Shown: piece after piece, positions 1 to 44,299 of the stretch
How positions within the stretch are numbered: position 1 is the first letter of the stretch
How the letters are laid out: each line of letters begins with the position of its first letter
IMG/VR virus record: IMGVR_UViG_3300044759_000025
Coordinates: 1-44,299 of that record
From: a virus
Taxonomy: Duplodnaviria; Caudoviricetes
Length of the DNA stretch: 44,299 nt
Reading direction: 5' to 3' (one strand)
Notes under the pieces: model-generated
The model's input: only the letters and a program-made list of their open reading frames with translations
Told to the model about the DNA's origin: nothing
Databases searched by the model: none
Translations under genes and position numbers: made by a program

Positions 1-129
1 GACGCCGACGCTCGAATGGTTTCTTTCGATGGCTGAGATTGCGGTGGCTCGCGAGGGCGTGAAAGTCATCCAGCTAGATCCGTGGAACCGGCTGGAAAGC
101 CAGCGCGGACCGAAAGAGACTGAGCCGGA
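1..129. repeat. Terminal direct repeat (circular assembly overlap), copy 1
   Basis: Bases 1-129 match 44171-44299 at 128/129 positions (G127 vs A44297). Confidence 0.97.
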
Positions 130-469
130 ATACGTGGCGCGCTGTCTGCGCGAGGTGGCGGTGTTTGCCAAGGATACGGAAACGCATGTGCAGATCATCG
201 CGCACCCTGCCAAACGCATTGGCCTCAGGCGTGAATTTCCTCCAGATCTAGAGGATGTTAGCGGGGCTATGCACTGGTGGAACATGCCAGACCAAGGCTT
301 TGTGATACATCGCGATAAGGCTTGGGATAAAGGCCACCGCTGCTACGATGCGACGGTTTTCCACCGCAAGGCGCGTTTCGAGGAGTTGGGCTATCCATGC
401 TCGATGGATGTCCGCTTCAACCCGCAAAGCCGCGTGTTTGAGAGCGTGATAACCAACACCAACGCATAG
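1..469 (+). CDS. DnaB/T7 gp4-like (SF4) replicative helicase, C-terminal part (continues from 43737 across the circular join)
   Basis: VIQLDPWN (Walker B-like), IIAHP, DVSGAMHWWNMPD and KARF motifs typical of SF4/Twinkle-like helicases; in frame with the ORF from 43737. Confidence 0.88.
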   Translation, partial: TPTLEWFLSMAEIAVAREGVKVIQLDPWNRLESQRGPKETEPEYVARCLREVAVFAKDTETHVQIIAHPAKRIGLRREFPPDLEDVSGAMHWWNMPDQGFVIHRDKAWDKGHRCYDATVFHRKARFEELGYPCSMDVRFNPQSRVFESVITNTNA

Positions 470-512
470 TTTGCGGTTTCCGCGAACCGGTTTAGCAGGC
501 GAGGTGGGGCAG

Positions 513-1031
513 ATGGGAGCCACGATGTCGCGCGCCGGACGCAAGCGCAAGGTGGGAGTAGTCCGTGGTGCTGGCTGGCGCGAGCGCAGCGAAGACCCGA
601 GCCTGCTCGGCAAGTGGAACCGCGCCAGGGACGCCTGGCTGGAGCTGGGCGGCAATCCGTTCCTGGGCTCGCAGGCGGGCAAGCTGTTCGCGGTCCACAA
701 GTCGCTTGCGCCGCTCGAGGTGGAGGCGGCCTACCGCTGGTGCGTTTTCCTCACGACCTACGACCGGGTGATCCTGAACATGGCGCGCAGCACGCGCGGC
801 TCGGCGCTCGATCGCGCCGGGCAATCGCTCGCCAAGGAACACGATGTGGAATGGATTGCGGCGTTTAGGGGGCGCTTCGATGCGGCGCAGGATGCCGTGC
901 TTGCTGCCGGTCGCCCGGCGCTCACGGCCCTCAACCGGCTCTGCCGCGATGAAGCCTCGCAGGCTGCACTCCCCGAGGCGCGCAAGGGCCTGTCGGCACT
1001 GATTGCGCATTTTCGGCTTGACGCAGGTTAG
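513..1031 (+). CDS. Hypothetical protein, possible late-transcription regulator
   Basis: Basic N-terminus (SRAGRKRK) and GAGGTGG SD before ATG 513. Last gene of the early-right operon (Q-like position). Function inferred from synteny only. Confidence 0.5.
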   Translation: MGATMSRAGRKRKVGVVRGAGWRERSEDPSLLGKWNRARDAWLELGGNPFLGSQAGKLFAVHKSLAPLEVEAAYRWCVFLTTYDRVILNMARSTRGSALDRAGQSLAKEHDVEWIAAFRGRFDAAQDAVLAAGRPALTALNRLCRDEASQAALPEARKGLSALIAHFRLDAG

Positions 1032-1055
1032 TTTCCGTGACGAAATAGAGCCTGC

Positions 1056-1093
1056 AACCCGTCCCGGCCTTCTATGGCTGCGGCGGGTTTTTG
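1056..1093 (+). terminator. Putative intrinsic terminator
   Basis: Imperfect GC stem AACCCGTCCCGGCC/GGCTGCGGCGGGTT followed by TTTG. Confidence 0.5.
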
Positions 1094-1205
1094 CATTTCG
1101 CGAGTACCCGGCCGCTCCCAGCCGGGGATCTGGTCGAGGGCCTGCATCCACGCATCTCGCACGCAGGCCGACCCAGCCCGATGTGGGCCCTCGATCTTTC
1201 TAGAG

Positions 1206-1364
1206 CTACTTGTCCTCGGTGATCTCGGTCGCTGCGACGGTCTTCTCGGTGCCGTCGGGCAGCGTGATGACCTTCTGCTCGCCCTTTGCGGCGTCGAAGC
1301 CCTTGTCGCCCTGACGGGCCGGGGCGGCACGCACAGTCACCTCTTTGCCTTGATAGGTGGGCAT
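1206..1364 (-). CDS. Small hypothetical protein (52 aa, MPTYQGKEVTVR...)
   Basis: Read by hand, below the ORF-track cutoff; strong GGAGGAA SD and GC3-rich codons. Confidence 0.7.
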   Translation of the reverse strand: MPTYQGKEVTVRAAPARQGDKGFDAAKGEQKVITLPDGTEKTVAATEITEDK

Positions 1365-1530
1365 GGGTAGTTCCTCCATTTGTGGGGAAGACTGGAGAAA
1401 CGAGGAAGAGCGGCATGGCGTTCCATGGCCCTAGAATAGCTCTAGAAGCCTCTAGGATGACCGTAGGCGCGTTTTTCTGGCCGGGAGGCAGTCGGATGCC
1501 ACCCAGCCCGGAAAACGCAAAACGAAACGG

Positions 1531-1725
1531 TTAGCTTGGCCAATTGTGGGGTCTGTATCCGGCAAGGTATGCGTGCAAAAGCTTTGCTGTGGTCTCTGGC
1601 ACGCTCTTGGATGCCGGGCCTTCCAGCCGGCGCACGGACTGAGGGTGCATACCGAGCAGGGTGGCAAGCTGGGGGGAGGAGAGGCCGAGCGATTTGCGCG
1701 CGGCCTTGAACTGGGCGGGTGACAA
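1531..1725 (-). CDS. XRE/Cro-type HTH transcriptional regulator
   Basis: LSPAQFKAARKSLGLSSPQLATLLGMHPQSVRRLE is a Cro/C1 HTH pattern; likely TTG start after GGAG. Confidence 0.8.
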   Translation of the reverse strand: MSPAQFKAARKSLGLSSPQLATLLGMHPQSVRRLEGPASKSVPETTAKLLHAYLAGYRPHNWPS

Positions 1726-1726
1726 T

Positions 1727-1885
1727 TCACTCTCCGAGGAAAGCGTGACCGACAGTCTCGCTATCGGTGCAGTATGTGGCGAAGGCGTAGAAGCGGGCAC
1801 CTTTCTGGCCAGAAGCTTCAACCGTGACACGGCGCACAATTATGCCCGTGCTTTTTTCGATGATCTCGACTGTGTAGGTCTTCAT
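1727..1885 (-). CDS. Small hypothetical protein (52 aa, MKTYTVEIIEK...)
   Basis: Read by hand; AGGAGA SD; abuts the HTH gene. Confidence 0.65.
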   Translation of the reverse strand: MKTYTVEIIEKSTGIIVRRVTVEASGQKGARFYAFATYCTDSETVGHAFLGE

Positions 1886-1915
1886 CTGTCTATCTCCTGG
1901 TAAGGGGTGGAGGGG

Positions 1916-2086
1916 CTAGCGCCCCTCCTCGCAGCGGATGGTGTATTCCTTTGAGTGGCCGTGACCGGTCTTTGGGTTGAAGGTGTTGTGGCGGTAGCTC
2001 TTGACGGTCTTACCGGAGCCGGTCGTCCATACGCTGCCGAGGCTCAGTTCGTGGTGAATTCCGTTCTCGTCGATCCACTTGCTCAT
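1916..2086 (-). CDS. Small hypothetical protein (56 aa, MSKWIDENG...)
   Basis: Read by hand; GAGGGAGAG SD; first gene after the leftward promoter. Confidence 0.65.
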   Translation of the reverse strand: MSKWIDENGIHHELSLGSVWTTGSGKTVKSYRHNTFNPKTGHGHSKEYTIRCEEGR

Positions 2087-2111
2087 TTCTCTCTCCCTCT
2101 CTGATAATGAG

Positions 2112-2139
2112 AATGTAGCATATCGCTACAAGGACACAA
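2112..2139 (-). promoter_or_regulatory. Leftward sigma70-like promoter with palindromic operator
   Basis: TTGTGT-16-TACATT on the minus strand, with palindrome TGTAGC-N5-GCTACA (2114-2130) over it. Confidence 0.55.
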
Positions 2140-2181
2140 GAGGGAAAATGCAGGGAAGCCAAATTATTTTCGGAGGCCGTG

Positions 2182-2358
2182 ATGGACCCTGAGCTACCGC
2201 TGCCCCACGGGTCGGCACTTACTCCGCTCGGCGAAGAACTCGCGGAAATGCAAGCCCAGCTTGCCCACATCATCGCGCTCTGCAATGGCCTCGATCGCAA
2301 GCTCGACGACCTCGCCGATCAACTCGGCGTGGATGTCGATCTCACCAATGTCGACTAG
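2182..2358 (+). CDS. Small hypothetical coiled-coil protein (58 aa)
   Basis: GGAGG SD; MDPELPLP...; read by hand. Confidence 0.6.
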   Translation: MDPELPLPHGSALTPLGEELAEMQAQLAHIIALCNGLDRKLDDLADQLGVDVDLTNVD

Positions 2359-2367
2359 GAGGCTCCC

Positions 2368-2589
2368 ATGGACGTGAACATCGGCGGCCTGCTCGGGCTG
2401 CTCATCTTCGTGATCATCGTCGTCGCCATCGCCGCCTGTATCCTCTGGGCAATCCAATACTTCCTCCCCGAGGTCTATCCCCCCGCGCGCATAATCGTCG
2501 GCGTCATCGCACTCATTGCAATTCTCATCCGCGTGGCCGCATTCTTCGGCGTAGCCGTCGCCGCAAACTATTACATCTCAATGGCTTAG
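2368..2589 (+). CDS. Small two-TM membrane protein (holin candidate)
   Basis: Two hydrophobic segments separated by YFLPEVYPP; AGGAGG SD. Confidence 0.65.
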   Translation: MDVNIGGLLGLLIFVIIVVAIAACILWAIQYFLPEVYPPARIIVGVIALIAILIRVAAFFGVAVAANYYISMA

Positions 2590-2602
2590 ATGGTGATTAC
2601 GC

Positions 2603-2947
2603 ATGCCGTTCCAGCCCGGCAATCAAATCGGCAATCTGGGCAATCGCTCCGGCATCCCAAAACGCCCGCGCATCGTCACGCAACGGCTCATTGCCATCCT
2701 CAATGAAACCGACGAGGACAACATCCCGAAGCTGCATCGTCTCGCAAGCGCCCTCTACAATCGCGCCATCGAAGGCGATGTCGCAGCCATCAAGGAAGTG
2801 ATCGATCGCGTGGAAGGCAAAGTCCCGCAGCCCATCGCAGGCGATCCCGACAACCCGCTCGTGGTGGCCTCAGTCATCCGCGAAATCGTAGACCCACAGT
2901 CCAACGTCATAGCGCTGCCCGATGCTAGCTCTTCCAGAGCCTCTTGA
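2603..2947 (+). CDS. Putative terminase small subunit
   Basis: MPFQPGNQIGN N-terminus and EVIDRVEGKVPQ motif; directly upstream of terL. Confidence 0.7.
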   Translation: MPFQPGNQIGNLGNRSGIPKRPRIVTQRLIAILNETDEDNIPKLHRLASALYNRAIEGDVAAIKEVIDRVEGKVPQPIAGDPDNPLVVASVIREIVDPQSNVIALPDASSSRAS

Positions 2948-4235
2948 AGGCCAAAAGCTCCGCATCGGAACGGCCCGCGCCTTCAAGCCGCTCCTCGCTC
3001 CAGCTCGCTACAAAGGCGCATACGGAGGCCGCGGCTCGGGCAAGTCCCACTTCTTCGCGGAAAGCCTCGTGGAAGCCTGCATTCTGCAGCCGGGAACATC
3101 AGCCGTCTGCATCCGTGAGATCCAGCGCACTCTCACCCAATCCGCGAAAAGACTTATCGAGCAGAAGATCGAGGCTCTCGGGGTCGGGCCGCTTTTCCGC
3201 ATCTTTGAGGATCGCATAAAGACACCAGGCGATGGTCTCATCATCTTTGTCGGCATGCAGGACCATACCGCAGAGAGTATCAAGTCGCTCGAGGGTTTTC
3301 GTATCGCTTGGATCGAGGAAGCACAGACGCTTAGCCATCGCTCATTAGCCCTTCTGCGGCCCACGATCCGCGTGGAAGGCTCGGAGATCTGGGCTTCCTG
3401 GAACCCGCGCCGCAAGAGCGATGCAATAGATGAATTCCTGCGGACAGAATGCCCTCCGGGGGCCATTGTCGTCCAGAGCAATTGGCGCGACAATCCTTGG
3501 TTTACCGAGGTTCTCGAGGCCGAGCGCGTCCTCGATCAGCGCCGCTATCCGGAGCGCTATGGGCACATCTGGGAGGGCGAATATGCAAGGGCTTTCGAAG
3601 GCGCTTACTTCGCTTCTGGCCTCAATGCGGCGAAGGCGGAGGGCAGGATCGGCCGGGTCTCCGCAGATCCACTCCTGCCCATTAGAGCCTTCTGGGATCT
3701 CGGAGGATCCGGTGCCACTGCGGACGCAATGGCCATCTGGATCTGTCAATGGATTGGTCAGGAAATCAGGGTTTTGGACTACATCGAGGGGATCGGCCAG
3801 GTTCTCGCCTATTACGTCGATGAACTACGACGCAGACGACACGATAAAGCCATATGCTACCTGCCCCACGACGGAGTGAACGAGAACAACATCACCGGCA
3901 AGCGCTACGAGCAGCACCTACGGGACGCGGGCTTTGACGTGCAGCCGCCAGTGAAGAACCAAGGCCGCGGAGCCGCGGCAATGCGGGTGGAGGCAGTCAG
4001 GCGCATCTTCCCCAAGCTCTGGTTCAATGAGGCCACGACGGAGGCGGGAAGGGACGCCCTGGGCTACTATCACGAGCGCAGGGACGACGATCGGAACATC
4101 GGCCTCGGGCCCGAGCATGACTGGAGCAGTCACGCTGCGGACGCCTTCGGGCTGATGGCTATTTGCTATGAGGAACCGGCTCGTTCTGCGGGCTTTGGGC
4201 GGAAGCTGGTGTATCCAAGGCTCGGGATCGCTTGA
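2922..4235 (+). CDS. terL: Terminase large subunit (PBSX-type)
   Basis: Walker A YGGRGSGKS, Walker B WIEEAQ, coupling motif WNP, nuclease WDLG and HDWSSHAADAF. Confidence 0.96.
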   Translation: MLALPEPLEGQKLRIGTARAFKPLLAPARYKGAYGGRGSGKSHFFAESLVEACILQPGTSAVCIREIQRTLTQSAKRLIEQKIEALGVGPLFRIFEDRIKTPGDGLIIFVGMQDHTAESIKSLEGFRIAWIEEAQTLSHRSLALLRPTIRVEGSEIWASWNPRRKSDAIDEFLRTECPPGAIVVQSNWRDNPWFTEVLEAERVLDQRRYPERYGHIWEGEYARAFEGAYFASGLNAAKAEGRIGRVSADPLLPIRAFWDLGGSGATADAMAIWICQWIGQEIRVLDYIEGIGQVLAYYVDELRRRRHDKAICYLPHDGVNENNITGKRYEQHLRDAGFDVQPPVKNQGRGAAAMRVEAVRRIFPKLWFNEATTEAGRDALGYYHERRDDDRNIGLGPEHDWSSHAADAFGLMAICYEEPARSAGFGRKLVYPRLGIA

Positions 4236-4413
4236 GCGCGGCCTTACGCTCCACGAGTTCGTCGTATGCCGTGAGCCAGGGCTCATCGTAGCCGCGCAGC
4301 GTCTCCTCCTCGACCTCCTGCGGCGTCCAGTGGGTCTGGTGCAGCAGGTGATACAGGCGGCGGACCTCAGCCTTCAGATACGCCATGCGCGCAGCGGTCT
4401 TGGTAATGGCCAT
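4159..4413 (-). CDS. Hypothetical protein
   Basis: MAITKTAA...; last gene of a tightly packed leftward cluster; overlaps the terL 3' end convergently. Confidence 0.45.
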   Translation of the reverse strand: MAITKTAARMAYLKAEVRRLYHLLHQTHWTPQEVEEETLRGYDEPWLTAYDELVERKAALKRSRALDTPASAQSPQNEPVPHSK

Positions 4414-4414
4414 C

Positions 4415-4728
4415 TCATTCCGGAGCCTTCTGGCGGGCGCGGTAGGCTCGCATGCGGGCATTGTGAGTTTCACGGTTCTTGGCGTGCCATTTCTGAAAGC
4501 GCGTCGTCGGCGTTATAACGGAGCCGCGGGCTGAGGCGTTATAACAGGCTCGGGAGGTTTAACAGGTTCGATGCGCCGGCTGGAGGGTGAGCTGCTACTG
4601 CTCATCTGCGTCTTCTCGACGGGCTTGGTGCTCGGCTTCCTCGCTGGCTTGCTCTTCTGAGCGCACTTGTGCTCGTGGACGAGGTGCGCGGGGACGAGTT
4701 CGCCGCATGTGCATCGAAGCATGATCAT
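4415..4728 (-). pseudogene. Zn-finger/basic-tail hypothetical gene with an apparent -1 frameshift
   Basis: MIMLRCTCG...HKC ORF stops at 4513. The -1 frame continues VITPTTRFQKWHAKNRETHNARMRAYRARQK to a stop at 4415, adjacent to the next ATG. Confidence 0.5.
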
Positions 4729-5003
4729 GGCATGGCTTCGATCAGGGCCAGCAGGTCGGGGGGGAGCTGATCCCTGCGCCTGCCGTATCCCTGCTGGCGC
4801 TCCCATGCCGGCCTCGGAGCTTGCCGGCGCTTGCTGGGGATGCCGAAGCGGAAGAGGATGAGGCGGACGGTCGTGGGGGAAATGCCGAAGATCCCGGCGA
4901 CCTCGTTCACTGTCATGCGAGTTGTCAGGAACATGCGGCAGAGGGCGATATTGCGCTCGCGCCATAAAGCCTCTGCTTTGGCCGATGTGATCCAATCGCT
5001 CAT
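4725..5003 (-). CDS. HTH DNA-binding protein
   Basis: ERNIALCRMF...MTVNEVAGIFGISPTTVRLIL HTH pattern; overlapping start/stop with neighbours. Confidence 0.7.
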   Translation of the reverse strand: MSDWITSAKAEALWRERNIALCRMFLTTRMTVNEVAGIFGISPTTVRLILFRFGIPSKRRQAPRPAWERQQGYGRRRDQLPPDLLALIEAMP

Positions 5004-5416
5004 GGCTCTTCCTCTAGAGCCTCTTTCTTGCGGTGGCTTGACCACTCGAAGCCGATCGCCTTGTCCACCTCGTCGGCTTGGGCGCGCAGGTAGGCAGAGA
5101 GGCGGCGGATGGCATCGTCTTCGCCCTTCACCCAGTCGATGGCGCTCTGGATCGTTTTGGCGAAGTCCTGCGTGAAGGACATATCGTCCCAGAGCAGTAT
5201 GTCGATGTGGTAGCTGTCGTCATCCTGCGGATAGAGGTCGATGGGGCCGTGCCGGTCGCGAATGGTGAGCAGCACCAGCTCGATGCCGCGTCTGATGCCC
5301 TTCTCAAAGTCGGTGTCGCCGGTGGGGCAGACCATCCACTCGTCGGAGGTGCCGATAGCGGCGTTGCAGGTTGCCTTGAATTTCTTCTCCAGCGGGTCGT
5401 CTTCGTCGTCGCTCAT
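5000..5416 (-). CDS. Hypothetical acidic protein
   Basis: GC3-rich ORF coupled by an ATGA overlap to the downstream gene. Confidence 0.65.
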   Translation of the reverse strand: MSDDEDDPLEKKFKATCNAAIGTSDEWMVCPTGDTDFEKGIRRGIELVLLTIRDRHGPIDLYPQDDDSYHIDILLWDDMSFTQDFAKTIQSAIDWVKGEDDAIRRLSAYLRAQADEVDKAIGFEWSSHRKKEALEEEP

Positions 5417-5449
5417 GGAGGCCATCATGCCGCTGAAGAAGGGCAAAAT

Positions 5450-5941
5450 CTATAGACCGGAGTGCGGGGATATCGGACGCAGATGCTCCAAAGAGTGGCA
5501 GTTAGGGCAAACGATTATGAGGTTGTCCGTGGCGTTGTTTCCCGGGTTACGGTCTCTATGATGAACACACAGGATTTCAGTATGTCTATTGTAGCCGCAC
5601 ATTGAGCAGCGTTTCCAAGCGCCTCGTCGCTTCATCGCTCGCGCGAAAGATTGCGCAGACACATACGTGATGCGCCGTTCGAACCGATAGATTTCCCTGC
5701 ATTCGTGACTGCAAAATTTCCTCGGTCTCGATGGAGAATGACGTATCTGTTTTTTGCATCGAAGACAGCTACTGTGACGCGGCCGATCTGATCCGCCCAT
5801 TGCTATCGACTTGCAATGGTTGGAGCAATATTTGGCAGTATTCTTTCGATATGCTCGAACATTGAAGTTGGTCGAACAAGTGACGCAGGAGATTGCGATA
5901 CCACTCAAATCGGGGGCCTCCAAGAAAGTTATCAGTAGCAA
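5450..5941 (-). CDS. HNH endonuclease with N-terminal zinc-finger repeats (free-standing homing endonuclease)
   Basis: CxxC...YCSNHC and FCSHEC repeats, then HHRDRNPGNNATDNLIIVCPNCHSLEH; AT-richer than its flanks; start codon uncertain. Confidence 0.9.
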   Translation of the reverse strand: MLLITFLEAPDLSGIAISCVTCSTNFNVRAYRKNTAKYCSNHCKSIAMGGSDRPRHSSCLRCKKQIRHSPSRPRKFCSHECREIYRFERRITYVSAQSFARAMKRRGAWKRCSMCGYNRHTEILCVHHRDRNPGNNATDNLIIVCPNCHSLEHLRPISPHSGL

Positions 5942-5958
5942 TATACAGGAGAAACGCC

Positions 5959-6129
5959 ATGCCAGGGAAAGACGATAAGGGCATCAAGCCCGAAGGCCCG
6001 CGCGAGCCATACGCCGAGCCGGGCGAGAGCAAGGCCGGCAGGGGCGGGATCGTAAGCCCCGGCGGCACGCAGCCGAAGCCCAAGGAAGACCCGCGCAAGG
6101 ACGCCGGGGTTGCGCAGCCGAAGAAGTGA
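5959..6129 (+). CDS. Small disordered hypothetical protein (56 aa)
   Basis: AGGAG SD; MPGKDDKG...; GC3-rich codons. Confidence 0.6.
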   Translation: MPGKDDKGIKPEGPREPYAEPGESKAGRGGIVSPGGTQPKPKEDPRKDAGVAQPKK

Positions 6130-6166
6130 TCTGGCGGCCCCGGAAGGCGGCAGGGCGCGTCACCAG

Positions 6167-6319
6167 GTGCTGCATGAGTTCCGGTATGGCCTTGCGCTGG
6201 CCGTCGCGCTGGTGGCGCTCCTACCGGCGTGCAATGCGCGCTTCTCCTTCATGGAGCCCACCGTAGTCGTGCAGCCGCAGCCCTATCCCTATCCGCCGCC
6301 GGTGGTGGTGCGGCGCTGA
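6167..6319 (+). CDS. Putative small lipoprotein
   Basis: Hydrophobic GLALAVALVAL, lipobox LPA-C, then a Pro-rich tail; start uncertain. Confidence 0.45.
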   Translation: MLHEFRYGLALAVALVALLPACNARFSFMEPTVVVQPQPYPYPPPVVVRR

Positions 6320-6456
6320 AGAGGATCGCGGTCGGCTCCGCACTGCAGACCGCGTACCCCTCCGCCATGCCCCGGCTACACAATGCGCGGTCCGTGAAGC
6401 CAGGCCACTAAGCGGGCGCGCAGACCTGCAGCATAGCAGTCGCTCGAGGAACATGC

Positions 6457-7020
6457 ATGCCGAAACTATCGACCTCCGAGGTGCAAGCGCTGCTCAAGGC
6501 CGCGAAGAGCGATGCGCTGTCGGCTGCCGAAAGCTCCAAGCTCAGCGAGCGGCGCGGCAAGGCCATGGACTATTACCAGGGCGACATGGCCGCCGACATG
6601 CCGGCCGCTGCCGATCGCAGTCACGCCGTCTCCACCGACGTGGCGGATGTGGTCGAGGGCCTGATGCCTTCCATGATGGAGGTGTTCGTCGGCGGCGACC
6701 AGCCGGCGGAGTTCGTGGCGGTCGGGCAGGAGGACGAGAAGGCGGCGCAGCAAGAGACCGACTATGTGAACCATGTATTCATGCAGAAGAACAATGGCTT
6801 TGTGATCCTGTATACCTTCATCAAGGATGCGTTGCTGTCGAAGAATGCAATAGTGAAGGTGTATTGGGAAGAAAAAGAGGAGCACATCGAGGAGATGTTC
6901 TGGGGCCTGCCCGAGGCGGCCTATGGGATGATCAGCCAGAACAAGGACATCGAGATCGTCGAGCACACCGAGCGGGTGGGCATACCCGGCCAGCAGCCGA
7001 TGGAAGAGGGAGCGTATTGA
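6457..7020 (+). CDS. Portal protein, N-terminal part (187 aa)
   Basis: AMDYYQG, RSHAVSTDVADVVEGLMPSMMEVF, QETDYVNHVF and KDALLSKNAIVKVYWE match the N-terminal part of P22-like podovirus portals; AGGA SD. Confidence 0.9.
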   Translation: MPKLSTSEVQALLKAAKSDALSAAESSKLSERRGKAMDYYQGDMAADMPAAADRSHAVSTDVADVVEGLMPSMMEVFVGGDQPAEFVAVGQEDEKAAQQETDYVNHVFMQKNNGFVILYTFIKDALLSKNAIVKVYWEEKEEHIEEMFWGLPEAAYGMISQNKDIEIVEHTERVGIPGQQPMEEGAY

Positions 7021-7349
7021 TGAGGCGCAAGGACAAGGAGCGGCTGCTCGAACAGATCGTCGACCGGCAGGAGAGCCTCGACCGTGTGCGAGAGGACAAT
7101 GCGCGGCTGCGGGATGCGCTAGCGCAAATGAAGGCCGAACTGGATCTTGCGAAGCATGAACTGAAGGTCGGGCGCAGGATACAGGACGACTACAGTCGCA
7201 TGTCGGATCGGCTCCACGAAGCGCGGGCGGCGGCGAGCATCGCCAGGAGCAACCAGAAGATCCTCGAGGAGGCGCTTGCCAGCAAGAAGGCTGGCGATCC
7301 CAATTGGGAGAACGTGGCCGTCATGAAGATGCGCAAGGCCAATTACTGA
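7020..7349 (+). CDS. Coiled-coil protein (109 aa) lying between the two portal halves
   Basis: ATG overlaps the portal-N stop (TGATG), and its own stop overlaps the portal-C ATG (TGATG); heptad-like helical sequence. Confidence 0.75.
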   Translation: MRRKDKERLLEQIVDRQESLDRVREDNARLRDALAQMKAELDLAKHELKVGRRIQDDYSRMSDRLHEARAAASIARSNQKILEEALASKKAGDPNWENVAVMKMRKANY

Positions 7350-9190
7350 TGGCCATGCCTCCGTTCCCTCCCGGCCCGATGCCGCCTCCGGGTGGGATGC
7401 CGCCGCCCATGCCGCAGGGAGCCCCGCCAGGGCCTCCAATGCCTCCACCCGGTCCCGGAGGGCCTCCGGGCCCGCAGCTACCTCCAGGGCCTCCGCAGGG
7501 GCCGGGTGGGCCTCCCCCAATGCCAGCCATGCCGCCTCCGCCTCCGCCCGTTCCGGAGCGCGTGCATGACGTGAAGATCTCGCGCGTGCGGCGCTATGGC
7601 TGTGCGCGGGTGGAGAATGTGCCGCCGGAGGAGTTTGGCGTGAGCCGCCGCCAGCGCTCGGTGATGCTCAGGGACTGCGACTATTGCTATCACGAGGTGC
7701 GGCGCACGCAGGCCGATCTGATCAAGGACGGCTATGACAAGGCGCAGGTGGAGAGCTTGCCGGACTATACCGGCGACGGCGGCTCGGAGGAGGTGTCGCG
7801 CGATACGGTCGACGACAACAGCTTGGAGGCGTCGGAATACCTGAACCGGGCCACCCGGCAGATCCGCGTCACCGAGCACTACATCCTCATGGACTATGAG
7901 GGGAACGGCAGGCCGCGGCACTACCGGGTGACGACGGCGGGCAGCGGAGCCGAGATACTGAAGCGCAAAGGCAAGCCGGAGATCGTCCCCGACATCGTGC
8001 GCTTTGCGGCGATGACGCCGGTGATCATGCCGCACCGCTTTTTCGGGCTCTCGCTCGCCGATCTGGTCATGGACATTCAGCGCATCAAGACGGCGCTGAT
8101 CAGGGCGATCCTCGACAACATCTACTTCGCCAACAATCAGCGGCTGGAGGTAGCCGAGGACGGAGCCACAAAAGACACCATAGACGACGTGTTGGCGAAT
8201 AGGGTCGGCGGCATCATCCGCACGCGGCGCATCGGCAGCGTGGCACCCGTTCCCAACCAGCCGATCGGCAACTTCGTTTTCCCGGCGATCGAATACATGG
8301 ACGGGCAGCGCGAGTGGCGCACGGGGGTGACGAGGCAAGGGCAGGGATTGGACCCGAATGCCCTTCAAAACATAGGCGAGCGGGCGGTTTTGGACGCGCA
8401 ATCGATGGCGCGTGGCAAGATGAAGCTATTCGCCAGGATCTTCGCGGAGACGGGCATTCGGGAGATGTTCTGGTTGCTGCATACGACCATACGCCAGAAT
8501 GCCTCGCAGGCGGAGACGGTGAAGCTGCGCGGCAACTGGATCGAGGTGGACCCGCAGGAGTGGCGGCAGCGCGACGATCTCACCATCAATGTGGGCTTGG
8601 GCACCGGCAGCAAGGAGCAGGAGCTTTTCGCCCTCGACAAGATCCTCGGCATTCAGGTGAATGCCATGAAGATGCCGGAAACCAATCTGGCCGGTCCCGA
8701 GCAAGTCTACAACACGGTCGAGCAGATGACCCGCAAGGCCGGCTTCAAGAGCGTCGATCCTTTCTTCACCGATCCCACCAAGCAACCGCCGAAGCCGCCG
8801 ACGCCGAAGCCGGAAGAGCAGAAGGCGATGGCCGAGATGCAGATGGCGCAGCAGAAGGCGCAGCAGGATCTGCAGATGAAGCAGGCCGAGATGGCGATGC
8901 AGCAGCAGCGCTTTACGCAGGAGATGGCGATGCAGCAGCAGAAGGCGCAGGCCGATGCCGAATTGCAGATGCAAAAGCTGCGCATGGAAGGAGAACTGCA
9001 GCGCGAGCAGATGGTCGCCGAGATGGCTCTGAAGCGTGAGCAGATCGACGCCGAATTGAGGCTCAAGGGGCAGCAGCTCGAGGCCGAACTGGCGATGAAG
9101 GAGCGGCTCGGGGTGCTGGCGGCGCAGAGCAAGGCCGCGGCAGGCAATGGCGGCACGTCGCCTGTGCGGCCCGGCGGGGAGCCGGGCTGA
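7349..9190 (+). CDS. Portal protein, C-terminal part (613 aa) with Pro-rich leader
   Basis: HDVKI...VENVPPEEF, PHRFFGLSLADLVMDIQRIKT, RTGVTRQGQGLD, ARIFAETG and NVGLGTG motifs; Gln/Met-rich coiled-coil barrel. Confidence 0.9.
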   Translation: MAMPPFPPGPMPPPGGMPPPMPQGAPPGPPMPPPGPGGPPGPQLPPGPPQGPGGPPPMPAMPPPPPPVPERVHDVKISRVRRYGCARVENVPPEEFGVSRRQRSVMLRDCDYCYHEVRRTQADLIKDGYDKAQVESLPDYTGDGGSEEVSRDTVDDNSLEASEYLNRATRQIRVTEHYILMDYEGNGRPRHYRVTTAGSGAEILKRKGKPEIVPDIVRFAAMTPVIMPHRFFGLSLADLVMDIQRIKTALIRAILDNIYFANNQRLEVAEDGATKDTIDDVLANRVGGIIRTRRIGSVAPVPNQPIGNFVFPAIEYMDGQREWRTGVTRQGQGLDPNALQNIGERAVLDAQSMARGKMKLFARIFAETGIREMFWLLHTTIRQNASQAETVKLRGNWIEVDPQEWRQRDDLTINVGLGTGSKEQELFALDKILGIQVNAMKMPETNLAGPEQVYNTVEQMTRKAGFKSVDPFFTDPTKQPPKPPTPKPEEQKAMAEMQMAQQKAQQDLQMKQAEMAMQQQRFTQEMAMQQQKAQADAELQMQKLRMEGELQREQMVAEMALKREQIDAELRLKGQQLEAELAMKERLGVLAAQSKAAAGNGGTSPVRPGGEPG

Positions 9191-9483
9191 TGGCAGACGA
9201 TGAATTCGCCCTGCGCAAGGACATGGAGCGCGCGGCGATCGCGCAGCAGCTTCTGGAGAACTCGATCGTGGTCGAGGCATTCGCCGAACTGGAAGCCTCT
9301 TATCTCAATGCCTGGAAGGCGGCGCAGCCGCGCGATACGGAAGGCCGCGAGAAGCTCTGGCAGGCGGTGCAGATCGTCGGCAAGGTGAAGACGCACCTCG
9401 AACAGACCGCCGCCAATGGCCGGCTGGCGAGCCGCCAGATCGAGCGCGACTTCCGCCCGCCGAAGCGCTTCGGGATAGTCTGA
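9190..9483 (+). CDS. Small conserved podophage head-module protein
   Basis: Between portal and scaffold; AQQLLEN...REKLWQAVQ pattern; TGATG coupling. Confidence 0.75.
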   Translation: MADDEFALRKDMERAAIAQQLLENSIVVEAFAELEASYLNAWKAAQPRDTEGREKLWQAVQIVGKVKTHLEQTAANGRLASRQIERDFRPPKRFGIV

Positions 9484-9551
9484 AGCGTGACCTTTTGAGG
9501 CTGCTAAGTCCTTGATATTCCCTCGGCGCGCAGCCAAAGCGTGACCTTTTG
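9483..9551. repeat. 15-bp perfect direct repeat flanking an IHF-consensus site
   Basis: AAGCGTGACCTTTTG at 9483-9497 and 9537-9551; TAAGTCCTTGATA (9505-9517) is the reverse complement of WATCAANNNNTTR. Confidence 0.75.
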
Positions 9552-9644
9552 TGCAGTGCAGCACCACATTTACCCCACAGGGTGGGGTAGTCTGACTTTC
9601 ACCGACTAATGCCGACTTAGAACCGTTCCAAGGGAATTCCCTTC

Positions 9645-10727
9645 ATGTCCGAGCCTACCCAACCCGACGCGGGAGCGCCGGCTCCTGAGCCTATTGCTCC
9701 CGTTCCAGAGCCTTCTCCTCCACCTCCTCCCGCCTCCGACGCGCCAATTACCGCGCGAGAGGCGGGCGACCTCATTGCCGAGCAAGCCTCGGACACGCAA
9801 TCGTCCGACAAGGATGATGCCGGCCCGGCCGAAAGGCCCGTCCCCGGCGAGACTAAGGAGCCCGATCCCGCTTCCGAGCCGTCCATCGAGCCTCCGAGGT
9901 CTTGGTCCAAGGAACACAAGGAAGCCTTCAAGGCCCTCCCTCGCCATCTCCAGCAGGCAGTTGCGGAGAGCGAGCGCGCCCGAGAGGCGGACTTCCTCCA
10001 ACGGACCAGAGAAACCGCCGAGCAACGCAAGGCCGCCGAGGCCCTGGCGCAGCAGGCGGAACAGGCACAGGCACAGGCAAGAGCAGCCTACGAGCGGTCG
10101 CTGCCGCAAGAAGTGCTGCTGCTGGAGGCCAAGTACCACGAGGAATTCGGGACGCCCACCGAAGCTGAAATAGCGGAGTGGGAGAATACCGATCCGGCCA
10201 AAGCGGTACGCTGGAATGGTGCGCTTCAGCGCGTCCTGCGGGCTCGCAGGGAACTGGAGCAGCAGCAATCCCAGCAGGCCCAGCAGCAGCAGAAGGAGTG
10301 GCAGGAATTCGCTCAGGCGCGCGAGGCGTGGAAGGATGCGGAAACGCAGAAATTCCTCGAGAAAGCGCCTGAGTGGAAAGACCAAGCGACCTACGGAAAA
10401 AAGGTCGCCGGGATGATGGACTATTTGGAGAATGGCATCGGGTTCGAGCGAGAGTTTCTCGAACGCGCCGCCAACGAATATCTCCCGATCCAGATCCATG
10501 ACCACAAGTTCCAACTGCTCGCCTGGAAGGGCTACCTCTACGACGAGGCCCAGAAGGCTGCCCGCAGCCCGTCACGTGCCCCTGTTCCACCTGTCCAGCG
10601 TCCGGGCGTCCCTCCCGCAAGGGGAGAGGCCAACGAGGCTCGGCTTAGAGACCTCAACCGCCAATTGGACCGCACCGGAGACGCCCGCTCGGCCGCACGG
10701 CTGATCGCGGCAATGAATGGCCGGTAG
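9645..10727 (+). CDS. Capsid scaffolding protein
   Basis: Acidic/Pro-rich N-terminus, PPRSWSKE motif, long coiled coil, C-terminal LDRTGDARSAARLI; directly upstream of the capsid gene. Confidence 0.85.
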   Translation: MSEPTQPDAGAPAPEPIAPVPEPSPPPPPASDAPITAREAGDLIAEQASDTQSSDKDDAGPAERPVPGETKEPDPASEPSIEPPRSWSKEHKEAFKALPRHLQQAVAESERAREADFLQRTRETAEQRKAAEALAQQAEQAQAQARAAYERSLPQEVLLLEAKYHEEFGTPTEAEIAEWENTDPAKAVRWNGALQRVLRARRELEQQQSQQAQQQQKEWQEFAQAREAWKDAETQKFLEKAPEWKDQATYGKKVAGMMDYLENGIGFEREFLERAANEYLPIQIHDHKFQLLAWKGYLYDEAQKAARSPSRAPVPPVQRPGVPPARGEANEARLRDLNRQLDRTGDARSAARLIAAMNGR

Positions 10728-10745
10728 GTCCGCAGGGGACCATCA

Positions 10746-10893
10746 ATGGCATTAGACGCAGATACCTTCCTCACCTACGACAGTCGAGGAAACAGAGAAG
10801 ACCTGAGCGATATCATCTACAAGATCGCTCCGACGGAAACGCCGTTCGTGAGCGGCGTCGAGAAGGTGAAGGCGACTGCCACCAACCACGAGT
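10746..10893 (+). CDS. Major capsid protein, exon 1
   Basis: MALDADTFLTYDSRGNREDLSDIIYKIAPTETPF...ATATNHE is the N-terminus of the DUF5309/SU10-type major capsid family; absent from the ORF track because it is only 49 codons. Confidence 0.92.
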
Positions 10894-11725
10894 AAGGTAA
10901 AATCTGCTCGTGTAAAATTTGGCTATTTGCATTAAACTCCTTAGAGCGTCGGACCCCATAGAGGAAAAGTTCCGGTGATTGGACTAGATGCAGGTAAGGC
11001 CTTTGCTTACGTTACCGGCGTTTATCTCGGTGATGGATGTGTGACGATCCGGCGGGTAGTTGGGGAAACTCCCAAGCCTACCTTCCGGCTAAATACCATC
11101 GACGAGGATTTCGCCCGCACTACCGCTGCCGCATTGAGGCTGCTTAGCACTTACAAAGTGACGATAGGCTCTCATGCGGTTTCTAGGAGCAGCAAGCCGA
11201 ATTGGTATCTCTGTCTGGGCGATCGGGCATTGTGCGCGCGCCTTGTGGGAGACACCGAGAAGAAGCGGATAATTCCAGAGGACGTTTTCGGATGGCCTCG
11301 CGACCTGAAGCTGGCGTTCATCGCCGGTCTGATGGACAGCGAGGGCTATGTCGGGCGTAATGTCACGCCCGCAGGCAGTCGAAAATTTACTCTTGGCTAC
11401 AGGTCATGTGACCCTTGGTTTCATGATTTTATCCGACTTCTCCAATCTGTCGGCATTCTGATCGGTAAGATTGGCGCTGACACCCTCCCGTCTGGGAAGG
11501 TAGCACGCCGGTTCTCGATCAAGCTGCATTCTTGGGTAAAAAGCGGAGCCTATTTCAATATCGCGCGCAAACAGCGGCGAATTGAGGAATGGGCGGCAAA
11601 GGCAACCCCAGAGACTAATACGCCAAACATCCCTCTTGGATGAAGACAGAGTCCGATCTCCGCTCGAAAGACGGAGAGGGCGGCAGAAATGACCGCCCCG
11701 GCCCGCAAGGGCTGGTAACAGAATG
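10894..11725 (+). mobile_element. Group I self-splicing intron (832 nt) in the major capsid gene
   Basis: P1: exon CACGAGU pairs with GCUCGUG (10906-10912), U-G at the splice site. P3: UUUGGCUAU/AUACGCCAAA. P4: UUGCAU/AUGCAG. P7: GAGACUA (11611-11617)/GAGUCC (11649-11654). P8: CAUCC/GGAUG. P9 hairpins with GAAA and GCAA loops. Terminal G11725. Splicing restores H-E-W-Q-T. Confidence 0.93.
10975..11643 (+). CDS. Intron-encoded LAGLIDADG homing endonuclease (two-motif)
   Basis: Motifs FAYVTGVYLGDG and LAFIAGLMDSEG; GAGGA SD upstream of the GTG. Confidence 0.9.
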   Translation: MIGLDAGKAFAYVTGVYLGDGCVTIRRVVGETPKPTFRLNTIDEDFARTTAAALRLLSTYKVTIGSHAVSRSSKPNWYLCLGDRALCARLVGDTEKKRIIPEDVFGWPRDLKLAFIAGLMDSEGYVGRNVTPAGSRKFTLGYRSCDPWFHDFIRLLQSVGILIGKIGADTLPSGKVARRFSIKLHSWVKSGAYFNIARKQRRIEEWAAKATPETNTPNIPLG

Positions 11726-12525
11726 GGCAAACCCAAGACTTAGCCCCCGCCGCCGCCAACCACGTGCTGGAAGGCGACGACGCGACGACCGATGTGGTGA
11801 CGCCGACGACCCGTCTCGGCAACATCGCGCAGATCAGCGATAAGGTGGCGCGCGTTTCCGGCACGCAGCAGGTGATCGACAAGGCCGGGCGCGACAACGA
11901 ACTGTCCTATCAGATGGCTCTGAAAGGGCAGGAGCTGAAACGGGATATGGAATTTATCCTGCTCAGCAATACGGCCAAGGTGGCGGGCGCGGAGGCAACC
12001 CCGCGCAAGCTGGCGAGCGTGCTTTCGTGGATCGGCACCAACGACAGCTTCGGTGCGGCTCCCGGTGCATCGCCCGCCACCCTCGACGGCCTCGCCACGC
12101 GGACCGATGGCGTGCAGAGGGCCTTCACCGAGGCGCTTCTGAAGCCCGTTCTGCAGCTCATTTGGAACGAGGGCGGCAACCCGGACACCATCCTCGTGGG
12201 CGGGTTCAATAAGCAGGTCTTCAGTACCTTCACCGGCCGCAGCACGCCGCAGGAACAAGCCACGTCCAAAAAAATCGTCAATAGCGTGGAAATTTATGAA
12301 GGAGATTTCGGGACTTTGAAAGTAGTGGCTGATCGCTTCATGAGAGCAAGGGACTGCTTGATCTTGGAAATGGACAAGTGGGCAATCGCGTATCTCAGGA
12401 ATATGCAGCGCATCGACCTTGCCAGGACCGGCGACAGTGAGAGGAAGCAGATCCTAGTAGAATTTACGCTTGAGGCCCGCAACGAAAAAGCCTCGGGAAT
12501 GGTTGCCGATCTGAATACCGCCTAA
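11726..12525 (+). CDS. Major capsid protein, exon 2 (spliced product 315 aa)
   Basis: QTQDLA...VLEGDDA, RLGNIAQISDK, ELKRDME, YEGDFG and EFTLEARNEKASG match the DUF5309/SU10-type capsid. Confidence 0.93.
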
Positions 12526-12531
12526 CACCTA

Positions 12532-12605
12532 TCGCCGCCACGTCTCCCCAGACAGCCGCATGGCTTACTCCCTTAGCTCTGTGCGACCTCCCGGCGTGGC
12601 GGCGA
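12532..12605 (+). other. Long stem-loop downstream of the capsid gene
   Basis: TCGCCGCCACGTC (12532-12544) pairs with GGCGTGGCGGCGA (12593-12605), 13 bp including one G-U. Confidence 0.6.
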
Positions 12606-12677
12606 CCCACCATCCCTCAAGAGCCTTTTTTCGCGTCTGCGGCGTTCTCTGACGCAGGAAAGCACAGGAGAAACGCT

Positions 12678-13406
12678 ATGGGCCGCCCCAAAGGCTCGAA
12701 GAACAAACCCAAGGCCGCCCCACCCAAGGCGAAGGCGAAAGCCAAGGCGAAGCGCAAGACGCCGGCCAGGGTGTCAAAACCCGACACCCCTCCCGATTGG
12801 CTGCGCAAGGCCATGGCGGTGAAGACACCGACCAAGCCGAAGGTCGGCCGCAAGCCGAATGCGCTCAAAGCGAAATTCAAGGCAATCACGGCGAAAGCCA
12901 GGAGGAAGAAGATGACCATTTCCAAGGACAAGCCGCTCCCCGATCCGCTGGGCGATCCCGACTTCCACGCCAAGGTGGATCGGTTGCCGGCCGAAGAGCA
13001 GGTGAAAATCCCGGAAGACCAGCGGCAGCAGGCGAAGGGCACCAAGCTTACCGAGGAGCAGGAGCCCGAGGTGGAGCCGCTCTTCGACGAGGCGGCGGCC
13101 GGCGCTGAAATTCCGCCCGAGAACGCGCAGGCGCTCATTGCCGGGACGATGGGCGGCTCCGGCGATCACCACGCAATGGCCAAGCGCATTCTAGAGCGTT
13201 TTGTGGAGGCCAATTGGCTGATCACCAAGGGCGCGGAAGGCACGCCTGCCGGCATGGCGATCAAGGAGCGGAGAGAGATCCAGGAAAAGGCACGGAAAGA
13301 GGCTGAGAAGGCGCGGGCCGGGGATGACCCCAAGGGCGCTGACGCCGGCAAGGGCAGAGGCAAGAACGATCCCAAGGGCGCGGACGATCAGAAGGGCAAG
13401 AAGTGA
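12678..13406 (+). CDS. Hypothetical protein with AT-hook and Lys/Ala-rich histone-like N-terminus
   Basis: MGRPKGSKNKPK AT-hook, KAKAKAKAK tract, acidic middle; AGGAG SD. Confidence 0.75.
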   Translation: MGRPKGSKNKPKAAPPKAKAKAKAKRKTPARVSKPDTPPDWLRKAMAVKTPTKPKVGRKPNALKAKFKAITAKARRKKMTISKDKPLPDPLGDPDFHAKVDRLPAEEQVKIPEDQRQQAKGTKLTEEQEPEVEPLFDEAAAGAEIPPENAQALIAGTMGGSGDHHAMAKRILERFVEANWLITKGAEGTPAGMAIKERREIQEKARKEAEKARAGDDPKGADAGKGRGKNDPKGADDQKGKK

Positions 13407-13618
13407 AGGAGCCGCGGCCTCCAGCGCTCGAGGGCGGCGATCCAGATCCGGAGGAGGACGAGTTCCTCTCCGCGCTCGCGCCGCTCGATTACGTGGACAA
13501 TGAAGAAGCGCAGGCCGTCATTCGCGACGCTTTAGGCGGCGGCCTGCACGGCTCCCGTGCGCAGGTGGTCCTCGCGCGCTTCGCCAGGGAACGCTGGCGC
13601 ATCATCAGAGAGGGGTAA
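13403..13618 (+). CDS. Small hypothetical protein, paralogous to a domain of the upstream gene
   Basis: GTGA coupling; shares the AQAxI...GG...xLxRF...WxI pattern with 12678-13406. Confidence 0.65.
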   Translation: MKEPRPPALEGGDPDPEEDEFLSALAPLDYVDNEEAQAVIRDALGGGLHGSRAQVVLARFARERWRIIREG

Positions 13619-13620
13619 TC

Positions 13621-13908
13621 ATGGGCACACAATATTGGGGTGCGGGCCGCATCGGCACGCATCAGTCGATAGCCTATACGGGCACGGCAGGCACGATCGC
13701 CAATGCCATTACGGTAGGCTCCTACAAGGTGCGCGTGGTGGCAACCTCGGCCTGCTATATCGCTATGGGCACTGCGCCCACGGCCACGACTGCGGGGCTG
13801 TATCTGCCGGCCGATACGGTGGAGTACTTCACCTGCTCGCCGGGCGAGAAGGTATCGGCCATCCAGCTCTCGGCGGGCGGCACGCTGCACGTCACCGAGA
13901 TCAGCTAG
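13621..13908 (+). CDS. Small beta-rich virion protein (decoration or spike-base candidate)
   Basis: VRVVATSACYI...LPADTVEYF...GEKVSAI...GTLHVTE; position in the head module. Confidence 0.65.
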   Translation: MGTQYWGAGRIGTHQSIAYTGTAGTIANAITVGSYKVRVVATSACYIAMGTAPTATTAGLYLPADTVEYFTCSPGEKVSAIQLSAGGTLHVTEIS

Positions 13909-13912
13909 GCAC

Positions 13913-15241
13913 ATGGCATTCGGGCGGCTCGGAGCCTTGGGCGGCGGCTTCGGCCGCCTTGGCACGTCTGGCGGTGGGGTCACTGCGGCCGGCGGCGGCG
14001 CAGCGCTGCTCACTGGCGAGACGGACGGTTTCGCTACCGACTTCACCTACGCAACGGACGCATCCAGGGTGGCTGTGAAGGCCGCCAGCGCGGTCACGAG
14101 CTACGCACTGGACAGCTTCTATTCCAACACCGGCACCAGCCCAAAGCAGGTCTTCGATGTAAGCGGCAATCTGGTCTGGTCGCCGCACAATATGTTTCTG
14201 AATTCTGCGGCACCGGTGACGCAGACTGTCACCACGGTGGTCGGACAGAACTACACCGTTACCGTTACCGGCTCTGGCTCAATGACGGGATCGAGCGGCG
14301 CGGCCGGTGTGGCGACTGCAGGTGCGCCTCTGACCTACACCGCAACCGGCATAAGCAGCATTTTCACTAAGGCCGGCACCGTCACGCAGATCCAGATGAA
14401 CCGCGGTGCGGTGGCGACGGCCTACATTGCCACGACTGGCACGATCAAGAACGGCCTCGCCGTCGATTACGACCCGGTGACGCATGTAGCGCGCGGGCTG
14501 CTGACAGAGCCCGTAGCGACGAATTTGCTCTTGAACAATGCTACGCTCAGCACGCAGTCCGTAACGGTGACGGCGGTTGCGCACACGTTGTCATTCTTTG
14601 GGACGGGAACGGTCACGCTCTCGGGCGTATCGACTGCTGGACCGCTGGTAGGCACTGGCGCAAACGATCGTGTTTCCCTGACCTTCACGCCTACTGCAGG
14701 CAGCCTCACGTGTACGGTCACGGGAACCGTTTCCAGAGCCCAATTAGAGACGGGCGCCGTCGCCACGTCGCCGATCAATACCTTCGCTGCCTCTGCAACG
14801 CGGGCGGTGGATAGCTACACGTTCACCCCTGCGTCGATCAATTACAGTGCAACGTCGGGAAGCTGGTGGTTTGAGCATTATCAGATTGCTGTGTCGGCGA
14901 GCAGTCCCAGGCTGCTGCTGTTTTCCTCTGGAGCCTATCTTGCCCTGCTAACCAATCAGTATCTGCTGCAGGATGGGACGGGGCTTTATAAAAATATCGG
15001 TAGCACGATTGCCGGCACTACGCAGAAAAATGCCATTGCTTATCAGAGCGGCGACCGGGCCAATACAGCGATGGGGCAAGCTGTCGTAACCGATGCCGGA
15101 TCGACGACGCTGCTGTTGGCCCCCGGTGCGACCATTACTTTAGGTGGCTCGGGCGGCACGATCTGCCAAGGCTATCTCCGCAAAATCTACTATCTGCCGC
15201 GCCGCATGCCGAATGCCGAGATGCAGACGGAGACGGCATGA
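13913..15241 (+). CDS. Head spike/fibre-like virion protein
   Basis: GLLTEPVATNLL...AQLETGAVATSPI...ATRAVD motif, an internal duplication and a LamG-like C-terminus; Thr/Gly/Ala-rich. Confidence 0.75.
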   Translation: MAFGRLGALGGGFGRLGTSGGGVTAAGGGAALLTGETDGFATDFTYATDASRVAVKAASAVTSYALDSFYSNTGTSPKQVFDVSGNLVWSPHNMFLNSAAPVTQTVTTVVGQNYTVTVTGSGSMTGSSGAAGVATAGAPLTYTATGISSIFTKAGTVTQIQMNRGAVATAYIATTGTIKNGLAVDYDPVTHVARGLLTEPVATNLLLNNATLSTQSVTVTAVAHTLSFFGTGTVTLSGVSTAGPLVGTGANDRVSLTFTPTAGSLTCTVTGTVSRAQLETGAVATSPINTFAASATRAVDSYTFTPASINYSATSGSWWFEHYQIAVSASSPRLLLFSSGAYLALLTNQYLLQDGTGLYKNIGSTIAGTTQKNAIAYQSGDRANTAMGQAVVTDAGSTTLLLAPGATITLGGSGGTICQGYLRKIYYLPRRMPNAEMQTETA

Positions 15242-15681
15242 GCATCAACCTGATGTTCCGCTCCACCACGCGCAAGGACTTCGAAGCGATGGCGCGGACG
15301 GCACAGTTCATCGACGCCGAGAACAAGCCGCTGCCGGGGATCGACGTGGACCCCACCATAGGCACGCCGGAATACGAGACGGGCATTCCCATCGTCGAGG
15401 TTCCCGCCTCGCCGGAGGGAGAGGTTCCCGCAGTTCTCAAGAGCGGCTGGCACTGCAACGTGCGGGTCAGTGGCGAGCGCGAACAGCAGGAAATCAGCGG
15501 CCTGCCGCAGACTGACGTGGACGGCAATTTGCTGCCGGCGGCAGAACGGACGCATTTCGGCATCGCATTCTCGGACAATGGGACTGTCGTGGTGGATGGG
15601 ACGACTGAGGGCATCCAATACGCCAACGTCGCGCTTCTCAACGAGCTGACGATCGCATCACCGCAGAGAGTTTGGCAATGA
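15238..15681 (+). CDS. Hypothetical protein, possible fibre accessory
   Basis: ATGA-coupled on both sides; GWHCNVR motif and C-terminal SPQRVW. Confidence 0.65.
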   Translation: MSINLMFRSTTRKDFEAMARTAQFIDAENKPLPGIDVDPTIGTPEYETGIPIVEVPASPEGEVPAVLKSGWHCNVRVSGEREQQEISGLPQTDVDGNLLPAAERTHFGIAFSDNGTVVVDGTTEGIQYANVALLNELTIASPQRVWQ

Positions 15682-18600
15682 CGCTGAAGACCCGCGCCGA
15701 ACTCAAGGCCGAGAACGCTGGCGACTTCCCCAACAACAACACCCGCCTCATCTCGCCCGCCGACTTGCGCGGGCAGATGGATGACGTGGCGGACAGCGCG
15801 CTGCTGCGCGAGGACATCCCTGGCCTGAACGTCTCAGAGGCGGTCGTCACCGCGACCGATGACGGTACCAAGACGCTGGCCGAGTGGACGCGCGACATCG
15901 TCAATGGCGGCATCGGGACGCCGGGCAGCGGTATCGTCATTCATATCGCGCAGAGCATTGCGGAAATGCGCGCGCTGCCGGACCTGACGGTCGGTTCTAT
16001 CATCTATGTCGGGCCGCGGGCTGACCAGTTCGTGGTGGTCGACGATCCGCTGCTCAGCACGGACGGCGGCACCGTCTTCATTCCCGACAGCGAATTGAGC
16101 GAGCTTTACGAGGAGGCAATCCCGCCAGCGACATTCGCGGGCGCGACCGGCGCGAATGTCGCGATGGAATACGACCTTGCCCATACCGGCATCGACTTCG
16201 AGAGCGTCGAGCTGGTGCTGACGGACGGCGGCGAAACAATTGATATCTGGAACCTGCACGGGCATGTGTATTTAACGGGATCGGCAGAGCGGGTTGACTG
16301 TCCGCAGCTCCCTCTCATCGATACGGGTCGAGGAAAATTCCGCGATCCTGGGGCATATATGACCGGCACCAAGCCGGCCTCCCATCCAGCCATCCGCACG
16401 GGCGGGGCGCTGCTCCGATACAAATACGCCACCAGCGGGCTGCGCCTGAAGCGCATCATCGGGCCGGTGTTCCTGCTACGCTGGTGGCCGGTGGTGGCAG
16501 TGGACGACGAACTCCCCGGCGAACAGACCGATAATAGCGGCAGGATCTGCTGGTGCATGAATGCAGCGGCGGCAGCGAAGGCCGAAGCGGTGCTGGTCGA
16601 GCGGATGTACTACTATCAGCGCTGTGTCGAAATTCCGGACGGTGTGGAACTGCGCGGCCTTGGGCCAGGCATCTCCGGCTTTCGCGTCATGGACAACGGG
16701 CAGTTCAAGGAGATGCTGCTCACCACGTCGTCCGATGGAGCCGCCGCCGATCAGTCCCTCAACCCCCTCGCAAAGCCGGCAACCCGTCTCTGGTCATACG
16801 ACTCCAGCACGTATTCGCAAGCCACTACTTTCCTTCACGCGACTGGCGCGATGCGTATCCGCATCAGCGGCATCGAGTTCGACGGAAACATGGATAATAA
16901 TCTTCGGCTTTTCTCGGAGACGGACAATACAGGACATAATACTGAATATGCCTATAAATATGCCAATCAAAGTGTCCATCTTTTCAACACTGTTGCGTCA
17001 GCGGCTTTTGTCTACGGTAATGCGGGCGGGCGCATAGTTACGCGCGGCAGCGTTTGTCATCTGCATAATGTCAAGATGCACGGCTACTCGCATCTAGTAG
17101 TGGGTAATCTCAATGTTGTGTTCTACGGAACCGGCCTGCTGGAACTTGGCAACGTCATAACCGGCCACTGGTCTTATTTCGCGGATGGGTTTTTCGAGAA
17201 TATCCGCTGTACAGGTCATACGACATCCGATGGCCTGCGGCAGCATTATCTTGTCGCCAAGTCGGTAGAGTATATTCTCGCTCCGCACCCGCTGGCCATG
17301 TTTGAGATGCCCGCTACGTTTTCCGGACCTCCGCCATTCGGAAACCAGTACGCTCCGCGAACGATGCGGCTCATTGGATTCAACGAGATACCGCAGACAC
17401 AGGTTTATCAGACCATTACATCAGGCGGCGATCAGGGATGGCCTTATCCGCAGCTTCCCCCGTCGCGCATTCTCATTGAGAATTTCTTCGTCGATGCAAC
17501 CGGACTGGACGACTGGCCGCAAGCCTATGCGTATGAGCCCGCCATTCCGTTTGTTGTGGGCGGCGACAACTTTCACATCAAATCGGGAAGAATTCGGTTC
17601 GGTTCATTCGTGTCGGGGGCATCAATCCTCGTAGATACAAACATTAATTCAGCCGGGTATGCGCCGTTCAAGAACCAGCTTTTTGAAAACCTGAGCGTCG
17701 AATACGCATCGCGCAAAGGCGTCCAGCTCCAATCGGCAGGCGTCGTCGATCCCGGCGCGGCGCAACTGAACTACCGCAACATCACATTCGAGCCACGCGC
17801 TGCGACCCATATTCCCGGCGATCCTGGACCGTCAGGCGTAAGCGTTTTGCTGGGATCATGGAGGTTTTACGAGTTTGTTCCTCCTGAACCGTCAGGGTCG
17901 CCGCTGGTCTATTCCATCTATGACGGACGGGAGTTTGAGTTCAGCGCTGTCACGGTCGATGCCACACTGAACGGCAAATACATCGACATCACGCCGCCCG
18001 ACCCGGTGGCCCCGACGTATCGATTTTGGTTCGATTACGGCAGCCCCGGTCCCGGTATTCCGCCTGCAGCAGGCGGCGCAACGCTGGTGGAAGTCAATGT
18101 CCCTGCCGGGGCCACGACAGCAGCTACAGCCGCGGCGTTTTCCAATGCCATTGCCGGCACCATCGCTTCGCCCGCCGTTCCCGCCCCATACCTGACGGCA
18201 GCAACCTACGGCACGAAGTCGGTGGTCGGCGCATTGTCGCATTATCGCAGCCAGGTGAAAGGCGGCTACGTCGGAACCGATGTCACGAACGCGGTTGGAG
18301 TGACGACAGCCCTGCGGGCGCATCGCCGCAACTATGAGCCTTCGGTCATCAATTTCGAGAACTTTATTGCTGCGGACCCGACCTACATCGGTTTACTGCT
18401 GCTCTCGGAGATTGGCGAGCATCGGGATATTTATTTCAATTTCAAGGACTGCGTTTTCGGAGCCTGGCTGGCAAGCGGCATCACCCTGAACGGCACCGGT
18501 AGTTTCGCCAGCGCTCCTGTCCTCGCCATCATGGATCAGGTGCATTGCGATTTTCAGGATACGACTTTCGATATGCGCGACTCGCTCGCGTCCTGGTCAA

Positions 18601-19055
18601 CGCTCGATCTTCATTTCTATGCCAGCAAATATCGCAATTGCCGGATCAGGACGCCGAACTCGATAACAGGGGTCTCGGCGCTCGGTGCCGGCTATGAGGT
18701 GCTGCTCAGCGAGGAGAGTGGTGTCTCCACGGTGACGACGCTGGGAGGCGAAACCTTTATCGATATCCAGACCAAACTATTCTGGGTTCCGAAGGAAGGG
18801 CAGACCCGCCTCTATCCGGCCGACGCCGCGGCGGCGGTAGTTTGGAACGGGCCAAATATTCCGTCTGTGGAATGGCGCAGAAGCGCGAGGCCGATCGGCG
18901 GGGCGACCATCGCACTGGGCGGTGGCGGGTCTTACTACCAGGGCACTGCCGGCATCAATGAGGACCGACGCGCTCCGGTGCTGCGACTGAATTTCGGCGT
19001 GCCGCTGCCGGCGACGACGATGAAGATCGGCTGGTCCGCGGCGGTGTCGCCATGA
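15678..19055 (+). CDS. Tailspike-like protein with a pectate-lyase-like beta-helix (putative depolymerase)
   Basis: About 1125 aa; DGGTVF, DNSGRI, IPDGVELRGLG and ISGIEFDGN are beta-helix-start motifs; N-terminal anchor shared with 19398. Confidence 0.75.
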   Translation: MTLKTRAELKAENAGDFPNNNTRLISPADLRGQMDDVADSALLREDIPGLNVSEAVVTATDDGTKTLAEWTRDIVNGGIGTPGSGIVIHIAQSIAEMRALPDLTVGSIIYVGPRADQFVVVDDPLLSTDGGTVFIPDSELSELYEEAIPPATFAGATGANVAMEYDLAHTGIDFESVELVLTDGGETIDIWNLHGHVYLTGSAERVDCPQLPLIDTGRGKFRDPGAYMTGTKPASHPAIRTGGALLRYKYATSGLRLKRIIGPVFLLRWWPVVAVDDELPGEQTDNSGRICWCMNAAAAAKAEAVLVERMYYYQRCVEIPDGVELRGLGPGISGFRVMDNGQFKEMLLTTSSDGAAADQSLNPLAKPATRLWSYDSSTYSQATTFLHATGAMRIRISGIEFDGNMDNNLRLFSETDNTGHNTEYAYKYANQSVHLFNTVASAAFVYGNAGGRIVTRGSVCHLHNVKMHGYSHLVVGNLNVVFYGTGLLELGNVITGHWSYFADGFFENIRCTGHTTSDGLRQHYLVAKSVEYILAPHPLAMFEMPATFSGPPPFGNQYAPRTMRLIGFNEIPQTQVYQTITSGGDQGWPYPQLPPSRILIENFFVDATGLDDWPQAYAYEPAIPFVVGGDNFHIKSGRIRFGSFVSGASILVDTNINSAGYAPFKNQLFENLSVEYASRKGVQLQSAGVVDPGAAQLNYRNITFEPRAATHIPGDPGPSGVSVLLGSWRFYEFVPPEPSGSPLVYSIYDGREFEFSAVTVDATLNGKYIDITPPDPVAPTYRFWFDYGSPGPGIPPAAGGATLVEVNVPAGATTAATAAAFSNAIAGTIASPAVPAPYLTAATYGTKSVVGALSHYRSQVKGGYVGTDVTNAVGVTTALRAHRRNYEPSVINFENFIAADPTYIGLLLLSEIGEHRDIYFNFKDCVFGAWLASGITLNGTGSFASAPVLAIMDQVHCDFQDTTFDMRDSLASWSTLDLHFYASKYRNCRIRTPNSITGVSALGAGYEVLLSEESGVSTVTTLGGETFIDIQTKLFWVPKEGQTRLYPADAAAAVVWNGPNIPSVEWRRSARPIGGATIALGGGGSYYQGTAGINEDRRAPVLRLNFGVPLPATTMKIGWSAAVSP

Positions 19056-19336
19056 GCATCCGCACCCGCTTTCACCCGCACAGCGACGGCACGGTCACGG
19101 TGCAGCGGACTGATGACGTTGAGCCGGTCCTCGACTGGAACAAGAAGCTGCAGACCACGCCGCAGACGCGGACGGAGAGCTTTCACCACATTGCCTCGAT
19201 CCCGAACATCGTCATCGAGCAATGGCTGATCGAGAGCGGCCTGAAGATGGGGTCGCCTGAGTTCACGGTCTTCATACGGAAGAAGCTGCGGGATCGCGAC
19301 TGGCTGTTCCTACGCACGACCGACAAGAGGTTCTGA
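19052..19336 (+). CDS. Conserved podophage hypothetical protein
   Basis: DVEPVLDWNK...HIASIPNIVIEQW...KKLRDRDWLFLRT; coupled to its neighbours. Confidence 0.75.
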   Translation: MSIRTRFHPHSDGTVTVQRTDDVEPVLDWNKKLQTTPQTRTESFHHIASIPNIVIEQWLIESGLKMGSPEFTVFIRKKLRDRDWLFLRTTDKRF

Positions 19337-19398
19337 TGGCGCTAGACACCTACGCGGCTCTCAAAGCCTCCGCCCTGGCGTGGAGGGTTTGGCAATAA
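19336..19398 (+). pseudogene. Truncated duplicate of the adaptor gene 5' end (MALDTYAALKASALAWRVWQ)
   Basis: 19336-19384 matches 20954-21002 with 5 synonymous differences. Confidence 0.85.
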
Positions 19399-20630
19399 TG
19401 GCTGTAAAAACGCGGGCCGAACTCAAGAGCGAGAACGCGGCCGACTTCCCCGACAATCAGGCCTATCTCATTTCGCCCGCCGCCTTGCGCGAGCAGTTGA
19501 ATGACATCGTCGATAGCGTGGTATTCCCTGCAGATAGTGGCCTGATGGGGCCACCAGGGCCTGCCGGCCCCGCGGGGCCTGTCGGTGCAGCGGGGTCAAT
19601 GGGACCACCAGGGGCCACGGGGCCAGCGGGACCGGAAGGGCCATTGCCGGACGTGGGCGGGCTGTCGGAGGATTGGGAAACCCTCTATCAGCCGTACCGG
19701 CCACCGCCGGGCACTGATCTGACAAGCAGTGAGGCCACTGTCTGGGAGTATGACCCAGACCAGCCTGCAACCGTCATCGCGGGCGATTTGGTTGTCGTGA
19801 AGCGCGGCGACGGAGACGCCAACATAGACGAATACAGCGATGTGCTACCGGCCCCGCTGCTGTGGGTTCGGTCGCACTATCGCGGATCGAATTCCTTGGG
19901 AGTTGCTGGCGGAGGTGGTTATCCAAAGACCATGATCCGCGGCGCTTTGACGACGTTTGAAGTCGGTGACAATTGCGATCTCGGACGGTGGAAATGCTCG
20001 ACCACGGGAGGGCTGGGAGGCACGCCGACCGGCGTGTTCGAGGGTGGGGCGGTCTTCACGGATTACTGGGGTGCCTATCGTGCAGTCACTCCCGGCGTAA
20101 CGCCGATCACGTATGGGGCGGCCGCCGGCGAAATCGTGGGCTACGAGAACAACTTCGGCGGCAGGCTTCGTTTTTCGCTGATGCCGGACTCGGTGCTGCA
20201 GACGGTGCGGCGCGTCGTCGGCGAACTGCGGGATTTCCTTCTCTACAGAACTCAGGCGTCCGGCGGCGATACGTCGCTCCGGTTCTGGTTCAACTCGACG
20301 ACCGATCTTGCCGCCGATCCGTTCACGATGACTTCCGGATCGGCGGTCGTATCGGTGGCACATACGGCGCACGACAAGGCGAATGGCAGCTTCGCACAGT
20401 TTGCTGGGGCGACAATAGCTCACGGCATCACTATCTCGGGCTGGTATACGATCTTCAACGTCAGCGCCAACGCCTACGACATCACGCACACGACGAACGC
20501 CACCAGCTCCGGCACCGGCGGCGGCGGCAACGTCGGCGTGGGCTTTACCACCGACCTTCAGAAGATCGTCAAATACGCCGAGGTAGCAAGCCTGCCTGCC
20601 AACGCCCGCGTTCTCTACATCCTCGCCTGA
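19398..20630 (+). CDS. Collagen-repeat (G-X-Y) fibre protein
   Basis: GPPGPAGPAGPVGAAGSMGPPGATGPAGPEGP; N-terminal anchor KTRAELKSENAADFPDN; TAATG coupling. Confidence 0.8.
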   Translation: MAVKTRAELKSENAADFPDNQAYLISPAALREQLNDIVDSVVFPADSGLMGPPGPAGPAGPVGAAGSMGPPGATGPAGPEGPLPDVGGLSEDWETLYQPYRPPPGTDLTSSEATVWEYDPDQPATVIAGDLVVVKRGDGDANIDEYSDVLPAPLLWVRSHYRGSNSLGVAGGGGYPKTMIRGALTTFEVGDNCDLGRWKCSTTGGLGGTPTGVFEGGAVFTDYWGAYRAVTPGVTPITYGAAAGEIVGYENNFGGRLRFSLMPDSVLQTVRRVVGELRDFLLYRTQASGGDTSLRFWFNSTTDLAADPFTMTSGSAVVSVAHTAHDKANGSFAQFAGATIAHGITISGWYTIFNVSANAYDITHTTNATSSGTGGGGNVGVGFTTDLQKIVKYAEVASLPANARVLYILA

Positions 20631-20640
20631 TGAGCGACAA

Positions 20641-20943
20641 ATGACAACCGAGGAAATCCGTGAGCGCGCCGAGGAATTGGACGCTGCCCTCGCCAACCCG
20701 ACCGTCGAGCTGCTGCAGGAGTTCAACGTCTTTACGACGCAGGTGCGCAATGCTGCCTGGGATGACCCGGCCTTTCAGGTGGCAGGCGAACCGGTGCCGC
20801 TGCAGGTCTTTCATCAGAGCACTGAAGCATTGATCGGAAGCCTGCAAACCTATCTCAGCCTCGAGGCGCACGCCAACCCGATCCCGGTCGGGCTGCTGGA
20901 CGGCAATATCGAGGCGTGGCGTCAGGCGCTGGCTGCTATCTGA
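20641..20943 (+). CDS. Hypothetical protein, possible fibre chaperone
   Basis: Acidic helical 100-aa ORF directly after the collagen fibre. Confidence 0.6.
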   Translation: MTTEEIRERAEELDAALANPTVELLQEFNVFTTQVRNAAWDDPAFQVAGEPVPLQVFHQSTEALIGSLQTYLSLEAHANPIPVGLLDGNIEAWRQALAAI

Positions 20944-20953
20944 GGACAATGAG

Positions 20954-21643
20954 ATGGCACTTGACACCTATGCGGCCCTGAAAGCCTCCGCCCTGGCGTG
21001 GATCGAGCGGACCGGCGATCCTGCCGCCACCGGCATCGTGGACGACTGTGTGACGCTGTGCGAGGCGCGCATCAACAAGACGCCGACGCTGCGCATGTCG
21101 CACATGGAGACGCAGGCGGTGCTGACGCTCGCCAACGGCCAGGCGGACCTCCCTGCCGACTTCCTGGCGATGAAGCGGGTGGTATCCGGCTATGGCCCTG
21201 GCGGCGGCTTCGACGAGGGCTTCGATGTGGGCTTTGACATTGGCGCTGCGGGGATGCCGGTGCTGGTGGGGACGGCGCGGCTGATCGTCTACGCCGAGCC
21301 GGGCTGGTATGACCAGGCGCATCCGACCGGCACTTCGGACGAGAGCGCCGGCTTCTACACCATCATCGGCACGACGCTGCATTGCCGGTCCTCGTCGACG
21401 CTCGGCATCCTCTACTACGCCAAGGTACCGCTGCTGGCGACGAACGATCCGAACTGGCTGCTGGTGAAAGCGCCGGACGTGTATCTGTTCGGGACCATTC
21501 TGGAGATCCTGAACGCGCTCGAGGGGCAGGGCGTGGAGAAGTATGCGGGGCTGTTCGGGGGTGCCGTGCAGGCTCTCATTGCCTCGGAGACGTTCTCCCG
21601 CGGCGGCGTGCTGACCATGCGCGCTTCAATGCCGACTCCTTGA
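20954..21643 (+). CDS. Head-tail adaptor protein
   Basis: MALDTYAALKA...LCEARIN...LPADFL...YYAKVP...NWLLVKAPDVYLFG, a podophage adaptor pattern. Confidence 0.85.
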   Translation: MALDTYAALKASALAWIERTGDPAATGIVDDCVTLCEARINKTPTLRMSHMETQAVLTLANGQADLPADFLAMKRVVSGYGPGGGFDEGFDVGFDIGAAGMPVLVGTARLIVYAEPGWYDQAHPTGTSDESAGFYTIIGTTLHCRSSSTLGILYYAKVPLLATNDPNWLLVKAPDVYLFGTILEILNALEGQGVEKYAGLFGGAVQALIASETFSRGGVLTMRASMPTP

Positions 21644-21644
21644 C

Positions 21645-21869
21645 ATGGCGGGCAATATTTGGGGCGAGGGTCCGCGCGGCGGGATATTCGGCGCGCGGAT
21701 AGACCCGCAGCCACAGCCGCCTCCTGTGGACCGGGAAGCGCAGGTTCTGGCACAGTTGCAGGCGGAGCAGCCGGGCTTCGAGGACAGGATTGCGCAATGG
21801 TGGGGATCGCTTCCTCCCCCAGAGCGGCAGCGATATATTCGGGCTCTTGATGAGAGGGCGAGCGAATGA
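21645..21869 (+). CDS. Small hypothetical protein
   Basis: Fills the gap between adaptor and HNH; ATGA overlap. Confidence 0.55.
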   Translation: MAGNIWGEGPRGGIFGARIDPQPQPPPVDREAQVLAQLQAEQPGFEDRIAQWWGSLPPPERQRYIRALDERASE

Positions 21870-22474
21870 AGGCACTTACAGAAGCCGAAATGGTGGGCCA
21901 GCGCTTCGGTAAGCTTGTAGTGCTTGGCCTCGCAGGGAAGGGAAAACGGCGTGGAAAGCGCTATTGGCTCTGCCGCTGCGATTGTGGGTATGAGAAATCA
22001 ATTGAGGGGCACAGCCTTCGTAACGGAAATACCAAAACATGCGGGGTGAAGTGTATCCGCACCTTCAAGCATGGACATTCATCGAGCACGTTCTTGAGCC
22101 CAACTTACCACTCCTGGATGGGTATGAAAGCGCGCTGCCGGCAAGGGTGGAGGAAGGGCGCAAAATACTATATCGGACGGGGCATTTCTTACGATCCGCA
22201 ATGGGAGAAGTTTGAGAACTTTCTTGCCGACATGGGCGAGCGTCCTGCGGAATGCGACAGCCTAGACCGCATAGATACCGATCAAGGGTATAGCAGGGCC
22301 AATTGCCGGTGGGCGACATGGACTGAGCAAGCCCGCAATAGGAGAAATTCAAAGACATTTACCTATGAGGGGCGGACTCTGCCCATAGCAGAGTGGGCTG
22401 AGAAGCGCGGTATTTCATACATCGCAGCATATAAGCGCATCATAAGACATGGCAGTTTGGAGTTGCCGAGATGA
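21866..22474 (+). CDS. HNH-like free-standing homing endonuclease
   Basis: GQRFGKLVVL, WLCRCDCG, YHSWMGMKARC and SLDRIDTDQGYSRANCRWATWTEQARNRR; AT-richer than flanks. Confidence 0.9.
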   Translation: MKALTEAEMVGQRFGKLVVLGLAGKGKRRGKRYWLCRCDCGYEKSIEGHSLRNGNTKTCGVKCIRTFKHGHSSSTFLSPTYHSWMGMKARCRQGWRKGAKYYIGRGISYDPQWEKFENFLADMGERPAECDSLDRIDTDQGYSRANCRWATWTEQARNRRNSKTFTYEGRTLPIAEWAEKRGISYIAAYKRIIRHGSLELPR

Positions 22475-23916
22475 GGCCGTTTGGAGAGTGGACTCCTGAC
22501 CAGAATGACCTCAACAATGATAGCATTGATATAGCGCGTAATTGCTTACCCGGAATAAACTCCTACCTGCCCGCTCCCGGCCTCATCGCGCAGTCCGCAG
22601 CCGCCCTCCCGCTCCCCTGCAAGGGCCTCTGGTATGTGCAGACGGCAGCGGGCGAATACGACACCTACCTTGCCACCGCCGAGAAGCTCTACAAATACGA
22701 TCCCGGCACCTCGTCCTTTACGGATGTGTCGCGGCTGGTGGGAGGTGCCTACGGCCTGCCCTCCGATGACTTCTGGGACGGCGTGCAATACGGCAACCGG
22801 CTCATCGTCTGCAATCTGGGCAATGAGCCGCAATTCATCGACATCGATAGCGGGACGGAATTCGCGGATCTGCCGAACGCGCCGATCGCACGCTTCGTGG
22901 ATGTCAAGGACGACCACGTGGTCTTCAGCCATCTCCTGACCAATCCGCGCTCGATCGCATGGTCTGCCATCAATGACAGCGAGGACTACACGACGGGCAC
23001 CTCGGGCACGCAGGAATTCGCCGATGCGGGCGAGGTGACGGGCTTCTGCTCCACGGCGGCCATCGTGTTCCTGCAGCGCGGCCTGCGCGGCATCGTCTCG
23101 ACCGGCGACAAATATGCCTTCTCCTTCCCGGCAATGAGCAGTGAGAAGGGAACCGTCGCGCCGTGGAGCGTCCTTGAATTCGGCGCGCTCGCATACTGGC
23201 TGAGCGACAACGGGTTCTATGTGGGCAATGCCAACGAGCAGCGCAGCATCAGCGAAAAGCGCATCAGCAGCTATTTCTATGAGAACCTGAACCAGGCGAA
23301 TGTCACGCACATCTTCTCGACCTTCGACCCGCACGCCTCACGCATCTACTGGACCTATCCGACCGCCGACACGGCGTGGAACGATCGCGCGCTGGTCTAT
23401 GACTGGGCGCTCGACCGCTGGTCGGAGCTGGAGGTGGACATCTACATCATGTCGCGGCTGGCGACGGCCTCCGTCAGCCTCGACGCCTTCACCTGGCCGA
23501 GCATGGACGATCCGGGCCTGCCGTCGCTCGACAGCTTCTTCTTCCGCGCCGGCTCGCCGCTCCTCTCTGCGGTGGGCACGGACTTGCGGCTCTCCACGAT
23601 GGAGGGGCCGAACCTGCCGGCGCTCATCGAGACGGGCAGCTACCAGTTCGGCGGCGCGAGCCGGGTGCGACTGCGCTCCGTGCTGTCCTTCATCGAGGGG
23701 GACGATGCGGAGAGCGTTACCGTGAGAGTGAGCAAGCGCCAGCGCTACGGCGATGCCTGGGCTGTTTCCGGAGCCATTCCGCAGCAGCTCAGCGGCAGAT
23801 ACCCGATGAATGCGGACGGCATGTTCCACAAGTTCGAGTTTTCCTTCCCGGCCGGTGCGAATTGGCTGCACGCGCACGGCTGGGAGCCGGACTTCGCACC
23901 CACGACTGGGCGATGA
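22471..23916 (+). CDS. Tail nozzle / packaged-DNA stabilisation protein (P22 gp10-like position)
   Basis: PFGEWTPDQ N-terminus, IAWSAIND and LVYDWALDRWS beta-propeller-like repeats; synteny after the adaptor. Confidence 0.8.
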   Translation: MRPFGEWTPDQNDLNNDSIDIARNCLPGINSYLPAPGLIAQSAAALPLPCKGLWYVQTAAGEYDTYLATAEKLYKYDPGTSSFTDVSRLVGGAYGLPSDDFWDGVQYGNRLIVCNLGNEPQFIDIDSGTEFADLPNAPIARFVDVKDDHVVFSHLLTNPRSIAWSAINDSEDYTTGTSGTQEFADAGEVTGFCSTAAIVFLQRGLRGIVSTGDKYAFSFPAMSSEKGTVAPWSVLEFGALAYWLSDNGFYVGNANEQRSISEKRISSYFYENLNQANVTHIFSTFDPHASRIYWTYPTADTAWNDRALVYDWALDRWSELEVDIYIMSRLATASVSLDAFTWPSMDDPGLPSLDSFFFRAGSPLLSAVGTDLRLSTMEGPNLPALIETGSYQFGGASRVRLRSVLSFIEGDDAESVTVRVSKRQRYGDAWAVSGAIPQQLSGRYPMNADGMFHKFEFSFPAGANWLHAHGWEPDFAPTTGR

Positions 23917-24215
23917 AGAACATCGACGCGCGCTCCCGCGATCTGCGGGAGCATGCCGAGGCGCTGCATCTTCTGACCCGCAACCGCTGGGGCGAGGTGA
24001 CGCTGGCGACCGGCACGACGACGACCGTGGTGACGGACCCGACCGTGACGCCGGATAGCGTCATCATCTTTGACCCGCTGACCTCGAGCGCCCGCACGGC
24101 ATTGGCGCTCACCTATGTGCTGGCGGCCGATCGGCTGCTTGGCTCTTTCACGATCACGCACGGTTCTAGTGCAGTGACAGACCGCACCTTCCGCTGGCTA
24201 GCGGCTGGAGACTGA
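23913..24215 (+). CDS. Small tail protein
   Basis: GEVTLATGTTTTVVTD...GSFTITH...TDRTF; ATGA coupling. Confidence 0.7.
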   Translation: MKNIDARSRDLREHAEALHLLTRNRWGEVTLATGTTTTVVTDPTVTPDSVIIFDPLTSSARTALALTYVLAADRLLGSFTITHGSSAVTDRTFRWLAAGD

Positions 24216-24219
24216 CATC

Positions 24220-25983
24220 ATGGCAGACGACGACTGGAGCAGCCCGTCCTCGTGGAGTGCGGGCGGCGGCAGCATGTGGGGTGCGCCACAGGGAGGCATG
24301 CAGCAGCCCTATGCAAGCCCCTACGGCGGTTTTGGCGGCGGGATGGCATATGGAGGCGGCTGGGGCATGCAAGCGCCCTACGCGGCTCCTGGGGGCATGT
24401 CTCCCTATGGTGCCTATGCCATGCCGCAGCAGCAGATGATGGCGGCGGCTCCACAGGCGGCTACTCCGCAGGCGCAGACGATGGCGGCATCTGCCGGCAG
24501 TGTCACGCCGCTCGCGACTAGTGGGGAGGATATCTGGAACAAGATCACTGGCGATATCAACTTCGGCGGGGGGATGTCGCAGAACACGACTTTCACGCCG
24601 TGGGAGCCGCTCGGCAACCGCTACCAGGGACTATGGGGCGGCAAGCCGGGCGTCTTCACTGGCGCAGAGCAGGAACTGCAGAAGCAGCAGGGCCTTGGCC
24701 CGCTCGACTTCGATCCCTCGAGCGAGGCCGGCCTGAAGCGCATGGAGCAATTGGCGAGCGCGGGCAATCCGTTCTTTTCCGGTGCCCGCGATGCCGTGAC
24801 CGGCATCACCTCCGGGCAGAACCGCATCAATACCGGCGGCATGTTCGGCAGCATGTATGACGATCCCGGCATCACCGGTTTCGACCAATACAATAGGATG
24901 CGGGGCCAGAACGCCATCGGCAACGATCAGCAATATCGCGACATGATCAACCGCGATGCCATTAGTGGCGGCCAGTTCAACCAGCTTTATGACAAGCCCG
25001 GCGTCACTACGGGCGGCTACAGCGACCTCGCGGGGCGGGACGCCGTAGGCCTTGGGAACTACCAGAACATCCTGCGGGGATCGGGTGGCCCGGGGTCGCT
25101 CTCCGGCGGCATGTTCGGCGAGGTGGCGAGCGGCGGCCGCGTCGACAGCAATCCGTATCGCGAGAAGGCGATACAGGATGCGATGAACCAAACGAGCGAC
25201 CAGGTGAAAGCGACCATGAGCGCTCGCGGCCGCTACGGCAGCGATGCCTATGGCGATGCGATGGGCCGGGCGCTGGGCGAGGTGGCGACGACCGCACGCA
25301 TGCAGGGCTACGACACCGACACCGCACAGATGATGCAGGCTGCACAAGCGAGGAGCGGCGAGGATCTGGCGCGGCAGGGCGTCGGCCTGCAGGCTGCCGG
25401 CGGCATAGCCGGGGCGCAGTCGGGGAATTACGCCGGCCGCCTCGCCGCCATGCAGGGGCTCACCGGGGCGCAGAGCGCAAACGTGGCGCAGCGCATGGGC
25501 GCGGCACAGGGCCTCGCCGGACTGCAGGGCACCAATGCCGCACAGCGGCTGGCGCAGATCCAGGGGCTGAGCGGCGTCCAGGGCCAGAACTACCAAGCGC
25601 AGCTTGGGGCTTTGGGACAAATGAACCAGGCGCAGCAGATGGCGCAGCAGCAGAGAATGGGCGCGGCGCAGGGCCTGACCGGAGTGCAGGGCCAAAATCT
25701 CCAGAACCGCTTGCAGGCGGCAGGCATGGCCCCGCAGATGCAGCAACTGCGCTATGACGATGCCTCGAGGATGATGCAGGCGGGCGCGGCACGCGAGGCC
25801 ATGGCGCAGCAGCAGCGCGACTTCGGCTGGGGCCAGCTTCAGCAATACCGCAGCATGCTCGGCAATCTCCCCGGCTCGGCCGGACAGCAGACGCAGGAGT
25901 CACAGCAGCCCTGGTGGAATACCGCTCTCGGTATAGGCGCAGGTATCGGCGGGATCTGGGGTGGGATGGGAGGGGGCGCGTAA
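24220..25983 (+). CDS. Putative DNA ejection (internal virion) protein, Gly/Gln/Ala-rich
   Basis: NPY...GRYGS motif, repeated AAQGLxGxQ units, C-terminal GIGAGIGG; ejection-module synteny. Confidence 0.7.
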   Translation: MADDDWSSPSSWSAGGGSMWGAPQGGMQQPYASPYGGFGGGMAYGGGWGMQAPYAAPGGMSPYGAYAMPQQQMMAAAPQAATPQAQTMAASAGSVTPLATSGEDIWNKITGDINFGGGMSQNTTFTPWEPLGNRYQGLWGGKPGVFTGAEQELQKQQGLGPLDFDPSSEAGLKRMEQLASAGNPFFSGARDAVTGITSGQNRINTGGMFGSMYDDPGITGFDQYNRMRGQNAIGNDQQYRDMINRDAISGGQFNQLYDKPGVTTGGYSDLAGRDAVGLGNYQNILRGSGGPGSLSGGMFGEVASGGRVDSNPYREKAIQDAMNQTSDQVKATMSARGRYGSDAYGDAMGRALGEVATTARMQGYDTDTAQMMQAAQARSGEDLARQGVGLQAAGGIAGAQSGNYAGRLAAMQGLTGAQSANVAQRMGAAQGLAGLQGTNAAQRLAQIQGLSGVQGQNYQAQLGALGQMNQAQQMAQQQRMGAAQGLTGVQGQNLQNRLQAAGMAPQMQQLRYDDASRMMQAGAAREAMAQQQRDFGWGQLQQYRSMLGNLPGSAGQQTQESQQPWWNTALGIGAGIGGIWGGMGGGA

Positions 25984-26976
25984 ATGGCTGAGTATCCTCC
26001 CCGCGGCCCATTCGACAACCTCCGCGCGGGCGCACAAGGCATGTTCAGCGGCCTCTCGCGCGGCTTCCAGGGCGGCGCGACTGCCCTCAACCCCTACAGC
26101 AACCGGCTGTTGGGCTTCAGCGCGGGAATGCTCGGCGGCGGTCCGAGCGATGCCATGAAGGGGATGATTGCAGGCTCTGCACTGGACCGGGAGAGCGCCG
26201 ATCGCAGGAAGCTCAATGAAGCTATTGCGGGACTGAAGGGCCAGTCGGGGGTGCTCTCGGGACTGAACGAGGCGGACTGGAGTTATCTGTCGGCGGCTGG
26301 TCCCGAGGCAATCGGTGATGCTTTTGCAGCGCGGCTGAAGGGGCCTGATCCAACGAAGTATGGTTTTCAGTCGATGGGCGGCAAGATGTTCCGCACCAAC
26401 CCGGATACGGGTCAGTTGGAGGAGGTCTATAGCGACGAGAGCTACAACCAGCCGAAGCCTATGGATATCTTCCAGGCAGAGCAGGGAATGCGCAAGGAAG
26501 TCCACGCCGATGCAGATTTCCAGCGGTTCCAGAAGGCGGCTCCGGTCTATCAGAGCATGGTCGCAAGCGGATCGCAGAACGACCAGTTTGGCGATATCAA
26601 CCTCGTCTATGGCCTGGCGACGATCATGGACCCCGGCAGCGTGGTGCGGGAGGGCGAGCAGCTCATCGTGCGGAGTGCCGCAGGCCTGACGCCAGAAGTG
26701 CTTGGCTACATCAACAGTCTGAACGGTGGCGCAAAGCTGATACCGGCAACCCGGCAGAAGCTTCTGCGGGAAGCCAAGGGCCGCATGGATGAATACAAAC
26801 GGGCGGCGGAACAGCAGCTAAAATTCTACGAGAACGCTGCGGCGGAAAGCGGACTCGATCCGGGGCGCATCGTTCCGGACCTGCAAGGGCTTGGGGAGTT
26901 TGTGGCTGCCGGCGGTACGGTAAACCCGGACGGCTCCTACACCGATCCGGACGGCTTCACTGCCTCGCCTGAATAA
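25984..26976 (+). CDS. Putative DNA ejection protein
   Basis: GDINLVYGLATIMDPGSVVREGE motif typical of podophage internal proteins. Confidence 0.7.
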   Translation: MAEYPPRGPFDNLRAGAQGMFSGLSRGFQGGATALNPYSNRLLGFSAGMLGGGPSDAMKGMIAGSALDRESADRRKLNEAIAGLKGQSGVLSGLNEADWSYLSAAGPEAIGDAFAARLKGPDPTKYGFQSMGGKMFRTNPDTGQLEEVYSDESYNQPKPMDIFQAEQGMRKEVHADADFQRFQKAAPVYQSMVASGSQNDQFGDINLVYGLATIMDPGSVVREGEQLIVRSAAGLTPEVLGYINSLNGGAKLIPATRQKLLREAKGRMDEYKRAAEQQLKFYENAAAESGLDPGRIVPDLQGLGEFVAAGGTVNPDGSYTDPDGFTASPE

Positions 26977-26988
26977 GGAGCGCCTCGC

Positions 26989-28581
26989 ATGCCCACGTGG
27001 ACGATCACCGCGCCAGATGGCACGAAGATGTCTATCGAAGCCCATAGTCAATTGGAGGCGCTTCAAAAGGGCAAAGAGCAATTGGCCAATCCGCAGAATT
27101 CAGCAGCGGGTATGGGCAAAACGGCAGCATCAAGCCTTGTGCGCGGTCTAGGTTACGTTGCCGGAATGCCGGGCGATCTGATGGGACTGGTCGATGCCGG
27201 AGTGCGAAAGGCTCCGAAGCTGCTCGGCTATCCCGAGGCCCAGCTTCCTCAAGAGCGCACGGCGATAGGAAGGGCGACGGAAAGGTTTGCGCCGGTTCCG
27301 CCGACCAGTCAGGACGTTATATCGAGCGTCGAGAAGAACGTCACCGGACCGCTCTATCAGCCTAGGACGAAGGCCGAGAAATACTTGGGGACGGCTATGG
27401 AATTCCTGCCAGCGGCAGCGGCTGGGCCAGGGCGTCTTGCTGCGATGCCATTTCGGCAGTCCGTGAAGCAGACTACGCGCCGTGTAGTCCCGACCGCTGT
27501 CGCTCCTGCCATCGCTTCTGAGACGGCAGGGCAGTTGACGGAAGGCACGCCTTACGAGGGAGTGGCGCGCTTTGCCGGCGCGCTGGGGCCGTCAGCGCTG
27601 ACTGCAACGCGGCGGCGGCCGGCCATGCCGAGCGTCAGCGATATGGAGATGGGAAAGCAGCAAGCTTACAAGGTGGTCGACAATCTCGGCACTCGCTATA
27701 CGCCGGGCGCATATGGTCTTCTCGTATCGTCTATTCGCAACAAGGCAAAGCAACAGGGCATCAGCCCGATACGCCATGCGAATGCCCTGTCCATGATTGA
27801 TGACATGGAGAAGACCTATCCGGGGATGTTCGCCGTTCCGGGCTCGCCAACATTGACTGAATTGGACATGCTTCGACAGAATGTCCGTGACGATCTGATG
27901 GGCAACAAGGTAGACGCTCGGTTCGGCGAAATGATCATTGATCGGATCGATGCTTTCGTTGATATAGCCGGCCCGATGCACACGACAAGTATGCAGGGAT
28001 CACGTATTGCCGCTGATGCGATGCGCAAAGCGCGGGCCGCCAATACTCAATGGCGCAAGGCGGAATTGCTCGAGTATGAACTGGACAAGGCCCGGCGTCA
28101 GGCGGCGGTCACCGGCTCGGGCGGCAATGTCGAGAATACGGTGCGGCAGGCGGTCAACCGCATTTTGAACAAGCCGGCTCAATTGCGATCCTTCACTGCG
28201 CAAGAGCGTGAGATCATGCGTCAGATCGCTGACCCAGCCAGCACAAAGCAGGACATGCTGCGACTGGCTGGAAAGTTCTCTCCGGCCGGGAATGGGCTGA
28301 TAGCGTGGCTCACTGTTGCTGCTTCAGTAGGCGTTGATCCGCTGATGGCTGTTCCGGCTGCAGCGGGCGCAGCAGCCAAAAGGGCATCAGAAGCCGCGAC
28401 GCAGGGGCGGGTGAATAATCTGGAGCAACTGGTGCGGACGGGCGGTATCACTCCCTCTCCACAGTCGGAGGCTGCGCGGCAGATGGCCGTCACGACGATG
28501 CTTCAGGGGCCACGATCAGCTGGCCAGCAACCGCAACAGTCGCCGTTCCCCTATCTACGGCCACCGCAGACGGTACCGTAG
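26989..28581 (+). CDS. Putative DNA ejection protein
   Basis: TITAPDGTK N-terminus and YQPRT motif; Ala-rich helical; synteny. Confidence 0.65.
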   Translation: MPTWTITAPDGTKMSIEAHSQLEALQKGKEQLANPQNSAAGMGKTAASSLVRGLGYVAGMPGDLMGLVDAGVRKAPKLLGYPEAQLPQERTAIGRATERFAPVPPTSQDVISSVEKNVTGPLYQPRTKAEKYLGTAMEFLPAAAAGPGRLAAMPFRQSVKQTTRRVVPTAVAPAIASETAGQLTEGTPYEGVARFAGALGPSALTATRRRPAMPSVSDMEMGKQQAYKVVDNLGTRYTPGAYGLLVSSIRNKAKQQGISPIRHANALSMIDDMEKTYPGMFAVPGSPTLTELDMLRQNVRDDLMGNKVDARFGEMIIDRIDAFVDIAGPMHTTSMQGSRIAADAMRKARAANTQWRKAELLEYELDKARRQAAVTGSGGNVENTVRQAVNRILNKPAQLRSFTAQEREIMRQIADPASTKQDMLRLAGKFSPAGNGLIAWLTVAASVGVDPLMAVPAAAGAAAKRASEAATQGRVNNLEQLVRTGGITPSPQSEAARQMAVTTMLQGPRSAGQQPQQSPFPYLRPPQTVP

Positions 28582-28740
28582 GTATACAGCCTGCCAGATC
28601 CTCTGGCCGATGCCGAATGCAATTGCTGTGATGACGAAGGATAGAACGCCTGCGGCCATCATGGAGGTCGTTGTATCCAGCTGGTGAACGGCTTGGGTAA
28701 GGCTGAGCCAAACGACGCAAAACGCTACTCGAACCATCAA
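28555..28740 (-). CDS. Small membrane protein antisense within the ejection module
   Basis: Two hydrophobic segments and a basic C-terminus; AAGGGAG SD. Confidence 0.55.
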   Translation of the reverse strand: MMVRVAFCVVWLSLTQAVHQLDTTTSMMAAGVLSFVITAIAFGIGQRIWQAVYLRYRLRWP

Positions 28741-28818
28741 CGTCTCCCTTAAAGCCCGTCTGTAGCAAGCGCTGGCGTTCTCCTCAACTCATTCCCAAGC
28801 ATTAGGAAAGGCACTTCG

Positions 28819-31452
28819 ATGGACCCGAGGCTATGGGCTGGGAAGCGCCAGAGCACCAACATCAGGGACTGGCGCAATTACCCGCCTGCCTCTCCAAATC
28901 CGGGTTCTCCCCCAGCGTTTGACCCGGGCATCGACTACGGCCCTATGGGTCCGCGCTACAACGCCCAGCGCGGCAAGTATGGAGAGGACATCTACGATCA
29001 GCTCGTGATGGGAGAATTGCCGCCTGTCAATAATGGAATAACCCAAACAGTGGTGCGGGAGGGGGATGATCGGGGTTATTATATCCCTTCCAATTTCTCT
29101 TCGACCCTGCCGCCTGAGCCTACGTATTTCGAGGGCAACATGCCGCGCCCGCGCCCGCTCAATGCTCTGGAGCAACTGCAGGAGCAGCAGGAGCGCGACA
29201 GCAAGTTCCGTGTGCGCTCCGTGCCGATGAAGGATGTAGGCTTTACGCCGGAAGGCCATGTGTTGCCGCCAGGGCCGCAAAGCTGGACTGAGACGCCGCA
29301 AGAGACGATCGGCACGCATGGCGGTCCCGGCGATCTGATAGCCCCGCCATCCCCACCGCAGCAGGACACACAGAGCGTGGCCGCCGTATTCGGCAGCCCA
29401 CAGTCAGGAGCCACAGCAATGGCCGAAGATCCGCGGCAGAAGGCTGCCCGCATTGCGCGTGAGGCTTTCGGGCGTGATCCAAGCCTGATCAAGGAGTTCA
29501 TGCCGAAACTGCAGGCGGTCGGCGTGGACCCTGCCCTGGGCGCGCCTGAGGGCTGGTCTCTGCCCGATACAGGCACGCTTACGGCAGACGACATGGCGGC
29601 TCCGTGGAATGGACCGGCCCCGCCACCGGCCGCACCTCTTCCTCCCGAGCTAATCGATCCCGGCGCGGGCGGGCGTCCGTTCTCGCAGAGTGGTTTTTCG
29701 CCCACGTCTCCCTTTGCCGATCCGGCAATGAATGCGCGTATCGACCAAACGCGCAGCATGGAGCGGGTCGCTCCCCCTCCCGACTTCCCGCGCTATGATC
29801 CGCTGATCTCCCCGAGCGCTCCTTCCATGCAAATGCCATCGGTGACGGCGACGGCCAATCAAGGTCCGCCATCTCCAGCAGTCGGCTCCTATGCCGGCGG
29901 GGCCTTTCGGGCACCAAGGCCACCGCAGGCGCGGCCCCCGATCGAGAATCTGCCTGTCGCCGACATATTCAGCGGCGGTGGGGCTGGACCTTTCGCGGGG
30001 AATATGCCCCGCCCGCGTCCGGAAATGGGGCCGCAATTTGCCGGGAACATGCCGCAGCCTCGTCCGGCTGGCGGGATGGCATTCGCCGGTAACATGCCGC
30101 AGCCTCGTCCGGACATGCCTCAGGATGTGGCGGCGCGTTCGCCTCTCATTGATCCGGGGCGCTTGGACGCTGGCCTGCCCAGCCCGGCTGCGGCCCCCCT
30201 CTCCGTCAGGACTGGCCTGCGCATCCCTGACGACGCCAGCATGCCGCCCGGACTGGCCCCACCCATCAGGACGGGCTTCGGCAATGAAGCTCTCAGTATC
30301 GATCCGGCGACAGGAATGCCCCGGCAGCCGGACATGGCGCAGCAGATGCCGGTACCAGCACCCATCGATCCGGCAGCAATAGCGGAGGCGCGGCAGACGC
30401 TGCAGAGGCATCCTGACACGGGAAGGATACGCACTGCACCGGGCTTTCAGCAGTTCAACGAGCCGGCAAGAGTGCCCCCAGTGCCGGGGCAGGCTGAGCG
30501 CCCGCTCATCCGTCCGGATCTCACGCAGGCAGCCGCAAATTTCACGCCGCCAGCTCGTTTGCCGAGGGCACGCCCGCCGGATGAGGCAATGGCAGCGCTT
30601 GTGCCGCAGAATGGCCTCCCGACATCAGTCATGGAGAGCATTCGCGCAGGCTACGATCCAAGAGCAAGCGGAGGGCCGGTAACACCGGAAACACCGGAGG
30701 AAGCGGCGGCACGGCGCGCTCTGATCGCCAAGGGTGGCAGGCCCGATGTCGTGCCGGGATATGCAGATCCTGATGAGGGACTGATCGCCGGCCCGGAAGT
30801 CGGAGCGATCAACGCGGGTCAGCGGCTACCGCCACCGCCAGACGCGACTGTGCAGCAGACCATAGATGCGCCGACCAGCTCTCTCGCCGCGGCAGGGCTC
30901 GAATACGCCGGCCCCACCGCGAAATCCCGCCAGACTGGCTTCCTCGGCAATCTCTTCGACCGCGAGCACTTCGTCGGCGGTCCCGGCTTGACCGCATCGC
31001 CCAGCACTGTCGGCACGGACTACACCAAGAGCGCCAAGCCGGGGCGCGGCAAATACAAGCCCGCCGAGAACGAAAGACTGGCACGGAATATCGGCAAGAC
31101 GGCCGGTTTATTGACCTCGGTGGTCGGCGTGCCGTCGGCAGTTGGCGTGCCGCTCTTTGGCGCGGCAGGTGCCATGGTCAATCGCGCCCTCGACCCCAAC
31201 CGCCAGATCATCGAGCGTGGCCCCTTTCGCTTCTTCGGCGGCATCTTCGGCGGCGGCACGAAAAAGAAGAGCGAGCGCGACAAGCTCGGCACGCCGCCGT
31301 CGTCCGAGCCTGCCGGCGTCAGGGAAGCCGCTGCTGCTGCTAGTCGCAGCGGCCTCGGCAGCGATCGCTACTCGGGCGGAACGTATAACGACTACTCGAC
31401 GGGCGGCCGCTACATCAACGAGGGAATTGGTGGGAGGTTTGGGAATAGGTAG
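28819..31452 (+). CDS. Large Pro-rich, probably disordered protein (877 aa), putative virion/ejection protein
   Basis: Long ORF with AGGAAAGG SD; F(A/E)GNMPxPRP repeats; late hydrophobic segment. Confidence 0.65.
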   Translation: MDPRLWAGKRQSTNIRDWRNYPPASPNPGSPPAFDPGIDYGPMGPRYNAQRGKYGEDIYDQLVMGELPPVNNGITQTVVREGDDRGYYIPSNFSSTLPPEPTYFEGNMPRPRPLNALEQLQEQQERDSKFRVRSVPMKDVGFTPEGHVLPPGPQSWTETPQETIGTHGGPGDLIAPPSPPQQDTQSVAAVFGSPQSGATAMAEDPRQKAARIAREAFGRDPSLIKEFMPKLQAVGVDPALGAPEGWSLPDTGTLTADDMAAPWNGPAPPPAAPLPPELIDPGAGGRPFSQSGFSPTSPFADPAMNARIDQTRSMERVAPPPDFPRYDPLISPSAPSMQMPSVTATANQGPPSPAVGSYAGGAFRAPRPPQARPPIENLPVADIFSGGGAGPFAGNMPRPRPEMGPQFAGNMPQPRPAGGMAFAGNMPQPRPDMPQDVAARSPLIDPGRLDAGLPSPAAAPLSVRTGLRIPDDASMPPGLAPPIRTGFGNEALSIDPATGMPRQPDMAQQMPVPAPIDPAAIAEARQTLQRHPDTGRIRTAPGFQQFNEPARVPPVPGQAERPLIRPDLTQAAANFTPPARLPRARPPDEAMAALVPQNGLPTSVMESIRAGYDPRASGGPVTPETPEEAAARRALIAKGGRPDVVPGYADPDEGLIAGPEVGAINAGQRLPPPPDATVQQTIDAPTSSLAAAGLEYAGPTAKSRQTGFLGNLFDREHFVGGPGLTASPSTVGTDYTKSAKPGRGKYKPAENERLARNIGKTAGLLTSVVGVPSAVGVPLFGAAGAMVNRALDPNRQIIERGPFRFFGGIFGGGTKKKSERDKLGTPPSSEPAGVREAAAAASRSGLGSDRYSGGTYNDYSTGGRYINEGIGGRFGNR

Positions 31453-31455
31453 CAG

Positions 31456-31893
31456 CTAGAGATGCGGCCAGCGAAGTCGGGTCTTTATTTTATTTATAGT
31501 CCGCGTGGTAATCCCATAGTCAGCAGCTATTAGTCTATGAATGCGAGTATCGGCACGAATTGCCAGCACGTCTCCTTTAGTTAATTTGGAGTGGTTATTC
31601 CACTCTCCAGCCTGAAGATATCGTCCCTTACGCGCTCTATCGCCGTTATTGTCTTTGACGGTGCCTAGAAACAGGTGGCCTGGGTTTACGCAGCTGGGCG
31701 TATCACAGTGGTGAAGAACCCATGTGTTGGGCGGTATATCACCACGATACGTGAGCCACGAGAAGCGGTGTGCTCTGTAACTTTTGTGCTTCCCATAGCC
31801 ATCCCTGTCAACGCTGTCTTCCCACAGCCAGCAGCCTGAATTCGGCTCGGGAATATACCGCTCATCAAAGGGCGGGGCCTTCACACCTCTCAT
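31456..31893 (-). CDS. HNH homing endonuclease with C-terminal HTH
   Basis: PEPNSGCWLW, AHRFSW, VLHHCDTPSCVNPGHLFLGTVKDN, SKLT...IAADYGIT. Confidence 0.92.
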   Translation of the reverse strand: MRGVKAPPFDERYIPEPNSGCWLWEDSVDRDGYGKHKSYRAHRFSWLTYRGDIPPNTWVLHHCDTPSCVNPGHLFLGTVKDNNGDRARKGRYLQAGEWNNHSKLTKGDVLAIRADTRIHRLIAADYGITTRTINKIKTRLRWPHL

Positions 31894-31920
31894 AACATCA
31901 TTCTATCATGGAGACCTATC

Positions 31921-33786
31921 GTGGGTCCAAGAGACTATTCGACCACGGCCGCCAGCAACCTCTCTGTGGGCGACCCAAGCGTCTCGATCGCGGAAGGCTG
32001 GTTGCCGGCATCGGTTAACGACGCGATGAGAGCGCAGCTCGCCGACGTGGCCAAGCTGCTGCTCGATCAGGGCGGCGAGATCGTGACGACCGGCTCCGCC
32101 GGAGCCTATGCCGTCGCCCTGAGCACAGCCCCGAGCAGCTATGCAAACAACCTCCTCTTCGTCTGCAAGCTCAATCATGACGCTCCCGGTCCCTCGACCA
32201 TGAACATCAACGGCTTGGGCGCGAAGGACTTCAAGCAGCTCGTCGAGGGCGTGGCGAGCCCGCTGACGGTGGGCGACGGCCCTGCCGGGCACCGGGCAAT
32301 GTGCGTCTACAGCACTGCCGACAATGCGGTGCTGATGCTCAATCCCGCCGGTGTCGGCGTGCTCTACGAGGAAAACGGCGAGGATCTCAGCGCGAACGTC
32401 TACAATGCAAGCATCATGTATCCGGCCCCGCCGGGTACCTACGAATGGTACCAGAACGAGAATTTCGGAATAGTGCGCGGCAGTTTCGCCGTCCTCGACG
32501 AGGCCACGGGATCGGCCCCTCCCTACAAGGGCGACTATGGCGGCTGGATGCCGCTGTTCTTCGCACGCAATTACGGCACTACCAGTGCGCCTAGCGGCTC
32601 AGCCTACCAGCACCCGCAGGAGTCCGAAGGGACGCCAAAGGTCTATCTCCGCGGCGGCTTGGTAATGCGGGAGGAGGACGATGCCATCGATCTCGTGGGC
32701 GATCGGCTGAACTTCGATGGCAGCGGACAGATCACGTCACCGCCGAACCCCACCGACGCGGCTCCGGTCATTCGCATGTATTCGCGCATCGCCGGCGTCG
32801 ACCACTTCAACGTCAATGCCGGCGGCGGATCTCCGAAGGCAATTGCCGCCATCAATATCGCGACCAGCACCATCACCACGTCGACTCTGCACGGGCTCGC
32901 CGTCAATGACCGAGTTGTCATTGCCGGCGTCGGCGGCACCACGCAGCTCAACACTTCCGGCCAAGGCTATAGCAACAACGGCTATGTGGTCAGGACCGTC
33001 CCCAGCACGAGCACGCTGACGCTGCAGAACCTCGCCAGCGCGGCGATCAGCTTCTCCGGCTGGGGTGCATGGACGAGCGGCGGCACCGTCACCAAGGCCG
33101 CAGCCCATTACGGGATCTCGCATCCGGGAACGGGCACCACCGGGCGCTTTGCGCTCTACCAGCAGCGATACATTCCGGCTGCCGACTATTCGACCACGGG
33201 CCGCTATTCCGGCTACCACGAGTTCCAGGCCACACGCCCGGCAAGCCTTACACCGAGCGCGCTGGAGACGGCGGCACGCATTTACGCTCCCACTCTCGCC
33301 AGCGGCAGCACCGGGCTGCGACTGTTCGTCTATGACGGCAGCAGCACCGTGGAGCGGGAGGTCAAGACCAAGGCGCTTGGAGACCTCGATCCGTCCGATC
33401 GCGTGCTCTACGTCGACCAGGCCGAAGCCGGCGTCGGCCGTATCCTGCCCTATAACCAGCAGCTCTCGAGCAATGGCGGGGTGACTCTCACGGTCGAGCA
33501 AAACGGCTATACGATCTATTCCGGCTCCCCGCCCAGCCGCGCTGTCTTCACCGGACCCGCGGTCTTCCCGGCGGGACTGCGCTATCGGTTTGTCTCTGGC
33601 GGCGTTAATGGACAGCGGTTCGTGGTGGGAGCCGGGACTATCCGGGGGCGGCCATTAACAGGCCCTATAATCGGCACGTCAATCCAAAACGACACTCCCC
33701 AGGACGGCGACGCAATCGTCGTCGAGACCGTTTCCGAGCTGGTGACGTACGTGGTCTCGATGGTGGGGGACTGGAGGATCTCGTGA
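31921..33786 (+). CDS. Tail fibre protein
   Basis: DYSTTAASN...AEGWLPASVNDAMRAQLA N-terminal tail-attachment motif, TMNINGLGAK, and an FCCH-like TTSTLHGLAVNDRVVIAGVGGTTQLN domain. Confidence 0.8.
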   Translation: MGPRDYSTTAASNLSVGDPSVSIAEGWLPASVNDAMRAQLADVAKLLLDQGGEIVTTGSAGAYAVALSTAPSSYANNLLFVCKLNHDAPGPSTMNINGLGAKDFKQLVEGVASPLTVGDGPAGHRAMCVYSTADNAVLMLNPAGVGVLYEENGEDLSANVYNASIMYPAPPGTYEWYQNENFGIVRGSFAVLDEATGSAPPYKGDYGGWMPLFFARNYGTTSAPSGSAYQHPQESEGTPKVYLRGGLVMREEDDAIDLVGDRLNFDGSGQITSPPNPTDAAPVIRMYSRIAGVDHFNVNAGGGSPKAIAAINIATSTITTSTLHGLAVNDRVVIAGVGGTTQLNTSGQGYSNNGYVVRTVPSTSTLTLQNLASAAISFSGWGAWTSGGTVTKAAAHYGISHPGTGTTGRFALYQQRYIPAADYSTTGRYSGYHEFQATRPASLTPSALETAARIYAPTLASGSTGLRLFVYDGSSTVEREVKTKALGDLDPSDRVLYVDQAEAGVGRILPYNQQLSSNGGVTLTVEQNGYTIYSGSPPSRAVFTGPAVFPAGLRYRFVSGGVNGQRFVVGAGTIRGRPLTGPIIGTSIQNDTPQDGDAIVVETVSELVTYVVSMVGDWRIS

Positions 33787-33858
33787 ATAGTCATTGGTTG
33801 CCGCTGCGCCGCTGCAAGCGCGATTGCTGGTGGATGCCGGACGAGGAGTGGGGATGCA

Positions 33859-34032
33859 ATGTCTGCCGCCCTCGCCTGGCTGCTCCTGTATCTGATGCTG
33901 CAGCCCGAGCATCATCACCCGCCGCCTGACGGGCATCCCAAGCACGATCAATGCTGCATGCATAAGGGCTGCAATCGCCACCAGCATTTCAGCGGTCGCG
34001 CCTGCGGATTGCCTTTCGATTGGGATCATTGA
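33859..34032 (+). CDS. His/Cys-rich small peptide (57 aa) with hydrophobic N-terminus
   Basis: Read by hand: MSAALAWLLLYLMLQPEHHHPPPDGHPKHDQCCMHKGCNRHQHFSGRACGLPFDWDH; GAGGAG SD. Confidence 0.5.
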   Translation: MSAALAWLLLYLMLQPEHHHPPPDGHPKHDQCCMHKGCNRHQHFSGRACGLPFDWDH

Positions 34033-34274
34033 TGGGTGCGCCCGGCGCTCCGCAAGCTGGGGGGCTTGAAGTTGCGAGGGATGGAGCGTCGGACGCGCGG
34101 CTTAGATGGTGGCTTGTTGTCACAGCCGCAAAGGCCGGCCGCAATGCACGCCCTGGCGGAATGGTCAGGGATGATCGGGTAGGGGCAGCAGATGCGATAG
34201 ATAAGAGCCGCCAGCCAGTCGACGCGGTACCAGCTAGCCCACAAGGCGAGGCGGCTGAGCGAGCGGTAGATCAC
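34026..34274 (-). CDS. Hypothetical Cys-containing protein next to attP
   Basis: AGGAG SD before the GTG at 34274. Confidence 0.45.
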   Translation of the reverse strand: MIYRSLSRLALWASWYRVDWLAALIYRICCPYPIIPDHSARACIAAGLCGCDNKPPSKPRVRRSIPRNFKPPSLRSAGRTHQ

Positions 34275-34402
34275 GATGGGCCACTCCTGTTTACATAGGG
34301 TGCGCAGGTTCGCCAAACCTCAAAACGTGAACGCAGAGCGAACCCAGTGCCGCAAACGCCGAACCTCGGGCACCAAAATCCGCAGAGTTCCGCCTGCTCC
34401 AC

Positions 34403-34460
34403 GGAGAGCCCTACGTTGACATCGTAGGGGTCCGGCGTTCGATCCGCCGCGCGCCCACCA
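34403..34460 (+). other. attP: 3' portion of tRNA-Val(GAC)
   Basis: Anticodon arm CTACG-TTGACAT-CGTAG, T-arm CGGCG-TTCGATC-CGCCG, acceptor strand CGCGCCC-A-CCA; 5' acceptor strand absent; near the integrase. Confidence 0.9.
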
Positions 34461-34518
34461 TATCTCTCAATGGGTTAAGGGTCATTTCAACGTAGCGCTC
34501 GGTGGAATTTCCATGACA

Positions 34519-34803
34519 CTAGGCGGGCTCGTAGGTGGCGGCAAAGATGTCGGGCTTGCATGGATAGAGTTCCCCTGCCACGCCCTTGATAATCCAGTCA
34601 CCCTCATCGGCTCGCATCGTTCCTTCCAGCGTTGGAATTTCGCAGAAGACTGGACCTTCCCCGAATTTGCCCATGCCGTGCGTGATGATAGCATTGCGCG
34701 AAACCGCGTCGTCGAACCAGTCGGGAAACGGCTGTGGTCCGTTATTGCGTCTCGTGAGCCGCATCGCCTCGATCACGACGGGCTTCTTACGATAGAGTGC
34801 CAT
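34519..34803 (-). CDS. Conserved phage hypothetical protein (PGDYG-like)
   Basis: YRKKPVVIEA...IPTLEGTMRADEGDWIIKGVAGELYPCKPDIFAATYE. Confidence 0.85.
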   Translation of the reverse strand: MALYRKKPVVIEAMRLTRRNNGPQPFPDWFDDAVSRNAIITHGMGKFGEGPVFCEIPTLEGTMRADEGDWIIKGVAGELYPCKPDIFAATYEPA

Positions 34804-35815
34804 TGCGTTTCCTCCTCATCGGCCCCAGGTCATCGAACTCCAGCGCGCTTGCAGCCCTGCCCAGATAGTCGGGACTAAAGCGGGCATACACGTTCCTCGT
34901 GACGTTGACGTTGGAGTGCCCTAGCATTTGCGCGATCTCCTCCATGCCCACTCCATCCTCTGCGAGATGGACAGCCGCCGAATGTCGGAGGAGGTGCGGG
35001 CTGACGTGGTCTAGCCCTGCCCGTGTAGCAGCAGCCTTCAGACCGCGCTTGACGCTCTTCACCGGCCGCCCTGCCCATTCTATCACCCACGGCGTCAGCG
35101 CGCCCTGGCGGGCCTCCAGAAGGGCAGCGCGAGTAGTGCGCAGCATGGGGACTATGGCGCGTCCTTTGTGGGGAGCGGTGAGTGCAGGGTCACGCAGATC
35201 AATCCGTCCATTCTCGAAATCACAGCGGTCCCACCGAAGCCCAAGTATTGCTGAGTTTCGGGCGGCAGTTGTGTAAGCCAGGATGGCATAGAGCCGTATG
35301 TGAGGGTGACTGGCGGCCTCCAGGAGTGCTCGGACTTGCTCGCGGGTGAGGTGTCGCTCTCGGGGCCTTGGCTTGGGCGGCCTTTCGATGTGCGGGGCAC
35401 GTGCGATCAGTCCTTGCTTTTCGGCCCATCGAAGAACCATCCGCAAGTGACCGAGTTCGGTGTGGATGGTCCCGTCTTTAATGGCGTCACGACGACGTGC
35501 GTCGATGTGGGCGCGGCAGTCGGCAACCGTAACAGCATGAGCCTCCATTGTCCCAAACCGATGGCGTAAAGCTTTCCACGTATGCCGCATCGTGCCAATG
35601 ACGGCACGGCCACTTTTGTCCAGACAGAAAGCACCCCAGAGTTCTTCAATGCTCGTTCCTTTCGGCCTTGTCAGCTCTGCGTAGAGCGACGGCGCAAGCC
35701 GCTCAGCCTCGCTCGGGCTAGTGGTTCCAAGCGAGTAACGGTGTCTCCGCCCATCTCGCCACCAGGTGAGGCAGAGGCGTCCGTTGAGCCGTCCGATGCG
35801 GTAGCCTGTAGGCAT
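34787..35815 (-). CDS. int: Tyrosine recombinase (integrase)
   Basis: TAARNSAILGLRW, SPHLLRHSAA, LGHSN and VYAR catalytic motifs (R-HxxR-H-Y). Confidence 0.96.
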   Translation of the reverse strand: MPTGYRIGRLNGRLCLTWWRDGRRHRYSLGTTSPSEAERLAPSLYAELTRPKGTSIEELWGAFCLDKSGRAVIGTMRHTWKALRHRFGTMEAHAVTVADCRAHIDARRRDAIKDGTIHTELGHLRMVLRWAEKQGLIARAPHIERPPKPRPRERHLTREQVRALLEAASHPHIRLYAILAYTTAARNSAILGLRWDRCDFENGRIDLRDPALTAPHKGRAIVPMLRTTRAALLEARQGALTPWVIEWAGRPVKSVKRGLKAAATRAGLDHVSPHLLRHSAAVHLAEDGVGMEEIAQMLGHSNVNVTRNVYARFSPDYLGRAASALEFDDLGPMRRKRNGTLS

Positions 35816-35964
35816 TCAAACTCCTCCGCGCATTCCAACGGGATGCGAAGCAGCTTGCCGCCAAGCCGGAAGGCGCGCAACTGGCCTTTGGCAATGAGGT
35901 TGCGGATATGCCGCTCCGAGCACATCCATTCGCGCGCCAGGGCGGCAGGGGTGTAGACGGACAT
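35671..35964 (-). CDS. xis: Excisionase-like HTH protein
   Basis: YTPAALAREWMCSERHIRNLIAKGQLRAFRLGGKLLRIP; overlaps the start of int. Confidence 0.82.
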   Translation of the reverse strand: MSVYTPAALAREWMCSERHIRNLIAKGQLRAFRLGGKLLRIPLECAEEFECLQATASDGSTDASASPGGEMGGDTVTRLEPLARARLSGLRRRSTQS

Positions 35965-36203
35965 CAGTCTCCGCCTCCGCTGTCTTTGGCGATCAGAGCG
36001 CGGATGGCGGCGGCGATAGCGTTATGGCGAAACTCCTTCTCTACCGTCTGTGCCGCCTTTTCCAGTGCAGAGGCTTCGATGAGAGGAGCGACGGCGGCGA
36101 GGACAACCGCAGCGTAAAATTGAGTATCTATCGCGCGAATAGCCTCATCGCTGCTGTCCTGTAGCGCCCGCATTGCAACTTCCATGATGGTTGGGTCGCT
36201 CAC
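35964..36203 (-). CDS. Hypothetical protein (paralog of 36212-36595)
   Basis: Shares the VVLAAVxPLIEAxALExA motif. Confidence 0.7.
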   Translation of the reverse strand: MSDPTIMEVAMRALQDSSDEAIRAIDTQFYAAVVLAAVAPLIEASALEKAAQTVEKEFRHNAIAAAIRALIAKDSGGGD

Positions 36204-36211
36204 GTCTTCCC

Positions 36212-36595
36212 TTAATCCTCTGGTTTCCAGTCACGGAGGGGCTTCAAGGGGCCTTGCGGATCAAAAATTTTGGCTTCCCATTCAACAGTAGGGTTTGCGC
36301 GCTGTGCCTTCAAAATCTCGCGCACCATCGTCGCAAAAGCCTCACGATCCGCCATATCGATTTCGTACGGAGAGGGCGTCGAGTGGATCGCAGCGTCAAT
36401 CATTGCATCTGTAATGATGTCCGCCCGCTCCAGTGCAGCGGCTTCGATGAGAGGGGTGACGGCGGCGAGGACCACTTTTGCGAGGTTGCGATAAAATGTG
36501 CGACCAATTTCCTCTTGATCCTCCCAAGTAATTTCTTTGAGATAGGCGGCGGAGACTGCCCGCGCCGCAGCTTCTATGATGGCTGGATCGGTCAT
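36212..36595 (-). CDS. Hypothetical protein
   Basis: MTDPAIIEAAARA...; ITDAMIDAA motif. Confidence 0.7.
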   Translation of the reverse strand: MTDPAIIEAAARAVSAAYLKEITWEDQEEIGRTFYRNLAKVVLAAVTPLIEAAALERADIITDAMIDAAIHSTPSPYEIDMADREAFATMVREILKAQRANPTVEWEAKIFDPQGPLKPLRDWKPED

Positions 36596-36596
36596 C

Positions 36597-36764
36597 TCAG
36601 TCGCTCCCGCGATCCTCTTCCTCAGCCGCCCTGCCGGCCTTGCAGTCGCAGTATCTCCAGCCATTGCCATCTTCAGGGCCCTTGAAGAGATAAACGCCCT
36701 CGTCCTTGCACTTCAGGCAGTCGTAAGGCAGCGGCTTGGCGTGTTCGCTCTCGTGCTCGCTCAT
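36597..36764 (-). CDS. Small Zn-finger protein (55 aa)
   Basis: Read by hand: CLKCKDEG...YCDCKAG; ATGA coupling. Confidence 0.6.
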   Translation of the reverse strand: MSEHESEHAKPLPYDCLKCKDEGVYLFKGPEDGNGWRYCDCKAGRAAEEEDRGSD

Positions 36765-37084
36765 CGTAAGACAGTCTCCCCGTTCATCAGCTTCTTGTAT
36801 TTCGAGTTCCGCGAGCCCGGCATGGTGGACTTGCGCCGGATGCCCATCCGCTTATCAGCAAGCCGCCGGGTCTTATCGATCTCAGAGCGGCGCTCCTGGG
36901 TGGTCAGTCCGTGGCATGATCGGCAGAGCACGATGCAGTTTTCCAGCGTGGCCTCGCCCCCGAGATAGGCCTCGATCCGGTGGTGATATTCCAGCCGCTG
37001 CTTGCAGCCGCACAACTCGCAGCGGCCATTGGCGCGCAGGAAAGCATCACGGCGCACGGCCTTGGAAAACTCGCGTCTATCCAT
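36761..37084 (-). CDS. HNH endonuclease (early region)
   Basis: RREFSKAV...GRCELCG...EYHH...GGEATLENCIVLCRSCH. Confidence 0.88.
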   Translation of the reverse strand: MDRREFSKAVRRDAFLRANGRCELCGCKQRLEYHHRIEAYLGGEATLENCIVLCRSCHGLTTQERRSEIDKTRRLADKRMGIRRKSTMPGSRNSKYKKLMNGETVLR

Positions 37085-37106
37085 TGCCGTGCGCCTAGGC
37101 ATTAGA

Positions 37107-37274
37107 TCAGAAGCACGTCGTCGTGTTGCCGTATGTCGTGCAGGTGGTCGTGCCGCTATTGCTGCTACCCGTCTCAAAGCATGTCGTCGTATTGCCGTAC
37201 GTGGTGCAGGTGACGCCGGCCCACGCATTGCTCGCGAACAGGACGATCCCGACAGTCATCAAAACTCTACGCAT
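37107..37274 (-). CDS. Secreted peptide with duplicated CTTYGNTTTC motif
   Basis: Signal peptide ending AWA, then two TCTTYGNTTTCF units; AAGGGAG SD. Confidence 0.75.
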   Translation of the reverse strand: MRRVLMTVGIVLFASNAWAGVTCTTYGNTTTCFETGSSNSGTTTCTTYGNTTTCF

Positions 37275-37378
37275 TTTCACTTCTCCCTTGCTAAAACCAG
37301 TAGATGACGAAAACGAAAGACCAGAAGGCGAGGCTGACGGCCACGAGGCAGCCGAGCGCTCGCTCGCGCGAAATTGGC

Positions 37379-37777
37379 TCACGCGGCGATGCCTGCCGGG
37401 TCATTGAACTTCACGCCGTGGCTGACGCCCCAAGCGGCAATTAGCTCTAGAAGATCGGACATCTCCTCCTTGCTCAGGTCGCTGGACGAGCGGCCCAAAT
37501 TGACAAAGCCCGTGCCATCCAAATTCGGGACGATCCGCAGTTCGCGCTTGAGCGCGTCCATGAAGATCAGCTTGAAGTCATCAGCCTTCAGCGTCACGCC
37601 GTGCCACTTCACCTGAGCGGCGATCTCAGTGAGCATCGCCCACATCCTCGCGGACTGAGGAAGCGATCTCTTCACTGCCTTGAATTCTAGGCGAGTGCCG
37701 GGAGGAGCACGCTCGACCCACTGCCGCGCCCGCTCGCGGTCCTCTGCCCTCCGCAGCACGATCAGCGCTCGCGACAT
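37379..37777 (-). CDS. ninB: NinB/Orf-family recombination protein
   Basis: KRSLPQSARMWAMLTEIAAQVKWHG...SSDLSKEEMSDLLELIAAWG...GVKF. Confidence 0.88.
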   Translation of the reverse strand: MSRALIVLRRAEDRERARQWVERAPPGTRLEFKAVKRSLPQSARMWAMLTEIAAQVKWHGVTLKADDFKLIFMDALKRELRIVPNLDGTGFVNLGRSSSDLSKEEMSDLLELIAAWGVSHGVKFNDPAGIAA

Positions 37778-37971
37778 GCCTGCCTCCAGGCGATCTTGCG
37801 GGCGGTAGCCTCGAGGCGCTCGATCAGCGCATAGTCGCGCGTGAAGGGAGGGCTGTTCCGGAGATGCCAGATCGCTTGCCGGTAGTGCGTCGGCAGCGGG
37901 TCTTTCCAGATGATCCCGACACCCGGCAGATATGCGAGGCTCAAGAAAGGCAGGGGAGCCCGTTCGCTCAT
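37762..37971 (-). CDS. Hypothetical protein
   Basis: Coupled ORF in the early-left operon. Confidence 0.55.
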   Translation of the reverse strand: MSERAPLPFLSLAYLPGVGIIWKDPLPTHYRQAIWHLRNSPPFTRDYALIERLEATARKIAWRQACRER

Positions 37972-38150
37972 TTGCCTTCCCTATGACGGATCACGCCCTC
38001 AAGGCCGCGCACGCGGAGGGAGAACCAAAGCGCAGGCAGAAGCCGCGTAGCTAATAGCTTGCAAGCCTTCTTGCGCTGTCCGTTCTTCCACCACCACAGA
38101 ACGGCTTTAAGCAGCGGCTCGACGCCCCATCCGGTTTCCATGCGCTTCAT
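37968..38150 (-). CDS. Hypothetical protein (MKRMETGW...)
   Basis: ATGA overlap with erf and with the downstream gene. Confidence 0.5.
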   Translation of the reverse strand: MKRMETGWGVEPLLKAVLWWWKNGQRKKACKLLATRLLPALWFSLRVRGLEGVIRHREGK

Positions 38151-39061
38151 TTGCCCGGCGTCTCGCCAAGCTTCTCCATGCGCGCGGCCTTCAGCGCCCG
38201 GAGCTGCGAAACCTGATCCTTGGTGAGCATCTTGAGGCCTTCGCGAAAGCCGGCATTGTCGGCGCGCATGACGAGTTCGGTCAGGGTGGCGGCGTTCTCC
38301 AACCACTCCCAGCACTCGTGAAATTTGGCGTCCTGCTCGTCGGCTGCCCCCTGTAGAAATCGCTCAGCGGCAGTGACCGGCTCTTGATATTCAATGCTGT
38401 CCTTCAGGGTCTGCTTCAATGAACCGGGCTGGCTGAAATCCGCGAGGCGCTTGTCGAAAGCCTCGGTGGCGCTATCTCGCCAGTCGTCCTTCCAGCTTGG
38501 GTAAACATCCCTGACCCATTCCTCGCGCAGGCGCTCGACCTCGCGTGCCGACTGGCAGTCCTTTAGGGCTTGCTCCAGAGTGGCCCAGTCACCGTCGCGC
38601 TTGGCCTGTGCGCTGCTCTTGCGCTTGGGGAAAAAGGGATTGGCCGGGGTGCCGTTCTTCGCGCCTTCCTGAGCGGCGTTTCCGTCTTCGTCCTCTTCCG
38701 CTGCCACGCCGCATATGGCGGCCCATGAATAGCGGCGCGCATAGGTGATAGCACTGCCCATGACGTGCGGCCGATCGCTGCTCGGGATCGGATACTCGCT
38801 CACGATCCACTGCCCGGAAGCGTGTCCAAGGCGGGTGATGAGCACCAGGCCTTGGCCATTCGTGCTCATCACTTGGTGGATCGATAGGCCGTGCTTGGCG
38901 AGATGCGGAACGGTGGCGTCCCTGATGCTCGCCAAGTCCGCGTATTTCGACTTATAGGCGGGATTGGTTTGGTTGTAGGGCGCGTTAGACATTTCGGCCT
39001 GTGCTGCCGCCAATGCTGCCAGCAACTCGCTCACTGGCACATGTCCCAGTGTCTCGCTCAC
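38147..39061 (-). CDS. erf: ERF-family single-strand annealing protein
   Basis: NPAYKSKYADLASI...HASGQWI...MGSAITYARRYSWAAICGVAAEEDEDGN. Confidence 0.93.
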   Translation of the reverse strand: MSETLGHVPVSELLAALAAAQAEMSNAPYNQTNPAYKSKYADLASIRDATVPHLAKHGLSIHQVMSTNGQGLVLITRLGHASGQWIVSEYPIPSSDRPHVMGSAITYARRYSWAAICGVAAEEDEDGNAAQEGAKNGTPANPFFPKRKSSAQAKRDGDWATLEQALKDCQSAREVERLREEWVRDVYPSWKDDWRDSATEAFDKRLADFSQPGSLKQTLKDSIEYQEPVTAAERFLQGAADEQDAKFHECWEWLENAATLTELVMRADNAGFREGLKMLTKDQVSQLRALKAARMEKLGETPGK

Positions 39062-39576
39062 GGGTATTCCTCCAACAGGCGCTGTTCCTCAGTCTGCAAA
39101 CTGTCCTCGAATTCCGCGTCCCGCTGCTTGAGGTCAGCGAGCGCTGCCTCCGGCGTGCGTCCCCAGCCGTGGCGGGAAGGCTCTTCGTCATCGCCGTCGT
39201 GCATGGCGCGCCAGTCCCATTCGCGCATCGGAATGGGCGGCTGCTCAAAGGTCAGGCGGATGTCCTTGACGTATTCGATTTTGGGCTTTTTGCTTTGACA
39301 CGTCGGACACGGTTGAGGTGGGTCAACTGGCTTCAAATCTGGCCCTTGCCACTCATGCTTGATGCCGGTCCCCTTGCAGCTTCCACACTTCACGGGATCG
39401 TCAGAGACGATGGGGTAGCCATCCAAGTCGTGGCCGACGACGACGGGCTTGCTGGTCATGCGGGTTCCATCCTTCTGGAGCGGGCCAAGAGCCGCGCAGT
39501 TGGCGAGGGTCTGAGTGGCCTCGCGCACGTCATTGAGGATGCTGCGGAAGGGCTCGGGAACGTGGGCGTTGCTCAT
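39058..39576 (-). CDS. Hypothetical protein with CxxCxGxG zinc finger
   Basis: CGSCKGTG...CPTC; PPIP..DW.A...GWGRTPEAALADL motif. Confidence 0.65.
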   Translation of the reverse strand: MSNAHVPEPFRSILNDVREATQTLANCAALGPLQKDGTRMTSKPVVVGHDLDGYPIVSDDPVKCGSCKGTGIKHEWQGPDLKPVDPPQPCPTCQSKKPKIEYVKDIRLTFEQPPIPMREWDWRAMHDGDDEEPSRHGWGRTPEAALADLKQRDAEFEDSLQTEEQRLLEEYP

Positions 39577-39809
39577 GGCTCGCGTACCGCTGTTCGCGAG
39601 GCCACTACGTCAAGCATTTCATCGGCTATGAGATAGGCGCAGAGGGCTGCCGATTTTCGCTCTTCGGGATTGTAGGAATGGTGTAGGTTCATGCCAGCGA
39701 GCGCCTGACCCGCGAACCAGTCGCGGAGCGACATGCCGTAATCGCCGTGTATCGTTTCGTCGGTCGAGTGGTACACGACAGTTGGAAATGCTGCGTCTCT
39801 GGCTTTCAT
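39573..39809 (-). CDS. Conserved phage hypothetical protein
   Basis: AFP...GMSLRDWFAGQALAG...AYLIADEML motif. Confidence 0.8.
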   Translation of the reverse strand: MKARDAAFPTVVYHSTDETIHGDYGMSLRDWFAGQALAGMNLHHSYNPEERKSAALCAYLIADEMLDVVASRTAVREP

Positions 39810-39919
39810 CTCAGCGCTCCTGCGATATCCGGGCCGATGGCGTAGATGCCGAGGCCGATGATGACGACAGCCACGAAGAGGAGGAGCAGCGCGAGAACGT
39901 CGTCGATGAAGGGGTTCAT
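39806..39919 (-). CDS. Single-TM peptide (37 aa)
   Basis: MNPFIDDVLALLLLFVAVVIIGLGIYAIG; coupled on both sides. Confidence 0.55.
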   Translation of the reverse strand: MNPFIDDVLALLLLFVAVVIIGLGIYAIGPDIAGALR

Positions 39920-40221
39920 CACCAGCCCCAATGCTCGATATCGGTGAGGAACGAGAGCGCTTGCTCTTGCGTGGTGAAATCTTGGTAGAAGCCGTCCGGC
40001 CCGTTGACCTCCCAAGTGTCCCAATGGGGAACTTGGCGCACGGCGAACTTCTTGCCGCTCGCGAAGGTCACGACGGTCTCGTATTCGCCGCGTGAGGCGT
40101 TCCATTCCTCGGTGATCTCAGGCTCGGGAAGCTCGTCCTCTTCCGGAGCGGGCTCCTCGCCGTATTCCGGCTCACGGGTGAGCCAGGCGTCATATCCGGG
40201 AAGGCTTTCGTAGTCGCGCAT
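39919..40221 (-). CDS. Hypothetical acidic protein, first gene of the early-left operon
   Basis: LPGYDAWLT motif; GAGGGAGAG SD. Confidence 0.7.
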   Translation of the reverse strand: MRDYESLPGYDAWLTREPEYGEEPAPEEDELPEPEITEEWNASRGEYETVVTFASGKKFAVRQVPHWDTWEVNGPDGFYQDFTTQEQALSFLTDIEHWGW

Positions 40222-40251
40222 CGCTCTCTCCCCTCGTCTCTGATGGAAGAT

Positions 40252-40281
40252 ACGCTATCCTCAATCGAGGACAGCGGTCAA
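40252..40281 (-). promoter_or_regulatory. PL-like promoter with repressor operator
   Basis: TTGACC-18-TAGCGT on the minus strand; palindrome TCCTC-AATC-GAGGA in the spacer. Confidence 0.65.
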
Positions 40282-40493
40282 GAGGTGAAAGCGAAAAAAG
40301 ATATCAACAGGCTGCGTTGCGCCTACCGCAGTACTGTGGTTTTCTTAACAGCCTGAGGAGAGAGAAGTGGTCAAACTTCCGCGCAGGAACGCCATTGCAG
40401 CGTTCATGAGAAATGCGGCGGAGCTGGAAACAGCGACCGCCGGATTAAGCGCTTCTCAGGAAAAGGGATTGCTGGCCGAAGGTTTGGCCAGGT

Positions 40494-40808
40494 TCAGCCG
40501 CCACCGCGCGCGAGGGATCGGGCAAGCTCTAGAAGAAGCTGCTGCTGCGCAGAGGGCAGATCAGACAGCAATAGCAGCAACTGCTCGTGCACCGGGGACA
40601 TCTCGATCCCGAGGATGATGTAAGTCACGCTGACGCTGATTACGGCGCAGATTTTTACCAGCCTGGGGAGCGTCGGCTCCTTATTCTCTTTCAAAATGCC
40701 GTGAAGGTAAGACGCGCTGCAGCCGGCGGTCAAAGAAATGGCGCGCATGCTTTTGCCGCTTTTATCCACGGCTGCCTGAAGCCGCTGACGCCACTCTTCT
40801 TCTGACAT
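40494..40808 (-). CDS. CI-like XRE repressor without an S24 peptidase domain
   Basis: WRQRLQAAVDKSGKSMRAISLTAGCSASYLHGILKENKEPTL HTH; divergent from the cro-like gene. Confidence 0.85.
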   Translation of the reverse strand: MSEEEWRQRLQAAVDKSGKSMRAISLTAGCSASYLHGILKENKEPTLPRLVKICAVISVSVTYIILGIEMSPVHEQLLLLLSDLPSAQQQLLLELARSLARGGG

Positions 40809-40862
40809 GGCAGGCGCTTAGCACCATTTTGCCAAAAATGTCTCGGCCACAATAGCTTACAC

Positions 40863-40892
40863 TTGACGTGTCCTCAAGAGCGTAGCTAGTGT
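40863..40892 (+). promoter_or_regulatory. PR-like promoter
   Basis: TTGACG-18-TAGTGT; contains the TGTCCTC half-site also present in the PL operator. Confidence 0.55.
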
Positions 40893-40897
40893 ATGCG

Positions 40898-41125
40898 ATG
40901 GAAGATGCACTGCTTCGCGAGATCCGGACATTCCTGGCGGAAAGCCGCATGTCGCCCAGCTATTTCGGCAAGGCGGCGGTGGGGAATTCCGAGATGGTTG
41001 GCCGGCTGGAGGCTGGCAACACCGTCACGCTGCGCACTGCCGAGAAGGCGCGCCGGTTCATAGCCTCGCGGCGCGCCCTGCATCGCTCCTTCCGCCGCGC
41101 CGCCAAGCAGGAGGCAGCGGAGTGA
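40898..41125 (+). CDS. Cro-like regulator
   Basis: LLREIRTFLAESRMSPSYFGKAAVGNSEMVGRLEAG...TLRTAEKARRFI; divergent from the repressor. Confidence 0.8.
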   Translation: MEDALLREIRTFLAESRMSPSYFGKAAVGNSEMVGRLEAGNTVTLRTAEKARRFIASRRALHRSFRRAAKQEAAE

Positions 41126-41526
41126 GCACGCAACCCGATCTCTTCGGGGACATCCTCAGTCCTCCACCATACTCGCGCTCTGGCACCAGCGAAGAAGCGG
41201 CCGAGAGCATGACAGAGACGGCTGCGACATTGCGCGGTCGCATTTTGCGCTTGGCTATCCGGCGGGGATTGCACGGATTGACGAGCAAGGAGGCCGGCGA
41301 GCTTTTTGGACTTTCACAGAACACCTGCCATCCCCGGTTCTGGGAACTTGAGACGGAGAACGACGGGCCATCGGCACGGAAGGTTCGCGAAACGGTCGCG
41401 CGCCAATTGTTTGTAGTGCCGGCGGTCCGCCGCGACCGGCACAATGTGTATTTCGCCTTCGCCGCCGTCAGTCCTGAACAGGTGCGCGCACATTACGGAC
41501 TGCATCCATTGGGAGAGAGAGAATGA
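41122..41526 (+). CDS. Winged-HTH hypothetical protein
   Basis: TSEEAAES...GLTSKEAGELFGLSQNTCHPRFWEL. Confidence 0.65.
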   Translation: MSTQPDLFGDILSPPPYSRSGTSEEAAESMTETAATLRGRILRLAIRRGLHGLTSKEAGELFGLSQNTCHPRFWELETENDGPSARKVRETVARQLFVVPAVRRDRHNVYFAFAAVSPEQVRAHYGLHPLGERE

Positions 41527-41852
41527 CTGAAGCAGTAAAGCCGCCGAGCATCCCGGCCAAAGACCCTATCACCGAGGGCGTGCAGGCGCGCCTACGGCAT
41601 TTGCGCGAGGTGATCACCGCCTTCAGCGGCGATCTGAGGGAGATGGAGCGGTTGGAGAAGGCGCTGCTTGCAGCGACCGATCGCCTGGACAGGCACTCGC
41701 AACTTATCGGCATGGAAACGCAGCTTCTGGAGCAATTGCTCAAGCGCGACACCAGCAAGCCGCCAGTGGCCAAGGGTGCCTCCGTGGTGCCGTTCGTCGA
41801 CCATGTGGAGGAGGCTTTGCAAACCCTCACCAGCGGCATGAAGGCGGGCTAG
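41523..41852 (+). CDS. Hypothetical coiled-coil protein
   Basis: ATGA coupling; helical composition. Confidence 0.6.
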   Translation: MTEAVKPPSIPAKDPITEGVQARLRHLREVITAFSGDLREMERLEKALLAATDRLDRHSQLIGMETQLLEQLLKRDTSKPPVAKGASVVPFVDHVEEALQTLTSGMKAG

Positions 41853-41859
41853 TGCCGCA

Positions 41860-42384
41860 ATGGCCAAGCGCTGCTACCCAGCCTGGAGCGAGGAGCGCGT
41901 GGAGCGCCTGCGCGTCCTATGGTTCAAGGGCTTTAGCGCTTCCGAGTGCGGCATGGAGTTGGGCTGCTCGCGCAACGCCTGCATCGGTGTCGTGCATCGC
42001 CGCGGCTGGCACTACAAGGAGCGGCAGCCGCGACCCCTGGCATCGCGGGTCCGGCATTTGGTTATCCGCCCGCCGCCTCCAGAGCCGCCTCCAAAGCCGA
42101 AGCGGGTCCACAAGCCAAAGCCCGTTGCTCAGTTGCTCGCTAGCGAGCAGCCAGTGAGCAAGGAGCCTCCCGCGCCCTTCACGCTCTCCCTTCTAGAGCT
42201 AGGGCCACGGCACTGCAAATGGCCCTGCGACAGCGACGTGCTTCCGTTCACGTTCTGCGGTGCATTGCGGGAGGAGGGAAGCTCGTACTGCCCGAAGCAC
42301 CATTATCGCGCCCACTACAAAGGCACGCAGGCGGACATCGATCGCACGATCAAAGGGTATCATTTCGGGAAGGCGGCCGCATGA
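41860..42384 (+). CDS. gcrA: GcrA-family cell-cycle regulator
   Basis: WSEERVERLRVLWFKGFSASECGMELGCSRNACIGVVHR and SLLELGPRHCKWP...FCG...SYCPKH. Confidence 0.9.
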   Translation: MAKRCYPAWSEERVERLRVLWFKGFSASECGMELGCSRNACIGVVHRRGWHYKERQPRPLASRVRHLVIRPPPPEPPPKPKRVHKPKPVAQLLASEQPVSKEPPAPFTLSLLELGPRHCKWPCDSDVLPFTFCGALREEGSSYCPKHHYRAHYKGTQADIDRTIKGYHFGKAAA

Positions 42385-42566
42385 GCAAATTCGGCCCCAA
42401 GGGCCCGACTGGCGGGCACGGCTTCAAGCGCTTCAGGCCGAGCCCCGCGGAGCTGCGTGCGGCCGTGCTCGCGATCCCCAGGGACACACGGGACATTACG
42501 GGCCAGGTATGCGGCGATCCACTGCCCGAGAGGAGCGCCTTGGCTCGCAAGCAGGCGGACAAATGA
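42381..42566 (+). CDS. Small hypothetical protein
   Basis: IPRDTRDITGQVCGDPLPERSAL motif; ATGA coupling. Confidence 0.65.
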   Translation: MSKFGPKGPTGGHGFKRFRPSPAELRAAVLAIPRDTRDITGQVCGDPLPERSALARKQADK

Positions 42567-43039
42567 AGCGCCCTCGCGATCTTTTTGGGAACGTCGTCCG
42601 CCCGCCGCGCGAGGACGCCATCCATGCGGCGATCGTGGAGTTCCTGCGCATGGCAGGTCATCCAAAACTGCTTTGGTGGCACGTTCCGAATGGCGCAATG
42701 GTAAAGCCCTCGGCGCGGATGTACTTCGCGCGGCTCGGCTCACTCTCTGGGATGGCTGATCTCAACCTCGTCCTTCCCGACAAGTCTGTCGCTTTCATGG
42801 AAGTGAAGCAAGAGGGCGGGCGACTGAGTGAGGCGCAGCAAGCCTTCCAGGCGAAGTGCGCTTTGCTGGGGCTGAAATACCAAATTGTGCGCTCGATCCC
42901 GGATGCCGAGGAAGTGCTTCGAGACTGGGGCGCACTGCGTGGTGCGCGTGAGCCTGAGCCTGATACCTGGGAACACATCAGCCAGCCGCTAGCGCGTGTC
43001 GTGGATAAGCTGGCGCGTCAGCGCAAGCGAGTAGCGTAA
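42563..43039 (+). CDS. VRR-NUC-family nuclease (resolvase-like)
   Basis: HVPNG...GMADL...FMEVKQEGGRLSEAQQAF, a PD-(D/E)xK pattern. Confidence 0.88.
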   Translation: MKRPRDLFGNVVRPPREDAIHAAIVEFLRMAGHPKLLWWHVPNGAMVKPSARMYFARLGSLSGMADLNLVLPDKSVAFMEVKQEGGRLSEAQQAFQAKCALLGLKYQIVRSIPDAEEVLRDWGALRGAREPEPDTWEHISQPLARVVDKLARQRKRVA

Positions 43040-43051
43040 GCGTAAAAAGTA

Positions 43052-43083
43052 TCAGGCCGAGGCGCTCCCGAGCCTCGGCCTGA
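43052..43083 (-). terminator. Perfect 12-bp hairpin flanked by A-tracts
   Basis: TCAGGCCGAGGC-N8-GCCTCGGCCTGA; followed by TACTTTTT on the minus strand. Confidence 0.55.
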
Positions 43084-43175
43084 AAAAACTGAAGCCTGTA
43101 AGGAGGCTCCACAATGCTTACACAGCATAGTTTTGCGACAACTTGTCAACAGGCGTTTGCGCGCGGGAGGGCGGC

Positions 43176-43733
43176 ATGATCAGCCCTGCTGTTCTCGATG
43201 TCATGCTTTCTGCTGGTGCATCGGCTGAGTTGATCGTCTCTGTCGTGAAGGCGGCCATTGCTGACGACGAGAGTGCAATTACACGGCGGCGCAGTGCGGA
43301 CGCAGAACGTCAAAGGCGTCACAGAATGTCACGTGACATAACGTTAGTCACGCGTGACAAACGTGACAGCCCCCTTTCCCCCGAGACAAAGGTTCCCCCC
43401 ACACCCCCCTTAAAAACTCAACCCCTATTCCCCAAAGAAACCCCCTCTATCGAGGGGGGAAAGAAAACCCCAAAAATTCGGACGAGGATCATTCCCGGCT
43501 GGGCTCCGAGCGAGAAAGATCTCGAATACGCCCGAAAGTCGGGCCTTCTCGAAACCGATATCCGCACCGAAACCGAGAAATTTCGCGACCACCACCTCAA
43601 AACCGGATCGCTGTTTCTCGACTGGAACGCCGCATGGCGAACGTGGTGTCAGCGTGTCAACGAATTTGCCGTGAAACCACGGGTTAACGGCACCGGCAAC
43701 TATCCGATCTCTGACATTCGCAAAGGGTTCTAG
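43176..43733 (+). CDS. Phage replication initiator-like protein
   Basis: ADAERQRRHR, an internal iteron region, and C-terminal EKFRDHH...DWNAAWRTW (DnaT-like); upstream of the helicase. Confidence 0.75.
   Translation: MISPAVLDVMLSAGASAELIVSVVKAAIADDESAITRRRSADAERQRRHRMSRDITLVTRDKRDSPLSPETKVPPTPPLKTQPLFPKETPSIEGGKKTPKIRTRIIPGWAPSEKDLEYARKSGLLETDIRTETEKFRDHHLKTGSLFLDWNAAWRTWCQRVNEFAVKPRVNGTGNYPISDIRKGF
43317..43368. repeat. Putative replication origin iterons (GTCAC/GTGAC)
   Basis: Palindromes ATGTCACGTGACAT (43326-43339) and GTCACGCGTGAC (43347-43358) plus CGTGACA, inside the initiator gene. Confidence 0.65.
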
Positions 43734-43736
43734 CCA

Positions 43737-44299
43737 ATGGTCGTCGTCAACCTCGAAAACGACGCGGAAGCCGCTGCCAGGTTTCACCGGATACGCCGCG
43801 AGAACCCTTGGGCGATAGCGGGTCTTTATCGCTTCGATGACCTTCCGAAACGTCCACTGCTGCAGACGTGGCGGACATGCTTCCCCGACTGGTCCGGAGT
43901 AGCTCTCGCGCCGGGCATGGTGAGCATCGCTACGGGTCTTCCAGGCTCCGGCAAAACGCATCTCTTGGCGCAGATCTGGAACCACGTCGTTGGCAAATAC
44001 GGCTTGCGGGCGCTGGTCGCCTCGTTCGAGTGCGCGCCGCATCCCTACTATGTGCGCTATCTCCGAGAGTTTTTTGCTCGTCGCCGTGAAGCCGAGATGT
44101 CGGAGAAGCAGCTTCGCGAGGCTGATCAGTATATCCGCGACCACTACATGTTTCTGCTGCATCCGGACGAGACGCCGACGCTCGAATGGTTTCTTTCGAT
44201 GGCTGAGATTGCGGTGGCTCGCGAGGGCGTGAAAGTCATCCAGCTAGATCCGTGGAACCGGCTGGAAAGCCAGCGCGGACCGAAAGAGACTGAGCCAGA
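43737..44299 (+). CDS. DnaB/SF4 replicative helicase, N-terminal part (wraps to 1-469)
   Basis: Read by hand: MVVVNLEND...SIATGLPGSGKT (Walker A)...VASFE; open to the window end. Confidence 0.88.
   Translation, partial: MVVVNLENDAEAAARFHRIRRENPWAIAGLYRFDDLPKRPLLQTWRTCFPDWSGVALAPGMVSIATGLPGSGKTHLLAQIWNHVVGKYGLRALVASFECAPHPYYVRYLREFFARRREAEMSEKQLREADQYIRDHYMFLLHPDETPTLEWFLSMAEIAVAREGVKVIQLDPWNRLESQRGPKETEP
44171..44299. repeat. Terminal direct repeat (circular assembly overlap), copy 2
   Basis: Matches 1-129. Confidence 0.97.

Follow-up and report, generated by a model that had tools for sequence, protein, structure and literature searches.

Here, we present comparative evidence that the portal of a tailed phage is encoded by two intact genes, portal-N and portal-C, as a recurrent variant of a known portal family, and that the two chains are probably made separately and lock non-covalently into portal subunits. 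The genes lie in the window, i.e., the whole 44,299-nucleotide stretch of DNA that was analysed, a 44.3-kb virus record that is 95% complete. A Pfam profile search with each half, as proposed in a preliminary description of this DNA, matched both to PF23899 (profile length 593, curated cut-off 30 bits), and together the halves tile its profile (Table 1). They are the sole PF23899 matches in the genome and thus represent its only portal, which is of the SU10 type. The head module is ordered terminase, opposite-strand accessory stretch, portal-N, middle gene, portal-C, 97-aa gene, scaffold and capsid, so that the portal halves are placed between the terminase and the scaffold/capsid genes, as expected for an SU10-type portal. 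The phage is likely temperate, as the window also encodes an integrase.

portal-N aligns with residues 23-173 of the Pa223 portal and comprises a conserved core of 172 aa and a tail of 15 aa, the codons of which form a purine-rich, SD-like stretch ahead of the next gene. The conserved part of portal-C begins at HDV (position 7565), and its alignment with Pa223 starts at residue 183. It is preceded by a Pro/Gly/Met leader, which is longer than the roughly 65 aa estimated previously (Table 1) and which is the counterpart of the variable loop in fused portals. At the DNA level, the two halves are in different frames with stops between them. The three-ORF layout and both Tyr-TGATG overlaps were confirmed exactly where the preliminary description had placed them. 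Scanning of positions 5900-9700 revealed no promoter and, between the halves, no plus-strand terminator.

Table 1 Coordinates of the portal genes and associated features (window positions unless stated otherwise)
Feature	Position	Strand	Remarks
Terminase large subunit	2922-4235	+	PF04466, 96 bits; phrog_3717
Opposite-strand accessory ORFs	4159-5941	-	One HNH-like; between terminase and portal-N
portal-N	6457-7020	+	187 aa, ends EEGAY; PF23899 2-163, 182 bits
First stop/start overlap	7015-7022	+	TATTGATG; bridged by runs X2, X4, X5
Middle (passenger) gene	7020-7349	+	109 aa; small family, optional
Second stop/start overlap	7344-7351	+	TACTGATG; bridged by runs X3, X5
portal-C	7349-9190	+	613 aa from ATG; PF23899 171-592, 436 bits
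portal-C Pro/Gly/Met leader	7349-7564	+	72 aa, 39 Pro
Scaffolding protein	9645-10727	+	phrog_3927
Major capsid gene, with likely group I intron	10746-12525	+	Separate feature from the portal split
OP596614 portal-C frame	Record about 19585-21246 (L059 5465-7126)		Starts at TGATG overlap

The two-ORF portal is real and not an assembly error. Among contigs from four other sediment sequencing runs, compared with at least 31 letters on each side of a junction, those of three runs bridged the first junction and those of two runs the second, in each case without differences (Table 1). The possible source run spans both junctions, and another IMG/VR contig is 100% identical at the protein level. The preliminary description had named indel errors as a concern to be settled with reads; the contigs of the other runs cross both junctions with zero indels. 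Its claim that the clean arrangement is not decay agrees with the dN/dS values of the two halves, which, by a simple counting method over 16 split-split pairs, were 0.01-0.28 for portal-N and 0.04-0.19 for portal-C, indicating that both are under purifying selection.

The same split recurs among relatives. Loci were collected from IMG/VR, from GTDB genomes, from metagenomes and from two cultured phages and gave 179 rows including the window, namely 79 fused, 63 split, 17 whose contig lacks portal-C and 20 not scored (minus-strand or fragmentary loci); as rows were ordered by similarity to the query and include repeated entries, these counts are not family frequencies. The split rows comprise 57 clean splits and six ambiguous loci with negative gaps, which resemble fused genes with a frameshift and not clean splits. 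At 95% N-core identity the clean splits form 37 clusters and the fused rows 54; at 70% identity, 13 and 21 clusters remain. The homolog survey suggested earlier thus found a same-site split in 57 of 179 rows, and a second scan with the C half as query added 77 new rows (21 split, 55 fused, one incomplete). The break of each clean split lies between the IEIVEH strand and HDV, portal-C has an in-frame ATG (57 of 57) and the N tail is 7-38 aa long. Direct stop/start overlaps (TGATG/TAATG) join the halves in 13 clean splits, 11 overlap further and 33 are spaced; among the 37 split clusters, gaps range from 22 to 6095 nt, with frame offsets distributed 16/15/6. Across all relatives, the portal junction ranges from an overlap to a gap of about 7 kb, in all three frames and with no or unrelated inserts. 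In L110, L120, L140, L142 and L180 the linker contains frame changes without a clean stop/start, which could be errors, signs of decay or a step on the way to the split.

Split portals are also found in bacterial genomes. In one genus, which shares its family with a Xanthobacteraceae genome, a portal match was present in 74 of 401 genomes. By hand count, 37 of these have the two halves matched separately on a single contig, with 15 to about 7,000 nt between them, six have a single uninterrupted match and 11 a truncated N only. Both halves were present in 18 of 20 genus regions examined, and in 15 of the 18 the C frame spans 500-561 codons; in the remaining three, a partial upstream duplicate had been measured and the full C match lies downstream. 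The gaps share little DNA and are largely unrelated. These loci (L177, L181-L198) outline a genus-wide element that may be domesticated or decaying. It comprises terminase, portal-N, portal-C, the 97-aa gene and the capsid gene; every boundary between them holds variable cargo that runs to kilobases, and portal ends occur as partial duplicates. In L199, L200 and nine further genomes, portal-N is cut short at comparable positions (profile 2-115 to 2-126); L199 and L200 have it behind an intact-looking terminase and lack a nearby portal-C. Given the cargo at every head-gene boundary and the 11 genomes with truncated N only, some loci of this genus may make no virions.

By structural comparison, the break is predicted to lie in a loop. 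Fused relatives have a linker of 4-95 aa at the break site, which is often Pro-rich. In a predicted model of the fused relative L028, which is of middling confidence (pLDDT 67.7, pTM 0.60), the linker (174-182) is a loop between strands 165-173 and 183-202. The top-ranking matches of the model were SU10 (Z 24.2, rmsd 10.7, 467 aligned) and Pa223 (Z 23.9, rmsd 11.3, 531 aligned); the portal fold is thus seen in the model of a fused relative, at high rmsd. The break is accordingly predicted between two beta-strands of the wing, and N and C would pair via the strands that flank it. By sequence, it corresponds to Pa223 173-183, directly ahead of the strand that bears the wing basic motif (Pa223 190-193; PMC13386823) and about 8-11 residues short of where this motif lies.

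The gene between the halves likely is a swappable passenger. Its protein has 15 homologues, and the viral loci found lie inside the portal gap in six of six cases. The label 'coiled coil' rests on sequence pattern and sub-threshold Pfam matches only; there was no Pfam match over the cut-off and no PHROG, the Atlas gave unnamed clusters at 0.91 and no family, and a profile search of 1.84 billion representatives returned no family, its hits being three true relatives and three long repetitive proteins. Among the 14 split portals of the window clade, seven have the middle gene, six join N and C directly by TGATG and one has a different, 76-aa gene. Its presence is scattered on the clade trees; the N tree requires four changes, and shuffles require no more. 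At a dN/dS of 0.21-0.71 (four pairs), the gene is under weaker constraint than the portal halves; the last 27 residues are well conserved. In L003, which joins N and C directly, the junction has exactly the letters of the second window junction, up to and into the MAMPP start, and other inserts (L048, L011) terminate with N-tail copies. These repeats suggest insertion with junction duplication, and the repeated Tyr-TGATG is best read as the junction duplicated when the middle gene inserted. We therefore propose that the break became an ordinary gene boundary able to take up passenger genes, that the passenger in the window would have entered by an insertion duplicating the TAyTGATG junction, and that the 109-aa protein would be cargo and not a ring component. 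Proteins encoded as cargo in other gaps are, for example, a hexapeptide acetyltransferase, an HTH protein and an Ntox44 protein, five of 17 scanned ORFs having a match; nuclease families were detected neither for the middle gene nor among the 17 cargo ORFs scanned. One portal-gap cargo gene (L179 2529-2714) had a weak Acb2/Tad1 hairpin match below the cut-off (22.1 of 27 bits).

The history of the split appears complex. A single origin was rejected on the C-core tree (AU p 1e-111; 48 rows, quick LG+G4 tree), on which split forms are not one clade. Split and fused states changed 12 times over 81 rows, seven of these forced by starred branches, and the N tree has only five changes, two of them forced, fewer than the C tree; such counts do not separate new fissions from re-fusions or recombination. 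Distant lineages have tail and start motifs in common (AY-stop, ATS-stop, MLAP, MDA), and fused forms are nested among split ones; both are compatible with repeated fission, re-fusion or junction exchange. portal-N of L016 is 99% identical to that of L015 and 84% to that of L024, whereas its portal-C is 91% and 96% identical, respectively. These discordant nearest relatives hint at reassortment at the break.

Could the split instead reflect mis-assembly, or a gene decaying in a dead genome? Frameshift-like breaks do occur inside the same loop in a few relatives and some bacterial loci are remnants, but at the window locus the junctions are bridged by independent contigs, both halves are under purifying selection and the window clade is split in 14 of 14 cases though its portals differ by about 20%, which leaves artefact or decay with next to no probability. 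It is also very unlikely that the halves are fused after all, be it by frameshift, ribosome hop, intron or split intein. One slip could fuse them where they overlap directly (13 of 57) or further (11), a likely intron exists elsewhere in the window phage and one contig of run X24 skips 7023-7344. Yet neither gap size nor frame is conserved, with all three frame offsets and kilobase gaps with unrelated genes, and 24 of the 57 clean splits leave no room for an intron. A slippery heptamer occurred in one of 37 N tails and nowhere at 6900-7600. A Tyr-to-Tyr hop would land ahead of another stop; the C frame has no Tyr codon before HDV, and no usable Tyr landing codon was found. Intein halves have a Cys start and a His-Asn end; Cys was present in none of the 57 N tails and H[NQ][CST] in none of the 57 C leaders. 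Rfam had no match in the window and 14 split loci, a silence that is weak because Rfam likewise missed the likely capsid intron, so that gap diversity is the stronger argument. No RNA run containing this stretch was listed; the one RNA-labelled run compared, X24, is flagged as probably DNA and contains distant relatives only, not the window phage. Its contig, placed at 80% likeness with one side of 27 letters, fits an insert-free relative, and as the joint lies after the N stop, no fusion would be made. Recoding to a fusion, which the preliminary description had considered, thus finds no support.

With two separate products, portal-C alone might ring the mature virion and portal-N serve as an assembly factor that is released or sub-stoichiometric. 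Direct translational coupling is lost across long cargo gaps, so that equal amounts of N and C are not guaranteed; the nearest relatives of N and C are discordant in one lineage (L016); and the wing of the P22 portal is described as its scaffold-binding, mobile part (PMC13386823). We nevertheless consider this scenario unlikely, since portal-N is equally conserved in split and fused portals according to the alignments, the N region contributes helices and strands within the subunit body of the L028 model, and the virion portal of Pa223 is ordered from residue 11 onward (bioRxiv 2025.06.11.659172). A role of the 109-aa protein as a third portal subunit in stoichiometric amounts, also raised previously, is hardly tenable. 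Its gene is coupled on both sides, is found only in the portal slot (6/6 loci) and has a conserved C-terminal stretch and a dN/dS below 1, but it is missing from seven of the 14 closest split relatives and from all other split lineages, is scattered on the clade trees and takes the place of no segment of the portal profile. The protein may nevertheless have an optional, modifying role. As no intron, intein or slippery site was found, the two chains most likely assemble non-covalently. The two-chain ring put forward in the preliminary description is thus supported by comparative evidence. In the proposed portal, the two chains would rebuild each subunit, the ring would hold twelve copies of each and the stop/start overlaps would couple translation along one late transcript.

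It is tempting to speculate, although we regard it as doubtful, that the break is useful in itself by providing an N wing chain that is exchangeable between phages or regulated separately from the channel chain, together with a cargo slot of up to 7 kb. If true, an essential structural gene holds a cargo slot and the family has repeatedly made a two-module portal. A natural two-chain portal would show that a portal subunit can be completed in trans, and the break would mark a loop tolerant of cuts and long insertions. The solved relatives are rings of the single-chain type, in which subunit folding, ring size and scaffold binding are considered to be under the control of the wing; a two-chain portal would give a native handle on the assembly role of the N-terminal wing.

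The proposal is directly testable because the cultured Bradyrhizobium phage OP596614, whose host is the non-pathogenic B. elkanii USDA 76, carries the same split, with halves of about 184 and 553 aa joined by TGATG and no other PF23899 match. In its GenBank record portal-N is 'hypothetical' and portal-C is not annotated, and the split explains why the portal was missed. According to PMC10127595, OP596614 is a spontaneously produced podophage with strongly enriched DNase-treated particle DNA; there, both the podophage morphology and the link between these particles and the OP596614 prophage were deduced by the authors, and the host also carries a siphophage.

The window genome has further interrupted or accessory regions. 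The major capsid gene is interrupted in codon 50 (10894-11725) by a likely group I intron with ends U and G, an S-element-like motif at 11643 and a LAGLIDADG-like ORF (10975-11643), which was not detected by Rfam. Besides the HNH-like ORF upstream of portal-N, more HNH-type endonuclease genes are located at 21866-22474 and 36761-37228, one of them inside the tail module. The record ends (43737-44297 and 29-469) match adjoining parts of the primase/helicase phrog_239, suggesting a circular genome opened in this gene.

The window portal resembles SU10-type portals (PF23899, phrog_1216) in head-module position and in that its halves tile their profile. The solved representatives (Pa223 9NWM, PaP3 7SXK, SU10 7Z44) are single chains of 705-747 aa, whereas in the window the gene is broken, at the DNA level, at about Pa223 173-183. 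We found no description of a split portal in the literature, with subscription journals mostly beyond the scope of the search. The nearest parallel is provided by phage enzymes encoded by genes in pieces, such as Aeh1 NrdA-a/NrdA-b split by mobE, T4 topoisomerase split by mobA, and gp43A/43B, the pieces of which reassemble without splicing (PMC2988022, PMC3045599). Common to both are an essential phage gene present as two ORFs, an inserted gene and new terminal tails, and both window portal halves are likewise kept by selection. However, these enzymes are mostly split by homing endonucleases, whereas the window portal is a structural ring whose insert is optional and no nuclease; many portal splits have no insert at all, and their tails, unlike those of the enzymes, vary widely in length and sequence. 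The 57 tails and leaders also lack intein motifs, which sets split portals apart from fractured genes with split inteins. The latter reportedly consist of two gene halves with another gene between them. Morons and accessory slots in phage head operons are swappable small genes entering at stop/start junctions; in contrast to such slots, the portal slot lies inside what relatives have as one gene.

Follow-up and report, generated by a model that had tools for sequence, protein, structure and literature searches.

A probable group I intron with a predicted LAGLIDADG endonuclease in the SU10-type major capsid gene of a phage

The analysed stretch of viral DNA (44,299 nt; in the following called the window) corresponds to a 44.3 kb record that probably represents a near-complete circular genome, because its first 129 bases recur at the end with one difference. 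Its genes include those for a terminase, an SU10-type portal, a scaffold, the capsid protein, an adaptor, an integrase (PF00589), ERF, NinB and a GcrA-like protein. The closest cultured relative is Bradyrhizobium phage ppBeUSDA76-2 (capsid 58%, terminase 70%). Judging from the integrase, the GcrA-like gene, this relative and the SU10 genes, the original prediction of a temperate podophage of an alphaproteobacterium appears reasonable. The three sequencing runs that contain half of the stretch or more all come from sediment metagenomes, and two may be its source.

The gene for the GcrA-like cell-cycle regulator (41860-42384) scores 91.6 bits with PF07750, under the NCBIfam equivalog cut-off. 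Free-standing HNH-type genes are located at 5450-5941 (-), 21866-22474 (+) and 36761-37228 (-); one of these lies between terminase and portal and is encoded on the other strand. The portal gene is split into 6457-7020 (PF23899 2-163) and 7349-9190 (PF23899 171-592), the second piece opening with a long proline-rich segment, and a 109-aa coiled-coil-like ORF lies between the two (7020-7349). No intron core was found in the split portal region. In ppBeUSDA76-2 (L269) the portal is likewise split (4167-4775 and 4754-6436), without the middle ORF and with the larger piece unannotated.

The SU10-type major capsid gene (10746-12525) is broken by an insert at 10894-11725. Exon 1 ends with CAC GAG T, from where the unspliced frame runs at once into TAA, and exon 2 opens with GG CAA ACC at 11726. 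When the insert is removed, the joined frame encodes 315 aa and H-E-W-Q-T is restored, just as the original prediction had it. The frame has a single terminal stop and reads ...TNHEWQTQD... at the join, and PF17236 runs colinear across it; the predicted ligated junction reads CACGAGU-GGCAAACC. As the unspliced frame stops at the 5′ boundary, the claim that this gene needs the insert removed at the RNA level holds as well. Both exons are intact and colinear with intron-less capsids, and with 31.9 and 282.6 bits they exceed the PF17236 cut-off of 24.1, which marks the product as an SU10-type major capsid protein. The same arrangement was found at 100% identity on a second contig (L001), and a search with exon 2 yielded 59 capsid loci, with the endonuclease gene solely in the contig identical to the window.

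For comparison we used 51 capsid loci (L002-L052), 49 of which have an uninterrupted capsid frame. At the junction these 49 read HQWQT (24), HEWQT (16), HEWQV (3) or HEWTT (1), with five unparsed by the script, so that 40 carry the proposed H-E-W-Q-T segment or its HQWQT variant. Eight alternative U/G junction pairs keep the frame, each deleting or altering H-E-W-Q-T. Translation of exon 2 alone from GTG 11764 would lose 62 N-terminal residues, and an SD-like word is absent there. An intein was also rejected, given the stop at the 5′ boundary and an ORF in a different frame with its own start and stop. A promoter scan gave two weak 9/12 matches.

Table 1 Features of the interrupted capsid gene. 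Paired cells and pairs with two-sided changes refer to 49 introns, which are related rows and hence not independent trials.
Feature	Position	Strand	Paired cells	Two-sided changes	Details
Exon 1, major capsid gene	10746..10893	+			49 codons and U of Trp50; PF17236 5-44; phrog_1328
Group I intron (predicted)	10894..11725	+			832 nt; terminal G11725; junction called from protein only equals RNA-filtered call
P1	10887..10912	+	338/343	6/7	Exon 10887-10893 with guide 10906-10912; U10893-G10906 wobble; UAA straddles splice site; pairing partly circular (see text)
P3, 5′ strand	10918..10923	+	293/294	5/6	Pairs with 11622-11627
P4/P5/P5a and P6 5′ strand (10993-94)	10928..10994	+			49-row pair counts
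P4	10928-33/10987-92	+	286/294	4/6
P5	10938-40/10981-83	+	146/147	2/3
P5a	10947-53/10971-77	+	316/343	7/7	A-rich run 10965-68
Endonuclease start candidate	10960..10977	+			SD-like AGAGGA 10960-65; GTG 10975-77; inside P5a
Predicted two-motif LAGLIDADG homing endonuclease ORF	10975..11643	+			222 aa; PF14528; PI-SceI E 2.5e-5; inserted in P6
P6 3′ strand (11606-07), P7, P3 3′ strand, P8	11606..11654	+			Rfam partial match and pair counts
P6	10993-94/11606-07	+	98/98	2/2
P7	11611-16/11650-54	+	240/245	1/5	Holds G-binding site
P8	11628-32/11638-42	+	209/240	5/5
P9	11657-77	+	251/294	4/6	GAAA loop
P9.1	11678-98	+			GNRA-capped hairpin (GAAA loop)
P9.2	11699-714	+			GNRA-capped hairpin (GCAA loop)
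Exon 2, major capsid gene	11726..12525	+			PF17236 46-291, E 5e-84; solved capsids 9ny2, 7z45

Relatives were collected with the intron ORF, yielding 49 viral loci, the best 80 of 97 metagenomic loci and one genome locus, sets that are redundant. Both exons were present in 91 of these 130 listed loci; a boundary was called in 74 and not in 17. The 74 introns formed 55 clusters at 90% identity, of which 49 were kept after dropping L103, L106 and L118, whose 3′ call was evidently wrong, and L110, L113 and L157, which the R-motif expression missed.

Over the resulting 49 introns, all less than 90% identical, P1, P3, P4, P5, P5a, P8 and P9 beat all 500 shuffles and all slid controls. For the variable helices, slid controls were paired in at most 61% and shuffles in at most 60-88%. 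P6 and P7 are too invariant to be separated from shuffles and are conserved rather than covarying. The 99% pairing of P1 is partly circular because it served as a filter for the boundary calls; the best junction by protein only equals the RNA-filtered junction in 48 of 49 introns, and the guide follows the exon sequence where the insertion site shifts. The P4 of the window departs from the family majority at three pairs, yet still pairs. In group I introns, the G-binding site lies in P7 together with a coupled bulged base; here this site changes en bloc, reading GAG/CC in 44 and ACG/CT in five of the 49. When folded against shuffled sequences, the P9 region (11657..11714) had a z-score of -4.4 with none of 200 shuffles as stable, and P1 a z-score of about -4. 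The P4-P5a region alone folded no better than shuffles (z 0.17), and therefore the evidence for this part comes from covariation. Every group I hallmark had originally been proposed to be present; P1 with its U-G pair, P3 to P9, the GNRA hairpins and the terminal G were recovered, whereas P10 comprises 2 bp in the window intron (0-10 bp in relatives) and a P9.0 was not identified there.

P7 and the 3′ strand of P3 are separated by only 4-5 nt in all 49 introns, and P2 and P7.1 are absent from this family. The T4 introns belong to subgroup IA2, which is defined by P7.1/P7.2 between P7 and P3. The window intron lacks P2 and P7.1 and therefore is not of this type. Presumably it is IB-like, as the missing P2 and P7.1 fit IB definitions. 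According to the available part of PMC11835236, more than half of the group I introns of viruses are of type IA2.

No Rfam model matched at gathering across the whole window, which, taken alone, is a result that the original prediction had named as speaking against an intron. RF00028, the model proposed for this search, gave 21 bits (E 0.0098) over R/S/P8/P9, below its gathering score of 50 bits. The score is low because a P6 insert of roughly 610 nt, holding the 222-aa ORF, splits the match; a P6 LAGLIDADG insert acting likewise is described in the accessible text of PMC6125680. ORF-less sister introns located at the same site within the Trp codon (site B) or 4 nt upstream reached 70-79 bits in 5/5 scored cases; all 14 loci scored carry an RF00028 match above 50 bits. 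We also built a model of the 3′ core only, from 11 sister introns with the window left out. It produced a single match in the window, at 11598-11717 with 81.5 bits; three capsid loci lacking an intron and three loci with a free-standing endonuclease gave no match. The ORF-less sisters have a longer P5 extension and the same A-rich run. In L219 and L226, the intron at site A (4 nt upstream of site B) holds another ORF, which is shorter and has a LAGLIDADG-like start; this suggests ORF exchange at one capsid site.

The intron ORF contains the motifs GVYLGDG (D20) and AGLMDSEG (E123), and D20, E123 and K97 are invariant in 12 sequences. A profile search found PI-SceI and PI-PfuI. In the alignment, D20 and E123 fall on D218 and D326 of PI-SceI and K97 is one position off K301; these three PI-SceI residues are catalytic. 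The predicted structure (pLDDT 90.6) matches the two-motif fold of I-DmoI, PI-SceI, PI-PfuI and I-Tsp061I with a TM-score of about 0.6-0.7 and E of about 1e-8, whereas identity to these monomeric enzymes from archaeal introns and inteins is 16-18%. By motifs, PF14528 and modelled fold, the ORF thus appears to be an intact two-motif LAGLIDADG endonuclease of the I-DmoI/PI-SceI type, in agreement with the original prediction. Compared with six relatives, third codon positions differ about twice as much as positions 1-2. The ORF is intact in all 49 introns, a set chosen by protein similarity. A tblastn search with the endonuclease against 50,697 GenBank phage records gave no match, and the two core halves, compared by blastn with cultured phages, gave only four chance 31-nt Gordonia hits (E 0.5).

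The ORF starts within P5a and ends in P8, overlapping the core by about 20 nt at one end (P5a-P5-P4-P6) and by 38 nt at the other (P6-P7-P3-P8), and it overlaps both ends likewise in 48 of 49 relatives. GTG 10975-77, located in the P5a 3′ strand, with the preceding AGAGGA is the likely translation start. An in-frame start codon occurs in all 49 introns, no further than 45 nt ahead of the P4 3′ strand, and all keep the A-rich run, which precedes the start; an SD-like word occurs in 37 of 49, and in 48 the stop codon is located within the 3′ core strands or past them.

With boundaries, conserved helices, intact ORF and predicted fold observed or computed, we consider it highly probable that the capsid gene contains a complete group I intron, which likely self-splices and likely homes via its own LAGLIDADG endonuclease. 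According to group I chemistry, the core would fold, a free guanosine bound in P7 would attack after U10893 in P1, and exon 1 would then attack after G11725, converting U|AA to U|GG (Trp50). As is known of LAGLIDADG biology, relatives, whether co-infecting or resident, would be cut by the monomeric enzyme in their intron-less H-E-W-Q-T region, and the intron would be copied into them during repair. Before splicing, the ribosome would halt at the UAA formed on the 5′ splice site; the idea of an exon-boundary stop releasing the ribosome is found in section 11 of PMC3984707, in the text available. The ribosome site and start of the ORF would be held in P5a, and its last codons would form P6, P7, P3 and P8. 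Because the ORF overlaps the core, one RNA could not be nuclease mRNA and ribozyme at once. This anatomy would hold nuclease output low and capsid splicing dominant.

The exclusion between folding and translation is inferred by likeness to I-TevI and 'core creep'. In the accessible text on T4 td/I-TevI, the ORF likewise sits in the P6 loop with its 3′ end reaching into P7, the ribosome site is held in RNA structure and 'core creep' is described (Edgell et al. 2011, PMC3073962); an in-frame stop after exon 1 is shared, too (PMC3984707 section 11). In contrast to the window ORF, I-TevI is a GIY-YIG enzyme with an overlap of 20 nt, at the 3′ end only (PMC3073962).

The intron might also be real and need the LAGLIDADG protein as a maturase, which would make capsid synthesis depend on protein and RNA. 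We regard this as unlikely. The LAGLIDADG protein of the Thermotoga 23S intron has maturase-like activity (PMC3984707, as far as available), the P5abc of the window is shorter than in the ORF-less sisters, P4-P5a folds weakly alone, P10 is short, and the ORFs are intact in 49/49, though selected by protein similarity. However, ORF-less sisters occupy the same capsid site, and both acidic active-site positions are invariant, which fits DNA cleavage.

Within the family, SU10-type capsid sequence adjoins 121 of the 130 listed endonuclease-relative loci (the metagenomic ones being the best 80 of 97). Nine are not beside a capsid gene, and the eight inspected are free-standing. Among the latter, L115-L116 lack an intron core and lie between phage head-completion genes, and L125, L133, L140, L141, L163 and L193, also coreless, lie on bacterial contigs with a common short upstream element. 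Of the 49 introns, 28 interrupt the gene before the Glu/Gln codon (site A). Another 18 share the position of the window intron inside the Trp codon, 4 nt further downstream (site B), and three lie elsewhere. The stop follows at codon 0 in 18/18 site B introns and within two codons in 48/49 overall.

The window capsid groups with the intron-less L002 (85%) and L003 (77%; SH-aLRT 100), and its endonuclease with introns in capsids that are 62-68% identical. In the nearest intron-bearing clade (L126-L131), identity to the window is 0.60-0.65 for the endonuclease and 0.62-0.68 for the capsid; such similar values do not prove recent transfer. On a capsid tree of 41 intron-bearing and 17 intron-less proteins, intron presence or absence changes 10 times, at least eight changes being forced by starred branches, a patchy distribution that could reflect loss rather than homing. 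Around the insertion site, the closest intron-less alleles match in 15/20 bases. No intron-less twin of the window phage was found, and co-conversion, as a local rise in identity at the insertion site versus L002-L004, was not seen.

These data bear on whether the intron splices but is an old vertical resident, repeatedly lost, with an endonuclease that no longer homes. The like divergence of endonuclease and capsid between the window and L126-L131 would fit, as would the ORF-less forms and the finding of no identical intron in divergent capsids. We nevertheless consider such a history quite unlikely, given that the codon-position pattern of the ORF points to purifying selection, that endonuclease relatives occur also at capsid codon about 110 and free-standing, and that introns of sites A and B are interspersed on the endonuclease tree (8 and 6 changes, of which starred branches force only 2; bootstrap trees with one site change, 0%).

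RNA contigs from three of four listed RNA runs, at an uninformative depth of 2-5, contained no spliced junction and left the 5′ site uncovered. One DNA run, also assembled, likewise gave contigs of depth 2-5 without the joint or the 5′ site. RNA contig X7 (11451-11750), which has a depth of about 5 and is possibly DNA-derived, continues across the 3′ site for 25 nt without being spliced. The gene at 26989-28581 was rejected as a second capsid gene: its match to phrog_21712, 'major head protein', is a probable label carry-over, and the 530-aa product is probably an internal virion protein. A dead capsid pseudogene in a defective prophage, or an assembly artefact as the origin of the insert, is very improbable. 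The shallow RNA contigs without splicing and this PHROGs label could be cited in favour, but the arrangement recurs at 100% in L001 and in more than 100 other loci, both exons are intact, and the second gene is without a Pfam or PDB capsid match and has mostly hypothetical proteins as relatives.

Returning to the self-splicing, homing intron, we searched for its RNA lineage with two exact, protein-free R-P8-S core patterns derived from capsid introns, which found 63 viral loci in 47 clusters. The host gene encodes a capsid protein in 53 of the 63 and a recognised polymerase, reductase or terminase in none. Of these calls, 29 came from the SU10 profile, 19 from a PHROGs comparison of the downstream frame, in which several matches are weak (E 5e-5 to 6e-4), and a further five make up the total. 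At least six PHROG head families are represented. Four further loci form an unnamed family that one member ties to a head family, with L257 assigned by near-identity to L255; five hosts have no assignment and one is mitochondrial-looking (cox3-like). The latter, L253, is a viral-collection record that looks fungal mitochondrial and combines the same core pattern with GIY-YIG and LAGLIDADG ORFs. Because the patterns were derived from capsid introns, the 53/63 shows the preference of one lineage, not of phage introns at large.

More doubtful is a wider reading, in which a capsid-specialist lineage inhabits the capsid genes of many unrelated phage families, with P5a, into which the endonuclease-bearing branch would have built its ribosome site and start codon, as a conserved fold-or-translate switch, and with the element as a co-infection weapon and no mere passive parasite. 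The intron would then ride the most abundant late mRNA and meter its nuclease against the conserved capsid motif of rivals. An intron endonuclease of phage PhiPA3 reportedly acts in interference competition (PMC11620839).

The element type is already known, with published capsid precedent, and its anatomy is a variant. In mycobacteriophage LittleE, the capsid gene holds an intron of 819 bp with an antisense, LAGLIDADG-like ORF, gp14; RT-PCR and N-terminal sequencing demonstrated that this intron is spliced (Pope et al. 2013, PMC3706429, available text). Both are group I-type introns of about 820 nt with a LAGLIDADG-like ORF in the major capsid gene of a temperate or, for the window, presumably temperate phage, and our 3′-core model scores 29.7 bits (E 2e-7) on the LittleE intron. 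The LittleE ORF differs in being antisense, 177 aa long and placed in the P9 region, on the 3′ side of the core, with 21% identity over 70 aa, whereas the window ORF is sense and two-motif and lies in P6 with an overlap into the core on either side. The two phages also differ in capsid family and in host phylum, LittleE being a siphovirus of Actinobacteria. Group I introns, sometimes several per gene, also occur in major capsid genes of crAss-like phages (Yutin et al. 2021, PMC7886860) and Tuc2009 (as cited in PMC3706429); these are other phage groups, and no comparable RNA structure or endonuclease family is described in the available parts. With these precedents, and with 121 of 130 listed relatives in SU10-type capsids, the original view of such an intron as unusual has to be corrected. 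According to the accessible text of PMC3984707, the enzymes usually encoded by phage introns are GIY-YIG, HNH, PD-(D/E)xK and EDxHD. The available parts of PMC10580990, PMC8557907, PMC12880540 and bioRxiv 2023.10.13.562163 contain no capsid intron of this kind. No published description of the family was found in a literature search that covered subscription papers thinly, and the supplements of PMC11835236 and PMC12350094 might list members. In this literature, neither a family across many podophage capsids with two sites 4 nt apart nor the capsid-centred RNA lineage (53/63 pattern loci, no DNA-metabolism gene) was found.

Phage group I introns are said to favour nucleotide and DNA metabolism genes, for a reason called mysterious (PMC12350094, available part). 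The capsid-centred lineage, and an intron endonuclease unmatched in the GenBank phage records, suggest that this bias reflects which phages were cultured. The family lends itself as a natural experiment on guide-sequence retargeting, because its introns occupy two sites 4 nt apart plus others further along, and on how a ribozyme core can double as coding sequence. Dozens of compact, intact monomeric LAGLIDADG enzymes whose targets can be predicted come with it. For annotation, intron-split capsid genes get mis-called as fragments and slip past Rfam. Two to four interruptions were seen in the SU10-type capsid genes of L106, L109, L167, L173, L082, L145, L212 and L248, near codons 25-30, 48-50, 80, 110, 160 and 240, and some of these score as group I.
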